Below, piece after piece: positions 1 through 64,000 of a stretch of 64,000 bases of DNA. Both the position numbers and the translations under genes were made by a program. Positions within the stretch are counted from its first letter, which is position 1; each line of letters opens with the position of its first letter. This stretch comes from Promethearchaeota archaeon (GTDB taxonomy: Archaea > Asgardarchaeota > Lokiarchaeia > Sigyniarchaeales > SOKP01). The stretch spans positions 64,001 to 128,000 of the forward strand of contig JAEOTP010000016.1 in NCBI GenBank assembly GCA_016839765.1, given 5' to 3'. Below the pieces are notes generated by a model. The model saw only the letters and a list, made by a program, of their open reading frames with translations. It was not told the origin of the DNA and searched no databases.

Positions 1-586
1 AAACTGCAAATCCTAAACCAATAAAGACTTCTTTTATAGGTTTAAAATTATCATTGCCCTTTAGGGTGAATCCTAATAAAGTTAAACGATTATTGAATTT
101 AGGATTTTGAAGATACTTTCCAACATAGTAAACTGGAACTAATATAAATATTAATTCAGTAAACGAAAGTATAGCAACAAAATATGGATTAAACATCAAG
201 GCCGTAAGCTCTTCCAAATTCGATACAAATGGAAGAAAAAATGACGTTATTATAGTTGTTAAAGAAATCATTAAAATAAAAGCAAGTATAGGAATACCTA
301 TTGAGTAAAAGCTACCCCACAATTGTTTTTCTCCAAGATTTAGAATATCCTCATCTGCAATTTTTTTTTGATCCCATTCAGATCTATATGGATAAATGCC
401 TAGATCTGGAGGTGATGATTGATGTGAAATAACATTGCTTTTAATATACTCTAAGTCTACTCCACATTTAATACAAAATTTTTGTCTATCTATTTCTGGA
501 AGTTTAAATCCACATGAAGGACAGAATGTCCAAACTTTTTTACTTAGAAATATATTTTCCTTGTGTTCTTCTTCATTCATATTCAT
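1..586 (-). CDS. Zinc-ribbon membrane protein, 3' part outside window (possibly CPBP-family intramembrane protease)
   Basis: Manual translation from ATG 586 (or 580): MNMNEEEHKENIFLSKKVWTFCPSCGFKLPEIDRQKFCIKCG..., two CxxC pairs followed by hydrophobic helices; frame open to the window edge. Confidence 0.75.
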   Translation of the reverse strand, partial: MNMNEEEHKENIFLSKKVWTFCPSCGFKLPEIDRQKFCIKCGVDLEYIKSNVISHQSSPPDLGIYPYRSEWDQKKIADEDILNLGEKQLWGSFYSIGIPILAFILMISLTTIITSFFLPFVSNLEELTALMFNPYFVAILSFTELIFILVPVYYVGKYLQNPKFNNRLTLLGFTLKGNDNFKPIKEVFIGLGFAV

Positions 587-674
587 TTTTATATTATGAA
601 TTCACCTAATAATAATTATTTGTTCTAAATTAAAAATTGATTTGAAATGACAACTAAACAAATAGAACCCGTTT

Positions 675-2435
675 TTAATGTGTAAAATAGCAAAATAATT
701 CATTATTATCTCTTTCAATTGGATTAACAAATCCATATCTTTCAAACTGCACAGGTTTATTTAAGGGAATGCTTACAAGATTTACTTCCCCAAATCCCTT
801 CGAAATAGTACCGTCTGGTTTTAAAATTGATATATTTATATATTCATCTTTAGGAACCCAGTGGATTATTGTAAAATCTCTATTTAATTCTAAACTATAA
901 TATTTTGCTTTTACTTTCTTATTCTTTAAATCCAAAGAATCAATTTCAATGTTTAATAAATCTTTTAGCCGAATAATATCTTTGGATTTCAGCTTTTCAG
1001 CATCTCTCTCTGAGATGAAAATGTATATCTTTCCATTTTTTGCTTTTCCTTTTATTTTTCTATTTCCTTTATCAGGATTTGATGGTAATAATAAAGGTTC
1101 TGCGCAATATTCTAAGAAAGGAATTTTTGAAATTTCAATTAATATTGGGTTTTCTACATAAAAATATCTATCTGAAATTTCATCGATTATAGCTTTGTTT
1201 TTTGAATATAACCAATCCTCATCAAACGTGATACCTGAAAGTGACATTCCAAGATCATATAAAGCTTCTCGTAATGCTTTTGGTTTTATTCCTCTTTTTG
1301 CCAAGGATTGTAGACTCCAGGTTCTTGGATCTTCCCACCCTTCATATTTACCATTTTGTATATTATTTCTTGCTTCTGTTTTACTTAATTTCATATTTGG
1401 AAATTTTATTCTTCCATAATGCAAAAATTCCGCTTTTTGCCAATTAAAATGATCCCAAATAAAATCTTCAATAAAATCTTCTTTAACTAAATCTATCCCT
1501 CTGAGAATGTGCGATACACCAATTAAATGGTCATCAATCGCCCAAGAAAATTCCAGCATTGGCCAAACAATGTATTTTTTTCCTGTTCGAGGATGTTCTG
1601 CTTCAGAAATCCTCATAATAATTTGATCTCTTAAAGCAGGGTCCTTTTGGTCCATACCAGTTTTTAATCTCACTACAGCCTCACCCTCGCTATACTTTTT
1701 ATGGAGCATATTATTCCATTCCTCTAGGTTCTTTTCAATAGATTGATCCCTGTGAGGACAATTTCTTTGGTGTTTTTTGTATTTTTCTCTAAATATGTCA
1801 GCAGGGCAAAAGCAAACGTATGCGATATTATCATTTAATAGCTTTTCGCAGTATTCATAAAAAATCTCTAATCTTTCACTTTTATAATAAACTTTTGAAT
1901 ATTTAACTCCCAACCAGTTTAATCCTTCTTCTATTAGCTCATAAGCTTCAAGAATTACATATTTTGCCTTAGGGCTGTCCCTCAATGATTGTGGACTTCC
2001 TATTGTATCATCAAAAAATAGAATCAACTTCCCGTTGTATCTCCTTACATATTCATCATTTAATATAACCATTCTAGCATTTCCAATGTGTAGCGCACCA
2101 CTAGGATAAGGTGCTAACCGCATTACAATTTTTTTAAAATTAGTAATATTTTGTAAATCTGGTAAAATTTTTTCCTCCTCTTTCGATTCTTTTTTATCTA
2201 ATGCATGCGGATCTAGTTGTAATAGCTTTTCTTTTTGTTGCTCGATACTTAATTTTGAGATTTCTTGGATAATATCATCTAAGAGCGGATTTATTTCTTT
2301 CGTTTGGGATCTTAAATCTGGTCTTTGTGCCATTAACTTTCCCATTACTGCCTTTTTATTAGGTTTACCTTGAAATTCAATGGCATTTTTAAGGCCACTT
2401 ATCCATAATATTTCTTTGATTTCTTTCTCATTCAT
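675..2435 (-). CDS. gltX: Glutamate--tRNA ligase (archaeal type)
   Basis: RLAPYPSGALHIGN (HIGH), KLSKT (KMSKS-like), GWEDPRTWSL, QFERYGF. Confidence 0.97.
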   Translation of the reverse strand: MNEKEIKEILWISGLKNAIEFQGKPNKKAVMGKLMAQRPDLRSQTKEINPLLDDIIQEISKLSIEQQKEKLLQLDPHALDKKESKEEEKILPDLQNITNFKKIVMRLAPYPSGALHIGNARMVILNDEYVRRYNGKLILFFDDTIGSPQSLRDSPKAKYVILEAYELIEEGLNWLGVKYSKVYYKSERLEIFYEYCEKLLNDNIAYVCFCPADIFREKYKKHQRNCPHRDQSIEKNLEEWNNMLHKKYSEGEAVVRLKTGMDQKDPALRDQIIMRISEAEHPRTGKKYIVWPMLEFSWAIDDHLIGVSHILRGIDLVKEDFIEDFIWDHFNWQKAEFLHYGRIKFPNMKLSKTEARNNIQNGKYEGWEDPRTWSLQSLAKRGIKPKALREALYDLGMSLSGITFDEDWLYSKNKAIIDEISDRYFYVENPILIEISKIPFLEYCAEPLLLPSNPDKGNRKIKGKAKNGKIYIFISERDAEKLKSKDIIRLKDLLNIEIDSLDLKNKKVKAKYYSLELNRDFTIIHWVPKDEYINISILKPDGTISKGFGEVNLVSIPLNKPVQFERYGFVNPIERDNNELFCYFTH

Positions 2436-2576
2436 ATATCAGAATCAACAAAATGGAGGGATGATCTACTAAATCTTAATTTTATTAATAATATATAGTT
2501 TTCAAAAAGATAATTTTTTTAGCAATTCTTAAATAACAATAATGGTAATAGTCATCTAAAAAGTAGAAGTAAAAAA

Positions 2577-2861
2577 ATGTTTTATCGGGGATATATACTA
2601 ATAAGACTTAAAACCATAGGTGCCGAATGGAAAGTCGTTGAGAAGCTTTCAAGTCTCAAATCAACTGAATCCGAAGAAAATTGGCAAGTGACTTATGTTA
2701 CACCTGTTTATGGAGGGTGGGATCTTGTTGTTGAATGCTCATTCACTAAATTACAAGAGTTAGATAAAATTGTGGCTTATATGCGGGTAGATGATCAATT
2801 ATCTCAGTGGATTGAAGAAACGACTACATTAGTATCAAGTAAACCAGATTATTTTGGGTAA
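2577..2861 (+). CDS. Stand-alone Lrp/AsnC ligand-binding (RAM) domain protein
   Basis: GYILI...VYGGWDLVV...IEETTTL pattern; no HTH. Confidence 0.75.
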   Translation: MFYRGYILIRLKTIGAEWKVVEKLSSLKSTESEENWQVTYVTPVYGGWDLVVECSFTKLQELDKIVAYMRVDDQLSQWIEETTTLVSSKPDYFG

Positions 2862-2866
2862 TTTAA

Positions 2867-3538
2867 TCACCTAAATTCATTGATTTCTTTATCTATAATA
2901 TGTTTTATTACATTTTCAAAAAGGCTTAAACCCATATGTTTATAACCCTCTACTGAAAAATGTATTCCATCTCCTGTTGTAAATTCTGGTTTTAAGTAAT
3001 TTTCCTCGTCTTTCATATAAGAATAATCAGTAAAAGGAATATTATTTTTTATGAAAAATTCTTTTAATTCTTCATTAAAATCAGATTGAATTATATCATA
3101 TCTTTGACTTGAAGCTCTTTTAGTTATTGGGGGGATCAATCCTCCAATAGAGAATATTTTGTTATCTTTTGAGATTCTATGAAGATCCATTATGTTTTTA
3201 AGTATTTTCTGAGTAGAACTGCTCCAACCCAAATCATTCGTTCCAATTATTATGATTGAATAATTTGGTTTTGGATTATATGCTATTAAATCATCAATTC
3301 TGTATAACAAGCCAGTGGAAGTATCTCCAGGTATCCCTTTATTTACAAAAATTATCTCTTTTGAGATAGATACCTTTTCTTTATTTATTTTTTTTTCAAT
3401 ATATTCATCGCAGTATTCTTTTAACCAATATTCATATTGAGACTGAATATTTCCATTTCCCCTTGAAATTCCATCTGAATGGGGATAATATCCAGGCCAA
3501 CCAGCTGTTAATGAATTACCAAAGCATAAAAAAATCAT
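2867..3538 (-). CDS. SGNH/GDSL hydrolase
   Basis: FGNSLTAG, NKGIPGD, IGTND, DGIH blocks. Confidence 0.9.
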   Translation of the reverse strand: MIFLCFGNSLTAGWPGYYPHSDGISRGNGNIQSQYEYWLKEYCDEYIEKKINKEKVSISKEIIFVNKGIPGDTSTGLLYRIDDLIAYNPKPNYSIIIIGTNDLGWSSSTQKILKNIMDLHRISKDNKIFSIGGLIPPITKRASSQRYDIIQSDFNEELKEFFIKNNIPFTDYSYMKDEENYLKPEFTTGDGIHFSVEGYKHMGLSLFENVIKHIIDKEINEFR

Positions 3539-3543
3539 TTAAA

Positions 3544-4212
3544 CTACTTCTGAACTATATTTAATAATAGCATTATATCCTGAAGACTTACTTTTGATAA
3601 ATTTTTTACAATAAGATCAGCATTAAGGAGTTCATTTTTTCTATGAGTGGTAGTAAGAGCAATTGATTTCATTCCCGCCCGATTTGCGGCCTCAATGCCT
3701 ACTGGAGCGTCTTCTATAACAAGACAATTTTTAGGTTCTGTTTTCAATTTTTTAGCAGAGATTAAAAAGACATCTGGTGATGGTTTTCCATTTTTAACTT
3801 CGGCAGCGGTAATTAATACATCAAAATCTTCTTTTAATTGTAAAGTATTAATTAATAATTCCACATTTTCACGAGGTCCACTTGAACCAACTGCCAATTT
3901 GAAACCATACGATTTAAGTTCTTGGATGATTCGTTTCACTCCAGGCAATGGTTTTAATTTATCTTTTACCATTTCTCTATAATATTGTTCTTTTAGAGCT
4001 GCCCATTTTTCGACGAGTTCTTGGTCTATCCCACGTCCTACTAGTTTTCTCACAATTGTGGGACTTTGTTGACCAAATGTCTTCTCGAAAAATTCTTTTC
4101 TAAAACGATATCCCATTTCATTAGCAATTTTTACCCAGCTATCAAAATGAATTGGGCTAGTGTCTGCTAACACACCATCCATATCAAATATAACACTGTA
4201 TTGATCAAACAT
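3544..4212 (-). CDS. HAD-family phosphatase (beta-PGM/CbbY-like)
   Basis: FDMDGVL, KPSPD, EDAPVG. Confidence 0.9.
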   Translation of the reverse strand: MFDQYSVIFDMDGVLADTSPIHFDSWVKIANEMGYRFRKEFFEKTFGQQSPTIVRKLVGRGIDQELVEKWAALKEQYYREMVKDKLKPLPGVKRIIQELKSYGFKLAVGSSGPRENVELLINTLQLKEDFDVLITAAEVKNGKPSPDVFLISAKKLKTEPKNCLVIEDAPVGIEAANRAGMKSIALTTTHRKNELLNADLIVKNLSKVSLQDIMLLLNIVQK

Positions 4213-4293
4213 AATTTTAATTACTTATAATGATTAGAAAAGTATTATAGTTACTCAATAATTATTAAAAATTACAAATAAATCATTTCAAAA

Positions 4294-4426
4294 GGTCTGG
4301 TAGTCTAGCTTGGATTGCTATTTTAGTTTCAATAACATAGCATAAATAGGGCGCTGGCTTGCGGAGCCAGATATCTTGTATTAAATACTAGACTGGAAAT
4401 CGAGGGTTCAAATCCCCCCCAGACCA
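4294..4426 (+). tRNA. tRNA-Arg(GCG) with two non-canonical introns (~4316-4347 in the D-loop; 4373-4398 in the variable region)
   Basis: Acceptor GGTCTGG/CCAGACC plus discriminator A; anticodon arm CTGGC-TTGCGGA-GCCAG; T-arm GAGGG-TTCAAAT-CCCCC; two AT-rich hairpin inserts whose removal restores a cloverleaf. Confidence 0.9.
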
Positions 4427-4452
4427 TTAAATTTTAAATCCCTCTGAATTAA

Positions 4453-5691
4453 TTAGGTATCTTCTATTGTAATGAATTTATCGCATCTTGGGACTAAAAA
4501 TCGACAACCATCCTTAGTAACAACGATATCTTCTTCCAATGAAACCATTCCATAATTTTTCGTTTTGACATAGAGTTCTAGAGTAAATATATTACCTTCT
4601 TCAACAATTCCTTTAGGAATATCGCCATATCGTTCCCAGAGTGGACCAAGTAAGAGACCTCCATCATGAGCATTAGTACCTAGTTGATGTCCCAAAGCAT
4701 GGGCATATTCTTCATATCCTTGAGATTTCACATAATCACGAGCTACTTTATCTACAGAAAATCCGGTAACACCCGGTTTGATACATTCTGCAGCTTTAGT
4801 AATTGCTCCATGGACGGTTTTAAAAGCGTGTGTTAATTCTTCTGGTATTTCATCTTCAGATCCGAAAAACCATATTCTCTGCAAATCCGAACAATACCCG
4901 CTAAATTTTACTCCAAAATCATTATGTAAAATATGCCCCTTTTTTGTTTTGGAATTAGGAAGGGGACCAACATGTCCATATTCTTTATCAGGCCCAGCAT
5001 CTATGGCAGGACATGATACGCGCTGCCAAGCCTCAACTACGTTGCGCTTATCCATTTCATCATGAAATAAATTCTGAATTTCCGTTTCATTCATTCCAGT
5101 TTTTATCAATTTGGTCATTTTATGATTAATTTCTTCAGTAAGCTCACAAGCTTTTGTGACAAGCTCAAGTTCTGTCTTTGTTTTTCGCCCTCGAATAGCT
5201 TGAATTAGTGGTGCAGCGCTTATAAAAAGATCCTTTTTATCGGATAAAATTGAAATGAGTTTAAGAAACATTCCATGAGAGAGACCATCTGAAACTACAT
5301 CATCCTCAGAATAATTGAGAGCAATCTTCGATGGTTTAATCCTCTGAAAAAGTTCTTTCATAGGAGCACTAATTCCTTCTTTATAAGGAATGACTACATC
5401 CCAAATACCTTTTCTTTCTTCAGCTAAAGCATCAAAATCGCCAACTATAGCAGATTTGGTAAATTTTTCCCCTTCAAATGCAAAAACAAAAGAAGATTTC
5501 CAAACCACATCACCACCAATTACTTGATTCATAATGGGATCAGGGTTAACAGAAGTTTCACGAGCAAAGATTAACCAGCAGTCAATACCTTTTTCTTTCA
5601 TAATTTTAGGGATGAGTTCATGTTTTTCTTTAACAATTTTTATCAATAGATCATGAGGTATTTTTGCTTGACTCATTATCTTCCCCTCCAT
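4453..5691 (-). CDS. M24-family Xaa-Pro peptidase
   Basis: DFG...YCSDLQR, HALGHQLG...HD, TLE, EEDIVVT metal ligands. Confidence 0.9.
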   Translation of the reverse strand: MEGKIMSQAKIPHDLLIKIVKEKHELIPKIMKEKGIDCWLIFARETSVNPDPIMNQVIGGDVVWKSSFVFAFEGEKFTKSAIVGDFDALAEERKGIWDVVIPYKEGISAPMKELFQRIKPSKIALNYSEDDVVSDGLSHGMFLKLISILSDKKDLFISAAPLIQAIRGRKTKTELELVTKACELTEEINHKMTKLIKTGMNETEIQNLFHDEMDKRNVVEAWQRVSCPAIDAGPDKEYGHVGPLPNSKTKKGHILHNDFGVKFSGYCSDLQRIWFFGSEDEIPEELTHAFKTVHGAITKAAECIKPGVTGFSVDKVARDYVKSQGYEEYAHALGHQLGTNAHDGGLLLGPLWERYGDIPKGIVEEGNIFTLELYVKTKNYGMVSLEEDIVVTKDGCRFLVPRCDKFITIEDT

Positions 5692-5706
5692 AAGTTCTTT
5701 TTTAAT

Positions 5707-6456
5707 TTAATGAATATGGTTTAATATCTCTGAAATATCATTTACTTTTATATAATTTGGGACATTAATTTCTCTTTCAAAAGGAAATCTAAGCATTCTC
5801 TTACACAAGATTGTTTGTAATCCAGCTCTATCTCCACCAACAATATCAGCATGCTCATCCCCACATACCATGCATGTTTCAGGTTTTTCTAAACCCATTT
5901 TTTTTAATGTATACAAAAAAATATCGGGATCAGGTTTTCTTTTTCCAAACTCAGCAGATGTAACCACAACATTAAAAAATTCCATTAAATCATACTTTTT
6001 AAGTAAATTAATTATTGTCATATGATGTGGATGATTAGATAAAACCGCCATTTTAAGATTTTTAAAATTTGATAACTTTTCTAAAGTATCTTTTGTATTT
6101 TTAAAAGGAACCCATTCTTTCTCTTCATATGAATGATATAAATCTGCTAATTCGAAATAAATTTCTCTATTAACCTTCTCCAGATTCAATTCATCTAAAA
6201 CCAATTCAAATACATTCGAAGTGGGAAATTCTTTTTTTGTCTTAAGGCTTTGTTTAAAATATTGAGTTCTTTTTTTTTTGAACAATTTGGAAAATTGTTT
6301 TATGATTTCCTCGTTATTTAAAATATTAGTCTCCTTTAATTTTTCTATTGACTTTCTAAGCCCTTTTCTAAAACATTCAAAATATGTCTCTATAGAAGCA
6401 TTCCTGAATTCAAATAACGTAAAACCGAAATCAAATATTAAACCATCTATTTTCAT
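5707..6456 (-). CDS. HAD-family hydrolase
   Basis: FDFGFTL, LSN, RKPDPDIF, GDEHADIVG. Confidence 0.85.
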   Translation of the reverse strand: MKIDGLIFDFGFTLFEFRNASIETYFECFRKGLRKSIEKLKETNILNNEEIIKQFSKLFKKKRTQYFKQSLKTKKEFPTSNVFELVLDELNLEKVNREIYFELADLYHSYEEKEWVPFKNTKDTLEKLSNFKNLKMAVLSNHPHHMTIINLLKKYDLMEFFNVVVTSAEFGKRKPDPDIFLYTLKKMGLEKPETCMVCGDEHADIVGGDRAGLQTILCKRMLRFPFEREINVPNYIKVNDISEILNHIH

Positions 6457-6591
6457 ATTCTAATTTATTAAAAATCTTTTTAAATTTTAATCTATCTCTC
6501 TCCTTTTATAAATTTAATTTAATTTGGATTTGTTAAAGATTTAATAATAAACAAGTTTTTTAAGAAAAATTAATAACTTATTTGAAGTACC

Positions 6592-7122
6592 ATGTCAATT
6601 AAAAAATGGCTTACTGATGATACAATTGGAGAGGATAGGAAAAAAAGAGAAGAGGAATATAATAAATTATCCAAGGAAGAAAAGACAGAATTAAAAAAGA
6701 AAAAGCTACAACAAATAATTCAAAAAGACAAGAAGCAAAAGCCAGTTATTACAAAATCAGAAAACTTTTTGAATGAAGTTATAAAATTTAAGGAATGGTT
6801 AGACGATAGAAATTATATAAAAGGAGATTTAGTTAAAATTGAAATGTGGATAAAAAATTTATATAGGAGGCTTGAATCTAATCATATTCAAAACCAATTA
6901 CAGAAAAAAAATATCTCTAAGTTAAAGGAAAAATATAGAGAAATTCCACTAGCATTTTTAGATGAAAAAACCAGAATTGCGTTAAACAAGAAATTAAGGA
7001 ATGTTAATAGAACAGCATCAGATAATTATTATCTAAGAAAATTGAAAGAGACCATAAAAGAAAGATTAAAAGAAGCGGAATATTATGAGACTTTAAGAAA
7101 AATTTTAGAAAATAGATCTTGA
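6592..7122 (+). CDS. Hypothetical basic helical protein
   Basis: 176-aa ORF with host-like codon use, 22 bp upstream of the next gene; no motif recognised. Confidence 0.7.
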   Translation: MSIKKWLTDDTIGEDRKKREEEYNKLSKEEKTELKKKKLQQIIQKDKKQKPVITKSENFLNEVIKFKEWLDDRNYIKGDLVKIEMWIKNLYRRLESNHIQNQLQKKNISKLKEKYREIPLAFLDEKTRIALNKKLRNVNRTASDNYYLRKLKETIKERLKEAEYYETLRKILENRS

Positions 7123-7144
7123 TAAAACAGAAAAAACGAGTAGA

Positions 7145-8233
7145 ATGTGGTTAATTTGCCCTATTGCTGGAGTTGGGACACGTCTTCAACCTTTTACATA
7201 TTCTAAGCCTAAAGCTTTTTTAAAAGTGGCAGGAAAAAGATTAATTGATCATATATTAATCAAATTACAAAAAACATTCCCCAAAAATACAAACGTATGC
7301 TTTATAGTAGGATACAAGAAAAGGCAAATTACCGATTATTTACAAAAAAATTACTCAGATTATTTTAACTTGGAATTTGTTGAACAAATTCCTTTGGGTT
7401 TCGAGGCAGATTCTCCTTTTTTTAGTGGTTTGGGTGATGCGATACTATTAGCGAAAGACTATGCTTATAATGATGACTGTTTTATTTTTCTTAGCGATCG
7501 TTTACCTTTAGAGGATTATTCATCTATTCTTCTAACTTACCATCAAGGAAATTGTGAAGGAATTATTAATATAAAGAAAGTTGAAAATCCTCAATTTTAT
7601 GGAGTAACTGTGCTAGATGAAAATGGATATGTAGAAAAAATAGTGGAAAAACCAAGTGAGTTCATTTCTGATTATGCTGTGTCCGGAGCGTATTTATTTG
7701 GGAAAATTATAGCCCCAAGATTATTTCAACTATTAGAAGAGCAAAAGAAAGTTGAAATTAAAAATGGAAAAGAACACCAATTAACTCCAATTATTCAAAT
7801 GTTAGTTGAGGAAGGTGTTAAACTTAAAGTTAATGAAATGCAGAACGAAATCTTAGATTTTGGTCGTCCTGATAGTTTATTAGATGGTAATCGTCATCTT
7901 CTCTCAGAAATAAAGTTAAAAGATCCTTTATATGAAAATCAATCCCGTTCTGGAAATATCGTAGATTCTAAGATTGTTCCTCCTGTATTTATTGGAAAAG
8001 ATGTAAAAATAACTGATTCAGTAATTGGTCCTAATGTATCGATAGGAGATGATTTAGTTATTGATAAATGTATTCTTTCTGAATCTGTTATTGGAGATGG
8101 TGTAATTATGAAAAAAATAATATCAACTAATAGTATTATTGGAGACTATTCAATTTTGGAAGATTTAATAAAAAATAATATTACTATTGGAGATTCTACT
8201 TATATCACTACGTCTAATATGAAATCCTTTTAG
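7145..8233 (+). CDS. Sugar-phosphate nucleotidyltransferase with C-terminal hexapeptide repeats
   Basis: AGVGTRLQPFTYSKPK, VEKP, DFGRPD, C-terminal IG repeats. Confidence 0.9.
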   Translation: MWLICPIAGVGTRLQPFTYSKPKAFLKVAGKRLIDHILIKLQKTFPKNTNVCFIVGYKKRQITDYLQKNYSDYFNLEFVEQIPLGFEADSPFFSGLGDAILLAKDYAYNDDCFIFLSDRLPLEDYSSILLTYHQGNCEGIINIKKVENPQFYGVTVLDENGYVEKIVEKPSEFISDYAVSGAYLFGKIIAPRLFQLLEEQKKVEIKNGKEHQLTPIIQMLVEEGVKLKVNEMQNEILDFGRPDSLLDGNRHLLSEIKLKDPLYENQSRSGNIVDSKIVPPVFIGKDVKITDSVIGPNVSIGDDLVIDKCILSESVIGDGVIMKKIISTNSIIGDYSILEDLIKNNITIGDSTYITTSNMKSF

Positions 8234-8269
8234 ATTTTTAAAAAAAAGAGGATTTGTTAAATTTGTAAA

Positions 8270-9688
8270 TTAATTAAATACTGGTTTCTTATTCTGCCAA
8301 GGAGCAATTTCCTCAAAAGCTTTTGAAACTTGAAGTACAGTTTTTTCATCAAATCTTTTCCCAACTATCTGCATTCCTATAGGTAATTTTTCGCTAGACC
8401 AACCGCATGGTATTGATGCAGCAGGTAATGAAGTTAAGTTAAATGGATAAGTAAAGGGATACCATCCTGAATGCGAAACCGCTTTACCTTGGATTTTTGA
8501 AGGTCCGACACTTCCCAATTCAAAAGCAGGCACTGCTGTAGTTGGCGTAATTAAGATATCATAATTCTTAAAAAACTGATGCATTACCTCATCACAAGCC
8601 AATCTCTGAGATAAAGCAAGTTGAAGATTCATAGCAGTCATTGGTAAAGCAACTTTAATTTGTTTGACCAGACCAGGTGTTATACGATCTCTCCATTCAT
8701 CAAATTTTTTTTTTAAATCATAAGCGGTTCCAACAGTACTATAGGTATAAAATGCATTTTCTGCTTTTCTCATGTTTAAATTTACTTTTTCGGCTGTCCA
8801 ATCGAACGTTTCTAGCTTATCAATTGAATTAAGTACCGATTTTTCAACATCAGAATCTAATGCTTTTGCTAAACCCAAATCAAAGGAATAACCAATTTTT
8901 AATTTTGAAGGCTTTTCATCAAGTATTTCGACATATTTTATATTATTTTCTGGGAGTGACTGTCTGTCTCCCAGATGGGGTCCTTTCATAACATCCAACA
9001 TAAGAGCGGCATCTTTTACATATCGAGTCATTGGTCCATAATGATCCATAGTATAGAATTCAAGTCCTATGCGTGGATATTTAGGGATTCTTCCATAAGT
9101 AGGTTTCAAACCAAATATCCCACATAAACAGCTGGGAACCCTTATAGATCCACCTCCATCTGAGCCTAGCGCTAAAGGGCTGATACCTGATGCTACTGCT
9201 GCACCAGCACCACCACTTGAACCTCCAGATGTTTTTTCTAAATTCCAAGGATTTTTAGTCTCTCCAAAAATTAAATTAAAAGTAACCGTAACATGTCCGA
9301 ATTCTGGTGTATTTGTTTTTCCTAAAATTACACAACCTGCATTTTTAAGCCTTTTAATAACTACTTCATCTTCTTCAGGTATAAAATCTTCATATAGTTT
9401 AGAACCAAATGTAGTCCTAATTCCTTTAATCATAATTAAATCTTTAATGCTAGTCGGAATCCCGTTAAGTAATGGTATATCTACTCCCGTTTTAACTACT
9501 TTATCTGCTTCTTTAGCCATTTCTCTAGCTAAATCAAACGTTGGAGTACAATATGCATTTAAAATTGGATTGATCTTTTCAATTCTTTCAATAATTATCT
9601 CTGTAATTTCTTGAGAAGTTATATCTCCTTTTTTTATTGAATCTACTATATCACAAGCAGACATATAACAAATTTCTTCATTTTTCAT
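8270..9688 (-). CDS. Amidase-signature family amidase
   Basis: GGSSGG, GSDGGGSIRVP, catalytic Lys in SIKD. Confidence 0.93.
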   Translation of the reverse strand: MKNEEICYMSACDIVDSIKKGDITSQEITEIIIERIEKINPILNAYCTPTFDLAREMAKEADKVVKTGVDIPLLNGIPTSIKDLIMIKGIRTTFGSKLYEDFIPEEDEVVIKRLKNAGCVILGKTNTPEFGHVTVTFNLIFGETKNPWNLEKTSGGSSGGAGAAVASGISPLALGSDGGGSIRVPSCLCGIFGLKPTYGRIPKYPRIGLEFYTMDHYGPMTRYVKDAALMLDVMKGPHLGDRQSLPENNIKYVEILDEKPSKLKIGYSFDLGLAKALDSDVEKSVLNSIDKLETFDWTAEKVNLNMRKAENAFYTYSTVGTAYDLKKKFDEWRDRITPGLVKQIKVALPMTAMNLQLALSQRLACDEVMHQFFKNYDILITPTTAVPAFELGSVGPSKIQGKAVSHSGWYPFTYPFNLTSLPAASIPCGWSSEKLPIGMQIVGKRFDEKTVLQVSKAFEEIAPWQNKKPVFN

Positions 9689-9917
9689 ATTTTAATACCC
9701 TAATCTTCCTAGATTATAAGATCTTTTATATTATCTTTTATATAATTATTGTGTTTTATTTAATTGTTATTAAGGGTTAGAATAGCATTAATAATAAGTT
9801 GTCATATTTTGAGAGAGAATAATATTGTGTTTAAATAAAGTATAAATTTCTCAATATACTATTATCGAATATAATTTAACATAAGATATGAAATTATAAC
9901 AAAAATTAGATGCTAAA

Positions 9918-10601
9918 TTGAAGCGTAAAAATAAAGTTATATTAGCTTTAGTATTTCTAAATGTTGCCGTTTTTTGCTTATGTACCAATGAGTATGTTAA
10001 AGCACAGACTTATTCTTTAGGAGTAAAAGAAGATAAAGAGTATATTTGGGAAGTAACTTATTTGGATTCGAGTTTATTTGGTAGAATCTTGGGTTCTGAG
10101 CCAAATTATGATGTAGGTGATAGAATAAGGGTAATTATTAGAGAAATTGTTGATGTTGAGACATATTGGAGAATAACTATAGATTGGTGGGATTATCAGG
10201 TTGATTGGGGTCAAAAAGGAACTTTTCAGAACATTCAACTATTTAAATTAGCCTTTCAATACCAACATTGCATATTTTTACCAACTCCGGTTGATGATTA
10301 CCTTGAAAAGGTTGAAGGAGAGTTTCCAACAGACTATCAAGTAGAAGGATTTAAAATATCCCAAATCTTAAAATCAGAAATAGACGAAGAATATTTGCAT
10401 GAAAGAACATATAATAATGACGGAATTCTAGTAACAGAAGCAATTTATGAATATTCTAATACAAGATTAATCGTTAAGGTTGAAGCAACATTTGCAACGA
10501 TTCCAATGGGTATATACTTTATTGGTTTCATTCTAGTTGCTGTTACAGCAATTATTTTCATTACCATGAGAAATAAAAAGTACACAATTAAAGTGTCTTG
10601 A
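9918..10601 (+). CDS. Secreted protein with C-terminal membrane anchor
   Basis: Signal-peptide-like N-terminus; C-terminal IP + TM helix + basic tail. Confidence 0.7.
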   Translation: MKRKNKVILALVFLNVAVFCLCTNEYVKAQTYSLGVKEDKEYIWEVTYLDSSLFGRILGSEPNYDVGDRIRVIIREIVDVETYWRITIDWWDYQVDWGQKGTFQNIQLFKLAFQYQHCIFLPTPVDDYLEKVEGEFPTDYQVEGFKISQILKSEIDEEYLHERTYNNDGILVTEAIYEYSNTRLIVKVEATFATIPMGIYFIGFILVAVTAIIFITMRNKKYTIKVS

Positions 10602-10625
10602 ATAATATAATAATTGATCTACTTC

Positions 10626-11033
10626 TTAAAACTTAAAATCTTCCTGCCACTTTTTATATCCAATCTGCCATAGTTTTAATCTAGGTTTGTTTATCTTATT
10701 ATCAACTTGAAGTCCTGGTTGAGGATTGTCCATAACTTTCCGATAACGATGATAATATTCTTCTGCACTTGGATTTTCTTTAATGAGATTTAAAATTGCT
10801 CTTTCAGTAAAATAGAGAATTAAATCGGGTTTAATATTCGGATTAATTTTCGTTAGTTCAAGTGTATTTTCATCTTTTTTAAATAAATAATAATGTAATT
10901 TGAAATTTTCATCATCCATAGAATTTTCAGTTATGAAATATTCCCAACATGCATTAACTCTAAGATGTCTCATTAAATCTAAATTATTCGGAAAATAATT
11001 GTTTAATTCATTAAATAATTCCTCTGAATTCAT
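10626..11033 (-). CDS. Hypothetical protein, SCP2-like fold suspected
   Basis: KPDLILYFTERAILNLI resembles the SCP2 strand-helix motif; similar to 12606..13085. Confidence 0.55.
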   Translation of the reverse strand: MNSEELFNELNNYFPNNLDLMRHLRVNACWEYFITENSMDDENFKLHYYLFKKDENTLELTKINPNIKPDLILYFTERAILNLIKENPSAEEYYHRYRKVMDNPQPGLQVDNKINKPRLKLWQIGYKKWQEDFKF

Positions 11034-11052
11034 AATAAACTCCCTTTCTAGA

Positions 11053-12546
11053 TCACTTAAGTTTTTCTAGATTAATTGGAGTTCCATCATAAATATATTT
11101 TCCATAAACTAATTCTTGGGGATAATATTTACATCCAGGAGGATAGGCGGAATCTTTAATTCCCCCCAGAGCAACTGTAATATCAGTGAGCATGGGTCTT
11201 GCATTAATATATATGTTTGCAGCTTCTAATTTATTTTTAAAAGTTTTTATTGTTTCTAAATTTGAGGTATAAGCTACTGCTCGCATGCCATAGTTGCTGG
11301 CATTAGCCAATTTTATTGCATCTTTTAAGTTTTCAGCCTTCGTGATAGATCTAACAGGTCCAAACGCCTCCTCTCGCCATAGAAATGGAGCTTCAGTTAA
11401 ATCTTCACACAATTCAGGCTTTATTTCTACCAGAGTTGGTTTGTAAAATAATCCATAATCTTCTCCGGTATCGATTTTTTCGGCTCCAGTATATATTTTA
11501 CAACCATATTTTTTTGCATCTGCAACCATCACTTCCATCATCATCAAAATTTTACGACTCCCTAATGGGCCAATATCGGTATTTGGATCCGTAGGGTCTC
11601 CATATTTTAATTTCTCAATTTCCTTTATTAAACATTCGATATATTCATCATAAATGTTACTATGAACAATTAGACGCTTCATTGAAAAGCATTGTTGACC
11701 AGAATTTGTGTAACTAGCCATAACGTTCCATTTCGCTACTTGTTCTAGATTTACATCATCCATCACAATCCCTGCATCATTTCCAGCACATTCAAAGAAA
11801 AAATTCTTAAATGGATGAGTATACATTGCAACACCCATTGATTTATCAACGGTTTTTTTTAAGATATTGGCGTAACGAACTAAGATGTCTTTGGCAGTGT
11901 GAGAGGAGGTAATCGTCATTAAAGTTTTAATCAATGGAGATTTAAGGAATTCATCAACAGCCCAATTTCCAGGCGCAATTACCAAATTAAGAGCTTCAAG
12001 AGCAGGTAAATTCATTTCCTCCATCATAGATTGTGCTTCTATCATAGTTAATGGACAAGCTGTGGAAGGTTTAACGATGGCTGCATTACCTACTAAATAA
12101 TTTGCCCCCCATTGATAAAGAGGAAGACTTATGGGGGTATTACGAGGAGAAATACATGCTGCTAATCCATGAGGGATATATCTTATTCTGACAAATTGCT
12201 CTCCTTCTATGCTTGTTAATGTTTTTTCTTCTATAAATTGATAATACCAGTCGCAAAATCTAAACCCCGTCATTACAATATTCAATTCCCATTCTGAATA
12301 TTTGATGGGTAATCCCCCTTCTGCAACAATTAAATCTTTTAGTTGTTTCTTTTTAAATCGCAATTTGCTTGCATAATTAGAAAGAAGTTGAGCTCTCTCA
12401 AAAAAATCCATTTCTTTTAAGAGATTTTGACTTGCATGTACTTCTTTTATTTTTTCTTGAACCGTCTCTGGAGTGTCTGCTGGTATAGTTCTTAAAACTT
12501 CACCTGTATATTTATTTTTTATTTCTAATTCTTTAATTTTTGACAT
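11053..12546 (-). CDS. Aldehyde dehydrogenase, divergent
   Basis: PRNTP, KPS, ECAGND, catalytic Cys in NSGQQC, EEAFGP, YGM. Confidence 0.9.
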   Translation of the reverse strand: MSKIKELEIKNKYTGEVLRTIPADTPETVQEKIKEVHASQNLLKEMDFFERAQLLSNYASKLRFKKKQLKDLIVAEGGLPIKYSEWELNIVMTGFRFCDWYYQFIEEKTLTSIEGEQFVRIRYIPHGLAACISPRNTPISLPLYQWGANYLVGNAAIVKPSTACPLTMIEAQSMMEEMNLPALEALNLVIAPGNWAVDEFLKSPLIKTLMTITSSHTAKDILVRYANILKKTVDKSMGVAMYTHPFKNFFFECAGNDAGIVMDDVNLEQVAKWNVMASYTNSGQQCFSMKRLIVHSNIYDEYIECLIKEIEKLKYGDPTDPNTDIGPLGSRKILMMMEVMVADAKKYGCKIYTGAEKIDTGEDYGLFYKPTLVEIKPELCEDLTEAPFLWREEAFGPVRSITKAENLKDAIKLANASNYGMRAVAYTSNLETIKTFKNKLEAANIYINARPMLTDITVALGGIKDSAYPPGCKYYPQELVYGKYIYDGTPINLEKLK

Positions 12547-12605
12547 TTATCCTATTTACCTATATGTATTTCAATATAATTTCAAATTTAATTTAAAAAA
12601 GAGTT

Positions 12606-13085
12606 TTATATACTATAAACATTATCATCCTCTTCGAGAATACCAGCGGTTCGAGCAAATCTTCCATAGCCCATATCAATTAAAATCTGAGTCCTTTTAT
12701 GCAAGATAAAATCGATCCAGCCTTTTTCCTCGTCGGGATTATTAAAGAAATGGCCCAGAAGCTGTGCATATTCCACCTTGGTTTTTGTTTGGATTAACTT
12801 CTTAACAGCCTTTATTGAAAGTGCAAGCTCTAAATCAGAATCATCTGCTCGCCCTGGTCTAATTTCTATTCCATGATCATTACAATATACATTAAAAATA
12901 TCGACGGGAGATCTATTATCATAAGCTTCAATTGAATCATAAAGTGCAAAATCAAAATCTGAACCAGAAATTAAATCAGAAAAGATTTCAGGATATTTTG
13001 AAAGAAATGTAGTATATTTCTTTGCTAGGTCTGTTTTATATTTCTGTGGATCTATAATTTGACTTGTTAACTCTTCTTCTAACAT
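12606..13085 (-). CDS. Hypothetical protein, SCP2-like fold suspected
   Basis: GIEIRPGRADDSDLELALSIKAVKKLI resembles the SCP2 motif. Confidence 0.55.
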   Translation of the reverse strand: MLEEELTSQIIDPQKYKTDLAKKYTTFLSKYPEIFSDLISGSDFDFALYDSIEAYDNRSPVDIFNVYCNDHGIEIRPGRADDSDLELALSIKAVKKLIQTKTKVEYAQLLGHFFNNPDEEKGWIDFILHKRTQILIDMGYGRFARTAGILEEDDNVYSI

Positions 13086-13096
13086 TGTTTTAAGAT

Positions 13097-14101
13097 CTAA
13101 TTATTACTTTTTTTTTTTTCATAAAAGTCCTTATACCATTCAATTGTTTTTTCTAATCCTTCTCTTAAGGGAGTAATTTTGTAACCTAATATTTCAATGG
13201 CTTTTTTTGAAGAATATGCTCTATGATATTTAATTGCCCTAAGTGTAGGTCGTGTTAAATAAGGGACTTTTTTATTGAATTTTGCTTTAACTTCCAATAA
13301 CCATGCATAAACTATCGTAACCCAAAATGGAAGTTTTTTTGCTTTTTTATCTCTTCCAATTTCGGCGATTAAATTTAGATATTCTCTAAATTTGATGTTT
13401 TCTCCACCAAGAATAAAACCATCTCCAAAAACATCTTCTCTATTGATTATATCTACTAATATATCTGCTAAATCGTAAACATATGAAAGGCAAGTCATCG
13501 ATTCTCCCTTTCCTGGACATACACCTAAGGGAAGAATTTTTCCCCGCATAACATCAAAAAGCATTCTTCCAAATATATTAAAATCTCCTGGACCATAAAC
13601 AATTCCTGGATAAAATATTACTACTTTTAAGCCTTTGGGTATAAATTCTTTGACTAGTTTTTTTGCTTGAAATTTTGATTTCTCATATTCCATATTAAAA
13701 TGTTCATTTTCATGAGTTTCATCAACAGGGTCTGCAGGAGTAGGACCTAAAGCAGTAAAGGAACTTACATAAAATAATTTAAGATTTTTTTCAAGGGCAA
13801 TATTAGCGACATTTTCAGTTCCCTTTACATTAATGTCATAATAAGTTGATTTCTTTTTTGCCCATATTCCCGTGTAAGCCGCAAGATGATAAATAATTTC
13901 AACATTATCTACTGCTTTATATAAACTATCGATATTTCGAACATCACCAATAACATATTCAATGTTAGTAAGGTTTTGAAAAGGAGAAGTATCACTAGTC
14001 TCTCTTATTAAAAGCTTTAATTCATGACCTAACTCATGTAACTTCTCTACCAATGGAATACCAAGAAAACCAGTTCCACCAGTCACTAATATTTTAGCCA
14101 T
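13097..14101 (-). CDS. Extended SDR / NAD-dependent epimerase-dehydratase (DFR/HpnA/3-beta-HSD-like)
   Basis: TGGTGFLG, HLAA, VSS, YEKSK (YxxxK), PGIVYGPGD. Confidence 0.9.
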   Translation of the reverse strand: MAKILVTGGTGFLGIPLVEKLHELGHELKLLIRETSDTSPFQNLTNIEYVIGDVRNIDSLYKAVDNVEIIYHLAAYTGIWAKKKSTYYDINVKGTENVANIALEKNLKLFYVSSFTALGPTPADPVDETHENEHFNMEYEKSKFQAKKLVKEFIPKGLKVVIFYPGIVYGPGDFNIFGRMLFDVMRGKILPLGVCPGKGESMTCLSYVYDLADILVDIINREDVFGDGFILGGENIKFREYLNLIAEIGRDKKAKKLPFWVTIVYAWLLEVKAKFNKKVPYLTRPTLRAIKYHRAYSSKKAIEILGYKITPLREGLEKTIEWYKDFYEKKKSNN

Positions 14102-14268
14102 TTTGTAAGAAGGAATTGAGAGGTTTTAAAATTTTAATATTAGAAATTTTTTGCCTTTTAAAAGGTTAATAATACTATTAACAATTGTAATGGTTAAAAA
14201 TCTTAAAAATAGGAAAAGAGAAGAAAAAGTTTACATTATTGTGTAATATATTAAAATAGATACCTTCG

Positions 14269-14817
14269 ATGAAGAAATCTCGCTTTTTAGAAATTAGTTC
14301 ACAATTAGATTTGCCATTTCTAGAAACAAATGGAGAACTAATTCAGAAAATATTCGAAACTTTAAACCTTAGGTTTAGATTAATTAAAAATTCAAATCAG
14401 AAATTAGTTGATTTAGGCTCTGGAAATGGACAAATTATTCTTTATTCAGCTTTAAATTACGGAGTTAAATCCATAGGAATTGAAATTAATCTAGATTTAA
14501 TTAAAGAGGCAAAAATGTATATTAAGTTATTAAAAAAACAAAAATTGTACCAGCGTAAATTCTTTAGGAAAATTAAGTTTATTCATGGAGATTTTTATGA
14601 AATGGGCATGGGAGATTTTGATTTTATTTACATATATTCATTACCAACAATGCAGAAGTATTTAAAACATGTATTTTTAACAGCTAAAAATAAATCTATT
14701 ATAATATCTTATAAATATCCCTTAAATGGGTTTGATAGCTTTTTAAAACTTGCATACGAGCTAAAATCTGAATTTAAAGATCAAATAATTTCAACATTCT
14801 ATTATGAAAAAGTTTAA
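14269..14817 (+). CDS. Class I SAM-dependent methyltransferase
   Basis: LVDLGSGNG, GIEIN, HGDF. Confidence 0.85.
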   Translation: MKKSRFLEISSQLDLPFLETNGELIQKIFETLNLRFRLIKNSNQKLVDLGSGNGQIILYSALNYGVKSIGIEINLDLIKEAKMYIKLLKKQKLYQRKFFRKIKFIHGDFYEMGMGDFDFIYIYSLPTMQKYLKHVFLTAKNKSIIISYKYPLNGFDSFLKLAYELKSEFKDQIISTFYYEKV

Positions 14818-14917
14818 TAAATCCTCATTCATGGAGGTTTCTTTAAAAACAGGAGAAAATTTAGATGAATCGTGCGAAGAAATTATAAGATTGATGATGC
14901 TTAATTTAATATTTTAA
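14804..14917 (+). pseudogene. Relic C-terminal fragment of a Ras/Rab-like small GTPase
   Basis: Manual translation MKKFNKSSFMEVSLKTGENLDESCEEIIRLMMLNLIF aligns with the G5 region YLETSAKTGENVEQAFKKIAK of the GTPase at 34538..35071. Confidence 0.55.
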
Positions 14918-14996
14918 GTATCTTAAAGCATTGTAGCCAATGTATATATAATATCATATCATATAATATTATGAATTTCTAAATAAGGGTGATAAT

Positions 14997-15428
14997 TTGC
15001 CAAAATTGGAAAGAAAAATAGAAATTGAATCTACTCCAGAAAAAATTTATAAAATTGTTATAGATGGTTTGAATACACCAAAATGGAATCCTATTGTAAC
15101 TGCTATAATTACGATTGAAGATGAAAAAATCCAATTAGAAACTGATATTGGAGGTATCACAATCATTAATACCGAAACTGACGAAAACAAAAGTGTTACA
15201 TGGCATATGGATAAAAGTGATATGAATTCAATGGGGTATATTTTAACTCCTAAACAGGAATCAACAGAAGTAAAAATTTGGACCGAGTTTGATAACAAAA
15301 AACTCTTGAAATTATATAAAAAGGAATCAGACTCAGTTTTAACAGGACTAAAAAATTATGTTGATTTTATTGAGAAGGGTGGAAATCCTGACCTGTATAA
15401 AAAATGGGAAGTTTTAACTACTCCCTAA
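14997..15428 (+). CDS. SRPBCC/START-like domain protein
   Basis: IEIESTPEKIYKIV...PKWNP start and C-terminal LxGLKxYV helix. Confidence 0.8.
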   Translation: MPKLERKIEIESTPEKIYKIVIDGLNTPKWNPIVTAIITIEDEKIQLETDIGGITIINTETDENKSVTWHMDKSDMNSMGYILTPKQESTEVKIWTEFDNKKLLKLYKKESDSVLTGLKNYVDFIEKGGNPDLYKKWEVLTTP

Positions 15429-15562
15429 TTATATTTTTTCTTATTTTTTTTTTATTTTCATTAGTATTATTTTATTCAGTTAAAGGACGATAATTTAACT
15501 TTTTTATTTAGAATTTGATAAAGTATACGTGAAATGAGTGTTTCACGAATTGATTTGACAAT

Positions 15563-16426
15563 TTAAGTTGCGTTCCAAGAGATTACATATTTTAAGCTTT
15601 CAGGTTTGATAATATCTGGATTTATGAATTCCCATCTCCCTTTTAGTCCTAATTCATTAGCAGTAAGATCAAAATGACATACGGCAATTCCTATATCAAC
15701 TCGCACAAATTTATTATAAATGGAACCTCTTTTGGAATCTGAATACTTTACAAAAAAGTGAAACATATCTCGATTAACATCCTTTAATATCCTCCATGGT
15801 TGGTTATTACCAGCTGATGGACCAATTCTGACCATTTCAAGAATCGTTTTATACTCTCCAATACTTTCTTGATTAATTGGGGTATTAAAATCTCCGCTGT
15901 AAAAGAGCTCATTCCATGATTTCCTTACTTTAGCTTTAGCTATTGATCTAATGAATCTTTCTTTCAATCTTCTTGTTGCAGGATATCCAATGGGAGTTAT
16001 AGCAGGAATTATCTCATTATCTTTAAGTTGAATCATTTTAGAAAATTGAGAACGCTTGAATGTACCACCCAGCCAGCAGGTTTTTAAGTTCATATCAGTT
16101 GCTGCTAATATCACAGCCTCAAATATATACCCATAATTCTCGAGATCGTATTTAGATTTCTCAGTGGCTCCAGCTATAAATTCCTGAGCACCCTTAATCA
16201 TTCCATAGGTACCTATCTTAATATTCTCCTCGGGATCGAATTCTGGTACACTTATTAATTGAAATCGAGAACGCCCAGATAGATTTTTAAAAGGACTTTC
16301 AATATCTTCTAATTTTAAAAGCTTATCAATTTGACTTCTTGGCTCATTTTCTATGAGTTTATTTAAATAAGTTCTCCAAGAAGTACGTTCTTTTATTATT
16401 TCAACTATTGATTTTGAAAATTGCAT
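15563..16426 (-). CDS. Nitroreductase-family protein (two-domain)
   Basis: RTSWRTY, TCWLGG, GPSAGNNQPW, DIGIAVCHF. Confidence 0.9.
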   Translation of the reverse strand: MQFSKSIVEIIKERTSWRTYLNKLIENEPRSQIDKLLKLEDIESPFKNLSGRSRFQLISVPEFDPEENIKIGTYGMIKGAQEFIAGATEKSKYDLENYGYIFEAVILAATDMNLKTCWLGGTFKRSQFSKMIQLKDNEIIPAITPIGYPATRRLKERFIRSIAKAKVRKSWNELFYSGDFNTPINQESIGEYKTILEMVRIGPSAGNNQPWRILKDVNRDMFHFFVKYSDSKRGSIYNKFVRVDIGIAVCHFDLTANELGLKGRWEFINPDIIKPESLKYVISWNAT

Positions 16427-16502
16427 AATCTTATAATTAATACTAATGAAGTTAGTTTTGCTAAGGATTGGAATTTAATAACTTTATTTTTTATATTTTA
16501 AA

Positions 16503-16842
16503 TTAATCAGGAACACATTTATTAACTTTTAATAAGGTGTATTTTAAATATTGTTTCATGTAATATCTTTCGCTATTACAATAATCTAATTTCTGATTAT
16601 TGTTTAAATCATCGCATTTCTTTAGAAGTGTATGAATATCATTTGCCATAGTAAGATATTCTTTTTTTGCTAAATCACACTTCTGAACTAAATTTTCATC
16701 ATTTAATAAGGAGGGAAAGTCTAAATTTTCTATTTGAAATTCTCCATTTTTAACAAAAGAAGTACTTTCAAAGGATTCATCTCTTTTTAGTAGATTTTCT
16801 ACTACAGAATTATTAACAAAACCTTTTGAAATGAATATTCAT
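16503..16842 (-). pseudogene. Start-less 111-codon reading frame (one-base frameshift after ATG 16842, or non-AUG start)
   Basis: Stop-free frame 16838-16503 (IFISKGFVNN...KCVPD*); ATG at 16842 is one base out of frame; TATA-like tract upstream. Confidence 0.45.
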
Positions 16843-16977
16843 CTCGGGGAATTTTCAAATTAATGAAAATAAGATAAAAGTGGTATTTAAAAAAGAAGAG
16901 CCGTAAAGTTTAGTAGAACTAATCAAATTAAAATAAAGGAAAAAAAAGAAGATTTATTAATAAACTCTAATTTAGAT

Positions 16978-17550
16978 TTATAATTCTGAACCGCAGTTTT
17001 CACAATATCGAGCGTTTTCACGTAATTTATGACCACAATATACACAATAATTCCCTTTTTTAGGAAGAGGAGCCTCTATTTTTTTGGGAGGTGGAACAAA
17101 AGCGTCTGATTGTTTATATACAATTCCTTGCCCTAATTCAATTTCTCCGGTTTCCGCATTAAATTTATATTTGACAAATCCTTGTTCTCTTAAATCAACT
17201 AAAACTCTTAAAACTTCTTTTGGTTTAATTCCAACTTCTAATGCTATATCTTCTAACTTGTGGTTTCCTTTGAAATCTCTATCCCTTATTGCAACTCTTA
17301 TTGCTTTTTTAAATTTATTATTAGTACGAATCTGTGTAAATCCACCAATAGAAATAAAGAAAGCAGGTATAAAAAGCCAATATCCCCAATATCTCAATCC
17401 AATAAAATCTATATTGAGGGAATTTAATAGAAGAGAGATTATTCCAACAATAATAAAGGCAATAGCTACCCCGAAAGTTTCCATTGGAGCTTCATATTTT
17501 TCTTTTGAATAATATCGATTTTTTTTATCTATAGACATATTTGATTGCAC
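16978..17550 (-). CDS. Two-TM protein with winged-helix-like middle and C-terminal zinc ribbon
   Basis: Two TM segments, LEDIALEVGI...LVDLREQG HTH-like, YCVYCG...YCENCG. Confidence 0.8.
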   Translation of the reverse strand: MQSNMSIDKKNRYYSKEKYEAPMETFGVAIAFIIVGIISLLLNSLNIDFIGLRYWGYWLFIPAFFISIGGFTQIRTNNKFKKAIRVAIRDRDFKGNHKLEDIALEVGIKPKEVLRVLVDLREQGFVKYKFNAETGEIELGQGIVYKQSDAFVPPPKKIEAPLPKKGNYCVYCGHKLRENARYCENCGSEL

Positions 17551-17667
17551 GATTAATATTTTTTGATTTATTCAAATTTTTTAAGATAAGGTTATTAATT
17601 AATCAGATTATTTATTCTTTTAAAAACTACTTTAGTCCAATAATTATTAATTTTAAAAATTCTAGTT

Positions 17668-17814
17668 TTAGAAAATAAAATGGTCTAAAATTGCCACTAA
17701 AATAGGCATTATGAAAAGTAAGAGTATTTTAATGATTATTATTAAAATTTTTTTAGTTCGCCGATATTTCTTTAGAAAAATTACCTCTTGTTGTTCCTCT
17801 ATTTCTTCTTCCAC
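17668..17814 (-). CDS. Small membrane protein, 48 aa, C-terminal TM (missed by ORF track)
   Basis: GTG start with GGTG upstream; MEEEIEEQQEVIFLKKYRRTKKILIIIIKILLLFIMPILVAILDHFIF; resembles the adjacent 80-aa ORF. Confidence 0.6.
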   Translation of the reverse strand: MEEEIEEQQEVIFLKKYRRTKKILIIIIKILLLFIMPILVAILDHFIF

Positions 17815-17829
17815 TTTGTTGACACCACT

Positions 17830-18072
17830 TTAAAAATTTAACATTCTAAGGACAAAAAACGCTATATGGGCAGCGATAATAAATAATTCAAGTCCTAATA
17901 CGATGTATTTTTTTGCTTTAGCAGAGAGATGATCACTTATATTTATATTCTCAATTACTTCCCTCAATTTTCTTTTCTTCTTTAAAAGAATTATGTCATC
18001 TTCTTCTAAAATGTTGATTCCATAAATCCTTTCTATTATTTTGGATTCACTTTCCAACATTATTTCAATCAC
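17830..18072 (-). CDS. Small membrane protein with single C-terminal TM
   Basis: Acidic-then-basic N-region EEDDIILLKKKRK, hydrophobic C-terminus. Confidence 0.65.
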   Translation of the reverse strand: MIEIMLESESKIIERIYGINILEEDDIILLKKKRKLREVIENINISDHLSAKAKKYIVLGLELFIIAAHIAFFVLRMLNF

Positions 18073-18139
18073 ATCCTATTTTTAAAGGGTTTTTATTTTT
18101 TTTTTTAGGTATGGCTAATGACTTTTTATCATACCCATG

Positions 18140-18336
18140 TTAAATTTACTAGTCATCATATTTAAATCTTGCTATGATTTAAAAAAGAATTCATTTTTAG
18201 CTTTATAATTTTTTAACATTTTTTTTAAAAACACATAATTATTCTATAAATCTTGAATATATTAAATTAAAGATTTAGAAAAATATATATTTCCATATTG
18301 ATATTAGTAATATAATAAAATGACTAGTAAATTTAA
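18140..18336. promoter_or_regulatory. Divergent promoter region with identical 17-bp element on each strand (18140-18156 minus, 18320-18336 plus)
   Basis: ATGACTAGTAAATTTAA at 18320-18336 and its exact reverse complement at 18140-18156. Confidence 0.65.
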
Positions 18337-18361
18337 ATATTAAAAAAAGGGAGGAATTATT

Positions 18362-19186
18362 ATGAACGAGGAAGAATTTATCTATATAGGCACAATATCT
18401 CGTGATTATATAAAGAAAGAAGTATTAAAAAATAATTTATTTCTTTTATTATATGCGGGGATTGTATCAATCATTAGCTTCTACGTTTATTTTTTAGATT
18501 CAGGATTCGATTTAGACCTATTTCTTATTTTAATTCTTACGTGCGCAGTAGCTCCATATGTAGTTGTAGCTTTGATATCCGCCTTGTATTTTTCAGCTTA
18601 CGTTCGAAATTTTACTTATAAAGTGCAAAAAGACAGTATCGTGATTAATCATGGGGTATTTACAAAAACAAGAGCTACTATACCTTATAAAAGAATCCAA
18701 AATATTAATATAACTACAGGAATATTTGATAGGATGTTTAAAACTTATACAATAAAAATTGAAACCGCTGGTCATAGTGCTGTCAGCTCAGGTACGACAC
18801 GCCGAGGTATAGGTCCTGAAGGATATATTCCAGGTTTAAAGGATCCCCATATCATTGAAAATAAGATTAAAGAAATTATTGCTAAAATTTCTACAACCCC
18901 AAGTGGTTTAGAAGAGAATATTTTCAAACCTGAGCAATTAGCATTTGATAATTTTATTAGCTATGTTCTTTCTAAAATGCGAGAGGGAGAAAAACTAAAG
19001 ACTTCAATTAAGCAACTGAGAGAAAAAGCAAAATTGTCTGCTGCGAAATTAGCAGAGAAGGTAGGAGTTCCAATTGAGACAATTCACTATTTGGAAGAAG
19101 GGAAGTATAATCCAAGTTTATTATTAGCTTCTAAAATCGCTGAAATTTTAAATTGTAAAATAGAAGATTTGTTTGAGTTAGCATGA
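18362..19186 (+). CDS. Membrane bacterial-PH-domain (YdbS-like) protein fused to XRE HTH
   Basis: Two TMs, GVFTKTRATIPYKRIQNI...IETAG, C-terminal LAEKVGV...YLEEGKYNPSL. Confidence 0.85.
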   Translation: MNEEEFIYIGTISRDYIKKEVLKNNLFLLLYAGIVSIISFYVYFLDSGFDLDLFLILILTCAVAPYVVVALISALYFSAYVRNFTYKVQKDSIVINHGVFTKTRATIPYKRIQNINITTGIFDRMFKTYTIKIETAGHSAVSSGTTRRGIGPEGYIPGLKDPHIIENKIKEIIAKISTTPSGLEENIFKPEQLAFDNFISYVLSKMREGEKLKTSIKQLREKAKLSAAKLAEKVGVPIETIHYLEEGKYNPSLLLASKIAEILNCKIEDLFELA

Positions 19187-19242
19187 AAACAAATTAGTTT
19201 TTTTAAAATTTAAACGTTATTTGATAGATTGGTGAGAAATCT

Positions 19243-19671
19243 GTGAAATTTAAAACTAAGATAAAGACAAATATAAAACTTATTAGAGAAGAATTGAAAC
19301 TTACTCAGCAAGACTTAGCTGACCGTATCGGAGTTTCTCGCCAAACAATCTACTTCTTAGAAAAAGGAAAATACAATCCATCACTCACAATTTCTTTTAA
19401 GATTGCTGAAGTTCTAGATAGACCTTTAAATGAAATCTTTTATCAAGAACCTGTCATTAAAGATGAACTAAAAGAAATGAAACTCAAGAAACCTTATAAG
19501 GAAGTAGAGGATTTTATTAATACTCAGGATATTGATCATAACATCTTATTTCAAATAGGGGATATAGATGAGAAAGAATTATCAAGAACTTTTAGTAAAG
19601 AATTTTTAGAAAAAGTAGCTATATTTTTGGGATATAAATTTGAGGATCTTTTTATTGATGCTGATATTTAA
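19243..19671 (+). CDS. XRE-family transcriptional regulator
   Basis: LTQQDLADRIGVSRQTIYFLEKGKYNPSL. Confidence 0.9.
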   Translation: MKFKTKIKTNIKLIREELKLTQQDLADRIGVSRQTIYFLEKGKYNPSLTISFKIAEVLDRPLNEIFYQEPVIKDELKEMKLKKPYKEVEDFINTQDIDHNILFQIGDIDEKELSRTFSKEFLEKVAIFLGYKFEDLFIDADI

Positions 19672-19736
19672 CCACAATTTAACAGTATTTATGAAACATT
19701 AAAAAGCATCTTTTCTTTTTATTCTTGAATGATTAA

Positions 19737-20570
19737 ATGGGTGAATTAACGATAGATAATATCGCTATTAGTACAAAGGGTTTGACTAAACATTTTGGTA
19801 AAATAATCGCGGTAAATAATTTAAATATTGAAATTGATTACGGTAAAACATATGCTCTCTTAGGACCTAATGGAGCTGGAAAAACTACAACTGTCCGCAT
19901 GTTAAATTCGATTATTTCCCCTACTTCTGGCACAGCCTTAGTGGGAGGTTATGATATCATTTCCCAGAGTATAGAAGTAAAAAAAATTTGTGGATTTCTC
20001 CCTGAATCTCCTGGTTTATATCAAAAATTAACTCCTCGAGAGTTTTTAGAGTTTATTGGTGAATTATATTCTTTACCTAAAGAATTGATAATTACTCGTA
20101 TAGATGAATTATTAGAGATTTTTGACTTAGAGGGGAGAGAAAACGATCTATTAGAAGGTTTTTCAAGAGGCATGAAACAAAAAGTTTGTTTATGTGCTGC
20201 CTTGATACAAGATCCGAAAATAATTTTCTTAGATGAACCAACTTCAAATTTAGATCCTGCTGCTACTAGAATGGTAAAAGATCTAATTTCTGAGTTAACA
20301 AGGAAGGCAGATAAGACTATATTTATTTGTACTCATCTCTTAGATACGGCCGAAGAATTATGTGATCGAATTGGTATTATTGATAAAGGAACATTGAAAG
20401 TAGAGGGGACACCACGAAAAATAATTGATTCTGTTAATGCTCAAGATTTAGAGGATGCTTATTTAAAAATAATGGGAGTTACGAAAATTGAGGATTTATT
20501 AGCTTGGAGAGAAGAACTACCCGAAAAAGCTAAAGAGAAAAAAAAAAGGAAAGGAAGAAAAAAGAAGTAA
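19737..20570 (+). CDS. ABC transporter ATP-binding protein (ABC-2 exporter type)
   Basis: GPNGAGKTT, FSRGMKQK, LDEPT, H-loop. Confidence 0.95.
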   Translation: MGELTIDNIAISTKGLTKHFGKIIAVNNLNIEIDYGKTYALLGPNGAGKTTTVRMLNSIISPTSGTALVGGYDIISQSIEVKKICGFLPESPGLYQKLTPREFLEFIGELYSLPKELIITRIDELLEIFDLEGRENDLLEGFSRGMKQKVCLCAALIQDPKIIFLDEPTSNLDPAATRMVKDLISELTRKADKTIFICTHLLDTAEELCDRIGIIDKGTLKVEGTPRKIIDSVNAQDLEDAYLKIMGVTKIEDLLAWREELPEKAKEKKKRKGRKKK

Positions 20571-20571
20571 T

Positions 20572-22185
20572 ATGGCGGCTTGGAAGGCGATTGCCAAAAC
20601 GGAATTAAGAAGAAAAACAAGTAGTTTTCGTAATCATAGATTTTTGTTGTTTCTAGTAATTTATACAATACTCTGTGTATGGGCATTTCTATTTGCACCT
20701 TTAATTTTTGACTTATTCATGCCTAATTTAGTCACATATTTCCCAGGAAATGTTTTTTCAGTTGTTGGATACCTTATAGAATTTATACTGATGATGCTAT
20801 TCCTGATGATTATAATGTATCCAATGCAAAATATTTATCGAAAGACGGAGGTTGGCTATAAAGAAATGGTATTAGCATCACCAGCTAGACCAGGTGATAT
20901 TTTTTTTGGAGAGTTTATAGGAAAGGTACCAATATATCTAATATTTATTTTAGCATTAGCACCAGTTATAACTGGTTTAATAAATCCAATTATAAATTTA
21001 AACATTATTCAATATATCATTATTTATTTATGTGTAACTGGACATGTTATTTTTGCTGCTTTATTAGGGTCCATTTTAGTTTCTTGGCTCGAACATAAAA
21101 TAGCAAGAAGTGAAAAAGCACGTGATTTAGGTAAAGTACTACTATTTCTTTTAGCCATTGCAATGGTTGCAATATTGTATACATTTACCTATTTATTTAA
21201 TTATATAAAATCTAATCCCCATATTAAAAACTATTTAAGTTTTTACCCTTCATTATGGTTTTCAAATATTATTTTATACACGATTCAACCTGTATTAATA
21301 AGCTCGTATATTCTTAATATCTGGGTAAGTATTTTTCTTGCTGTCTTTATTCCATTTACAATTCTATATATAACTTTCAAAAAAGCGTATGCGTTTTTCT
21401 CTTTAGAAACTAGCATTGAAAAAACTAGTACGATTATTGAAAAAGAAAACAAGTTCTATAGATTCATACGAAAAATTACAAGAATAAAATGGGAAGGTTT
21501 AATTATAACTCAATTAAAAGAATTTTTCAGAAAAAGGGAAAATATAATGAAAATTGTATATACCATAGGATTAACTTTATTTGAAGGCGTTATTTTTGCA
21601 TTTTTAGGAGGAGATTATCCGAATTTAGATACACAAGACATAAGTTTGTATATGATGATGAGTGTTATGATTGCTGGTATGTTATTCAGTTTATTTTTAG
21701 GGAATTTTATTTTTGTTGGGTCGAAAGAGCTAATATGGGTATACAAGAAATCCCCCAGAAATATTAAAGTATTAATCTTTTCATATCTGCGAATGATTGT
21801 TATTATTATCTTCTTTATTGGAATTGGTTTGACTATCTTTTTTAGTTTATTTTTTCAATATGATATATTTACTGCGATTTTCTTTTTTCTATTTCTTATT
21901 ATATATAGTTTAATATCTGTTTCTCAAGCTATAGGACTTCAATGTATAAATCCAGCATTTGAAGAAAAAGGAGGTGATATGCAACTTACCATAGGGATTT
22001 TGGTTATTATTAACATGGCAACAATCTTTGGAAGCCTTTTTTTAGGATTTCAATTATTAGGGAATTTTAATCCCCCGCCAGAATTAATAAAAGTGTTTTT
22101 CAGCCTTCCTTTAATAATTTTTGGCACTTTATTTGCTATTCCACTACTATTTTTTGGTCTTAAAAAATTAAATAAAATAGAATAA
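20572..22185 (+). CDS. ABC exporter permease (two-module polytopic membrane protein)
   Basis: About 12 hydrophobic segments; starts 1 bp after the ATPase stop. Confidence 0.8.
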   Translation: MAAWKAIAKTELRRKTSSFRNHRFLLFLVIYTILCVWAFLFAPLIFDLFMPNLVTYFPGNVFSVVGYLIEFILMMLFLMIIMYPMQNIYRKTEVGYKEMVLASPARPGDIFFGEFIGKVPIYLIFILALAPVITGLINPIINLNIIQYIIIYLCVTGHVIFAALLGSILVSWLEHKIARSEKARDLGKVLLFLLAIAMVAILYTFTYLFNYIKSNPHIKNYLSFYPSLWFSNIILYTIQPVLISSYILNIWVSIFLAVFIPFTILYITFKKAYAFFSLETSIEKTSTIIEKENKFYRFIRKITRIKWEGLIITQLKEFFRKRENIMKIVYTIGLTLFEGVIFAFLGGDYPNLDTQDISLYMMMSVMIAGMLFSLFLGNFIFVGSKELIWVYKKSPRNIKVLIFSYLRMIVIIIFFIGIGLTIFFSLFFQYDIFTAIFFFLFLIIYSLISVSQAIGLQCINPAFEEKGGDMQLTIGILVIINMATIFGSLFLGFQLLGNFNPPPELIKVFFSLPLIIFGTLFAIPLLFFGLKKLNKIE

Positions 22186-22276
22186 AAGCACGACCCATCC
22201 AATAAACAATAAGAAAAGAATTTTTTACTATTTAAAATTTTAAAAAATAAGAAATTAAAAATTCTTTTCGGATTAA

Positions 22277-24220
22277 TCACATGGGATTAATTAAATAATC
22301 TATTAAGTTGTCAATATTATCTAGGATTTTCTGTAGTGATGCCAATATAAGGTCTCTATCTTCAATACTTAAACATCCAATATCATAAATACCGTCTATT
22401 AAATCCATGCCAACTAAAATTTTGGATCTTGCCTCTCTTAAATAATCTAGAGATTTAAGTATATTATCAGCCATAAAGTTGTCATAAGCTTCATTTAAGT
22501 CTTCTTGAATAGCGTTAAAGAAACACGCAACAAAACTACAAATACAAGGTTGCACTAAATTGCAAATATAACTCTTGATCTCATCAAACTGTTTATTTAT
22601 ATATTTAAAAGAATCGTCTGGAGTTATGATAATAACTTTTTCAATAGTTGAGGTTTCTTCATCACCTTCCCATTCTCGATCATTATTTGTCGCATTAATG
22701 ATTAATGTATGAGTCCCTATACCTCCTGAATAAAAGATATTTTTGCAAAGTCGAAATTTAATTTTTTCTTCGTCTAATATGCCTGTTGCTATTACTTCTT
22801 CATATTGGTTGATAATTATGTAAGTTCCGGTTGCTTCACTATCAGTAATCCCATCATTATCAATAATTACTAAATCCAAATAATCTTCATTTTCATCAAT
22901 CACTATTTCAGGAGCAGTAATATCATCATCAAAGATCTCAAAAGAGGAAGTTATAGTAGTGTTTAATTGATCTTGGCCATATTCTGAATCATTATCAATG
23001 GCAACGGCATAAAACTCATATATTCCAGGAACTCTCGGATTTGGAATCCGTATTTGAATACTTTCATCGTTATAATAATATCTGGTATCTATAAAATCAA
23101 TAAATAACTCTGCAATACCAGATTCATCCTCAGCCATAATTTCGAAAATTATGTAATCATAACAGTCATATATTGGCGCATTTAGTATACATACTTCTGA
23201 AAAAATGGGACAATTAACATCATCATCAAAAATTTTGAAACTTGAATACAAGTTAGATTTTAATTGATCCCCTTCTCGATCATTATCTGCATCAAAAGCA
23301 ATAACATCTAAACTATACTCTCCGGGAATAGCAGGATTGGGTATAGATATATGATTGTCTTTATCTTCATCAACATACTGATCTCCTAAAAAGTCAATAT
23401 ATAATTCTCCAATACCAGTATCATCCTCAACTACTATTTCAAAATCAATGGTTTCATTATTATCGTAGATTGGTGGATTTTCAATGTCAATACTAATAAA
23501 AGTTGGAGGAGAGGTATCATCATCATAAATATTTAATGTTTTATACTTAAAATTAGATGTCCAATAATTAGAGATGTAGAATGTTCGATAGTAATAATAA
23601 TCATCCCCTTCAAAATCTATTTTGTATAGAACTTTTACGTGAAAAAATAATTCATCGCTAATCAAATCAACATTCTCTTTTTTTGCGGTATAATCTTTTT
23701 CTGAGGTTGTCCATTGTACATGATCTTCTAAAATCTTGCTATATCTAACTCCCATAAAACTCTCATCAGGATTAAGTTCGTTCAACACAGGGGGAGTACC
23801 CGTTTGATACTGCTTAAAATCACTTCCATCTTCAAATTTTTCGCTATCCCCTAAAGAAGTATCCTGAATATTATAATCAAGATAAGCATAAACTCTGATT
23901 ACCCATTCTTCAGGTGTATTATCATCTAATCTAAAATCAATCTCGAATAGTTCGTCGTTATGACTTTTAAGATCTAATCCTTCTATTGGCAGGTTGTCAG
24001 GTCCAATATATCTAATAAGGGGAGTATTTATTTGCTCGTTTAAGGAAGAAATTGATCCCGTATTCCCATTATTTAAATAATATAGTTCATCAAGAACATC
24101 AAAAGCATTAACTCCCTTTGGAGGCGTTTCTTGTATTGTTCCAATAAGAGTAGTATTTATTAAGATTAAGAAAATTACTAATATTAACCTATAAGTTTTT
24201 CTCCCCATAAAGAATTTCAC
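22277..24220 (-). CDS. Secreted acidic protein with ~100-aa beta-rich (Ig-like) repeats and Cys-containing helical C-terminus
   Basis: Signal peptide; repeated I[YF]DDDxxxP...PIYD...D-GI-EL-IDF...IPNP-PG-Y units. Confidence 0.75.
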   Translation of the reverse strand: MKFFMGRKTYRLILVIFLILINTTLIGTIQETPPKGVNAFDVLDELYYLNNGNTGSISSLNEQINTPLIRYIGPDNLPIEGLDLKSHNDELFEIDFRLDDNTPEEWVIRVYAYLDYNIQDTSLGDSEKFEDGSDFKQYQTGTPPVLNELNPDESFMGVRYSKILEDHVQWTTSEKDYTAKKENVDLISDELFFHVKVLYKIDFEGDDYYYYRTFYISNYWTSNFKYKTLNIYDDDTSPPTFISIDIENPPIYDNNETIDFEIVVEDDTGIGELYIDFLGDQYVDEDKDNHISIPNPAIPGEYSLDVIAFDADNDREGDQLKSNLYSSFKIFDDDVNCPIFSEVCILNAPIYDCYDYIIFEIMAEDESGIAELFIDFIDTRYYYNDESIQIRIPNPRVPGIYEFYAVAIDNDSEYGQDQLNTTITSSFEIFDDDITAPEIVIDENEDYLDLVIIDNDGITDSEATGTYIIINQYEEVIATGILDEEKIKFRLCKNIFYSGGIGTHTLIINATNNDREWEGDEETSTIEKVIIITPDDSFKYINKQFDEIKSYICNLVQPCICSFVACFFNAIQEDLNEAYDNFMADNILKSLDYLREARSKILVGMDLIDGIYDIGCLSIEDRDLILASLQKILDNIDNLIDYLINPM

Positions 24221-24378
24221 CTTATACCTATAAATATATTAAATTTCGTTTTATGATCTTTTATATTTGTTTTTTTTCTATAAATGATTTATTATTTTTA
24301 CCTTATTAGCCAAAAATTTTTTTAATAAGTTCGTGATTATTATCAGTTGATTAAAAAAATTTTGTTGAATTCCAAAAA

Positions 24379-25422
24379 ATGAAGAAGATAAGAGCAATAA
24401 AATATTTATGGATTTTGATATTATTTTTAGTCTTTGTAAATTCGATTTTTTATATAAAATACACCAGTTTTACTAAGGTAAATCTAATAGAAAACGAAAA
24501 AGGTAAAATTAAACCAAATGTAGATCATAGTCCTATCATTATAAACGGAAATGGTAATTTTAATCTTACTAATGGAGTTAGTCCTGGGGGAAATGGTACT
24601 TATGGGAACCCTTATGTAATAGAAGATTATACTATAGATATAGATGGACCTATTGATTGTATCTTTATAAATAATACTAACGCTTACTTTAAGATTCAAA
24701 ATTGTACTTTAAAAAATCCAAACACAGGTGGTTCAACTATTAGATTAAATAATGTTACCAATGGATGGGTATTCGACAATGATATTAGCTTAAGGAGAAT
24801 TTTTTTGATTAATTCACATAACATTACTATTTCAAACAATTATATTCATGAAAGATCAAGCATTTCTGTAGAATTTTCGAATAATAATACTATTTTCAAT
24901 AATGATTTAATAAATTGTAGATTAGAAGCAATACATCTGCTACATTCTGATAATAATGAGATTTTAAATAATTATATTAAAAATAGCACTATTGGAATAA
25001 AATTTGAATACTCATCTAATAACACGATCAAAGCAAATGAGATATATGACTGTGAAAGTTATGCCATAGGAATAGGGCACGCAAGTAATAATAATCGAAT
25101 ATTAGACAATTATATCTACAATAACGGGGGGTTTATTGATGAGGCGCAAATTTATATTGATACTGATTGTTATGGTACAATTATTAAAGGTAATATTTTC
25201 AATTATCGCGAAATAATTCCACCAGAAATCCCATGGCTTTATATTATCTTAGCTGTAGTATTGGTAAGTGGTGTTATCATTGGAGTAGTTTTATATCGTA
25301 GATATCGAAGAACAAAAGAATATAAACATCCTGAACCTCCTAAATTTCCTGAATCTGATGAGCCTCCAGCAACTACGGAACAAGTTGATCTCCCTGAACC
25401 TCCTGAACTTGACGAGGATTGA
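24379..25422 (+). CDS. Right-handed beta-helix (NosD/CASH-like) surface protein with C-terminal TM
   Basis: GNGTYGNPYVIE, repeated SxNNxIxxNxI; TM followed by RRYRR and Pro/acidic tail. Confidence 0.85.
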   Translation: MKKIRAIKYLWILILFLVFVNSIFYIKYTSFTKVNLIENEKGKIKPNVDHSPIIINGNGNFNLTNGVSPGGNGTYGNPYVIEDYTIDIDGPIDCIFINNTNAYFKIQNCTLKNPNTGGSTIRLNNVTNGWVFDNDISLRRIFLINSHNITISNNYIHERSSISVEFSNNNTIFNNDLINCRLEAIHLLHSDNNEILNNYIKNSTIGIKFEYSSNNTIKANEIYDCESYAIGIGHASNNNRILDNYIYNNGGFIDEAQIYIDTDCYGTIIKGNIFNYREIIPPEIPWLYIILAVVLVSGVIIGVVLYRRYRRTKEYKHPEPPKFPESDEPPATTEQVDLPEPPELDED

Positions 25423-25440
25423 AGTAATATCTTTTTAATA

Positions 25441-26178
25441 TTAAATTTTATTAAGCCAGCTTGAATCGGATTTTAGCTGCTTATAAATATTTTTATCACC
25501 AAAATCCCCTCTAAATTGCTTTTTTTCCATTTTGACTACTCGGACTTTCCAATTTCTTTCATTTATTCCAATCTTTATTGCTTGAGGTAGCTCTATTTCA
25601 CCTCTTTTAGAGGGAATTAGAGATTTAAGTACTTCGAATATATCTATTGATAAAACAAAAATACCACAATTATTATAATTTGATTTTGATTTACCCTTTT
25701 TTGGTTTTTCAATTATATTTACACAATAGAGGCCATCATAATAAACAGCAGCTCCTTTATGGGCATCTTTCGTGTAATTCGCAACTAATATGAAATCAAG
25801 ATTCTCTTTTTTATATAATTCGTAAGTTTCTCTATAAATTTGATAAGGAACTAAAATATCTCCCCAAATTAGAAAAAAATGTTGGTTTTGGATTAAATTC
25901 TCGCACAATAATATAGCTCCACCTGTCCCATTTAAATCTTTTTGAATAACATATTCAATATTTAATCCCCACTTTTTTCCATCTTGAAAATGATGAATAA
26001 TTTGTTCTTTTCTAAATCCTACTACAATTATTAGATCTCTGAAACCAGCATGGATTAAACCTTCTACTACATATTCTAATAGTGGTCTACCATGAACTGG
26101 TAACATCGTTTTTTGATAGATATTAGTATATGGTCGCAATCGCTTTCCATAACCTGCACATAAGATCACTGCTTTCAG
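25441..26178 (-). CDS. Sugar-phosphate nucleotidyltransferase (GlmU/RmlA N-domain-like); start probably CTG 26178
   Basis: (M)KAVILCAGYGKRLRP, GTGGA, EKP, SKRGEIEL. Confidence 0.85.
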   Translation of the reverse strand: MKAVILCAGYGKRLRPYTNIYQKTMLPVHGRPLLEYVVEGLIHAGFRDLIIVVGFRKEQIIHHFQDGKKWGLNIEYVIQKDLNGTGGAILLCENLIQNQHFFLIWGDILVPYQIYRETYELYKKENLDFILVANYTKDAHKGAAVYYDGLYCVNIIEKPKKGKSKSNYNNCGIFVLSIDIFEVLKSLIPSKRGEIELPQAIKIGINERNWKVRVVKMEKKQFRGDFGDKNIYKQLKSDSSWLNKI

Positions 26179-26241
26179 TAGGTTTCAACTCTATTACTAA
26201 ATTTTATTATATTTATGTAAGTGATGAATTTTCTAATCATT

Positions 26242-26274
26242 TTTTGATATTATTTTGATATCATTTAGATATTA
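26242..26274. repeat. Three tandem 11-bp direct repeats (TTTTGATATTA/TTTTGATATCA/TTTAGATATTA)
   Basis: Read directly; lies in the divergent intergenic region. Confidence 0.7.
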
Positions 26275-26375
26275 CATTTTTTTTTCTTTTTAGGCACTTA
26301 GATTTTATTGATATATTCGTTGAATATAAAAGTTTAGTTTTTATAATTTTCTATATATTAATTATTGAGATTCAA

Positions 26376-27143
26376 ATGATCAGAGATATTATCATCATTA
26401 AAGATGGTTTACCACTATTAAATAGAAGTTTTTTTAATTCAGCTGAATTTTCTAAATCAGGAAAGCTTTTTGCACACGAAGATAACTTAATTATGGTTTC
26501 TGGTTTTTTTACTGCATTAAATTCATTTTCTGATTCATTTGAGGATCTTGGAACTATTAGTGAATTAAAACTTTCTAATAATGAACTCAAATTATCATTT
26601 CTTAAAGAATCTAGCATTCCTAACTTAATATATCTAGCTACATATGACGATGATTCTAAAGCTGTAGATGTTCAAAGAGTTTTAAGAAAGATTTCTTTTG
26701 CTTTTTTAAATAAATATAATATTAATCAAATTTTAAATTGGAATGGAAAAATTGATGCATTTAAATCATTTGAACACATCTTAAATATCTATGTCACTGA
26801 AGAGCATGAAGAAAAAGAAGAACAATTCAAAGAAAAGGTTACTGAACTTTTTAAAAGTGTTGAGGAAAAAATCAATGAGGAGTCTTGTTTATTAGCATTA
26901 AAAACAGAAAATGAAACCATAGAAGACTTACCAGAATACTGCAGACAAATTCCAAAGTTTATAAGTTCTAAAAAAATAAATCCTAAATATTATCTAACAG
27001 GTAATACAGCTTGTAACGTTTATTATGAAATAGATGGGAAAAAATCAATTAAACTGATTACAAACAAATTAAATTTGGGGCATGAACAAGTTTATAATAT
27101 ATGTAAGAACTTAATTAAATTGGGTTTTATTAGTTTATCTTAA
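26376..27143 (+). CDS. Longin-like domain protein with C-terminal winged helix
   Basis: IIIIKDGLPL...MVSGFFTALNSF...ISELKL longin pattern; IDGKKSIKLI...ICKNLIKLGFI wH. Confidence 0.7.
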   Translation: MIRDIIIIKDGLPLLNRSFFNSAEFSKSGKLFAHEDNLIMVSGFFTALNSFSDSFEDLGTISELKLSNNELKLSFLKESSIPNLIYLATYDDDSKAVDVQRVLRKISFAFLNKYNINQILNWNGKIDAFKSFEHILNIYVTEEHEEKEEQFKEKVTELFKSVEEKINEESCLLALKTENETIEDLPEYCRQIPKFISSKKINPKYYLTGNTACNVYYEIDGKKSIKLITNKLNLGHEQVYNICKNLIKLGFISLS

Positions 27144-27155
27144 AGAGTAAGATAT

Positions 27156-27461
27156 TTATTTTTGTGAACGTTTTTGATGTTGTTTTTTACGTTTACGTTG
27201 TTCTTCTTGGATTTCCTCATTCATTTGGTTTAAAGCTAATATATCTTTCCCTTGGAATTTAAAAACTCCAGCAATCTTACTTTCTTCTCTATCTCCTGAT
27301 TTACTTACTTTTTCAAAAGATAAGGTGATTGGTAAATCTTGATTTAAAGCCAAATTAATAAAATTAATAAAACCAATATGCTTTGTTGGAGCAACATTAA
27401 ATTTTATAGATACATCTTTGTTTTTTTTCGTTTTTACTTTTAGTATCAATCGCAATTTCAA
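27156..27461 (-). CDS. Hypothetical basic protein
   Basis: 101-aa ORF, convergent with the neighbour; no motif. Confidence 0.65.
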   Translation of the reverse strand: MKLRLILKVKTKKNKDVSIKFNVAPTKHIGFINFINLALNQDLPITLSFEKVSKSGDREESKIAGVFKFQGKDILALNQMNEEIQEEQRKRKKQHQKRSQK

Positions 27462-27630
27462 TAGTATTCACATTCTCTTGTGTTTTATTCGAATTTAATA
27501 TTTAATTTAAACTATGAAATTAAAAAAATTATATTATTGTGATAATTAAATATTATATAAAAATGAACTTACCGTAGAATTGGTTAATTTCAAAAGGATA
27601 AGCTCATAATCATTCATAAAATTCTTTAAC

Positions 27631-28260
27631 TTGATAATTATGCCCTCCAAATTTCGATTACGCAGAATTTTCCGTCCTTTGATAAAAATTCTAGCCAAGG
27701 CTTTAATTAAGATTGGGGTTACTCCAAATATTGCTACTTGTTTTATGTTGGCGTTCTCCTTTCTAAGTTTTTTTTTCTTGGTGTTTTTATCTAATCTCTT
27801 ACTTTCTTCAATCTTTGTTTTTATTACTGGGATTTTTGATGGAGTAGATGGAGCAATTGCAAGATTAAAAAATAAGGCTTCTTCTTTTGGTCGTTTTTTT
27901 GATTCATTAATGGATAGGATTAGTGAATTTATAATTTTTTTAGCCCTCTTAATTTATTGTTGGGACAATATTCTCTGGAATTTTGTGGATATAAAAATAG
28001 TTATACTAATCTCTTTTATAGCCTCTCTTATGATTAGTTATTTACGAGCTAAAGCAGAGGTAATATATAAGGGAGATTTTGATATTGGATTAATGGCAAG
28101 ATCGGAGAGATTATTTTATATATTCATATCTATGTTATTATCGTCTTTTTTAGGATATATCAATGAATTTCTTTTTATTTTTATGATTTTGGTCTTAGCT
28201 ACGGGTTTTTACAGGTTTTTCAAAATTAATAAATTAATAATCAAATATCTAAATGAATAA
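27631..28260 (+). CDS. CDP-alcohol phosphatidyltransferase (archaetidylinositol-phosphate synthase-like)
   Basis: TPN, DGVDGAIAR...GRFFDSLMDR signature. Confidence 0.92.
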   Translation: MIIMPSKFRLRRIFRPLIKILAKALIKIGVTPNIATCFMLAFSFLSFFFLVFLSNLLLSSIFVFITGIFDGVDGAIARLKNKASSFGRFFDSLMDRISEFIIFLALLIYCWDNILWNFVDIKIVILISFIASLMISYLRAKAEVIYKGDFDIGLMARSERLFYIFISMLLSSFLGYINEFLFIFMILVLATGFYRFFKINKLIIKYLNE

Positions 28261-28277
28261 AATTGATGAGTGAGCTT

Positions 28278-28988
28278 TTATTCTTTTGTTTTATTTACTT
28301 CAATAATAAGCTTGTCTCCATCTTTCAAGTTGAAGTAATCTCTCAAATAAGGTTTAGCTAAAATTTCTACCACATTTTTTTTATGATGGGTTCGTTTTAT
28401 ATCGAGTATTGCTGCTTTACGACGATTATTCTTGTTATCAAATCTGTAAATGTACACATCATAACATTTTACAGGGCCATATTCTCTTTCTTGATTTTTA
28501 AATCCATTAATAATTACAGGTCTAATATGATGCAGTTTTTCTCTTAAAATTGAATTATCTGTATCACTCAACTTCAAATTGAGTGTCCCCTTATAAGGTT
28601 CAAATCCCAATCTTTTTTTAAATTGATCAAAATAACCTTTAATAGCCACATAATAACCTCCCTCATGTATTCCTTCAATTACTTCCCCTACAATCAATAT
28701 AGATTCGAGAAGTTCCTTCAGATTTTTATATATATTAAGCATTACGCTTGCTCCCACTTTTGTAATCGAGATTTTCTGTGTTTTACCTTCACTTCTTCTT
28801 TTAATCCAGCCTAAATCTTCTAAATCTTTAATTCTTCGACTTCCAGTTTGTTGGCTTAAGCCTAATAATTCTCCAAATTCTACGCTACTGATATTAATAG
28901 ACCTTCTATCTTTTGTTAGTCGACAAAGTTCAAAAAGAGCAAACCAATTTGCATAATTTTCAGGGGTGATCTCTTCATTTTTTTTCAT
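28278..28988 (-). CDS. ribK: CTP-dependent riboflavin kinase with N-terminal HTH (RbkR-type)
   Basis: SQQTGSRR HTH, GxxEGxYY, PYKGTLN, RTHH, LRDYFNLKDGD; adjacent to FAD synthase. Confidence 0.92.
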   Translation of the reverse strand: MKKNEEITPENYANWFALFELCRLTKDRRSINISSVEFGELLGLSQQTGSRRIKDLEDLGWIKRRSEGKTQKISITKVGASVMLNIYKNLKELLESILIVGEVIEGIHEGGYYVAIKGYFDQFKKRLGFEPYKGTLNLKLSDTDNSILREKLHHIRPVIINGFKNQEREYGPVKCYDVYIYRFDNKNNRRKAAILDIKRTHHKKNVVEILAKPYLRDYFNLKDGDKLIIEVNKTKE

Positions 28989-28999
28989 TAAATATGCAA

Positions 29000-29443
29000 C
29001 TATTTATTTTCTTTGTAAGTTTTAATAATTTTTCTTTTTATTAAACTAGAAGAATGCAACGCATATTTATCATAATATGATTTCATTCTTTTTACTTCTA
29101 TATGGTTTAATCCTTTTTTTTTCAATCCCTCTTTTAAAGTATTAAGATCATACTTTTGATCTGGACCCAATAAAATAATGTCAGGATTAATCTCTTCAAC
29201 TGTTTTAAGAGTATCATTATCACTTCTTCCTAATCTAGCTTCTTTTACATTTTTAATATTTTTTACAACTTCTAATCTCTGTTGTTCTGGAATTACAGGA
29301 CGTTCACCTGAATATAATTCCCGATTATTATCTGTAGCAACAATTACATATACATCTCCGATTTTTGCTGCCTCATTAAATAAGAATATATGACCTGGAT
29401 GGATTATATCAAAAGTTCCAGCAACTAATACTTTCTTTTTCAT
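29000..29443 (-). CDS. ribL: Archaeal FAD synthase
   Basis: GTFDIIHPGH, LGPDQ, SSSLIK. Confidence 0.9.
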   Translation of the reverse strand: MKKKVLVAGTFDIIHPGHIFLFNEAAKIGDVYVIVATDNNRELYSGERPVIPEQQRLEVVKNIKNVKEARLGRSDNDTLKTVEEINPDIILLGPDQKYDLNTLKEGLKKKGLNHIEVKRMKSYYDKYALHSSSLIKRKIIKTYKENK

Positions 29444-29465
29444 TTTAAAACCTATTTTCTAATAT

Positions 29466-31025
29466 TCATTTAATTACATTAAACGAAAGACCGATAAAAA
29501 CAGGTCCTCTAATATCAATTTTTTTTTGTTTAGAGTGAATATACTCTAGTACAACATCATCTACCTCTAAATTCACTTCAGAAGCACGATAACACATTTT
29601 TATTCTATGTTCATAAGAAGTTTTATTTTGATCTAATAGAATTTCTATATTATAAGCCATTTCTGAAGCGATAGCTTCAAGGTAATTTTTATTTGTGTTG
29701 ATTGCATTTTCAGGAATTTCATTTGGAGGTAATCCTATAATATTTCCATCTTGTACCCATATCTTATTAAGGGAGGCAGGGCCTAACAATTTTACATTTT
29801 TATCTTTTTCCCATATAAATACAGCAATCCTCTTATTTTTTATGATTCCTTCCCAAACCTTTATTTCTATGGGAGATTTTTCATCCTTGCTATTCAAAGC
29901 GGTTTGTAAAATTGCATTTTTGATTTCAATTCCTTTTTCAGTTAAAGGAATATATTTATAGTTAATTGATCTACTGATTTCTTCATCTGAAAATGCAATA
30001 TCTTCATAAAAGTAAGGATATACTAATTTTCTAATGTCTTCAATTTCAGTTTTTATCATACAAATTCTTTCAACACCAAAACCAATATTAAAAACAGGAT
30101 ACTGAATGTTATATTGTGCTAAACTTACAGGAGAATAAAATCCTCCATCTCCAATTTCGATCCATTCTTTAGTTTTAGGATGTTCTACAAATATTTCAAA
30201 CTCAGTTTGAGGAGCATAATACTTTGATGTGGCTTTCTTAATATCTGATTTATTATTTTTAAACCCCATTTCTTCACATATATCAGATGCAATATTCTGA
30301 CAATCTTCCAGGGAAATTTCTTCTGCCATGATAACTAAAGATAATGTATTAGAACAATATAGATGAGTGGCATCAATTTTTTGTTCTCGGCGAAATTTAG
30401 GGCAAATTGAAAAATATTGAAGTGGAAGGGACTTTTTTTTCTGCAATTCATTTAATACTAAAAACCATAAAGCCGTAGTATGGCTTCTGAGTGTAGTTTT
30501 TGTAGGTATTGGTTTTAAATTTTTCAATTCTGGAAAAACTTTATCAATAATTTCGGTGGCTTCAGACTCTTCAACTTCTAACCTTTCAATAAAGGTTTCA
30601 ATTAAATCATCAGCTTCAATTTCTCCTTTTTTATATGCTCTAAAGATATTTTTTAATACATCAATTTTATTAAAATTTGGAATTATTTTCTTTAAAAAAT
30701 TGATTTTTTCATTTGAAATTCCAATATCTGGGCGAGGTAAACCCGCTAAAAAAAATAATCTATCAAGAATTAAAGCAGCTTCAGGGCCATATTGCTTATA
30801 AATTTCACTTTCCTCGACAAACATTGGTAAAATTAGTTCTTCAAACCCTAGAGAGATCATCTTTTTCCTTGCATTAAAGATAAAGTCGTTTACAATGTGG
30901 CTTTTACCCTTTTTCACTAAATTAAAATAGTTGCCTTTTAGCTTCAAAAGGTTTTTCGTCTCAAGCCATGCTTTCTCATAGTTTATCTTGCTTTCATGTT
31001 TTATTTTTTCAGTTTCAAAAGGCAT
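29466..31025 (-). CDS. sepS: O-phosphoseryl-tRNA(Cys) synthetase (SepRS)
   Basis: YEKAWLE, KQYGPEAALILDR, LRSHTT, FRREQKIDATHL, SKYY, DIRGPVF. Confidence 0.93.
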   Translation of the reverse strand: MPFETEKIKHESKINYEKAWLETKNLLKLKGNYFNLVKKGKSHIVNDFIFNARKKMISLGFEELILPMFVEESEIYKQYGPEAALILDRLFFLAGLPRPDIGISNEKINFLKKIIPNFNKIDVLKNIFRAYKKGEIEADDLIETFIERLEVEESEATEIIDKVFPELKNLKPIPTKTTLRSHTTALWFLVLNELQKKKSLPLQYFSICPKFRREQKIDATHLYCSNTLSLVIMAEEISLEDCQNIASDICEEMGFKNNKSDIKKATSKYYAPQTEFEIFVEHPKTKEWIEIGDGGFYSPVSLAQYNIQYPVFNIGFGVERICMIKTEIEDIRKLVYPYFYEDIAFSDEEISRSINYKYIPLTEKGIEIKNAILQTALNSKDEKSPIEIKVWEGIIKNKRIAVFIWEKDKNVKLLGPASLNKIWVQDGNIIGLPPNEIPENAINTNKNYLEAIASEMAYNIEILLDQNKTSYEHRIKMCYRASEVNLEVDDVVLEYIHSKQKKIDIRGPVFIGLSFNVIK

Positions 31026-31052
31026 TGGTATCGTTATAGAGATTTTTCTATT

Positions 31053-31676
31053 TTATTTATTAAATTTGACATTGTTTTCTATGCATGTTTTTAATTCATT
31101 CATTTGTAGAGAAATTGAAATATCTCCTCGTGTTTTTTCGATTATACCTCTTGCTCTATCTGTTTTTTGTCTTAGATCCTGAGTTAATCCAGGAGGATAA
31201 TCAATTGCAAATAAATAAGAATAAATTTCGTCCATAGTTTCTAAAATTTTATTTAAATCTTGAATCTGTGAATTTCTAATATTATCTAATGCATATCTTC
31301 TTAATTCTCCAATAACATCGGCTAAACCGAATGCATAATTCAATGGATTAATATTCAATTCGCTAGGTTTTGGTAATTCTTTATTGGCTACAATTGAATA
31401 GAAGGTTACTGCTTCAGCATATTCTTGCTCAGGAGTTTTTAAATACTTAAAAAATGCTCCAGGATTACTTTTTACAATTGAAACGAGTTTTTCATGAACA
31501 CGTTTAATATTTATTAATTTCTCATGATATTGATCATATTCTTTTCTATGAATATTTTTAATTGCAATACTACAATCGCGAATAATTGTTCGAGAAATTT
31601 TTAATATTTCTTCACGGTCTAGATCTAATTTATCTAATGCTAGTATGAGTTCTGAAAAAATGTTTTTAAGATTCAT
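31053..31676 (-). CDS. Translin/TRAX-family protein
   Basis: REEILKISR, QEYAEA, GLADVIGELRR, LRQKTD. Confidence 0.9.
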   Translation of the reverse strand: MNLKNIFSELILALDKLDLDREEILKISRTIIRDCSIAIKNIHRKEYDQYHEKLINIKRVHEKLVSIVKSNPGAFFKYLKTPEQEYAEAVTFYSIVANKELPKPSELNINPLNYAFGLADVIGELRRYALDNIRNSQIQDLNKILETMDEIYSYLFAIDYPPGLTQDLRQKTDRARGIIEKTRGDISISLQMNELKTCIENNVKFNK

Positions 31677-31802
31677 TCTAATAGATAACTATTTTAGTAA
31701 TAATTAATTTGAATTTTAAATATAATAAATTATCAAAAGCTAGAAAAATATTTAGAATTTTTTGTTAGAGATTTCATAATTAAATAACCAATCAAGATAA
31801 CA

Positions 31803-33863
31803 ATGAAAATTTTATTAATTCATTCAGATGGTGTAAAAGTTGTTAAGAATAAACCTGCCACAAGTGAGCCACAAGAATTTCCAGAAGATATAATCGAGAT
31901 GAAGGGTTTAATCCTTGTTGCTTATGTTTCAGTTGAAGATCAGGATACTTATGATACAGATTTGATTTCAAAGCAGGGAGCTGATGTAATTGAAGAAGCT
32001 ATACTCCAAATAACAAATTTTCCAGAGAGGGTTAGAGAAAGGAATGAGGAAATACGAGATTACAATAAAGGGATCGAGGAAGGTAAGACCAAAGGAAAGC
32101 AAAGAAAATTCATCGAACTAATTAAGGATAGAAGTATATACCGAGTTGATAAGGTACTAGTTTATCCTTGGGCTCATTTAAGCAAATTTCTTAGTAATGA
32201 AGCAGTTGCTATGGAAGTATGTCCAAAAATAGCTGAATTTTTAAGTGAAAAAGGAATTAAAGCAAAATTTTCACCTTTTGGGTGGTATAAATCTTTTGAA
32301 ATTTCCTGCATTGGACATGAAGTAGCTGAAATGTATAGAGATGTAAAATTGGCGATTACACCTGAAGAAAAAATAAAGAATTCCGTCTTCAAAGTAATCA
32401 CGCCTACAGGCAATGAATTAGATATAAAATTCGATGATGAGCATAATGTTCTTCCGTTTAAGGAAGTTAAAGATCAAGATTTCAATATGTTTCTAAAATC
32501 TGAACTTGGATCTAGACGGGTGGATAAATCAATTGAACCTGCTCATATCAAAGTGATGAAAGAATTTGAATTAGTTGATTTTGATCCAAATACCGATGCT
32601 GGAAATTTAAGATGGTATACGAAAGGAGTTATAATGAAAAATTTGATAAAGAATTACGTTGAGGATAGGCTAATCGATTATGGAGCAATACTTATTGATA
32701 CTCCAATAATGTATACAGTTAAGAATAAAAAATTAACTGCTCAAACAGCAAGATTTCCAGCTAGAAGTTATTGGCTTGAGTCTGGAAGTGATAGATATTT
32801 ACTGCGATATGCATCAGATTTTCTTTTATTTGATTTATTCTCATCTATGAATTTAAAACCTCAGTATTTTCCTCTAAGAGTCTATGAATGGGAACAATAT
32901 GCATTTAGACGGGAACTAGAAGGAGAACTTACTGGATTGCGGAGGTTGCGTGCTTTTATAATGCCGGATATGCATAGTTTATGTAAAGATTTAGATTCGG
33001 CGATAGAGGAATTCAAAAAACAATATTTCTTAATAAAGAATCTTGAAAAAGACTTAGGAGTGAAAACTTTTGTAATATTTAGAGCTACTAGAGATTTCTA
33101 TAGAGAGAATAAAGACTGGATAATAAATTTAATAAAAACAGAAGATGCTCCAGCTTTATTAGAGTTATGGGACGAAAGGTATTATTATTATGTATTAAAA
33201 CTTGAGAGAAATGTTCTTTCTGCTGAAAATAAAGATGCAACATTAGCAACAAATCAGATAGATGTAGAAAGTTGCTTAGACTATATGATAGATACAGATG
33301 GAAAAAAGAGACAAAAATATAATATCTCGTTTATAGATACAGATGGGAAAGTTAAGCATCCTATGATATTACATAATTCTCCAACGGGAGGTATAGAAAG
33401 AGTTCTATGGGGGCTTATTGAATCTGCTGTTCGAAATAAAGATAAATTAGTTCCAGGTTTTAAAACATGGTTATCTCCTATTCAAATAAGAATTATCACT
33501 ATAAGCAATGAACAAAACAAATATGCTGAAAAGCTTTTAAATCTTATAAGTGAAAAATCATATCGCGTAGATTTTGATGATCGCGAAGAAACTGTTGGAA
33601 AAAAGATAAGACAAGCAGAAATAGAATGGATTCCTTATATAATTATAGTAGGGAAAACGGAACAAGCAAATGAAACAATTTCAATAAGAAAACGATTAAT
33701 AGGTAAGCCTTTTGGACCAAAAAAAGCAACTTCAGAGCAAATAAATAATATAAAGGTAAGTAAATTATTAGAAATTCTTGAAGAGGAAACGAAAGGTGCT
33801 CCAAAATACAAACTTCCTAGACCATTTCGCAGATTTTCAACAAAAGTATCTTTTAGAAAATAA
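31803..33863 (+). CDS. thrS: Threonine--tRNA ligase, archaeal type with N-terminal editing domain
   Basis: MKILLIHSD, YPWAHLS, PFGWYK, FRRE, LRAFIMPDMH, HNSPTGGIER. Confidence 0.96.
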   Translation: MKILLIHSDGVKVVKNKPATSEPQEFPEDIIEMKGLILVAYVSVEDQDTYDTDLISKQGADVIEEAILQITNFPERVRERNEEIRDYNKGIEEGKTKGKQRKFIELIKDRSIYRVDKVLVYPWAHLSKFLSNEAVAMEVCPKIAEFLSEKGIKAKFSPFGWYKSFEISCIGHEVAEMYRDVKLAITPEEKIKNSVFKVITPTGNELDIKFDDEHNVLPFKEVKDQDFNMFLKSELGSRRVDKSIEPAHIKVMKEFELVDFDPNTDAGNLRWYTKGVIMKNLIKNYVEDRLIDYGAILIDTPIMYTVKNKKLTAQTARFPARSYWLESGSDRYLLRYASDFLLFDLFSSMNLKPQYFPLRVYEWEQYAFRRELEGELTGLRRLRAFIMPDMHSLCKDLDSAIEEFKKQYFLIKNLEKDLGVKTFVIFRATRDFYRENKDWIINLIKTEDAPALLELWDERYYYYVLKLERNVLSAENKDATLATNQIDVESCLDYMIDTDGKKRQKYNISFIDTDGKVKHPMILHNSPTGGIERVLWGLIESAVRNKDKLVPGFKTWLSPIQIRIITISNEQNKYAEKLLNLISEKSYRVDFDDREETVGKKIRQAEIEWIPYIIIVGKTEQANETISIRKRLIGKPFGPKKATSEQINNIKVSKLLEILEEETKGAPKYKLPRPFRRFSTKVSFRK

Positions 33864-33886
33864 TTTTTATCAAAATTGAGAATATT

Positions 33887-34510
33887 ATGGCGATTAAATG
33901 TATAATTTTTGATCTAGGAGGAGTCATTGTAGAACTTGATTTCAGTCGTTTTTTTAATGAAGTGATTACTCCATCTCCATTAAATAAACCAAGTACTTAC
34001 ATAATGATGGAATTTTTCCGTCAATCCGATACATACCATCAAGGTAAAGTTACCAATGAGGAATTTTATCAATTAGCCTGTGAGTTACTTCAAGTATGTT
34101 CATTAGATCAAAAAGCCTTCTATAATGCTTTTAACAGTATTATAGCAGACATAAATTTGGAAATTTTGGATTTAATAAAAACTGTTAAGAAAGTTAATCA
34201 AGTAAAATTAATGTGTATGTCAAATATTAATGCTAGTCATTGGAAACATTTAAAAAAACAAAATTGGGATATATGGAATTTATTTGATGATTTTATCCTA
34301 TCGCATGAAATTCAAATGACTAAACCAGATCCTGCTATATATCAATTAGCCATTAAAAAAGCAAACTGTAAACCAAAACAAATTCTATTCATTGATGATG
34401 GTTTAAATAACGTCAAAGCTGCTGAGGAAGCTGGAATAAAAGCACTCCGATTTAGCAATATTGAAAAATTAAAAAAAGATCTTCAAATTTATAGCATTAA
34501 ATTGAAATAA
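33887..34510 (+). CDS. HAD-family phosphatase (YihX-like)
   Basis: FDLGGV, SN, KPDPAIY, FIDD. Confidence 0.9.
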   Translation: MAIKCIIFDLGGVIVELDFSRFFNEVITPSPLNKPSTYIMMEFFRQSDTYHQGKVTNEEFYQLACELLQVCSLDQKAFYNAFNSIIADINLEILDLIKTVKKVNQVKLMCMSNINASHWKHLKKQNWDIWNLFDDFILSHEIQMTKPDPAIYQLAIKKANCKPKQILFIDDGLNNVKAAEEAGIKALRFSNIEKLKKDLQIYSIKLK

Positions 34511-34537
34511 GCATCATTAATAACTACTCTGTAGTTA

Positions 34538-35071
34538 TCACGCTTCTTTCACACTTTCTAAACATGCTTTAGCAATTTTTTTAAAAGCTTGTTCTACATT
34601 TTCTCCTGTTTTAGCAGAAGTTTCTAAATAATCACAGCAATTAAGTCTTTTTACTAAATCTTCTGCTTCTGATCTCTCTACTTGGCGTTTTAAATCCGTC
34701 TTATTTCCAACTATTATCATTGGAATTGACTTTTTTACTGACTTTTTAATACTACTTATCCAACCAGGAAGTTTTAACAAGGATGGTTGACTTGTAACGT
34801 CATATACGCCGAAAGCCCCATTACTGCCCTTGAAATAGATTTGGCGAAGCTTACTAAATTGTTCCTGACCACCAATATCCCAAAGGAGTAATCTAACATT
34901 TGTATTTTCAACTTCTACATCTTTTATTAAAAAATTTGAGCCGATTGTTTGTTTTAATTCTGGATTAAAATAATCCTTTATGTATCTAATCAAGAGGGAG
35001 GTTTTACCAACTCCACCCGCCCCAAAAAGAGTAATCTTAAATTTAAATGTGTTCTTCTGCATTTTAATCAA
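34538..35071 (-). CDS. Rab-like small GTPase
   Basis: GAGGVGKT, TIG, WDIGGQE, GNKTD, ETSAK. Confidence 0.95.
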   Translation of the reverse strand: MIKMQKNTFKFKITLFGAGGVGKTSLLIRYIKDYFNPELKQTIGSNFLIKDVEVENTNVRLLLWDIGGQEQFSKLRQIYFKGSNGAFGVYDVTSQPSLLKLPGWISSIKKSVKKSIPMIIVGNKTDLKRQVERSEAEDLVKRLNCCDYLETSAKTGENVEQAFKKIAKACLESVKEA

Positions 35072-35300
35072 TATTTTTGAAGTTAAGTTATAAAAAATGA
35101 TTATTTCTAAGCGTTACATTTTTATTAAATACAAAAATGCTTTTGTATATTTGATATATTATATTATAGGTATTTATATGTTTAGCATTAAATATGATTA
35201 GAAGGCATTTAATCCGATATCGAATATTAGTTGTATGTATTTTGTTTAAGATTTTTATTTATTACTCCTCTTACTCATAAGAAAAAAGAGTTATGGCTAA

Positions 35301-36641
35301 TTAGGATTTGTCTGCATGGTCTTTCTTAATTTTCTCTACAATGAGATGTGTTTCCTTTTTTACTGCGTGTGTTGTTTTTTGCCCTATTCTACCGATTTGT
35401 ACCATTATCCATTCAGGACTACCAACCCCATTTGCAAATTCTATCCACACATACATCAAAAAGCCCATTAAACCCGTGAAACCAAGCCATATAAATACAA
35501 AGTATAAGATATTAAAATAGCGTACGAAAAGACTAATAAATGCCCAATGTACAAGAAATAGACTTAGAGAAACTTTACCATAATATACTAGCATCCTAAT
35601 AAAACTATTATCTTTTTCTTTAATATCGATATAGTAAAAAAAGATTGCAATTATAAGTAAAGCCCATCCTAAATTATAGCACATGTTTGAGGATCTGCCT
35701 CTAATTAAGAAATCAGGCATTCCTGGAATGGGTGTTGGTTTTATTATAAAATCTGTAAAAACTTGACCGTTTGCTATTCTTAGCAAATCTAAGAAAGGAT
35801 AATCTTCATATATATATGGAGTATAAATTTGTAAGGGGGTTCCTAGAATAAAAGGATAGATCATGCCCAAACCAATAAGACAAATACCCCAAAAAAGAAA
35901 TATTCTAAAAAGAACTGTATAGGCTTGTTTAGTTCCGTCAATCATTGCAGCATAGAGATATTCACCAAAAATAGTTGAAATAAAGCATATGGATAAGAAC
36001 GGAATTAATGGCGTCATTGGAGCTGGTGAAACTACAATATAATGAACAATTGAAAGGAATAGATTTCCAGCTTCTTTTCCATCATAAAGATATTGCCTTA
36101 TTGTATCCGATGTAAAAATAATGAAAGTCCCTATAATTCCTCTTGTCGCTTTACCTAATTTTAAAGCGTAAAGTGAGATAATCTGTGAAAACCCAATGAA
36201 TACCAAGATATTCCAGTTCCAAATCCAGTCTGGTTTGTTAAAAAGGAAAACCGTAGGAAGATTAAACAAAATTCCTATCACCATTATGACTATACCGCGG
36301 GTAATAATCCCATTTCTAATAACTTTATCTGGTACAACCCCTTGTTTTCTTTTGACACTAAAGATTACACTAAGAGCAGAAAGAAATACAAATAGGGAGG
36401 GGCCGAGAAAATCAAGTAGAGCATACATAAGCCCATAAAGATATATCCATTGGCTATCTAACCAGGCACTGCTCGTGTGAGCCATGAGGATCATGACGAT
36501 TGCGAGCCCCTTTACGAAATCTATGCTCCGAATTCGCCTTGGGGAAGCATAATTCTTCAGATCATCGACTGGGATTTCCTGCTTTAAGTAATCGAACAGT
36601 GCGACTGAATCCATATCTACTTGTTCTTCTTGAACAGACAT
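35301..36641 (-). CDS. DUF1624/HGSNAT-like membrane acyltransferase
   Basis: RIRSIDFVKGLAIVMILMAH, FVFLS, many TMs, GKVSLSLFLVH. Confidence 0.8.
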   Translation of the reverse strand: MSVQEEQVDMDSVALFDYLKQEIPVDDLKNYASPRRIRSIDFVKGLAIVMILMAHTSSAWLDSQWIYLYGLMYALLDFLGPSLFVFLSALSVIFSVKRKQGVVPDKVIRNGIITRGIVIMVIGILFNLPTVFLFNKPDWIWNWNILVFIGFSQIISLYALKLGKATRGIIGTFIIFTSDTIRQYLYDGKEAGNLFLSIVHYIVVSPAPMTPLIPFLSICFISTIFGEYLYAAMIDGTKQAYTVLFRIFLFWGICLIGLGMIYPFILGTPLQIYTPYIYEDYPFLDLLRIANGQVFTDFIIKPTPIPGMPDFLIRGRSSNMCYNLGWALLIIAIFFYYIDIKEKDNSFIRMLVYYGKVSLSLFLVHWAFISLFVRYFNILYFVFIWLGFTGLMGFLMYVWIEFANGVGSPEWIMVQIGRIGQKTTHAVKKETHLIVEKIKKDHADKS

Positions 36642-36761
36642 GATTTTTCAAAAAATAGCAATTAATTTTGAGTTGAGAATTAAAAAATAAATTAATATTA
36701 ATATTTATTTTTATACTATTTGAATGTTTATGTATGAAAAATCAAATATCGAGAATGTTAT

Positions 36762-37184
36762 ATGAACATTAAATCTATTTTTGATTATAGGTTGTTAGGG
36801 CTAACAGGGTCAATTTTGTTAATTATATCTCAGTTTTTTTCGTGGTTTTCTGGTTACTCATTAATGGAGAGATATATAATAGCTACATCTGTGGATATTT
36901 CAAATGCATTTTTATATCTTTTTCCTTTAATCAGTGGAAGTATATGTTTAATAGCTACTTTATTAATATATTTTAAATTAGAATATCGAATAAATTCGGT
37001 AATCATTAATTTTGTGGGATTTGGTTTCTTTTTGATTTTTATTTTTGAATTAATTCCTCAAGAAATAGATTATATTACGAGTGCAGGTATTGGTTTTTAT
37101 ATGTCTATAGCAGGTGCTATTCTAATCTTTTTTCATAATTTAAATATCCTTTTAACAAGAGAAAAATCCAAAGAAGGGAGTTAA
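36762..37184 (+). CDS. Four-TM hypothetical protein
   Basis: Four hydrophobic segments; FSW and GIGFY motifs. Confidence 0.7.
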   Translation: MNIKSIFDYRLLGLTGSILLIISQFFSWFSGYSLMERYIIATSVDISNAFLYLFPLISGSICLIATLLIYFKLEYRINSVIINFVGFGFFLIFIFELIPQEIDYITSAGIGFYMSIAGAILIFFHNLNILLTREKSKEGS

Positions 37185-37234
37185 AAATTAAAGAAAGCGA
37201 AAAAGATAATTTAGATAAGAATGATTCTGGAAAT

Positions 37235-38080
37235 TTGGAATCGAACTTTTACTATGCATTAGGACATGATCTTAGAAGAAGGATTATAAAAATTATAGGG
37301 GACAATGAATTTTCTTCTTTTACCGCTCTTAAAAAAGAATTAAAAGTTAGCACTGGCACAATTTATCATCATTTAGATGCATTGTCTCAATTAATTGAAC
37401 AAGGAAAAGATAAAAAGTATTATTTAACAGAATTAGGGCAGCATGCTTATGATTCATTACAAGATAATATTGAAAACATAATTTCTGATTTCTCAAAAAA
37501 AGAATTCAATTCTCCTATTTTAAAAAGTTTAATGTTTTTAACTCCAAAAAAAATTATTAACTATGAGAAAGGTTATAAAATCTATACGGTTATTTTTTCG
37601 ATAGGTCTTTTAATTTTGGGCTTGATTTTTTGTAACTTAAATGCCTTATTTCCAATTTTATTATTTTTTACCAATCTATTCCAATCTTTGCAAACCGCTA
37701 ATCTAAGTTTACAGATATTTTTTAATGTATTTTTTATTATAAACTTTCTACTATATTATTTTATTAATGAAATAATCTGCCGTCTCGTTTATAAGAAAAA
37801 TGAGAATTCTATTAAATTTTTATTGTCTTTTAGTCTTATTTTTTATCCAACCATAATATATTTAGCAATACATTACTTATTTAAGGAATTAGATCTATTA
37901 GATTATTCGGTAATAAGTATTTTGGATAATATTTTAATGATTATATTTCAAGTATGGGCATTATGGCTTCTAACTTATAATTTAATCGTTAATAAGCATT
38001 TAAAAGTTGAAAATGCACTGATTATCTCTTTACTGATTCATTACGGCGGATTTTCAATTATATTGGCTTTATCTATTTAA
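37235..38080 (+). CDS. ArsR-like winged helix fused to a multi-TM domain
   Basis: ALGHDLRRRII...STGTIYHHL...YYLTELG followed by about 5 TMs. Confidence 0.8.
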   Translation: MESNFYYALGHDLRRRIIKIIGDNEFSSFTALKKELKVSTGTIYHHLDALSQLIEQGKDKKYYLTELGQHAYDSLQDNIENIISDFSKKEFNSPILKSLMFLTPKKIINYEKGYKIYTVIFSIGLLILGLIFCNLNALFPILLFFTNLFQSLQTANLSLQIFFNVFFIINFLLYYFINEIICRLVYKKNENSIKFLLSFSLIFYPTIIYLAIHYLFKELDLLDYSVISILDNILMIIFQVWALWLLTYNLIVNKHLKVENALIISLLIHYGGFSIILALSI

Positions 38081-39392
38081 TAATATTGAATTCTTTCTTT
38101 TCCAATACTTTAATAATCTTATTAATTCTCCTTTCAGATGAGGGAAGATCTTTAGTTTTTGTAGCAATAAAACAAGAATAGTAATCAATTTGAGTTTTAT
38201 CATCACCGCTAAGCTTTATTGGGGGGGTAACTATTTCAGGAATATCATTTATTATTTTAGGAATGATAATTTTACTCACATTTTCAAAAGAAGCTGTTCC
38301 AGTATATTCTAGATTTAAAGGACCAAATTTTGAAAATTTATGGAATTGATTTTTGTATAAATCAAAATTATTTTCGTTAAAATTTAAGATAATACCCATT
38401 AAGTTTTGTTTAACAATATTTCTAATTCCTATATATGAAGTGGTTAATCTTGGATTAATCTCGATGAAACTTAATGACTTCTCCTGTTTTTGGATAAAGT
38501 CTATACCAAAATATCCATTAAAGTATGAAAAATTCAGCTTTTCGAAATTCTTTTTTAAAGAGATCGCTATATCTTCCCAATTCTCTACGGGTGTATAACC
38601 TCCAAAATATTTTGACTCATGATGGGAGTTCCTTATGACAATATGTTGATGATTAATACCAATTATAATCGGAGGGCTTTTAGATGATGTATTTAGAATA
38701 TTATTTCCTATTAATGAAACACTCATGTCCCTACCTTCAATGAATTCTTGTAGGATATAACTTCTGGAATGGTCAAGAGTATCTGTAGATTGATTGAAAA
38801 AATTTATAATTTGATTTTCAGTTTCAAAATAATAGATTGATTCTGCTCCAACTCCATCTTCGGGCTTTATTATGATTGGGGCATCAAACTCATTCAGTTT
38901 TCTAATTATGAACTCAATATCAAATCTATCTTGTTTATAAGGTACTAAAAAAGTCATTGGAGTGCAAATTTTCTTCTCTTTTAAAAAATTATAGGTTTTT
39001 AATTTTGAAGAGCCCAGTATAATCCCTTTTAAACCAACACTTAAAACAATCGCATCGTTATCTAATGCGATTTTTGTAAGATTAAAAAGAATATTTAAGA
39101 ATTCTGGAGCGATAATAAAGCAAAATTTACTTTTTTTAACACATTCCTTAAATTTAGTAACGAAATTATCTGAATTTTGGACGATGTTAATAAAATCAGC
39201 TTTTAAACACCTTGATAAAAATTGAATTCGAAAATCTAAAAGAGTTTCAATTTCATAATCTAAATTTTGAAAATCAGCAATAATAGATCTTAGCATGCCA
39301 AATCCTTCAGCAAAGAGTAAGGCAGGAATCTTAACTTGATTGAATCCCCCTCCAGAAACAAATTCAAGGATAAAAATTGTGTTTTTATTCAT
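38073..39392 (-). CDS. ATP-grasp ligase, MfnD (tyramine--glutamate ligase)-like
   Basis: EFVSGGG...EGFGML, IAPE, KPEDGVG, QEFIEG, EINPRLTTSY. Confidence 0.8.
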   Translation of the reverse strand: MNKNTIFILEFVSGGGFNQVKIPALLFAEGFGMLRSIIADFQNLDYEIETLLDFRIQFLSRCLKADFINIVQNSDNFVTKFKECVKKSKFCFIIAPEFLNILFNLTKIALDNDAIVLSVGLKGIILGSSKLKTYNFLKEKKICTPMTFLVPYKQDRFDIEFIIRKLNEFDAPIIIKPEDGVGAESIYYFETENQIINFFNQSTDTLDHSRSYILQEFIEGRDMSVSLIGNNILNTSSKSPPIIIGINHQHIVIRNSHHESKYFGGYTPVENWEDIAISLKKNFEKLNFSYFNGYFGIDFIQKQEKSLSFIEINPRLTTSYIGIRNIVKQNLMGIILNFNENNFDLYKNQFHKFSKFGPLNLEYTGTASFENVSKIIIPKIINDIPEIVTPPIKLSGDDKTQIDYYSCFIATKTKDLPSSERRINKIIKVLEKKEFNIIK

Positions 39393-39528
39393 AATTTTTT
39401 TATAAAATTTTTACTCAGAATTTTATAAATTTAGTTGTAATTAAAAAGTTTTTATAGATTAGTTTTAAAATGATGATTTAATAATCTTAATTAACTTAAA
39501 TTTAACAAAAAAACTATAGAAAAAGATT

Positions 39529-40770
39529 ATGTCTACTTTTTTTACAGAAGAGTCGTTGCAGAGAATACGCTATCTGCATTTTAAAATTAAAAAATTAGAA
39601 GAGGCCTTAGAAAAAGAGGAAGAACACTTCAGTTTGGATGATTTGAATCTTATATTAGAATATACTAAAATATTAAATATTAATTATCAAAATCACAATC
39701 AAGCTGAAATTATAAAAAAATTAGATATTACTCCTAATTATTTAGATCCTCTTGAAAATAATCGCGAAATTGAGATTAAGGATTTAATGTTTGAATGTGC
39801 TCGTGTCTTATCGGTTTTAGCCAAAGCCTACTCTCAATTATCTGAGAAATTTGAAGATGAGGAAGATTGGGAAAATTCAGTTGTTGCTATGTCTGAAAGT
39901 AGTAAGATTTATAAAACAGCAGCTTATTTCAGCACAGCAGTAGTCCTACAGAACGATCTCGGTAAAACACTAAACCCCGAACATCTTGAATTAAATTCGG
40001 AAGAGACTCGCGTATTGGCGCAAAGTGTCGCTGCTTTACGAGAAGAAAACAAAAATAATGTTTACTTTGCCTCAAAACTTTATGCAGGTTTAAGTAGCTT
40101 ATCAAAAAGAATCTTTTATTTAAAGAAACATGATGAAAAGAAAAGGCATCAGTTAAGAGCCCAATTTCATTTTGATATGGGAAAAGCCTGCCATTTAAAG
40201 GCTATTGCTTCATTAGAATCATCAATCACCACAATAAATAAAGAAAAAGTACAAAAATTACAGCAAAAAGCTAATTTTTATTATAAGAAGGCTGAAGAAA
40301 TCTGGGAGGATATGTATAAGGATTTACCTAATTTATCGGAAGAAGAGCAGGATAGTATCCAACTAAATTTATCCATTGTCAAGGATTTATTGAAAAATAA
40401 TGATGTGGAACCTTTAGATTATGAAGAGATTAAAAGAATACAGGATCCAGAACCTATAGTAATTATCCCTGAAAATTTAGCTCCATTTGTTCCCAAAAAT
40501 ATTGTATATTTGACCAAATTTGTGCCTAAAGATTTAAACATTAAAAGATTTAGAACATTCCAAAAGAAGAAATTAGAACAGAAAATTCCTTATAGTAAAC
40601 GAGAAAAATTAAATGATAAAAAAGCAGGAATAGTAAGAACGATTAATGAATTAAAATCTTTAAGAGAAAATAACGAAATTGATATTGAAAAATTTGCAGA
40701 ACTTATGGAGAAATATTCTACTAAACTTAAAATGATTGATACAGCAATTGAAAAATTAGCAAAACAATAA
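39529..40770 (+). CDS. Helical protein, Bro1-domain-like with C-terminal steadiness-box-like hairpin
   Basis: LMFECARVLSVLAKAYSQL, LNPEHL...VLAQSV, ASKL; C-terminal IVRTINELKSLRENNEIDIEKF. ORF certain, family call tentative. Confidence 0.55.
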   Translation: MSTFFTEESLQRIRYLHFKIKKLEEALEKEEEHFSLDDLNLILEYTKILNINYQNHNQAEIIKKLDITPNYLDPLENNREIEIKDLMFECARVLSVLAKAYSQLSEKFEDEEDWENSVVAMSESSKIYKTAAYFSTAVVLQNDLGKTLNPEHLELNSEETRVLAQSVAALREENKNNVYFASKLYAGLSSLSKRIFYLKKHDEKKRHQLRAQFHFDMGKACHLKAIASLESSITTINKEKVQKLQQKANFYYKKAEEIWEDMYKDLPNLSEEEQDSIQLNLSIVKDLLKNNDVEPLDYEEIKRIQDPEPIVIIPENLAPFVPKNIVYLTKFVPKDLNIKRFRTFQKKKLEQKIPYSKREKLNDKKAGIVRTINELKSLRENNEIDIEKFAELMEKYSTKLKMIDTAIEKLAKQ

Positions 40771-40780
40771 GGAAATTTTT

Positions 40781-41254
40781 TTATCTCTCAAAATATAATT
40801 TGCGATTTTTTTTTAATTCAAATTGTCTCTCAGCTTCCTCTTTAAAAATGAGGTCGTATACTTCTTTAAAAACCACTCCTAATAGTAAGACTTCTATAAA
40901 AATGATAAGGCTTGTCATCATAATTTGTAAATTATGTAAATTTCTGAGGAGTAAGGAACTTACTAGAAAAATCTGTGGCACGTAAATCAAAGAAACTATT
41001 CCAATTCTTTTTCCAAATTTAATAATGTATTTATTATCTAATTTGAAGGTTTTATTTAACCTCAAAGCTTCTATCATGTAATAGATGCTAAATAATATAT
41101 TCACAATACTGATAATTATTATAAAATCCCTATCGGATGGCTCTAATGCAATGAAAGGCTTTAAAACAATTGAACCAATTAGAAATGTAATTGAAAAAAT
41201 TAATAATACTAAAGATAATGACAATAGTCCATCATGAAAATCTTTATAATCCAT
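40781..41254 (-). CDS. Four-TM hypothetical protein
   Basis: Four hydrophobic segments. Confidence 0.7.
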   Translation of the reverse strand: MDYKDFHDGLLSLSLVLLIFSITFLIGSIVLKPFIALEPSDRDFIIIISIVNILFSIYYMIEALRLNKTFKLDNKYIIKFGKRIGIVSLIYVPQIFLVSSLLLRNLHNLQIMMTSLIIFIEVLLLGVVFKEVYDLIFKEEAERQFELKKNRKLYFER

Positions 41255-41370
41255 CTCCTTTCAAAAATTTAAGGTTATTCTCTCATATTTAAATAGTGTA
41301 AAAATTAAAGCTTTATTAAATGTAAAGGTAAAAATTATATTAATCATTATTGTTTGAGATTTAATACAAT

Positions 41371-43098
41371 ATGGCTCATTTAACCGAAGAAGAAATCGAA
41401 GATTTAAAGAAAATTCATCCTCAAAAGCGCATTTTACGGTTTATTTATCTAGTTTGTGGCAATTTTATCATATTATTGGGATTATTGTTATTATTTACAG
41501 GTTTTGATTTTGGCATCAAATTCGAAGATATTAATATTTCTTTTATCATTGATTTATTATTTATTGTATTTGGTATGATAATCGCGTCAAAATATTTTAT
41601 TGCCCCTTATTATCTTCGTGAAAATTCTCTAAAATTTGTAAATTTACGAAGTTTAAGGGAACCTGTTGATAAAACGGTTAAATTCTATTCTCTTACGATT
41701 TCAAGACTTGTAGCAACAATTTTTATGATTATGGCAGGAGTAATTTCTTTTTTAATTTTTGGTTTAGATGTCGGTCATGAAGTAAAGTATGGTAGTGCTG
41801 TTGTACTTGGAGGACCCTCCTTTTTTTATGTGACTGGACTTCCTGCTTTAGGGTTTGGATTTTGTTTATTATTATATTTTTTATTGAGCTTGTTTAAAGG
41901 AAGATTCTCGAAGTCAAAGAATTTTCTTTTCTTTTATGAAATTAGACCAGGATTTCCATGGTTAACTGAGGTACCAAAGAAGGATATAGAAGCAGTTAGG
42001 TATCAGAATAATCATCTGGGTCCTAAATTAGGATGAATTATGCTTTTATTCCCTTTTATTACCTTACAATTAATGACCGCAATTCCCCTATTTGCTATTG
42101 AAAAAGCAGGACCAGAATATGTATTATCATGGATTTTCATGATTATATCGATATTAGAAATTATTTCCTTAATTCTATTAATTATTTTTCCCCAAAATTA
42201 TTTCGAAATAGCCACAAAAGATAGACTTTATGAGATGTGGTTTTCTCCAATTAAATCTAAACACCAAAAGTATTTTAAAGATGAATTTAGCGATTTTTTA
42301 GACTGTAAGATAAAAGTATCACCTAAGAAAAGTGAGATTAATCAATCGAGTAATTCAAAAGCACCTTCTCTCTCAGAAAGCATTTTTTCTAATTTAGATC
42401 CTAAACAATTTCAACTATTTAGGTTAATTTTTGGTACATTTTTAATAGTTGGAGCAATAGTTATGCTTAGCCAAATGGTTTTATTCGGTCCATGGGTGTG
42501 GTGGATTTCATTGATGTATGGATTTATCCTACTTATTAAAGCTTTTTGTTATGATTTCAGTAATAAAAATGGAGATATGTTTCAGCTTGATGAACAAAAT
42601 AATATTTTCAGATTTAAGCGATTATTTAAATTCAAATTTCATTACATTACTGCATTTAAAGTTAAAGAAATAAAAATTATAAAGTGGTTTAGAAAATTAG
42701 ATTTTTTTGATATCATAGGATTAGGAGGATTGTTAATATTTTTAACCCTACAACAAGCTGAAGGATGGTTTTTAGCAGATACTCCTCAGTTAATTTCTGA
42801 TAACATTTTTAGTACATTTTATATGATTATCGTATTCCTGTTCGTTTTTTTCTATTTGTGTGTCCCTATTGATGTAATCGAGTTTATAACTCCTACAGTC
42901 ACGTATAGAATTAATGTAACTACTAAAATCAAGAAAAAGAACTTATTCTTCAAATATCTATACAATTTAAAAAACTTTCCGAAAGGAATTATTACAAAAG
43001 ATACAAAAAGAACATTTTCAATTAGAATAGGACTTATTGGAGCCTTGATTATAGGTACCTTATTCTATTTTATTATTTTTATTATTTTTATTTTCTGA
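41371..43098 (+). pseudogene. Polytopic membrane protein interrupted by one in-frame TGA (42034-42036); ORF track gives 41371..42036 and 42040..43098
   Basis: Same frame (offset 669 = 3x223); junction GGA TGA ATT ATG at the start of a TM segment. Confidence 0.65.
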
Positions 43099-43171
43099 AA
43101 TTTTTGTTAAATCTAGTATTTATATATAGATTTTTAAAAAAAGATTAAAGAAAAATTATATTTTAGTTATT

Positions 43172-43456
43172 ATGTCTGACCAGATTAAATTATTATTGTA
43201 TATAAAGAATATGTTATCAGATCTTATTTATTTAAACTGTGTTATCGCGACAGAACTGATTAGAGTAACTGAAAATACTGCTGCTCAAAGACAAGGAGAA
43301 GATTTTTTGAAACAATCTAACTGTAAATCCGAGCATAATGCTATAAATGAAAATATCCTTAATGTTTTAAATAAATATTATAAAACACCAGAAGATAGTG
43401 AAAAAATGGAAAAATTAAAAAGCCACGTTTTAGATCATCTTAAAGAGAAACAATAA
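43172..43456 (+). CDS. Hypothetical protein
   Basis: 94-aa ORF, 1 bp upstream of the IscU-like gene. Confidence 0.7.
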   Translation: MSDQIKLLLYIKNMLSDLIYLNCVIATELIRVTENTAAQRQGEDFLKQSNCKSEHNAINENILNVLNKYYKTPEDSEKMEKLKSHVLDHLKEKQ

Positions 43457-43457
43457 A

Positions 43458-43904
43458 ATGACCGATAAGAAAGATGAATTTGATGTTTTTGTGAATAAAC
43501 TTCAACAAGAGATAATCGAAAAGGAACTTGAAGATTTTAATCTGTATATTGTCAAATTATTTCATAATCCTCCTAATTGGGGTAAACCTTCAGACGAGAA
43601 AATTACCATATCAAATTCTTTTCAAGGACCTTGTGGTGATTTAATGCAATTCTTTTTAAAAATTGAAAATGATAAAATAGTGAAAGCAAATTTCATTACT
43701 GATGGATGTGGAGCGTCTGTGGCTGCTGGTAGTCAAACCACTTTAATAATAGAGGGAAATACATTAAAGTTCGCCGAAGATTTAACTCCTGAAGATATAG
43801 ATAAAGCTTTAAATGGATTACCTAAGGATCATAAGCATTGTGCTGAATTAGCTGTAAGAACTTTGAAAGGGTTAATAAAAAAATATAGAGAAAAGGAGGG
43901 GTAG
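43458..43904 (+). CDS. IscU/NifU-N Fe-S cluster scaffold
   Basis: NPPNWG, GPCGD, DGCG, HKHCA. Confidence 0.92.
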   Translation: MTDKKDEFDVFVNKLQQEIIEKELEDFNLYIVKLFHNPPNWGKPSDEKITISNSFQGPCGDLMQFFLKIENDKIVKANFITDGCGASVAAGSQTTLIIEGNTLKFAEDLTPEDIDKALNGLPKDHKHCAELAVRTLKGLIKKYREKEG

Positions 43905-43914
43905 GATAAGTATT

Positions 43915-44637
43915 ATGGTTGCATTAAAGATTGAAAATATTGACATCCCGATAATATCCGATAATATTAATTTAAAAGCATCTATATATTATACTGGAAA
44001 AACTCCACAAAAAGCTCCTTTTATCATTAATCTTGCTGGTTTATTAGATCATAGGGAGAGTTATTTTGTACGATTTTATTCTGAAAAGTTTGCAAAAGCA
44101 GGATATTATGTTTTATCATATGATTATAGAGCTCACGGTGAGACCAAAAAACAAACAGGACATAGATCATGGTACCGAATGGTAATTGATATTTTTAAAG
44201 ATATACAAATCGTGTTAGATTGGCTCATTCAAAGTCAATCCAAAAGACTATCCGATCAAAATATCATCCTTTTTGGAAGAAGTATAGGTGGGGCAATAAT
44301 TTTAACTTATGGGTTTATTGATGTACGTGTTAAGAAATTAATAGCTCTATGTACACGTTATGATTATCAAACTACTAATGTCAAATTTTCAGAAGAAATT
44401 ATAAAAAAAATCAGTCCAAGATATTTTTTAAAGAAAGATGACAAGAATATTGATAGAATTATAATTGCTCATTGTAAAGATGATAAAAGAATTCCATTTG
44501 AAAATATTTATTATATTAAAAATCATTTGAATTTGAATGAAAAAAATGTCCTTATCTATGAAAATGGAGGCCATTCTTTTAAAGGACATAGAGAAGAACT
44601 TTTTGAATCATGTATTGAATTTATAAAAAAGTTATAA
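43915..44637 (+). CDS. Alpha/beta hydrolase
   Basis: DYRAHG, GRSIGG, DKRIP, GGHSF. Confidence 0.88.
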   Translation: MVALKIENIDIPIISDNINLKASIYYTGKTPQKAPFIINLAGLLDHRESYFVRFYSEKFAKAGYYVLSYDYRAHGETKKQTGHRSWYRMVIDIFKDIQIVLDWLIQSQSKRLSDQNIILFGRSIGGAIILTYGFIDVRVKKLIALCTRYDYQTTNVKFSEEIIKKISPRYFLKKDDKNIDRIIIAHCKDDKRIPFENIYYIKNHLNLNEKNVLIYENGGHSFKGHREELFESCIEFIKKL

Positions 44638-44690
44638 GCAAAATTGGTAATTAATTAAATTAGAGAGTTAAAATTAAATGTGAAATTTAT

Positions 44691-45599
44691 ATGGAAAAAA
44701 TCTTAATAGTGGGACCAGGAAGTCAAATTCTTGGGGTAAAAATAGCTGAAGAATTAGGAATTGAGACTGTAGATACTGAGTCTAAAAGCTTTCCCGATGG
44801 AGAGAATTATTTACGCTTAAATATTGAAGATGAGACAATTATTCAAGGAAAAGAAGTAATAATTGTACAATCTACTGGACCAAGTTCAAATGCTGATCAA
44901 AATAAGAGATTATTTGAGCTTGCAATGATGATTGATTCAGTTAAAAGGATAGGTTCTAAAAAAATCATAGTTGTGGTTCCTTATCTCGCTTATGCACGTC
45001 AAGATAAGATATTTAGACCAGGTGAGTGCCCATTTGCTACTACAATTATTAGAATGATAAATTCCTTCAATATTGATGAATTTTACACGGTAGACCTCCA
45101 TGAACCTAAGATTTTAGTTGACTTTTCTTGTAAGGCAATTAACGTTGATTCTATGAAACTTTTAGCGGATTATATTAAAAAATTAGGAGCTAAGGATATT
45201 GTAGTTGTTTCTCCTGACAAAGGAGCTGTTGAAAGATCTAAGGCTTTTGCCAAATATTTTGGAGATGATGTACTCGTCGAATATTTTGAGAAAGTAAGAG
45301 ACGTTAAAACAGGAGATATCGCGATGTCAGGCAAGTTAAGTTTAAAAAATAAAGATGTAGTAATTGCTGATGATATCATATCAACAGGTGGTACAATGGC
45401 TACGGCAATTAAGTTATCAAAAGAAAGTGGGGCAAATAGAGTATATGCTGTAGCTACACATGCCTTAATGCTTCAACAAGCAAAATATAGAATTCTAAAA
45501 GCAGGAGCTGATGAAATAATTGGCACAGATTCTATCGATAATCAATTAGCTAAAGTTTCATTGGCTAAAACAATAGCAGATTATTTAAAATTTGATTAA
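44691..45599 (+). CDS. prs: Ribose-phosphate pyrophosphokinase
   Basis: FPDGE, PYLAYARQDK, SPDKG, DDIISTGGT. Confidence 0.96.
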   Translation: MEKILIVGPGSQILGVKIAEELGIETVDTESKSFPDGENYLRLNIEDETIIQGKEVIIVQSTGPSSNADQNKRLFELAMMIDSVKRIGSKKIIVVVPYLAYARQDKIFRPGECPFATTIIRMINSFNIDEFYTVDLHEPKILVDFSCKAINVDSMKLLADYIKKLGAKDIVVVSPDKGAVERSKAFAKYFGDDVLVEYFEKVRDVKTGDIAMSGKLSLKNKDVVIADDIISTGGTMATAIKLSKESGANRVYAVATHALMLQQAKYRILKAGADEIIGTDSIDNQLAKVSLAKTIADYLKFD

Positions 45600-45605
45600 A
45601 AGGAA

Positions 45606-46148
45606 TTAATAGCTATTAATTATCGTCTTGACGATTTCTCTAGTTTTTTTTTCCAATCTTTTTATTGTTGAATTATTTGTTATCTTAAAATTAGCTTCAT
45701 TCAATACATTAATAATACCAAATCCAATTTCTCTTTTATCTCTTTCAAATATTTCAATAAAATCTTTTGAATCATCGCTTCTATCCCGTTGAGCAATTCT
45801 TTTATATCTTAATTTATCCTTAGCTGCAATTTCGATTAAGGGGAATTTCCAATGTTTCCTAAATATATCAACTTCAGTTATAGATCTAATACCATCAATA
45901 AAAATAATATCCGCTTCTAAATTTTTAATTAATTCAACACATTTTTGAGCGATAATCCCTTCACCTTCCTTTTCTCTTAAATCTTTGGCAATTTTTCCTA
46001 AAATCTCATCAGTTGGTTCAAGGTTTCTAATCTTAGCTTCAATTCTTACAACGTCTCCCATATTTATGATTTTTCCTAAATCTTTAATAGCGTTTATTGC
46101 TGTTGATTTACCTGAGCCAGGAAGCCCACACAATCCAATAACCTTCAT
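45606..46148 (-). CDS. UPF0200-type nucleotide kinase-like P-loop protein
   Basis: GLPGSGKS, MGDVVR, DGIRS, RDKREIGFG. Confidence 0.85.
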   Translation of the reverse strand: MKVIGLCGLPGSGKSTAINAIKDLGKIINMGDVVRIEAKIRNLEPTDEILGKIAKDLREKEGEGIIAQKCVELIKNLEADIIFIDGIRSITEVDIFRKHWKFPLIEIAAKDKLRYKRIAQRDRSDDSKDFIEIFERDKREIGFGIINVLNEANFKITNNSTIKRLEKKTREIVKTIINSY

Positions 46149-46254
46149 TGCTCAAATTAAAGTATAATTCAAAATAAAATTAAATCATTATAAAAGAATA
46201 AAAATCTTTAAACTATAATTAATTTGTTAAAAAATTTATTTCACTGATTAAACG

Positions 46255-47505
46255 ATGAATGATAGAAGCAACAAGGATCAAGATTCAAAAAAAAAATCAC
46301 TCAATCAAGACAAATTTGAAGATTCAGGAGAAGATAATAACAATTTAAAATCTATAAGGTTGACGGAATTATCTCCAACTGATAAACTAATACAAAAATA
46401 TGGAATTAATCCTGCGAAAACACCCGTTTTATTGAAGCTTAATGCCTATCGAAGAATGGTTGGATATGCAATGAGATATGCTAATAATGAATTATCGGCA
46501 AAAAATTGGCGCGAAGTTTATGGAATCCTAATTGGATCTATAGATAACAATAAAGAAGTGATTATAAAAGATGCTATTCCAATGATTGTAGGAGACCGCG
46601 CAGGTGTAAGATATGAAAACAAACAATATGTTGATATGGCTCAAATTGATGAATCCGTATATCAAAAGTCCATTCAAGATAAAAAGAACGATTTTATAAT
46701 AGGATGGTGGCATACTCATCCTGGATTTAAGTTTTTTTTTAGTTCTGTAGATTGCTTAACTCAATTAGGGTATCAAATTCCAAATCCATTTGCGGTAGGT
46801 TTAATTTTTGATCATTGTGAATTAAAATCTACAGATTATTATCTAGGAGTTGCTGCACTACGCATGTTAAATCCAGAACAAGAAATGCTTTCTACATACG
46901 ATTTTACAGATTTGAAATTTGAATACCCTAAAAAAGATATGGTGAAAAAAGTTACTCCAATTTTAAAAGATTTAGATAAAAGTATTACAAAAGTCTTAAA
47001 GGAAGTAAAATATATTGACCAAACTTTACGTAAGAGGTATTTAGCTCAATTACAGAGAAATTATGGATTAATTTTAGTACCTAAAAGTGATATTATAGTA
47101 ACTGCTGATGAAGAGGAAGCTGAAGAGGATGAGAGATATTTATATGAATGGGATCCTGATTTCTTTAAAAAAAGTTTTAGGATTCCTAAGTTCAGAGAAA
47201 AAGTGGAAGAGGATATTAAAAAGTATGAAGAATCTTTATTAGAAATCAAGAAAAGTGATGGTGAAGCAAAATTTAAAGAAAAGAGAGAAAAATTTAAGAA
47301 AAAAATTCATGCACTTTTAGCAAAACCAAATGATTGGTATAATAGATGTATTGAAGATTTCACTAAACGTATTGAAATTATTTTTCCTTATTATGATTAT
47401 TTAGATACCAATGAACGTAAGATAATTGAACATTTTGAGTCTAGAAGCTCTGAGTATTATAAAATTTTAGACTATTTAAATTCACGTTCAGAATTTAATC
47501 TATAA
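46255..47505 (+). CDS. JAMM/MPN+ metalloprotease (Rpn11-like) with long helical C-terminus
   Basis: EVYGILIG and IIGWWHTHPGFKFFFSSVD (E...HxHx7Sx2D). Confidence 0.88.
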   Translation: MNDRSNKDQDSKKKSLNQDKFEDSGEDNNNLKSIRLTELSPTDKLIQKYGINPAKTPVLLKLNAYRRMVGYAMRYANNELSAKNWREVYGILIGSIDNNKEVIIKDAIPMIVGDRAGVRYENKQYVDMAQIDESVYQKSIQDKKNDFIIGWWHTHPGFKFFFSSVDCLTQLGYQIPNPFAVGLIFDHCELKSTDYYLGVAALRMLNPEQEMLSTYDFTDLKFEYPKKDMVKKVTPILKDLDKSITKVLKEVKYIDQTLRKRYLAQLQRNYGLILVPKSDIIVTADEEEAEEDERYLYEWDPDFFKKSFRIPKFREKVEEDIKKYEESLLEIKKSDGEAKFKEKREKFKKKIHALLAKPNDWYNRCIEDFTKRIEIIFPYYDYLDTNERKIIEHFESRSSEYYKILDYLNSRSEFNL

Positions 47506-47679
47506 TTAAATTTTGAACCTTTTTAGTTATTTCAATTGAAAGGGTGCATTAATATTTAAAAAAATAATTCTTATATATATAATTTAAAAAAATTTTATAT
47601 TCATTGAAGTATACTTACTATTTACTACTAAACTTTTTTTGATTCAATCATAGTAAGTTTTTATTAACGAGGTTCTTTC

Positions 47680-47997
47680 ATGGTTAATGATACCACACTA
47701 ATAATAAAAAACCGTTCTGATAAAGATAGAACTATTAAAGATGCTATTTTTGCATTTTCTGGAGGGACCAAATCACTAATGATAAAAGGTGAAGGTGATG
47801 AAATTTCAACTGCAGTGGAAGTTGCTGAAATTTTAAAACATCGGATGTACCCAGGTGTAGAAATAGCGAATATTTCACTGGGAAGCCGTCCATATTATTA
47901 TGATAATCGACAAGCTTATAGAGTTAAAAAGAAGGATAAGCAAAAAAAAGATTTAATCTCAAAGATAGAAATAACACTTTCAAAATCGATTCAATAG
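47680..47997 (+). CDS. Divergent Alba-family nucleic-acid-binding protein
   Basis: IKGEGDEISTAVEVAEIL...ISLGS...ISKIEITL. Confidence 0.8.
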   Translation: MVNDTTLIIKNRSDKDRTIKDAIFAFSGGTKSLMIKGEGDEISTAVEVAEILKHRMYPGVEIANISLGSRPYYYDNRQAYRVKKKDKQKKDLISKIEITLSKSIQ

Positions 47998-48005
47998 TTG
48001 TTTAA

Positions 48006-48170
48006 ATGTCATTTGAAAAATTAGGCCCATTATTGGGGGAAAATAGAACTTCTGCTATATGTGAAATTTGTAAGAATTTCATTTATAAAAGAGTTTATTA
48101 TGATGAGAGTTCAGAAAAAAAACAAAAAGTAATTTTTGTCTGTAAAAATTGTTTGAATAATAATAAATAA
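48006..48170 (+). CDS. Small zinc-finger protein, 54 aa (missed by ORF track)
   Basis: MSFEKLGPLLGENRTSAICEICKNFIYKRVYYDESSEKKQKVIFVCKNCLNNNK; CxxC-x23-CxxC; fills the gap exactly. Confidence 0.75.
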   Translation: MSFEKLGPLLGENRTSAICEICKNFIYKRVYYDESSEKKQKVIFVCKNCLNNNK

Positions 48171-48998
48171 TTAATTCGAATTTAATTGCTTTTCTGCTTT
48201 TCTTTTTTGTCTTTTTTCAATAAGTTTATTCCAGTTAAACGTCATAATAAAGAACATAAGAGTTATTGTAACCAATAACATTATTGCTTCAGTTATTACA
48301 CTTACTTTATCTTCTAAGATAGGAATAAGTGCTAAGATAGGAAGAAATGCATAGAAAAGAGTTGTTATATTTTTTCCTAACCACGCCCAAATAAGACATT
48401 TACGAAAGTTTATGGGCTTTTCTGACATGCCTAAAGCAATCCATAGAGGATCATCGGGAATAGGTAATGCAGCAGCAATAAATATGTACAAATACATACT
48501 TTTTGGATGTTCTACCACTATTTTGCCAAAACCTTGAACATTTTCAAGAGTCTTATTTGCTGCAACTTTTTTTGCACCTTTTCCAATTAAGAAACTGACT
48601 AATTCTCCTAAAGCGCTACCTAATCCACCAGCAAGAGTAATTCCTAAAATTTGCAACCAGAAATATCCATTTAGTAAAATCTCTCCCATTGTTAACCCTT
48701 GATATATATAATTTGAATAAATTGAATTTGAGAATGAAAAGAGTATAAAAGGATACGGTATAGGAAAACCTACACTAGCATTTCCAATCAAGCAAATGAA
48801 AAACGAAATTATAATAGCTAAAAAATAGCTAGTTCCTTCTGTTAAATTAGCAATATTCCTTCTTGCTTGATAAACAAGATTTTCTATTGCTGGGATTGTT
48901 AGAAATAAGACAAGATAGAGGATTATAGCTAAATAAAAAAAAATAAACACAATTGATAACTTTTTTGGTACTTTCATAATTTTTGTTCCCGTTTTCAT
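48171..48998 (-). CDS. DedA/VTT-family membrane protein
   Basis: GLGSALGELVSFLIG, ALPIPDD, GKNI. Confidence 0.8.
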   Translation of the reverse strand: MKTGTKIMKVPKKLSIVFIFFYLAIILYLVLFLTIPAIENLVYQARRNIANLTEGTSYFLAIIISFFICLIGNASVGFPIPYPFILFSFSNSIYSNYIYQGLTMGEILLNGYFWLQILGITLAGGLGSALGELVSFLIGKGAKKVAANKTLENVQGFGKIVVEHPKSMYLYIFIAAALPIPDDPLWIALGMSEKPINFRKCLIWAWLGKNITTLFYAFLPILALIPILEDKVSVITEAIMLLVTITLMFFIMTFNWNKLIEKRQKRKAEKQLNSN

Positions 48999-49387
48999 CC
49001 AGAAGATTTCGAGATTTTTGTATTTAATCCATTTCTTGCTTTTAGTAATAATTCAAGATTACCTTCTATCTTCCCAATCTTGTTTACTTTATTAGGCATT
49101 AGCATATTTTCAATAACTAAAATTAGTTCATCTGTTTTTGGATTATATATGATGTCGCCTTTCGCTACTTCTTTTTTGGATTTTGGATTAGTGCCTTTAA
49201 AAATTTCAACTCCTGGAAGGGTCCAATACTTTTTCCCCCCAAAATTATATCTCCCTCTTAAAACAAGAGGTAATTTATCTAAAATTGCATCTGCAGATAA
49301 AGGGGCAAAATGTCGAATTATATTTCCTTTTAATTCACAGATTCCAAAAAGATTGATATTTATAGGAATGTCTCCACTATCAGGCAT
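48995..49387 (-). CDS. Cyclophilin-like fold protein
   Basis: RHFAPLSADAILDKLP, GDIIY, NKIG. Confidence 0.75.
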   Translation of the reverse strand: MPDSGDIPININLFGICELKGNIIRHFAPLSADAILDKLPLVLRGRYNFGGKKYWTLPGVEIFKGTNPKSKKEVAKGDIIYNPKTDELILVIENMLMPNKVNKIGKIEGNLELLLKARNGLNTKISKSSG

Positions 49388-49479
49388 GATTTATTTATAG
49401 AATCAATTTTGCTATTTATATTATTTCAAATTTATTTTTAAAAAATTTTGTCCCATAATTGTTGGATTTAATAATAAGA

Positions 49480-49487
49480 TTTAAATA
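49480..49487 (+). promoter_or_regulatory. TATA box (TTTAAATA) upstream of the candidate ncRNA
   Basis: Centred about 27 nt upstream of G49511, the first base of the terminal helix. Confidence 0.55.
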
Positions 49488-49510
49488 TTCATTTCACCAT
49501 CTTATTTATT

Positions 49511-49985
49511 GGACAATAGTATTGCATTGGAATTGAATACAATTATTACAGTCCACAGTAGAGTAAATTGCGACTATTTAATAAGTTGAAATAACTCAAA
49601 GATTTTTTATTTTTGGTGACTAAGGATTTAATGATTACATTGAATCCAATTGTTTTTTATTATTGATTTACATTTGTTCCTATAGTACTCTATAGAAAAT
49701 TTCATAAGTTTTAATATTTACATCAATTCAGCAAATAATTATATTATACAAATAATTGCTATAAAAGGAAAAGTAGGTTATACTTAGGAGCGATAATAAT
49801 ATGAATTCTTGTCGTATTGAGTAAATTTTTTGATACTCGAGACAATAAATCAAAAATGGCTCTTTAGAAAAATTTCCTAATTTCCCAATAGAGGCTTTGA
49901 TTCAGGAGATCATTCATAGGAAGAAATAGTGCAATTTTCCTTTGATACAATTCTTCTGAGGTTATTGGAGCTACTATTGTCCACC
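49511..49985 (+). ncRNA. Candidate large structured ncRNA (~475 nt), family unrecognised
   Basis: Perfect 11-bp 5'/3' helix, nested long-range helices, multiple hairpins with G-U pairs, upstream TATA, downstream T8. Confidence 0.65.
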
Positions 49986-50840
49986 TTTTTTTTCTCTTTT
50001 AAGCTGATTGAAATAATTTAAATCTTCAATAGTATCAATATCGTAAAAATTTTTTCTTGAATCTATTTTAAATGGAAATATATTTTGATGTTGCTTTAAA
50101 TATATATTTAATATTTCTCTAATTTCCTCTACTGGATTACTTTTAGAAAGTTTATTTAAAATTTCTAAAAAAGAGTAGTTTAAGACTAATATTGGAATAA
50201 TACGTTTAAGATATATTTCTTTGGGAACTGAATTTATATCGATCTTTTTAATTTCTTTAATTTTAATTTTTGGTTTAGTTTCATCAGATTCTAAAATTGA
50301 TATAAAATTAATTCTCCCTTTACCAGATTTATATAAATGTTTGGCTTGAATTTCTTGGTAAAAAATATAAGGGCTAGTTAGAAGTAATTCAAATTTTTCG
50401 TAAATAAAACTAAAAATTTCTTTTAATAACTCAATATTGAAAATTGTATCCCCAGGAAAAACAATAAATACATTACCCTTCTTGTAAATAATCTTGTTCT
50501 TCATTATGGAAAGTAAAGAAAACATTGGTCCCTTCTTATAATCTTGGCCTGAATTAACTATAAATAATTTATTTTTTAAATTCCGATGCTCTTTTATTAA
50601 TTTATCCAAAAAAGCTTCAATTTTTTCACTTAGATATCCAGTAACAACAGCAATTTTAGATACTCTTAATATACTAAGATCTCTAATTAAATAATTAAGT
50701 ATGGTAATGTTATTAAGAGCATTTATTTTAATTAGTGGTTTAGGAATTTTTTGATTAATTTTACTATATCTAGTTCCTTTACCAGCACATAAAATTATAG
50801 GTATTATACTTTTTTCTTTATTCTTCTTTTGTGGTAACAA
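49974..50840 (-). CDS. NTP-transferase domain protein
   Basis: IILCAGKGTR, PKPL, PGD, FYDIDT. Confidence 0.82.
   Translation of the reverse strand: MLPQKKNKEKSIIPIILCAGKGTRYSKINQKIPKPLIKINALNNITILNYLIRDLSILRVSKIAVVTGYLSEKIEAFLDKLIKEHRNLKNKLFIVNSGQDYKKGPMFSLLSIMKNKIIYKKGNVFIVFPGDTIFNIELLKEIFSFIYEKFELLLTSPYIFYQEIQAKHLYKSGKGRINFISILESDETKPKIKIKEIKKIDINSVPKEIYLKRIIPILVLNYSFLEILNKLSKSNPVEEIREILNIYLKQHQNIFPFKIDSRKNFYDIDTIEDLNYFNQLKREKKGGQ
49986..49993 (+). terminator. Oligo-T terminator of the candidate ncRNA
   Basis: T8 immediately after ...GTCCACC. Confidence 0.5.
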
Positions 50841-51756
50841 TTGGATTTCCTTCCATATCTATTATAATTGTATGTTCTTGCTGGGCTACAGGGGCACCAG
50901 TCCTTTCAAGTAATATTGGATAATGATCAAGAATCTTCTTACGTAAAAATCTATCAATTATTCCTTTAATATCCTTTTTTAAAATGCCGTTTTTCTCCAG
51001 TAATCGAGGTGAAAATGGAAGGCGATTAGTTATTTTTTCTACTTTATTCATTAAATCTAGATCTTTATAGGAGAGCCCTTTTTTAATCTTTTTAACAAAA
51101 CGATAAATGTAAGACTGTGCTCCATTTACAACTTTACCAACTCCTGATGTGGTAAAGGGTTCACACGCATAAGCATCACCCGGTTTTAAAACTTGATTAT
51201 GACTGGTATCTTTAAAATTTGGTATAAATGGACCAGCATGCAGATTATATCTTTTTAATTCATGACCTCCGAGATTAGTAATTGGTCTTAAACCATAATT
51301 AATAATTTTTTCAGCAATAGCTTCTCCTAACTCATATAATTTAGTTCCTGGTTTGAAAATAGCAATAGCGGCTTCAAGACCATCATTTGCTGCATCAATA
51401 TAATTTTGAAGGGTTTTATCATTATTAATATTGAATGTAATGGCAGAATCAGCGATATATCCTTTATAATGAGCCCCCAAATCAATTTTTAATAATCCCC
51501 TATCCGGTACAATTGTTTCATCATCAATAGAAGGGCTATAATGAGCAGCAATCTTGTCCAAGGAGATATTTATTGGAAAAGCTAATTCGCATCCTTGGTT
51601 AAATATTTCATCTTCACATTTATTTGCAATTTCTAAAAATAATACTCCCGGTTTAATAATCTTTTTAGCCAATTTTTTTGCATATATTACAGCTTTACCG
51701 GCTTTTTTATATGATTCTATCCATTCTTCAGTCATAATTAATAAAGAGTTTATCAT
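50818..51756 (-). CDS. map: Type II methionine aminopeptidase
   Basis: AFPINIS...AAHY, DLGAH..GYIADSA, NLGGH, EPF, EHT. Confidence 0.95.
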   Translation of the reverse strand: MINSLLIMTEEWIESYKKAGKAVIYAKKLAKKIIKPGVLFLEIANKCEDEIFNQGCELAFPINISLDKIAAHYSPSIDDETIVPDRGLLKIDLGAHYKGYIADSAITFNINNDKTLQNYIDAANDGLEAAIAIFKPGTKLYELGEAIAEKIINYGLRPITNLGGHELKRYNLHAGPFIPNFKDTSHNQVLKPGDAYACEPFTTSGVGKVVNGAQSYIYRFVKKIKKGLSYKDLDLMNKVEKITNRLPFSPRLLEKNGILKKDIKGIIDRFLRKKILDHYPILLERTGAPVAQQEHTIIIDMEGNPIVTTKEE

Positions 51757-51766
51757 TAAAATCTTA

Positions 51767-53089
51767 TTAGGGTGTTAATCTATCAGGTGTTCTAGGATAC
51801 ATAACGGATTCTCTAATATCGTCCAAGCCACATAAAAATGTAATCCAGCGTGCTATACCTAAACCAAATCCTGCATGAGGAGGCATACCAAAACCAAAAG
51901 CATTAAGATGAGATTCAAATGAAATTGGATTTAATCCTTTTTCTTCAAGTGCTTCAATAAGTTTTTCTTTGTTATGTACTCGGGTTCCACCTGAAGTTAA
52001 TTCAAGCCACCCCATTTGTAAATCGAATGATTCGCTATATTTTGGATCTTTTGATGGCTGAATGTAAAATGGTTTTATAAGCATTGGCCAATGGGTAATG
52101 TAGTAATAACCTGTGATCTCTTCTCCTAATTTACGATAAGCCTCTGTAGAAATATCTTCACCCCATTCTACGTTAATTTTAAATTCTTTAGTTATTAAAT
52201 CGAGGATTTCATCATAAGTATATCTTGGAAGCGGTATTTCTGGAACGATAGTCTTATTATCCATTTTTAAAATTTTTAAAGCTGGCATTTTATTTTTTCT
52301 TATATCCTTAATGACATTGTGGACCATTTCTTCTAAGATCTTGAGGACATCATTCATATCTGCAAAAGCCATTTCTAGATCTAATGTAAAAATCTCACAT
52401 AAGTGTCTTTTAGTGCGGCTTTTTTCAGCTCTAAAGCAAGGACTTATTTCGAATACTCTTTCATATACACCACTAAGTTGTTCTTTATATAGCTGAGCTG
52501 ATTGTGTTAGAAATGCCTCTTTATCAAAGTACATAATAGGGAATAATTCTGTACCACCTTCAGTAGCCGATCCAATAATTTTTGGGGTTGTAATCTCGGT
52601 AAAATCTCTTTCTAATAAAAAATTTCTAATAGATTTTAAAACTTCTGCTCTAATTTCAAAGATCGCTTGACTTCTTAAAGATCTTAAATCTAAAGCCCTA
52701 TTATTTAACCTTAGATCTAATTCAGAATTAGTTTCTCCAGTCATATCAATGGGAAGCTTTTCAGGAGTTTTGTTTAATATTTTTAATTTCGATGGAATAA
52801 TCTCAATTCCTCCAGGAGCTTTATCAAATCTCTTTACTTTACCTTTTACCATTATACAATATTGATAACCCAACTTAGCTTTATCGAAAATTTCATCCGA
52901 AACTACACCTTTTTTTAAAGTTATTTGCCGTTCTCCATACTTATCTTGAAGATTAATAAATTTTAAGCCACCAAGATCTCTAAAATTTCTCACCCAACCT
53001 CCGAGGATTACCTCTTTATCTATAAACTCTTGAGTTATATCTTTAGTGTAATGGGATTTTCTCCAATCTGCTAATTCATCAAGTGCCAT
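51767..53089 (-). CDS. aspS: Aspartate--tRNA ligase, probably non-discriminating Asp/Asn
   Basis: RDLGG, KAPGG (Pro in L1 loop), [31 protein letters not shown]. Confidence 0.95.
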
Positions 53090-53172
53090 ATTTTTAATTT
53101 TTATGATTATTATTACCTAAATTAAAATTTGAAAAGGAAATTAACAATAAATTTTTTGCTATCTTATAATGA

Positions 53173-54684
53173 TTGATCATGCCAAATCTAATTTGGAGTG
53201 GAAAAAAAGATCAATATAATTTCTCAAAATTAAATTTCAAAAATAAAGAACTTTTACAAAAAAGCAAGCAGGATCTAGGAATTTTGTTTGAAAGATACCA
53301 ACACAAAACATTAGATAATAATCTTGAGAAAGATTGGCAAAATCTTCTTATTTGGGGAGAAAATAACAAAATTATGCATTTATTATTAAAGGATTTTTCG
53401 GGCAAAATCAATCTTATTTATATTGACCCCCCATTCGCAACTGGCGGAAATTTTAATTATAAAATCCATATTGGAGAAAAGAATTTTAGTGAGTCTGCAA
53501 AAGCATATTCAGATATTTGGAAAGAAGGTTTAGAGGCATATTTATCATTTTTGCATGAACGCTTGATGTTAATGAAACATTTACTTTCTGAAAATGGAAG
53601 TATTTATGTTCATTTAGATTGGCATGTTAGCCATTACATAAAGATTATTTTAGATGAAATATTTGGAATTGAAAATTTTAGAAATGAAATAATATGGTCA
53701 TATCCAGCAGCTTCAGTTCAGACAAGAAGATTTTTCATCAGATCTTATGATGTAATCTTATTTTATACAAAATCTGATGATTATATTTTTAATGATAATC
53801 CAAATATCTATATGGAGTACTCAAATCGAGTAAAAAATGCTTTAAAGAAAGATGAGCATGGAATATTTTATTATCGAGGAGGAAGTCATAATGGAAAAAA
53901 GTTATCTCGTAAAGTTTATGTTAAAGAAGGCGGAATTTTTCCCAGAGATGTTTGGAATGATATTCCTTATATTAGAGCTAATACAATGGAATATCAAGGT
54001 TTTTCAACTCAGAAACCAGAAAGATTATTAAAACGTATTATTTTAGCCTCTTCAAATGAAAAGGATCTTATAGCAGATTTCTTTTGTGGAAGTGGTACCA
54101 GCCTTATTGTTGCTGAGAAACTTAATAGACGTTGGATAGGGTGTGATTTAGCAAAACATGCAATTCATATTACTAGGAAAAGAATTCTGGATATTTCTAA
54201 TAGTAATAATCTTTTTAATTGGAAGGAAACTTATGATCATTATTTTCAACCATTTGAAGTTATCAACCTGAATACAGAATTTAATACTGTTAATATTCCT
54301 GAAAACTTTCTAAAGAAAGAAGATGCAAATATCAATATGACCGGACACCCTAAATTTGAGGTAAAGATTTGTAAAGATGGAAAAAAAGTGTGGATTGAAT
54401 TAAAAAATTATAAATTACCTTATATAAATTTAATAAATGATAAGATTAAACCCAAGATCGTCTCATTTCATGACTTGATTGATTATTGGGCTGTAGATTT
54501 TAATCATAAAGATAATTGCTTTAATAATGTATGGTTCTCATATAAAACAGGTAAAAATCGGAAATTACAATTAACTTCTACTCCATATTATTATAAAGAA
54601 TCAAATCAATACCACATTCAAGTAAAAGTTATTAATGTTTTTGGACAAGAGAATATTCAGAAATACTCTGTTAAAATTAGTTAA
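53173..54684 (+). CDS. Beta-class amino-DNA methyltransferase (Mod-like), orphan
   Basis: YIDPPF, RNEIIW, TQKPERLL, DFFCGSGT. Confidence 0.9.
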   Translation: MIMPNLIWSGKKDQYNFSKLNFKNKELLQKSKQDLGILFERYQHKTLDNNLEKDWQNLLIWGENNKIMHLLLKDFSGKINLIYIDPPFATGGNFNYKIHIGEKNFSESAKAYSDIWKEGLEAYLSFLHERLMLMKHLLSENGSIYVHLDWHVSHYIKIILDEIFGIENFRNEIIWSYPAASVQTRRFFIRSYDVILFYTKSDDYIFNDNPNIYMEYSNRVKNALKKDEHGIFYYRGGSHNGKKLSRKVYVKEGGIFPRDVWNDIPYIRANTMEYQGFSTQKPERLLKRIILASSNEKDLIADFFCGSGTSLIVAEKLNRRWIGCDLAKHAIHITRKRILDISNSNNLFNWKETYDHYFQPFEVINLNTEFNTVNIPENFLKKEDANINMTGHPKFEVKICKDGKKVWIELKNYKLPYINLINDKIKPKIVSFHDLIDYWAVDFNHKDNCFNNVWFSYKTGKNRKLQLTSTPYYYKESNQYHIQVKVINVFGQENIQKYSVKIS

Positions 54685-56070
54685 TTATTTTATAAGTTCT
54701 CTTAATAACATCGTAGCATAGGAACCCTTCTGGAGCGAAAATTCTAGTTTTAATTTAAATTTTTCTCGAAATAAATCATCTTCTGTAAATTCTAATAAAT
54801 TTAGACCAATTGGTTTAATAGTTATAGATCTAAAAGCTCCTTTAAATTCATGATCTCTCAACAGATCACTATTAAAAATATCTTCATCAATGTGTTCCTC
54901 TAAAAATATTTCTTCGATTAGATCTTTCACTAATGGAAATTCATCTAATTCCGTATCATAACCAATTAGAGGGAATATAATAGATGCACGCTTTAATTTT
55001 AAAGCTTCCTTTAAATATTTATCATAATTTCCTCCATACTTATAAATTATCTGAGTAGATTGCCCATCGAAATCATCTAAAATACTAATTACATCACCAT
55101 TTATTGGTTTAAATAATGGGAAACCCTTCATAATCCTCATAGTTAACATCCTGTTAAATAAGTAAGATTGAAAAGAGCTAAGTAATAATTTTTTTAGATA
55201 ATTAGGTAAATTATATACAGCCCCTTTGTAATCACTAGGATTTTCAATTAGGTACTTAATCATAATCTTTTCATAATTCAAACTATTGGGAAATTGATTG
55301 TAGGCTTTTTCAAGATCACCGCTTTTTCTTAATTCATTACGAATTTTTTGAGATCGTATCGATTCTGTGGTATATGAATTGACAACATATTCATCAAAAG
55401 CTTCCTTAAATTTGCCTTCTAAGATAAACCTTCCAATAAGATGCGAATTTGGTCTAAATGTACCAAATCTTTGAAGTCCAAAATAATTTGGAAATCCTTG
55501 ATTTTTAAGAATTTTAAAAATTTTGTTAATTTTTGTTAAGATGTTTTTGAATTTTTCAATATTTCTAATTGTAATTATAAAGTGATTACCCCAATTACTT
55601 CCCAACTTTACAGGCTTTCTTGAAGGGTAAATATTTCTTATGAAAATATCTTTAAGTTTTAATTTTCTCAGTTTTTCAATAAAATTTCCCCTGATAGATA
55701 CTTTTTGCACGCTAATTGAACATTTATCTTTTAAACCTGAATAATAAATCGAATCTAAAGGAATTTTTAGAGCTTTACTTATGAGATTAATTGCTTCAAA
55801 TGTTTCTTTATTTATTTTAATCAAGCTAAAGCTTGTGAATCGGTCTTTTGAGTCTTTAGAGAAAGATGAGCTAAGATTATCTTCCTTAATTTCAAGCGTA
55901 TACCGCCCTTTAATAATTTCCTTTACTATAAAATCTTTGAAATCATATTTATAAAGTCCTCCTATTCCTTTTACATTCGAAGAAGAATAAATTTCTATAT
56001 TTACAAATCTCTCAAGTCTTTTTTCCCCGTTGGCAATATGAATTAGTTTATTTTTACCACTTTCATCCAA
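54685..56070 (-). CDS. truD: tRNA pseudouridine(13) synthase
   Basis: DFIVKE, GLKDK, GNHF, PNYFGLQRFG, GSYATMLLRE. Confidence 0.95.
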   Translation of the reverse strand: MDESGKNKLIHIANGEKRLERFVNIEIYSSSNVKGIGGLYKYDFKDFIVKEIIKGRYTLEIKEDNLSSSFSKDSKDRFTSFSLIKINKETFEAINLISKALKIPLDSIYYSGLKDKCSISVQKVSIRGNFIEKLRKLKLKDIFIRNIYPSRKPVKLGSNWGNHFIITIRNIEKFKNILTKINKIFKILKNQGFPNYFGLQRFGTFRPNSHLIGRFILEGKFKEAFDEYVVNSYTTESIRSQKIRNELRKSGDLEKAYNQFPNSLNYEKIMIKYLIENPSDYKGAVYNLPNYLKKLLLSSFQSYLFNRMLTMRIMKGFPLFKPINGDVISILDDFDGQSTQIIYKYGGNYDKYLKEALKLKRASIIFPLIGYDTELDEFPLVKDLIEEIFLEEHIDEDIFNSDLLRDHEFKGAFRSITIKPIGLNLLEFTEDDLFREKFKLKLEFSLQKGSYATMLLRELIK

Positions 56071-56092
56071 AGTATGTAACCTTCATATTTTT

Positions 56093-56467
56093 TTATAACA
56101 ATTTTAGATTTCCAGTGATAACATCAATATCTTTTGACCTTGCTGGACCAATACCCAAAGCTGTTGTAGTACCTGAAGGTAATTGAGTTAATCCCGCATC
56201 CTTGACTAAAAAATATGGGATTTCTTTTTTATCAAGTTTATCTAAAATTTCGTTTAAATAAATCAAATTATCAATCTTAAGAACTACTTTTTTTTGTCCT
56301 GAATTAATCCAATGCTTCCAAACAGACTTATTTGTTCTCCTAACTAAATCTGCTGCTGAAACTGAGGCATGACAGGATTGAGCACATTTTTTACCAGTAC
56401 CCATTTTTAAATCTGTTCTTATTAAAATAACTTGCTTATATTCTTCCACGGTTACTAAACCTATCAA
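56093..56467 (-). CDS. pth2: Peptidyl-tRNA hydrolase Pth2
   Basis: [34 protein letters not shown]. Confidence 0.95.
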
Positions 56468-56487
56468 TTGTTAAGAAACTAGATGAA

Positions 56488-56997
56488 TTACTCAAATTCT
56501 ATCCGAGTTACTTTCCCAATTAATTCTAATACTAATTCTTCTAATTCTTCTTTAGTAAATAAGATTTCTTCTTTATCTTGAGATCTAATAACAGCCTTAA
56601 ATTCAATATCTCCAGTAGCTAAGAAGATCTCGTTTAAGGAAATTAATTTACTTGGAGCAATTAAAGCTTCTATTACTGGTCTTGGTTTATTCGTTTTTTC
56701 AATAAAAATCAATTCATCTATTTCATATGTTTCTTTTATCCAATTAATTAAATCTTGAGTGATTCTGAGCTTATCTTTTCTTCCTAGAACCAGTATTACT
56801 ACATCTTCAAAATCTATAGCTTTATGAAAAGAAATATCTTTCAAAAAATTAAACTTTTCTTGCTCTTCCAGTGTTAACAAGCCTTTTGCTAAATCTAACT
56901 CAAACTCAGTCAGTTCACCAGTATCTAGCTTTTGTTCACAACTATTGCATAAAAAGCCTGAATTTACACATGTTTGACACGCTGGAAGATTTTTCAT
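56488..56997 (-). CDS. Archaeal NusA-like protein with N-terminal Zn ribbon
   Basis: PACQTCVNSGFLCNSC N-terminus; position between rpl38e and pth2. Confidence 0.7.
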   Translation of the reverse strand: MKNLPACQTCVNSGFLCNSCEQKLDTGELTEFELDLAKGLLTLEEQEKFNFLKDISFHKAIDFEDVVILVLGRKDKLRITQDLINWIKETYEIDELIFIEKTNKPRPVIEALIAPSKLISLNEIFLATGDIEFKAVIRSQDKEEILFTKEELEELVLELIGKVTRIEFE

Positions 56998-57039
56998 TAT
57001 TTAAACTTAATTTTATATTATTTAAACAATAAATTTCTC

Positions 57040-57234
57040 TTATAATTCAATAACGTCGCACTTTATAGTATTTAGCAGTCTATTTGCTGTATTAGGATCA
57101 GTTTGGTATGTGTATAGGTATTTCTTTGTTCTGAGCTTTAGTTTTACAACATCCTTAATCCTTTTTACTCTACAATGAATCGCGAATTCGGCCAATTCTA
57201 AAAATTTATTTTCATCGAAAATTTCCTTAGGCAT
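57040..57234 (-). CDS. rpl38e: 50S ribosomal protein L38e
   Basis: MPKEI...VKLKLRTKKYLYT. Confidence 0.9.
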   Translation of the reverse strand: MPKEIFDENKFLELAEFAIHCRVKRIKDVVKLKLRTKKYLYTYQTDPNTANRLLNTIKCDVIEL

Positions 57235-57259
57235 GATATATCATCCGATATTTAAATGC

Positions 57260-57285
57260 TTAGAATTCAACTATTTGAATTCTAA
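57260..57285. promoter_or_regulatory. Perfect 11-bp inverted repeat TTAGAATTCAA-CTAT-TTGAATTCTAA between divergent rpl38e and rpl40e
   Basis: Read directly from sequence; function inferred. Confidence 0.5.
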
Positions 57286-57437
57286 TTAATTATAAAATTT
57301 GAATTTTTTCATTCAGATACAAAAATTTTAATTCTTTTTACTATTCTTCCATACATCTTTATCTTGTAAATTAAAGATTATTGAATTAAAGCATTTATTT
57401 TTCTAAGCAAATAAAAAAGAAAACGGAGGAAATCGCA

Positions 57438-57602
57438 TTGGCACCTATTGATGACCCTTTCAAAAGAAGAATAGCTAGATATCATTTATTAGAAAAAAGT
57501 GTATGCAGACGATGTGGTGCACTCAATCCAATTAGAGCCAGGAAATGTCGTCGTTGTAGAGGAAAAGATCTTAGGCTAAAAAAAAGAGAATTAACAAAAT
57601 AG
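57438..57602 (+). CDS. rpl40e: 50S ribosomal protein L40e (missed by ORF track)
   Basis: TTG start after GGAGG; MAPIDDPFKRRIARYHLLEKSVCRRCGALNPIRARKCRRCRGKDLRLKKRELTK. Confidence 0.95.
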   Translation: MAPIDDPFKRRIARYHLLEKSVCRRCGALNPIRARKCRRCRGKDLRLKKRELTK

Positions 57603-57771
57603 AGCCTTTTACTAATTTTAACAAAATAAGATTTAATTTTTTATACCTTCAGCTTCTTTTTCTCTTATAATAAATTTTCGTAAACTTTTTTAATTTTATG
57701 ACTTAGAGATCATTATATAACAATTAATTATTGATACAATCAAAACTTAAATTTAGTGAAAGTGAAAAAAT

Positions 57772-59460
57772 ATGGCACAATTAGGAGGTCAACCTATCAT
57801 CCTGTTAAAGGAAGGTACTGAAAGGCAACGCGGGAGAGATGCAATGGAAAATAACATCGCTGCCGCTAAAGCAATTGCTGATGCAGTTAGAACTTCTCTT
57901 GGACCACGCGGTATGGATAAAATGCTCGTTGATCAGTTTGGTGATGTTGTAATTACGAATGATGGAGCTACGATATTAAAGGAAATTGATGTACAGCATC
58001 CTGCGGCAAAAATGATGGTAGAAGTCGCCAAAACTCAAGATTCAGAAGTGGGTGATGGTACAACTACGAGTGTTATTCTTGCCGGTGAACTATTAAAACG
58101 AGCAGAAAAACTTTTACAACAAAAAATTCACCCTACAGTAATTACTGAAGGTTTTCGAAGGGCTGCTGAAAAAGCAATTGAAATCTTAGAAGGAATGTCA
58201 ATTAAGAGTGGAATTGATGACTATGATGGTCTTAAAAATGCCGCAATGACTTGTATGTCAAGTAAAATCGTATCTGAATCAAGAGAAATGCTTGCAGGAT
58301 TATGTATTGACGCTATTAAAGCTATTGCTGAAAAAGATGAAAATGGTAAATGGATAGCGGATATTGAGAAAGTACAAATTCAGAAAAAAGAAGGAGAAAG
58401 CATTGATGATACTACATTGATTAAGGGGATTATATTAGATAAGGAAGTTGTAAGCCCAGGTATGCCAAGAAGCGTGAAAGATGCTAAAATCTTATTATTA
58501 CAAAGCGCTGTGGAAATTGAAAAGACTGAGTTTGAGACTAAACTTCAGATTACAAGCCCAGAACAAATCCAACAATTCTTAGATGAAGAAGAACACATGC
58601 TAAGAAAAATGGTGCAAAAAATCGAAAATTCAGGCGCTAACGTTTTAATCTGTCAAAAAGGAATCGATGATATGGCTCAACACTTCTTAACAAAAGCAGG
58701 GATTCTAACTGTAAGAAGAGTTAAGAAATCTGATATTGAAAAGCTCTCAAAAGCCACTGGAGGTATGATTTTTAATAACTTAGACGACATTACACCAGAA
58801 AAACTAGGTTTTGCTGGTTTAGTAGAAGAACGCAAAGTCATGAACGATAGCTGGATTTTTATCGAAGAATGCAAAGATCCAAAATCAGTTGTAATTTTAA
58901 TTAGAGGAGGAACAGAATTAATCGTTGATGAAGTAGATAGAGCAATCCATGATGCTTTATGTGTAACTAGAGACATTATAGAAGACGAAAAAGTTGTTGG
59001 AGGCGGTGGAGCACCAGAGTTGGAAACCGCAATTCAATTACGTAAATTTGCTCAAACTTTAGGAGGGCGTGAGCAACTAGCAGTAGAAGTTTTTGCCGAT
59101 AGTTTAGATATTGTACCAAAAACTTTAGCGGAAAACGCAGGTTTAGATCAGATTGAAGTCCTCATGAAATTAAGAGCCTCACATCAAGCAGGCAATAAAT
59201 TTGCAGCTATTGATTTAGACACCGGAGATATCATCGATGACATGGTAAAAGTAGGAGTCATAGAACCTACCATTGTTAAAATTCAAGCTATTAAAAGTTC
59301 CACAGAAGCAGCTTCAATGCTACTAAGAATTGACGATGTTATTGCCAGTGCGAAAACTGCAGGACCCCCAGGAGGAATGCCTCCGCCAGGTATGGGCGGT
59401 ATGCCACCAGGTATGGGTGGTATGGGCGGGATGCCTCCGGGTATGGGAGATATGTATTAA
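57772..59460 (+). CDS. Thermosome (group II chaperonin) subunit
   Basis: [26 protein letters not shown]-rich tail. Confidence 0.97.
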
Positions 59461-59676
59461 AGAATTTAATTATTTTTTTTAATTTATTTTTTATTATTAA
59501 TTATTTAATTAATCGTAGTATTAATTAAGGAAATAAGGACTAACTAAATAATCGCTTCTTCTCATTTTTTTAAGTTTCGATTTCGGAGTCCATTTTTGGG
59601 AATTCATTTATACAAAAGTGTTAAAAGTCTAATTATAATCTAATAATATGGAAAAACCTTTTTAAGGTGAAATTTA

Positions 59677-61326
59677 ATGAAAAAAGGAAAAAAAATAATT
59701 GTTGTTTTAATTATCTTTGGGATTATTTTTGCAATAATTCCTTATATTATGATATCGGAACAAAAGGCAGTACAAAAAGAAAATGATCAAAAAAGAGGAG
59801 ATGTAAAAACCTCACAAATCTCGGAATTATGGAGCTACACGACGGGAGAGGGTGGGGTATATTCTTCTCCAGCCCTGGGTGATGTGGATGGTGATGGCAA
59901 ACTCGAAGCGATCGTGGGAAGCTATGATAAAAACCTGTATGCATTAAATGGTGAGGATGGAACTCTGTTATGGAGTTACAAAACGGGAAGTCATGTACAA
60001 GCTTCCCCTACGTTAGGTGATGTAGACAATGATGGTAAGCTTGAAGTAGTAATAGGAAGTTGGGATGAAAATGTGTATGCATTAAATGGCGAAGATGGGA
60101 GTGTGGTGTGGATTTACAAGACAGAGGGTCCAATATTTTCATGTGATGCGGTGTTAGGTGATATAGATAATGATTATAAGCTCGAAGTGATTGTGGGAAG
60201 CTGTGATAAAAAGGTGCATGCATTAAATGGTGAGGATGGAAGCTTATTATGGAGTTTTAAAGCGGAAGATATATTCTATGGCTCTTCTGCGGCGTTAGGT
60301 GACGTAGATAATGATGGTAAGCTCGAAGTGATTGTGGGAAGCTATGATAAAAAGATTTATGCTCTAAACGGCGAAGATGGGAGCATTTTATGGAATTATA
60401 TGACGGGACGTTCTGTGCACTCTTCTCCTGCTCTAGGTGATTTAGATGGTGACGATAAATTAGAAGTGATTGTGGGAAGCGATGATAAAAAGATTTATGC
60501 TCTAAACGGCGAAGATGGTAGTGATATATGGAGTTTTACGACAGAAGAAGGTGTTCATCAGTCTTCTCCGGCTTTAGGTGATATAGACAATGATGGCAAG
60601 CTCGAAGCGGTCGTTGGAAGCACTGATGGTAGGTTCCATGCGCTAAATGGCGAGGATGGGAGCATAGCATGGAGCTATAAGACTGCGAGGTTTGCGTTAT
60701 CTTCTCCTGCATTAGGTGATGTAGATGGAGATGGGAAACTCGAGGCAGTCGTGGGAACTTGGTATGAAGAACAGGTGCGTGCTTTAAACGGCGAGGATGG
60801 TAGTGAAACGTGGAGATATAATCCAGGCACAGGTCCTATATACTCTTCTGCTGCGTTAGGTGACATCGATAGTGATGGGCAGCTCGAAGTAGTCATAGGA
60901 AGTACTGGAAAGGCAGGAGTTCTTGGAAAAGTATATGCTTTAGATCCTCTTCCTTCGGGAGAAGAAATATGCTGGCAGGGTTTATCTGGAGATAGTTTCT
61001 TCTTTAGAAATAAAATAAAACCTATCGACCCGGTTTTACAAATTTTAAATGAAATCTCTGAAAAGATAAGTCAATTGGATGGGTTGATAAATAATAATTT
61101 AGAATCTTGGCGAAAATATATATGTAGAAAACTTATATGCGTTTCGCAATATCTAATTGATAAAATGATCGAAAAGCACGTAAATTTTGAACAAATTCGG
61201 TGTTATTATCTGGATGCTCTGCAACTAAATATATATTTGATAAAAAAGATTGCGAAAGATGAGGAAATTTCAAATATCTGTTCTGAGATTTTCATACTGA
61301 GCGACGAGGTAAAAGAATTAATTTAA
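59677..61326 (+). CDS. Secreted FG-GAP/PQQ-like beta-propeller repeat protein
   Basis: N-terminal TM/signal; about 8 repeats of SSPALGDVDGDGKLEVxVGSxDxxxYALNGEDG. Confidence 0.9.
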   Translation: MKKGKKIIVVLIIFGIIFAIIPYIMISEQKAVQKENDQKRGDVKTSQISELWSYTTGEGGVYSSPALGDVDGDGKLEAIVGSYDKNLYALNGEDGTLLWSYKTGSHVQASPTLGDVDNDGKLEVVIGSWDENVYALNGEDGSVVWIYKTEGPIFSCDAVLGDIDNDYKLEVIVGSCDKKVHALNGEDGSLLWSFKAEDIFYGSSAALGDVDNDGKLEVIVGSYDKKIYALNGEDGSILWNYMTGRSVHSSPALGDLDGDDKLEVIVGSDDKKIYALNGEDGSDIWSFTTEEGVHQSSPALGDIDNDGKLEAVVGSTDGRFHALNGEDGSIAWSYKTARFALSSPALGDVDGDGKLEAVVGTWYEEQVRALNGEDGSETWRYNPGTGPIYSSAALGDIDSDGQLEVVIGSTGKAGVLGKVYALDPLPSGEEICWQGLSGDSFFFRNKIKPIDPVLQILNEISEKISQLDGLINNNLESWRKYICRKLICVSQYLIDKMIEKHVNFEQIRCYYLDALQLNIYLIKKIAKDEEISNICSEIFILSDEVKELI

Positions 61327-61590
61327 TAATAAACTTTATCTTTTTTTTTCTTTTTTTCTTATTTTTATTTATTTATTTAATCAATTTTTAAGCTATTTTA
61401 AATCAAAAAGATGCTGAAATATTCTACCTTTACTAAATAATACTTATAATATATTTTTTCTATTAGTTTTTGAATCATTCTTTTTATTAATTGAGATTAA
61501 ATGTGGATTTTTTGTTTCTCATGAAATTAGAGTAATACTTAAATAACGATTTGTGTTCTCTTTACATTATAGTATAAGGAGGTTAATAAT

Positions 61591-63027
61591 ATGTCTAAAA
61601 AGAAGGATACAGGAGAAAAGCAAGATTATATGAATTTAGACTGGTTAAAGCATCAGTATTATGTTTTAGGGAGAACAATTCAAGATATTGCCGATGATCA
61701 AAAAGTAAGTATGATAAGAATCAGAAAATGGCTCGACAAACTAGAGCCAATCAAGAAAAAAGTTTTACCAAAGGAAGAAGTGGTTATCGAAGAACCAATA
61801 GATATGATTTATTCTCCTTATTGTCCTTACTGTGGCAAGCATGTTAAATCTCATTGGAAAGTATGTGCCTATTGTGGTCAAAGAATTAGAGGAATGGAAT
61901 TGTATCCAATCAAGGAAGAAGCTTTACCGACGGAAGAAGAAGTTATCGAAGAACCAATCAAGGAAGAAGCTATACCAACGGAAGAAATATTTATCGAGGA
62001 GCCAATCAAGGAAGAAGCTTTACCAACGGAAGAAGAAGTTATCGAAGAACCAATCAAGGAAGAAGCCATACTAACGGAAGAAGTAGTTATCGAAGAACCA
62101 ATCAAGGAAGAAATTTTACCAGAAGCAGTAATTAAGGAAGAGCAAATTATTAGTATTCAACCTTTTAAAGGACATAAAAAGGGCGTGGCTTCGGTGGCAT
62201 TCTCTCCTAATGGTGAATATATTGTAAGTGGTTCGAAGGATAGAAACATAAAAATATGGGAGTTCTCCACGGGTAAACTCGTAAGAACGCTTGAAGGACA
62301 TGAAAAAGATATAAACTCTGTTGCCCTCTCTTTTGATGGACAGTATATAGTAAGTGGTTCGAACGATAATACTGTCAAAATATGGAATTTTTCCACAGGT
62401 GAGCTAATTCAAAATCTTAAAGGGCATACATGGTATGTTTCATCAGTAGCTATTTCTCCTGATGGCAAATATGTTATCAGTGGTTCATTTGATAAAAACA
62501 TTAGAATATGGGATTTAAAAACTGGTGATCTCGTGAATACACTTAAGGGGCATAGAAAGGAAGTGAGTTCAGTTACCATTTCTCCCAATGGTAAATATTT
62601 GATAAGCGGATCGAATGACAAAACTATAATAATCTGGGAATTTAATAGTGGTGAGATAATTAGGACAATAGATGGTCATAAAAAACACATTACTTCAGTC
62701 GTGGTGTCTTCTGACGGAGAATATATTGTTAGTGGTTCAAATGATAAATCCGTAAAGGTGTGGGAAATTACTACCGGAAGATACGTTAGATTGCTCGAAG
62801 GGAATACTTGGTGGGTTTTATCTGTAGCCGTTTCTCCTGATTGTAATCATGTCATCAGTAGTTCATTAGATGGAAAAGTTAAAATATGGGATTTAAAAAC
62901 TGGTGAACTCGTCAGAACAATCGAAGGGCATAGAAAAGAAGTAAATTCAATTACCATCTCTCCCGATTGTAAATATATTGCTAGTGGATCCAATGATAAG
63001 ACGATAAAAATTTGGAGCTTTAATTAG
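61591..63027 (+). CDS. WD40-repeat protein with N-terminal HTH-like segment, zinc ribbon and acidic repeat linker
   Basis: Seven GH...SGS.D..IKIW repeats; YCPYCG...CAYCG. Confidence 0.92.
   Translation: MSKKKDTGEKQDYMNLDWLKHQYYVLGRTIQDIADDQKVSMIRIRKWLDKLEPIKKKVLPKEEVVIEEPIDMIYSPYCPYCGKHVKSHWKVCAYCGQRIRGMELYPIKEEALPTEEEVIEEPIKEEAIPTEEIFIEEPIKEEALPTEEEVIEEPIKEEAILTEEVVIEEPIKEEILPEAVIKEEQIISIQPFKGHKKGVASVAFSPNGEYIVSGSKDRNIKIWEFSTGKLVRTLEGHEKDINSVALSFDGQYIVSGSNDNTVKIWNFSTGELIQNLKGHTWYVSSVAISPDGKYVISGSFDKNIRIWDLKTGDLVNTLKGHRKEVSSVTISPNGKYLISGSNDKTIIIWEFNSGEIIRTIDGHKKHITSVVVSSDGEYIVSGSNDKSVKVWEITTGRYVRLLEGNTWWVLSVAVSPDCNHVISSSLDGKVKIWDLKTGELVRTIEGHRKEVNSITISPDCKYIASGSNDKTIKIWSFN
61906..62120 (+). 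repeat. 48-bp coding tandem repeat (EEPIKEEALPTEEEVI), about 4.5 copies
   Basis: CCAATCAAGGAAGAA recurs at 61906, 61954, 62002, 62050, 62098. Confidence 0.9.
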
Positions 63028-63238
63028 AAGCAGAATAACGAACTCAAAAAGATACTGATGTCTTGAAATTCACTTTTTCTTTTTGATTATCTATATTAGA
63101 AAGATTAAAAACAAAACTCTTTCTGAGCGTTAGAATTTAGTATGAGCAGATTAGTTTAGTCATAACATTATAGTAATCTTTAAATAAGGATTTGCGTTCT
63201 ATTTAAATTATAATCTATAGATTTTTGGTGAAACTTAA

Positions 63239-63340
63239 ATGAATAGAATATATAGAATAATAGGGATTGTCTTAGTATTAATTGTAATTGTTGTGCTTAT
63301 ATTTGGGATTATAGCGTTTAATTTTCCCGCATCTAATTAG
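63239..63340 (+). CDS. 33-aa single-TM micropeptide (missed by ORF track)
   Basis: GGTGA upstream; MNRIYRIIGIVLVLIVIVVLIFGIIAFNFPASN. Confidence 0.55.
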   Translation: MNRIYRIIGIVLVLIVIVVLIFGIIAFNFPASN

Positions 63341-63494
63341 ATGTCAAAAAAGAGAGATTAAAAGAATTAGGTATATAAGTAATTCCGTGATATTCTCAAA
63401 TTTTCAACAAATTTTCTTTGATTCTATTTTAATTAGAGAAATTAAATTTGATTATCATAAACTTTAATGGTATCATATCATTTTTTAAAAAAAG

Positions 63495-64000
63495 ATGAGA
63501 TTTATAGATTTATCAATTCCAATCATCGATTATGATGAAGCAATATATGATCCTGCTCCTTATGCTCCACATATTACGTATAAAGATCATAAAAGAGGGG
63601 GTTTAGAAATGGGAATATTATATCCCAGACTAAAACCAGAAAAATATCTTCCTGAGGGTGGAGCTTGGGCTGCTGAAGATATCACTTTATCCACTCATAG
63701 TGGAACACATATGGATGCACCTTGGCATTATGCGCCGACTCAGGATAAGGAAATTAGAGAAAAAAAAGCAATGACAATTGATGAATTTCCATTAGAGTGG
63801 GGTATGGGTGCCTTGATAGTTTTAGATGTTACTGATTTAGAAGAAGGTTATATAATGAAACCCGATGACATTGACAAGAAGTTAGAAGAAATTAGCCATA
63901 AATTAAAGGAAGGTGATATTTTATGCATTCACACTACAGCGCCTAAATTTGCGGGCACTAATGAGTATTATCAGCATGGTGTTGGAGTAGGAAGAGAGGC
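63495..64000 (+). CDS. Cyclase family (kynurenine formamidase-like) protein, truncated by window end
   Basis: MRFIDLSIP...HSGTHMDAPWH motif. Confidence 0.9.
   Translation, partial: MRFIDLSIPIIDYDEAIYDPAPYAPHITYKDHKRGGLEMGILYPRLKPEKYLPEGGAWAAEDITLSTHSGTHMDAPWHYAPTQDKEIREKKAMTIDEFPLEWGMGALIVLDVTDLEEGYIMKPDDIDKKLEEISHKLKEGDILCIHTTAPKFAGTNEYYQHGVGVGRE

Follow-up and report, generated by a model that had tools for sequence, protein, structure and literature searches.

The window, a 64,000-nucleotide stretch on contig C67 of a genome (G000) from a Lokiarchaeial Asgard archaeon, carries at 39529-40770 a gene for a 413-aa protein made up of a predicted Bro1-fold domain, a linker and a C-terminal helical hairpin. 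In eukaryotes the Bro1 domain attaches proteins to ESCRT-III, which cuts membranes. The features of the gene are as follows.

39529..40770, plus strand: whole gene, 413 aa, with ATG start and TAA stop
39532..40497, plus strand: Bro1-fold domain, aa ~2-323, from the predicted structure
39736..39774, plus strand: short beta-hairpin, aa 70-82 (DSSP strands E70-73 and E79-82), preceding the conserved D85/E89 helix
39868..40080, plus strand: helices of the predicted concave peptide-binding pocket, aa 114-184, placed by a manual register on the AQ motif
40444..40494, plus strand: Pro-rich extended segment, aa 306-322, closing the Bro1 domain (P309, P314, E315 and P322 invariant; Bro1 structure matches end at 321-324)
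40498..40581, plus strand: basic low-confidence linker, aa 324-351 (pLDDT 52-59 over aa 331-360)
40582..40767, plus strand: two-helix hairpin, aa 352-413, of the steadiness-box (SB)/CdvA/SHOCT type and closest to the Asgard Vps23 SB

A homologue search with the 413-aa query retrieved 648 homologues at E<=0.001, and most of the changes relative to close homologues are at the third position of codons (51 synonymous and 22 nonsynonymous codons against L003, for example), indicating that 39529-40770 is a real gene. The homologues are labelled Promethearchaeota/Lokiarchaeota and, where named, are called only 'hypothetical protein', as the original prediction had anticipated; the automatic name of the ESM Atlas cluster is 'putative BRO1 domain-containing protein'. 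The motifs on which that prediction was based were all located in the translation in the order given, starting at aa 86 (LMFEC...), 147 (TLNPE...), 181 (ASKL), 219 (KACHLKA), 289 (KNND) and 368 (IVRTINEL...), and the alignment columns revealed that KNND is not invariant across the family.

The predicted structure shows the boomerang-shaped helical fold with a beta-hairpin that marks Bro1 domains (typically about 350 aa) and sets them apart from generic TPR proteins. It was compared with the reference structures of PF03097, namely yeast Bro1p (1ZB1), ALIX (2OEW/3C3O), HD-PTP (3RAU) and BROX (3R9M/3UM3). At this level the resemblance to Bro1 was far above chance, and in two models Bro1 was separated from all other helical folds by 9-11 Z units, the match covering the non-repeat beta-hairpin and the Pro-rich tail. 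Neither TPR repeats nor SHOCT gave the best match to this protein; TPR proteins matching no worse than Bro1, the outcome set in advance as refuting, was tested for and did not occur, and the Bro1 domain first proposed is thus supported. Its limits had been put at aa ~60-300 and those of the hairpin at ~360-413, and these were revised to aa ~2-323 and ~352-413. Since the alignment to ALIX, HD-PTP, BROX and Bro1p begins at their chain residues 19-39, the first ~20-40 residues of the eukaryotic domains are missing here. D85 and E89 are invariant in the family alignment, and we infer that the beta-hairpin at aa 70-82 is a short counterpart of the ALIX Phe105-loop hairpin.

By sequence the relationship is distant, with an identity of only 10-15% to solved Bro1 domains in structure alignments. 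The query alone matched neither Pfam BRO1 (PF03097) nor Vps23_core; the best family member reached 33.3 bits (E 3.2e-8) against BRO1 and L125 reached 19.5 bits, both below the gathering cut-off of 35.1 bits. Searches of PDB sequences with the query, P0148 and alignments A1, A2 and A4 did not return any Bro1 chain, and the Vps23 matches they gave were not significant; a PF03097 scan of 151 Asgard genomes gave nothing above cut-off and missed the present family. We regard the protein as very probably a true, though divergent, homologue of eukaryotic Bro1 domains. It is a Bro1-fold protein and not an ALIX orthologue: neither a V domain (PF13949) nor a proline-rich region follows the Bro1 part, and the 90 aa after it consist of the linker and one hairpin. 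Unlike eukaryotic Bro1 proteins, it lacks a V domain, proline-rich tail, PTP domain and CAAX box and carries an SB-type hairpin at its C-terminus. This architecture is not known from eukaryotes; the nearest eukaryotic arrangement is that of BROX, a Bro1 domain with a short tail.

The hairpin is modeled as two antiparallel helices, aa 355-380 and 386-412 (pLDDT about 90), spanning the ~60 aa typical of an SB, and superposes on yeast Vps23 (2p22_A) with an rmsd of 1.2 A over 62 residues. Its shape is not specific, the structure score being tied with those of the OST1 C-terminus, an integrase coiled coil and CdvA. In hhalign comparisons the hairpin profile scored 54 (97%) against the Asgard Vps23-SB profile over 54 gapless columns, or 36 (92%) when built from close orthologues only, compared with 29-37 for SHOCT profiles, 31 for Vps28-SB and at most 16 for reversed or shuffled controls. 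Comparing SB with SHOCT-hit profiles gives a match of 97% and the sets overlap, so that the margin of Vps23-SB over SHOCT is only moderate; both P0149 and the Odin Vps23 give weak SHOCT matches. The strongest genome matches outside the family were the hairpins of Vps23 and of Zn/PH/SB proteins. Pfam Vps23_core was not matched, and yeast Vps23 was reached by sequence only at E 0.75 and 1.7. The SB HMM gave no score with the query and its close orthologues and detected only paralogues and deep orthologues, while a search with the hairpin HMM missed the other SB proteins that the source genome encodes. An SB-like C-terminal hairpin had been foreseen, and the Asgard Vps23 SB proved to be the nearest profile tested; homology of the hairpin to the SB is likely.

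Like the ESCRT-I SB proteins (the Vps23/TSG101 core, PF09454, and the Asgard UEV-Vps23, Vps28 and Znr_CC_PH_SB, cog.011556), the protein has a two-helix hairpin with the same hydrophobic register and a short turn, but it lacks both the UEV domain and the coiled coil of the stalk, and its gene is not beside vps28: no UQ_con/UEV match was found, and the gene lies on C67 whereas vps28 lies on C34. The first hairpin helix is basic, whereas that of Asgard Vps23 is acidic, and the turn Gly of the latter is mostly Asn/Asp here. The source genome also encodes four further proteins in which a weak SB-like hairpin lies close to the C-terminus (C75:47035-48906, C66:3612-4976, C39:6079-7443 and C50:14309-14767; E 0.007-0.11 to the Asgard SB profile), which are possible partners. 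In family f16 a protein with a Cdc48 N-domain, an SB-like hairpin and a Zn ribbon (L130:1363-2214, minus strand) was found through the hairpin part of the profile.

The peptide-binding pocket was examined by a manual register anchored on the AQ motif, which is sequence-based; the ALIX numbering was checked against the PDB using two 25-residue ALIX motifs, for numbering only. In this register A168, F180 and L184 correspond to ALIX F199, I212 and L216, and E115 and V119 to ALIX K147 and K151. The pocket residues are F199/I212/L216 in ALIX and L189/L202/I206 in HD-PTP (PMC4772496, PMC5501724), and the ALIX substitutions F199D and I212D abolish binding of CHMP4 (PMC4772496), which is the one function common to ALIX, HD-PTP and BROX (PMC4751086). 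HD-PTP tolerates loss of K151, and its pocket also accepts helices without the CHMP4 Trp (PMC4751086, PMC5501724). The archaeal domain differs from the eukaryotic ones in having Ala at the F199 position and an acidic residue at the K147 position. Ala occupies the former in 33 of 41 members, with Leu in deeper branches (5 of 16 diverse members have Leu at this first pocket position), and the latter is mostly Glu in the family. The I212 and L216 positions are hydrophobic in nearly all members, and by this register two of the three pocket hydrophobics are kept in the query. The C-terminal motif of CHMP4 carries a Trp, and the ESCRT-IIIA and ESCRT-IIIB tails in genomes of the family have at their ends a conserved amphipathic helix that is MIM1-like and lacks Trp. 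Prediction of a complex between Bro1 aa 1-330 and the 62-aa ESCRT-IIIB tail scored 0.00 in two runs, with the fold of the partner uncertain, and counts neither way. Judged from the register, a CHMP4-type pocket is plausible but altered, and ESCRT-III may bind there.

The source genome carries two ESCRT-III genes (ESCRT-IIIA on C33 and ESCRT-IIIB on C57), vps28 on C34, vps4, a Zn/PH/SB protein on C57 and further SB-like proteins. With five ESCRT queries, no ESCRT-III, Vps4, Vps23 or Vps28 gene was found in the window or in 80 related loci with flanks of up to 6 kb; together with the searches of the genome contigs, this agrees with the earlier statement that the gene is encoded away from the ESCRT genes. 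Stable neighbors across the loci are an ATP-grasp gene, a 157-aa membrane protein, an ArsR-membrane protein, PRPP synthetase, NifU and a JAB gene. The last (46255-47505, plus strand) belongs to a set of seven JAB paralogues in the genome and encodes a JAB/MPN protein whose C-terminal ~240 aa are helical. In 62 of 80 loci it lies close to the Bro1 gene, but this proximity was left out of the evidence because the JAB gene has no Bro1-like part and is not the paralogue closest to the JAB-Bro1 fusions described below. A Rab/Roc-like small GTPase is encoded at 34538-35071 (minus strand), and even where the orthologue is only 26-29% identical (loci L133-L136) a small GTPase gene is found three to four genes upstream. 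At 41371-43098 (plus strand) two membrane-protein ORFs of 221 and 352 aa are 3 bp apart; the pair seems to correspond to one longer gene in some relatives (e.g. L008, L011, L014) and is missing there in others, and the gene is possibly split here.

The family is present in 127 of 134 genomes of its own Lokiarchaeial family. Many of these also encode longer paralogues of 500-770 aa (P0121-P0135, e.g. L025:802-2781), in which an N-terminal HhH module with HHH_5 matches and a low-complexity linker precede the same Bro1-SB core; they occur as tandem pairs in some genomes (G104, C60), and the source genome has none. In f16 the Bro1 part was found in 4 of 5, without the hairpin and with a different tail: the proteins of L125 (1333-2865), L027 and L029 have the whole Bro1 fold, N-terminal helices included, together with a disordered acidic linker and a ~75-aa alpha/beta C-terminal domain, and their genes adjoin 2-oxoacid oxidoreductase and histone genes. 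In f27, one record of which is labelled Heimdallarchaeota, a 371-aa Bro1-like protein ends in a Zn ribbon and also lacks the hairpin; its gene (L126:913-2025, L221:8001-9116) lies 3' of an actin-like (ALP_N/MreB-like) gene and 5' of a small GTPase-like gene, with a JAB gene 4 kb off. In f30-f32, which belong to the class of the source genome, the Bro1 part occurs in proteins of about 580-610 aa with a JAB-like N-terminus; those of L255 (1438-3195, minus strand) and L256 (223-1953, plus strand) are 577-586 aa long, have the Bro1-family domain fused to a JAB/MPN-like N-terminus, lack a hairpin and match the family profile at E about 1e-19. Branches of 1.9-2.9 changes per site separate the Asgard members. 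The family was not found in most other Asgard families searched. It was also not found in f2, the sister family, whose class still runs ESCRT; two of the f2 genomes covered are single contigs (4.4 and 6.0 Mb). A candidate ALIX-like protein (L032), with weak BRO1 and ALIX V matches, was discarded: its ESM features suggest HTH/FilR1-like regulators, and the Bro1 profile matched 0 of 7 in its family.

Domain fusions of this kind have precedents in Asgard archaea, where the SB is joined to non-core domains with a patchy distribution across lineages, as in BAR-SB (Fig. 6B of Makarova et al. 2024, PMC10936438), and the text of that study proposes that such fusions dock on ESCRT-I. It also describes Bro1/Alix orthologues as not identifiable in Asgard; its text and the tables examined name no Bro1-SB fusion, and its Fig. 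6B may draw one under another label, e.g. TPR. Eme et al. 2023 (PMC10307638) claim Bro1 homologues in Hod-, Njord- and Thorarchaeia and not in Lokiarchaeia. The 'Bro1' rows examined in supplement file 5 of that paper, beside which other rows may exist, carry PF18097, the 38-position Vta1_C model, and three of the proteins, at about 75-155 aa, are too short for a Bro1 domain. These rows suggest that the Bro1 label in this widely cited ESP table is mismatched to Vta1_C, and the sole published claim of an Asgard 'Bro1' seems to be based on another Pfam model. Hatano 2022 and Koestlbacher 2026 report no Asgard Bro1 in their main texts, nor do a structural-clustering preprint and a review, both from 2026; the tables of these papers were partly covered. 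No description of a Bro1+SB fusion was found in the literature searched; the supplements of Koestlbacher 2026 may list the family.

The Bro1 fold and the SB-type hairpin are shown by structure prediction and profile comparison. We propose, with a probability of about 0.5, that the fusion acts as an ESCRT-associated adaptor. The hairpin would pair with SB hairpins of ESCRT-I/II-like proteins, such as Vps28 or the Zn-ribbon/PH/SB protein, in the manner of the eukaryotic headpiece; the concave Bro1 groove would bind an amphipathic helix, for which the C-terminal helix of ESCRT-IIIB (Snf7/CHMP4-6 class) is the likeliest candidate, and would thereby open a path to ESCRT-III parallel to Vps22/Vps25. 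The complete version, in which an ancestral Asgard Bro1 wired to an ESCRT-I SB connects the ESCRT-I headpiece with ESCRT-III as a one-chain bridge and bypasses ESCRT-II, is more doubtful, and both of its interactions are ones that we infer. Counted against the adaptor are the residues at the F199 and K147 positions, the Trp-less ESCRT-III tails, the lack of ESCRT synteny, the silence of the SB HMM on the query, the missing hairpin of f16 and f27 and the failure to find the protein in the two single-contig f2 genomes.

A true Bro1 homologue might instead hold a groove ligand other than ESCRT-III, its hairpin tethering it to SB-bearing ESCRT-I/II, and so recruit cargo or regulators and not nucleate ESCRT-III. 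HD-PTP, which binds STAM2, SARA and endofin, is a precedent, eukaryotic Bro1 pockets do take non-ESCRT-III helices (PMC4751086, PMC5501724), and both the two altered pocket positions and the range of partner domains seen in different Asgard lineages (HhH, JAB, Zn ribbon) would fit; the two central hydrophobics are kept, however, and CHMP4 binding is what the eukaryotic proteins share. We hold this reading rather unlikely. Somewhat less likely still is a Bro1-fold scaffold with no ESCRT link, with the hairpin as a generic SHOCT-type homo-oligomerization module serving another process, e.g. one involving nucleic acid, as the HHH_5 matches of the paralogues suggest. The missing synteny, the 97% match between SB and SHOCT-hit profiles, the weak SHOCT matches of P0149 and Odin Vps23 and the tied structure scores are in line with it, but the Vps23-SB profile outscored the SHOCT profiles, the top non-family matches were Vps23 and Zn/PH/SB hairpins, and chance pairing of two ESCRT-type modules in one chain is less likely. 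That a TPR-like solenoid converged on the Bro1 shape, or that the gene was gained from a eukaryote or virus, is very improbable, for the low identity, sub-threshold Pfam scores and patchy distribution are outweighed by the Z gap in two models, the independent Pfam BRO1 match, the deep Asgard divergence and a viral fold library without a match at E<=0.001; an ancient transfer is conceivable.

Bro1/ALIX had been listed as one of the ESCRT components that Asgard archaea lack, according to the text of Makarova et al. 2024 (PMC10936438). A Bro1 domain that is clear in predicted structures from several Asgard families probably means that the module predates eukaryotes. If the one-chain bridge is true, an ALIX-type second route to ESCRT-III would also predate eukaryotes, and shuffling in other lineages would have combined the same Bro1 domain with JAB, HhH and Zn-ribbon modules. 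Because Lokiarchaeial ESCRT-IIIA/B have already been reconstituted in vitro (Melnikov 2025 and Souza 2025, as cited in PMC12993045), the Bro1+SB fusion offers a direct and cheap test of an ancestral ALIX-type shortcut. Even without ESCRT binding, the protein would be a new eukaryotic-signature domain in archaea.

What the first reader, a model, noticed from the sequence alone, without database searches (positions are those of the whole stretch)
49511..49985. Candidate novel ~475-nt highly structured ncRNA with its own promoter and terminator
Seen: a 586-bp ORF-free gap in a gene-dense region. TATA (49480-87) predicts a start at G49511. GGACAATAGTA (49511-21) pairs perfectly with TACTATTGTCC (49972-82), followed by ACC and T8. 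Properly nested long-range helices: 49578-84/49962-68, 49648-53/49947-52, AAAGGAAAA 49764-72/TTTTCCTTT 49935-43, TATGAAT 49800-06/ATTCATA 49912-18. Side hairpins: 49597-615, GGATTTAATG/CATTGAATCC 49624-47, CTATAG/CTATAG 49680-95, TTGTC-gta-TTGAGTA/TACTCGA-GACAA 49809-45, AATCAAA/TTTGATT 49848-902. Several mismatches are G-U on the + strand, supporting an RNA of that polarity. The end (stem + A + CC) resembles a tRNA acceptor end. I find no RNase P (GAGGAAAGUCC), SRP helix-8, 5S or tmRNA T-arm signature. Its 3' end overlaps the last codons (KKGGQ*) of the convergent gene, next to the map-aspS-truD-pth2-rpl38e cluster. Inference: an undescribed Asgard large RNA or an extremely diverged/expanded housekeeping RNA. 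Caveat: AT-rich DNA pairs easily by chance.
Basis: partly seen in the sequence, partly recalled or inferred. Interest (0 to 1): 0.9.

Follow-up and report, generated by a model that had tools for sequence, protein, structure and literature searches.

The report
Large unknown RNA of Loki archaea
The gene-free gap holds a real, single-copy gene for an abundant folded RNA of about 475 bases that is kept in every genus of one large family of Loki-type Asgard archaea, matches no described RNA family, and has no known job.

Summary
The element is real. It is a TATA-driven, single-copy ncRNA gene (49511 to ~49983, + strand). I found it in all 13 genera of one Lokiarchaeia family (probably GTDB SOKP01): 111 distinct sequences, 332-632 nt. 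It was not found in other Asgard families searched. The terminal 10-bp helix is 99.5% paired, with double-sided changes at 5 of 10 pairs. Metatranscriptome contigs from four studies cover 49527-49983 and almost none of the flanking genes.

The tRNA-like ACC end is not conserved. The window copy lacks about 30 nt at 49730.

It is not RNase P, SRP or 5S: the first two lie elsewhere in this genome, and the family has a separate, circularly permuted 5S gene. It is not tmRNA (no SmpB, T-arm or tag) and not a MITE. Only a small core is conserved: the terminal helix, CAUUGG, and a weak G·U-rich partner strand. My best guess is a stable protein-binding scaffold RNA; the function is inferred, not shown. 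Earlier notes of this scan reported the same RNA on other genomes. I found no paper describing it.

The parts
49470..49487 (+). BRE-like purine run and TATA box (TTTAAATA 49480-87), 30-31 nt before the RNA 5' G in nearly all orthologs
49511..49983 (+). ncRNA gene body, ~472-475 nt here and 332-632 nt in the family
49511..49520 (+). P1 5' strand (GGACAAUAGU); its sequence is nearly invariant across the family
49524..49530 (+). J1 motif GCAUUGG, the most conserved non-terminal motif (CATTGG in 81 of 87 orthologs); possible 5' strand of a weak P2
49593..49616 (+). hairpin with an oligo-U loop; a similar hairpin recurs at this position in most genera
49624..49647 (+). lineage-specific 10-bp hairpin
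49730..49731 (+). site of a ~30-nt deletion in the window copy; it removes the 3' strand of a long arm that is conserved in close relatives
   Evidence: (table 5c)
49807..49845 (+). hairpin with conserved UCUUGU...GAGACA flanks and an oligo-U loop (g1, g18, g22, g25, g29)
49893..49972 (+). 3' arm abutting P1; its 3' strand (49965-70) can alternatively pair with J1
49973..49982 (+). P1 3' strand, antisense to the last codons of the convergent nucleotidyltransferase gene
49986..49993 (+). T8 tract, an archaeal terminator-like run present after P1 in nearly all orthologs
48995..49387 (-). divergently transcribed cyclophilin-like gene (usual 5' neighbour; separated from the RNA in genus g23)
49974..50840 (-). 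convergent MobA-like nucleotidyltransferase gene (the usual 3' neighbour, kept even in g23)

Best explanation
Shown or strongly supported: a stand-alone, single-copy gene gives a stable, abundant, multi-hairpin RNA whose 5' and 3' ends pair (P1). Inferred: the RNA works in trans as the scaffold of a ribonucleoprotein. A protein reads the small conserved core, made of the P1 sequence, the CAUUGG motif and the strand 13-16 nt before the 3' end. With that strand CAUUGG can form an irregular, G·U-rich helix (P2), or a local 3' arm can displace it. The 300-550-nt interior gains and loses whole hairpins, so it acts as a flexible spacer or docking surface rather than a catalytic core; its oligo-U loops are candidate Sm-like (SmAP) sites. 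The biological role is most likely housekeeping or growth-state control (sequestering or tethering a protein, as 6S, 7SK, Y or raiA/ModT RNAs do). That last step is a guess.
For: Present at the same locus in all 13 genera of the family, single copy. TATA spacing fixed at 30-31 nt. P1 is 99.5% paired, with 5 of 10 pairs changed on both sides and 0 of 500 shuffles as high; the other 5 pairs never vary although mean column identity is 35%, so the sequence and not only the pairing is selected. The DNA stays unchanged when the overlapping protein's reading frame changes (L010, L012). J1 can pair with the 3' strand at 5 or more of 6 positions in 90% of 110 orthologs versus 30% of background windows, with U·G/U-A interchange. 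Whole helices are deleted in some orthologs (L016, L027, L105, the window copy). RNA contigs of four studies cover only 49527-49983 of a 3-kb stretch, apart from one short piece at 49239-96, and three contigs end at 49982-83. Runs of 6 or more U occur 2.5-fold above shuffles, and three or four LSm genes are present.
Against: No partner protein was identified. Contigs cannot show strand or abundance, and the runs were chosen for holding this stretch. Folding z-scores vary among orthologs (-0.95 to -7.3), and interior alignments between genera are poor. P2 is thermodynamically disfavoured against the local arm in most orthologs, and the rare J1 variants mostly break it rather than compensate. 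The oligo-U runs sit in hairpin loops, unlike classical Sm sites. LSm copy number is not higher than in relatives that lack the RNA.
Confidence: 0.45

Rival explanations
1. A trans-acting guide or switch RNA. J1 (CAUUGG) is freed or hidden by strand exchange between P2 and the local 3' arm, and when free it pairs with another RNA such as a tRNA 3' CCA (as a T-box UGGN does), pre-rRNA or mRNA.
For: J1 is nearly invariant and has no covarying partner in the 5' half. Two similar 5' strands compete for one 3' strand in most genera, and in genus g20 J1 is fully paired.
Against: Six to seven nucleotides is too short for specific targeting. The family HMM finds nothing significant in the 16S, 23S, 5S, SRP or RNase P loci. 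No target covariation was tested or found.
Confidence: 0.17
2. A degenerate tmRNA or tRNA mimic that acts on the ribosome or on tRNA-handling enzymes.
For: The 5' GG start, the paired ends and the D-loop-like CAUUGGUU(U)AG resemble tRNA/tmRNA (my recollection). Its size and variable interior resemble tmRNA.
Against: No SmpB in 89 family genomes. No T-loop enrichment and no conserved tag frame. A3-U rather than G3·U. ACC is not conserved and P1 is extended in some orthologs. RF00023 and ARAGORN do not hit this locus.
Confidence: 0.07
3. A highly diverged RNase P/MRP-like paralog: AGGAGCUUUGA/UCGGAGCU would be P4, with a giant P3-like insertion bound by the neighbouring divergent Alba protein.
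For: The 3' end resembles MRP CR-V (recalled from memory). An Alba paralog lies 1.5 kb away in the window and in the same neighbourhood in the other family genomes tested.
Against: A complete RNase P RNA exists elsewhere. No Rfam P/MRP hit at E<=5 or E<=0.5. No bulged U. The putative P4 5' strand is present in only about half of the orthologs (43 of 87). No covariation for the required pseudoknot. The Alba gene is about 11 kb from the RNA in G099, and a weak Alba-like hit lies in the same neighbourhood in family f4, which lacks the RNA.
Confidence: 0.06
4. A cis element (3' UTR, terminator or antisense regulator) of the convergent aspS-map-nucleotidyltransferase transcript.
For: It stays next to the nucleotidyltransferase 3' end even in g23, where the other neighbours moved.
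Against: It has its own conserved TATA and T-tract on the + strand. U·G pairs are favoured only on +. The + strand folds better in 20 of 26 orthologs. RNA contigs cover the element but not the convergent genes. The overlap with the stop codon varies or is absent in other genera.
Confidence: 0.08
5. A domesticated MITE or other mobile-element remnant with terminal inverted repeats.
For: It has 10-11-bp terminal inverted repeats and a variable interior.
Against: Single copy, fixed orthologous position across 13 genera, no target-site duplication, no true viral copies, and G·U-tolerant covariation typical of RNA.
Confidence: 0.03

Closest known systems
Large abundant prokaryotic ncRNAs of unresolved mechanism, e.g. 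raiA motif/ModT RNA (Lence et al. 2024, PMC11706538); ROOL, GOLLD and OLE (from memory)
   Same: Stand-alone, structured, apparently abundant transcript conserved across a clade; probably protein-associated.
   Different: No Rfam match. It is archaeal and confined to one family, AT-rich, and has only a ~30-nt conserved core with a freely varying interior rather than an ornate conserved fold.
tmRNA (Rfam RF00023)
   Same: Paired ends, D-loop-like 5' motif, similar size, variable interior.
   Different: No T-arm, G3·U70, CCA, tag frame or SmpB.
Archaeal SRP RNA (RF01857) and RNase P RNA (RF00373)
   Same: TATA-driven, single-copy stable RNA closed by a terminal helix and a U-tract.
   Different: Both exist elsewhere in this genome. 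No helix-8 or CR-I to CR-V motifs, and no HMM cross-match with SRP.
Y RNA / YrlA (Ro60 partners)
   Same: Sequence-conserved terminal stem with a variable interior, as expected for protein recognition of the stem.
   Different: No TROVE/Ro60 found in 4 family genomes; 3-5 times longer.
5S rRNA (RF00001)
   Same: Terminal helix, a CAU-GG motif right after it, and a long arm abutting the terminal helix.
   Different: The family has a separate permuted 5S gene, and a family 5S HMM gives no hit on 68 orthologs.

Membership tests
tmRNA | SmpB partner in the genome | tested here: not met
   0 of 89 family genomes at >=90% completeness
tmRNA | T-arm, G3·U70 acceptor and NCCA end | tested here: not met
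   No T-loop enrichment, A3-U pair, 3' flank not conserved
tmRNA | Conserved tag reading frame | tested here: not met
   Longest stop-free stretch equals shuffles (41 vs 42 aa); no shared tag peptide
RNase P / MRP RNA | Covariance-model match and P4 pseudoknot with CR-I to CR-V | tested here: not met
   No hit; true RNase P RNA at G000:C6, 126 bits
RNase P / MRP RNA | Cleavage of pre-tRNA or pre-rRNA | not testable with these tools
   Needs a biochemical assay
SRP RNA | Helix-8 SRP54 motif and Alu domain | tested here: not met
   SRP RNA lies on C33; an SRP HMM does not hit the orthologs
5S rRNA | Loop C, loop E and sequence/CM match | tested here: not met
   RF00001 never hits this locus in 135 genomes; separate permuted gene; nhmmer gives 0 hits
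Y RNA | Ro60/TROVE partner | tested here: not met
   0 of 5 genomes, 4 of them in this family; small sample
Box C/D guide RNA | RUGAUGA and terminal CUGA boxes | tested here: not met
   C box in 1 of 87 orthologs, terminal D box in 0
MITE | Many dispersed copies with target-site duplication | tested here: not met
   One copy per genome at a fixed site
Group I intron | P7 helix, J8/7 and P9 with terminal G, inserted in a host gene | tested here: not met
   GAGACA could pair with the 3' UGUCC as a P7 mimic, but it does not covary (L123) while P1 does; no host gene, no P9
Sm/SmAP-bound RNA | Oligo-U site bound by an Sm-like ring | tested here: inconclusive
   U-runs enriched 2.5-fold but located in hairpin loops; LSm genes present

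The most novel reading that the evidence does not exclude
A previously unknown class of housekeeping-level archaeal ribonucleoprotein: a ~500-nt scaffold or switch RNA that arose in one Asgard family and performs a core RNA-metabolism or regulatory task, of the kind that long scaffold RNAs (7SK, telomerase RNA, U3) perform in eukaryotes.
Probability: 0.3. Interest if true: 0.88.

Novelty: categorically new. Interest (0 to 1): 0.68.

Why it matters
Apart from rRNA, SRP and RNase P RNA, I know of almost no conserved archaeal RNA of this size. This one is kept as a single copy in every genus of a large Asgard family, and it is the only part of its 3-kb neighbourhood that assembles well from sediment RNA. 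It therefore probably has an important job in the lineage closest to eukaryotes. The conserved core of about 30 nt and the natural deletion variants give direct handles for probing and pull-downs. Limits: it was not found outside this one family, it is absent from the complete genomes of the sister family that probably include the cultured strains, and its function is unproven.

Tried and rejected
Rfam at permissive E-values on the window and 8 divergent orthologs: nothing.

Supersized 5S idea, prompted by the lack of a 5S hit in G000: rejected. The family has a separate permuted 5S gene, whose locus falls at a contig end in G000, and a 5S HMM gives no hit.

tmRNA, RNase P/MRP, split SRP, Y RNA, C/D guide, group I P7 mimic and CsrB-like GGA sponge (GGAG is enriched, 2.3 vs 0.5 per RNA, but the copies are mostly paired): none holds family-wide. 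A U3 box A-like string occurs in the 3' arm of a few orthologs (recalled resemblance); it is not conserved.

Homologs outside the family were sought by synteny with the cyclophilin-like gene and map, by a promoter+P1+J1 pattern over 379 Asgard genomes (outside matches lack the P1 sequence) and by a sequence-only model on 5 genomes (best E 0.006, not inspected further). None was found in those searched; a homolog with a changed P1 sequence could be missed.

Viral pattern hits were all chance. An intergenic element conserved near map in the sister family reads as a small zinc-ribbon ORF on the other strand. Seven literature searches found no description.

Full report
Observation. The gap between a cyclophilin-like gene (48995-49387, -) and a MobA-like nucleotidyltransferase (stop at 49974-76, -) has no ORF of 50 aa or more inside it. 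TTTAAATA at 49480-87, the terminal inverted repeat 49511-21/49972-82 and ACC + T8 are as described. The + strand folds with z -3.86 (0 of 100 shuffles as good) and the - strand with z -2.78; 35 random genomic windows of the same length and GC reach at best -3.5. The ensemble instead forms a local 3' arm (49893-49972, 0.79-0.99) abutting the terminal helix P1, and this arm is the RNAalifold consensus across the genus.

Organism and distribution. Exact-pattern hits carry Promethearchaeota (Lokiarchaeia) titles, and one same-genus record is SOKP01000020. I infer GTDB family SOKP01; the name link is my own knowledge. BLAST found the element in 33 of 36 same-genus genomes (including some weak matches). 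All 29 full copies I extracted have the TATA box, the same 5' and 3' ends and a T-tract, and all lie between the same two genes. Fetching the syntenic interval gave orthologs in all 13 genera of the family. Metagenomes added 29 more full copies, all syntenic. In total there are 111 distinct sequences of 332-632 nt. The gene is single-copy in G000. It was not found outside the family by synteny, by a promoter+P1+CAUUGG pattern over 379 Asgard genomes, or by a sequence model on five genomes; a homolog with a changed P1 could be missed. No true viral copy was found.

It is an RNA, on the + strand. In 40 diverse orthologs (mean column identity 35%), P1 is paired in 99.5% of cells. Five of ten pairs change on both sides (e.g. 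C-G to U-A or G-C, A-U to U-A, G-C to A-U) and no shuffle reaches this (relatedness is not corrected for). The conservation is not driven by the overlapping protein: in L010 and L012 the protein ends in another frame while the DNA is unchanged. U·G variants in P1 and in the arm work only on +, and + folds better in 20 of 26 orthologs. Laying four metatranscriptomes from four studies on 48200-51200 gave contigs on 49527-49983, plus one short piece at 49239-96. Three contigs end at 49982-83, where an adapter sequence follows. Caveats: these are contigs of related strains, they cannot show strand or level, and the runs were selected for holding this stretch. Two of the runs, and the two closest genomes, carry about 30 extra nt at 49730. 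The window copy therefore has a deletion (strain variant or assembly error) that removes one strand of a conserved long arm.

Anatomy. Only three things are conserved family-wide: the P1 sequence (five pairs never vary), the motif (G)CAUUGG just after it (81 of 87), and a strand 13-16 nt before the 3' end. That strand can pair with CAUUGG at five or more of six positions in 90% of orthologs versus 30% of background windows, as C-G, A·A or A-U, U·G/U-A, U·G/U-A, G-C, G·U. In genus g20 this P2 is a perfect 10-bp helix. In most other genera a local arm with a look-alike 5' strand wins thermodynamically, and rare changes in CAUUGG are mostly not compensated. P2 is therefore a candidate helix or switch, not an established one. 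The interior consists of lineage-specific hairpins, two of them with oligo-U loops; whole helices are lost in some copies. The ACC tail is not conserved (about 20 of 87), and P1 extends outward in several genomes, which removes the tRNA-acceptor reading.

What it is not. Rfam gives nothing for the window or for eight divergent orthologs. RNase P RNA (126 bits) and SRP RNA are elsewhere in G000, and full-length SRP RNAs exist in relatives. tmRNA fails on SmpB (0 of 89 genomes), T-loop, G3·U and tag frame. No Ro60 was found and there are no C/D boxes. G000 has no 5S hit, so I tested a supersized 5S. The family instead has a separate, circularly permuted 5S gene flanked by a bulge-helix-bulge motif at two alternative sites. 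Its locus falls at a contig end in G000, and a 5S HMM does not hit 68 orthologs of this RNA. A MITE is excluded by the single copy and fixed position.

Mechanism. Shown or strongly supported: an independent gene, a discrete RNA, P1, and a small sequence-constrained core with a plastic interior. Inferred (about 45%): the RNA is the scaffold of a stable RNP in which a protein reads P1/J1/P2, and the interior is a spacer or docking surface. SmAP (3-4 LSm genes) and Alba paralogs are untested candidates, and neither tracks the RNA's distribution. Rivals: a guide or switch RNA using CAUUGG in trans (17%), a cis element of the convergent operon (8%), a tRNA/tmRNA mimic (7%), an RNase P/MRP relic (6%) and a mobile remnant (3%). 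The remainder is for mechanisms I have not thought of.

Novelty. No paper in the searchable library describes it. The nearest functional analogy is to abundant clade-wide RNAs of unresolved mechanism such as raiA/ModT (PMC11706538). Earlier notes of this scan describe what appears to be the same RNA in other genomes; they are not independent evidence. I rate it as a new RNA family that fails membership in every class tested. Its interest is limited by the restriction to one family and the lack of a function.

Noticed in passing
L161:1500-1665 (+), L160:1525-1725 (-), L166-L192; locus at the start of G000 contig C47 is unassembled: The family's 5S rRNA gene is circularly permuted and framed by a bulge-helix-bulge motif at either of two sites; cutting and ligation would rebuild a normal 5S as a ring. 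Exact motif in 21 loci; weak RF00001 hits in 81 of 135 genomes, only 2 above the cut-off. Earlier scan notes report this too.
   Followed up: partly
L216:~1395-1420, L217:~1420-1440, L218:~1385-1410 (16S 5' leaders) versus the 5S flanks: The 16S leader carries the same ATGTGGTT(A) word as the 3' flank of the permuted 5S processing stem, suggesting shared or borrowed processing stems.
   Followed up: no
window 49730: The window copy lacks ~30 nt present in the two closest genomes and in two metatranscriptomes; it may be a strain deletion or an assembly error.
   Followed up: partly
L159/L162/L163 (G044:C1:1399892-1400758): A sister-family complete genome has three tandem, identical, canonical 5S genes, each in a ~375-bp repeat with its own TATA box.
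   Followed up: no
window 47680-47997 (+): A divergent Alba paralog sits in this neighbourhood in all six family genomes tested; the family has 2-4 Alba genes versus 1-2 in the sister family.
   Followed up: partly
L124 (G114:C87:6174-6230) and L125 (G114:C151): G114 has two copies of the locus; one holds only the promoter and 5' part of the RNA, followed by unrelated sequence.
   Followed up: no
L157 (G003:C5:27170-27960): This ortholog appears to span ~790 nt between its P1 strands, longer than all others, possibly through an insertion; it was left out of the length range.
   Followed up: no
L221:~500-1100 (G066:C8): A ~530-bp AT-rich insertion with a broken membrane-protein-like frame sits between the cyclophilin-like gene and the RNA promoter in the closest relative.
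   Followed up: no
L002:1435-1745, L325-L328: SRP RNAs of these Lokiarchaeia all score below the Rfam cut-off (58-96 bits) and have a divergent Alu region and helix-8 loop.
   Followed up: no
L196:~1480-1640, L202:~1550-1790, L204:~2120-2330: A conserved unannotated short ORF (starts MEIV, with CxxC pairs) lies near map and the nucleotidyltransferase in the sister family.
   Followed up: no
L043, L062, L063, L067, L073: Records titled Hermodarchaeota, Odinarchaeota, Hodarchaeota and Nanopelagicaceae carry this whole Lokiarchaeia locus, so they are probably mislabelled or misbinned.
   Followed up: no
L164 (G085:C68), L165 (G015:C263): The only two canonical, non-permuted 5S genes in the family survey appear to follow a 23S 3' end and differ from the family type; possibly contaminating contigs.
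   Followed up: no
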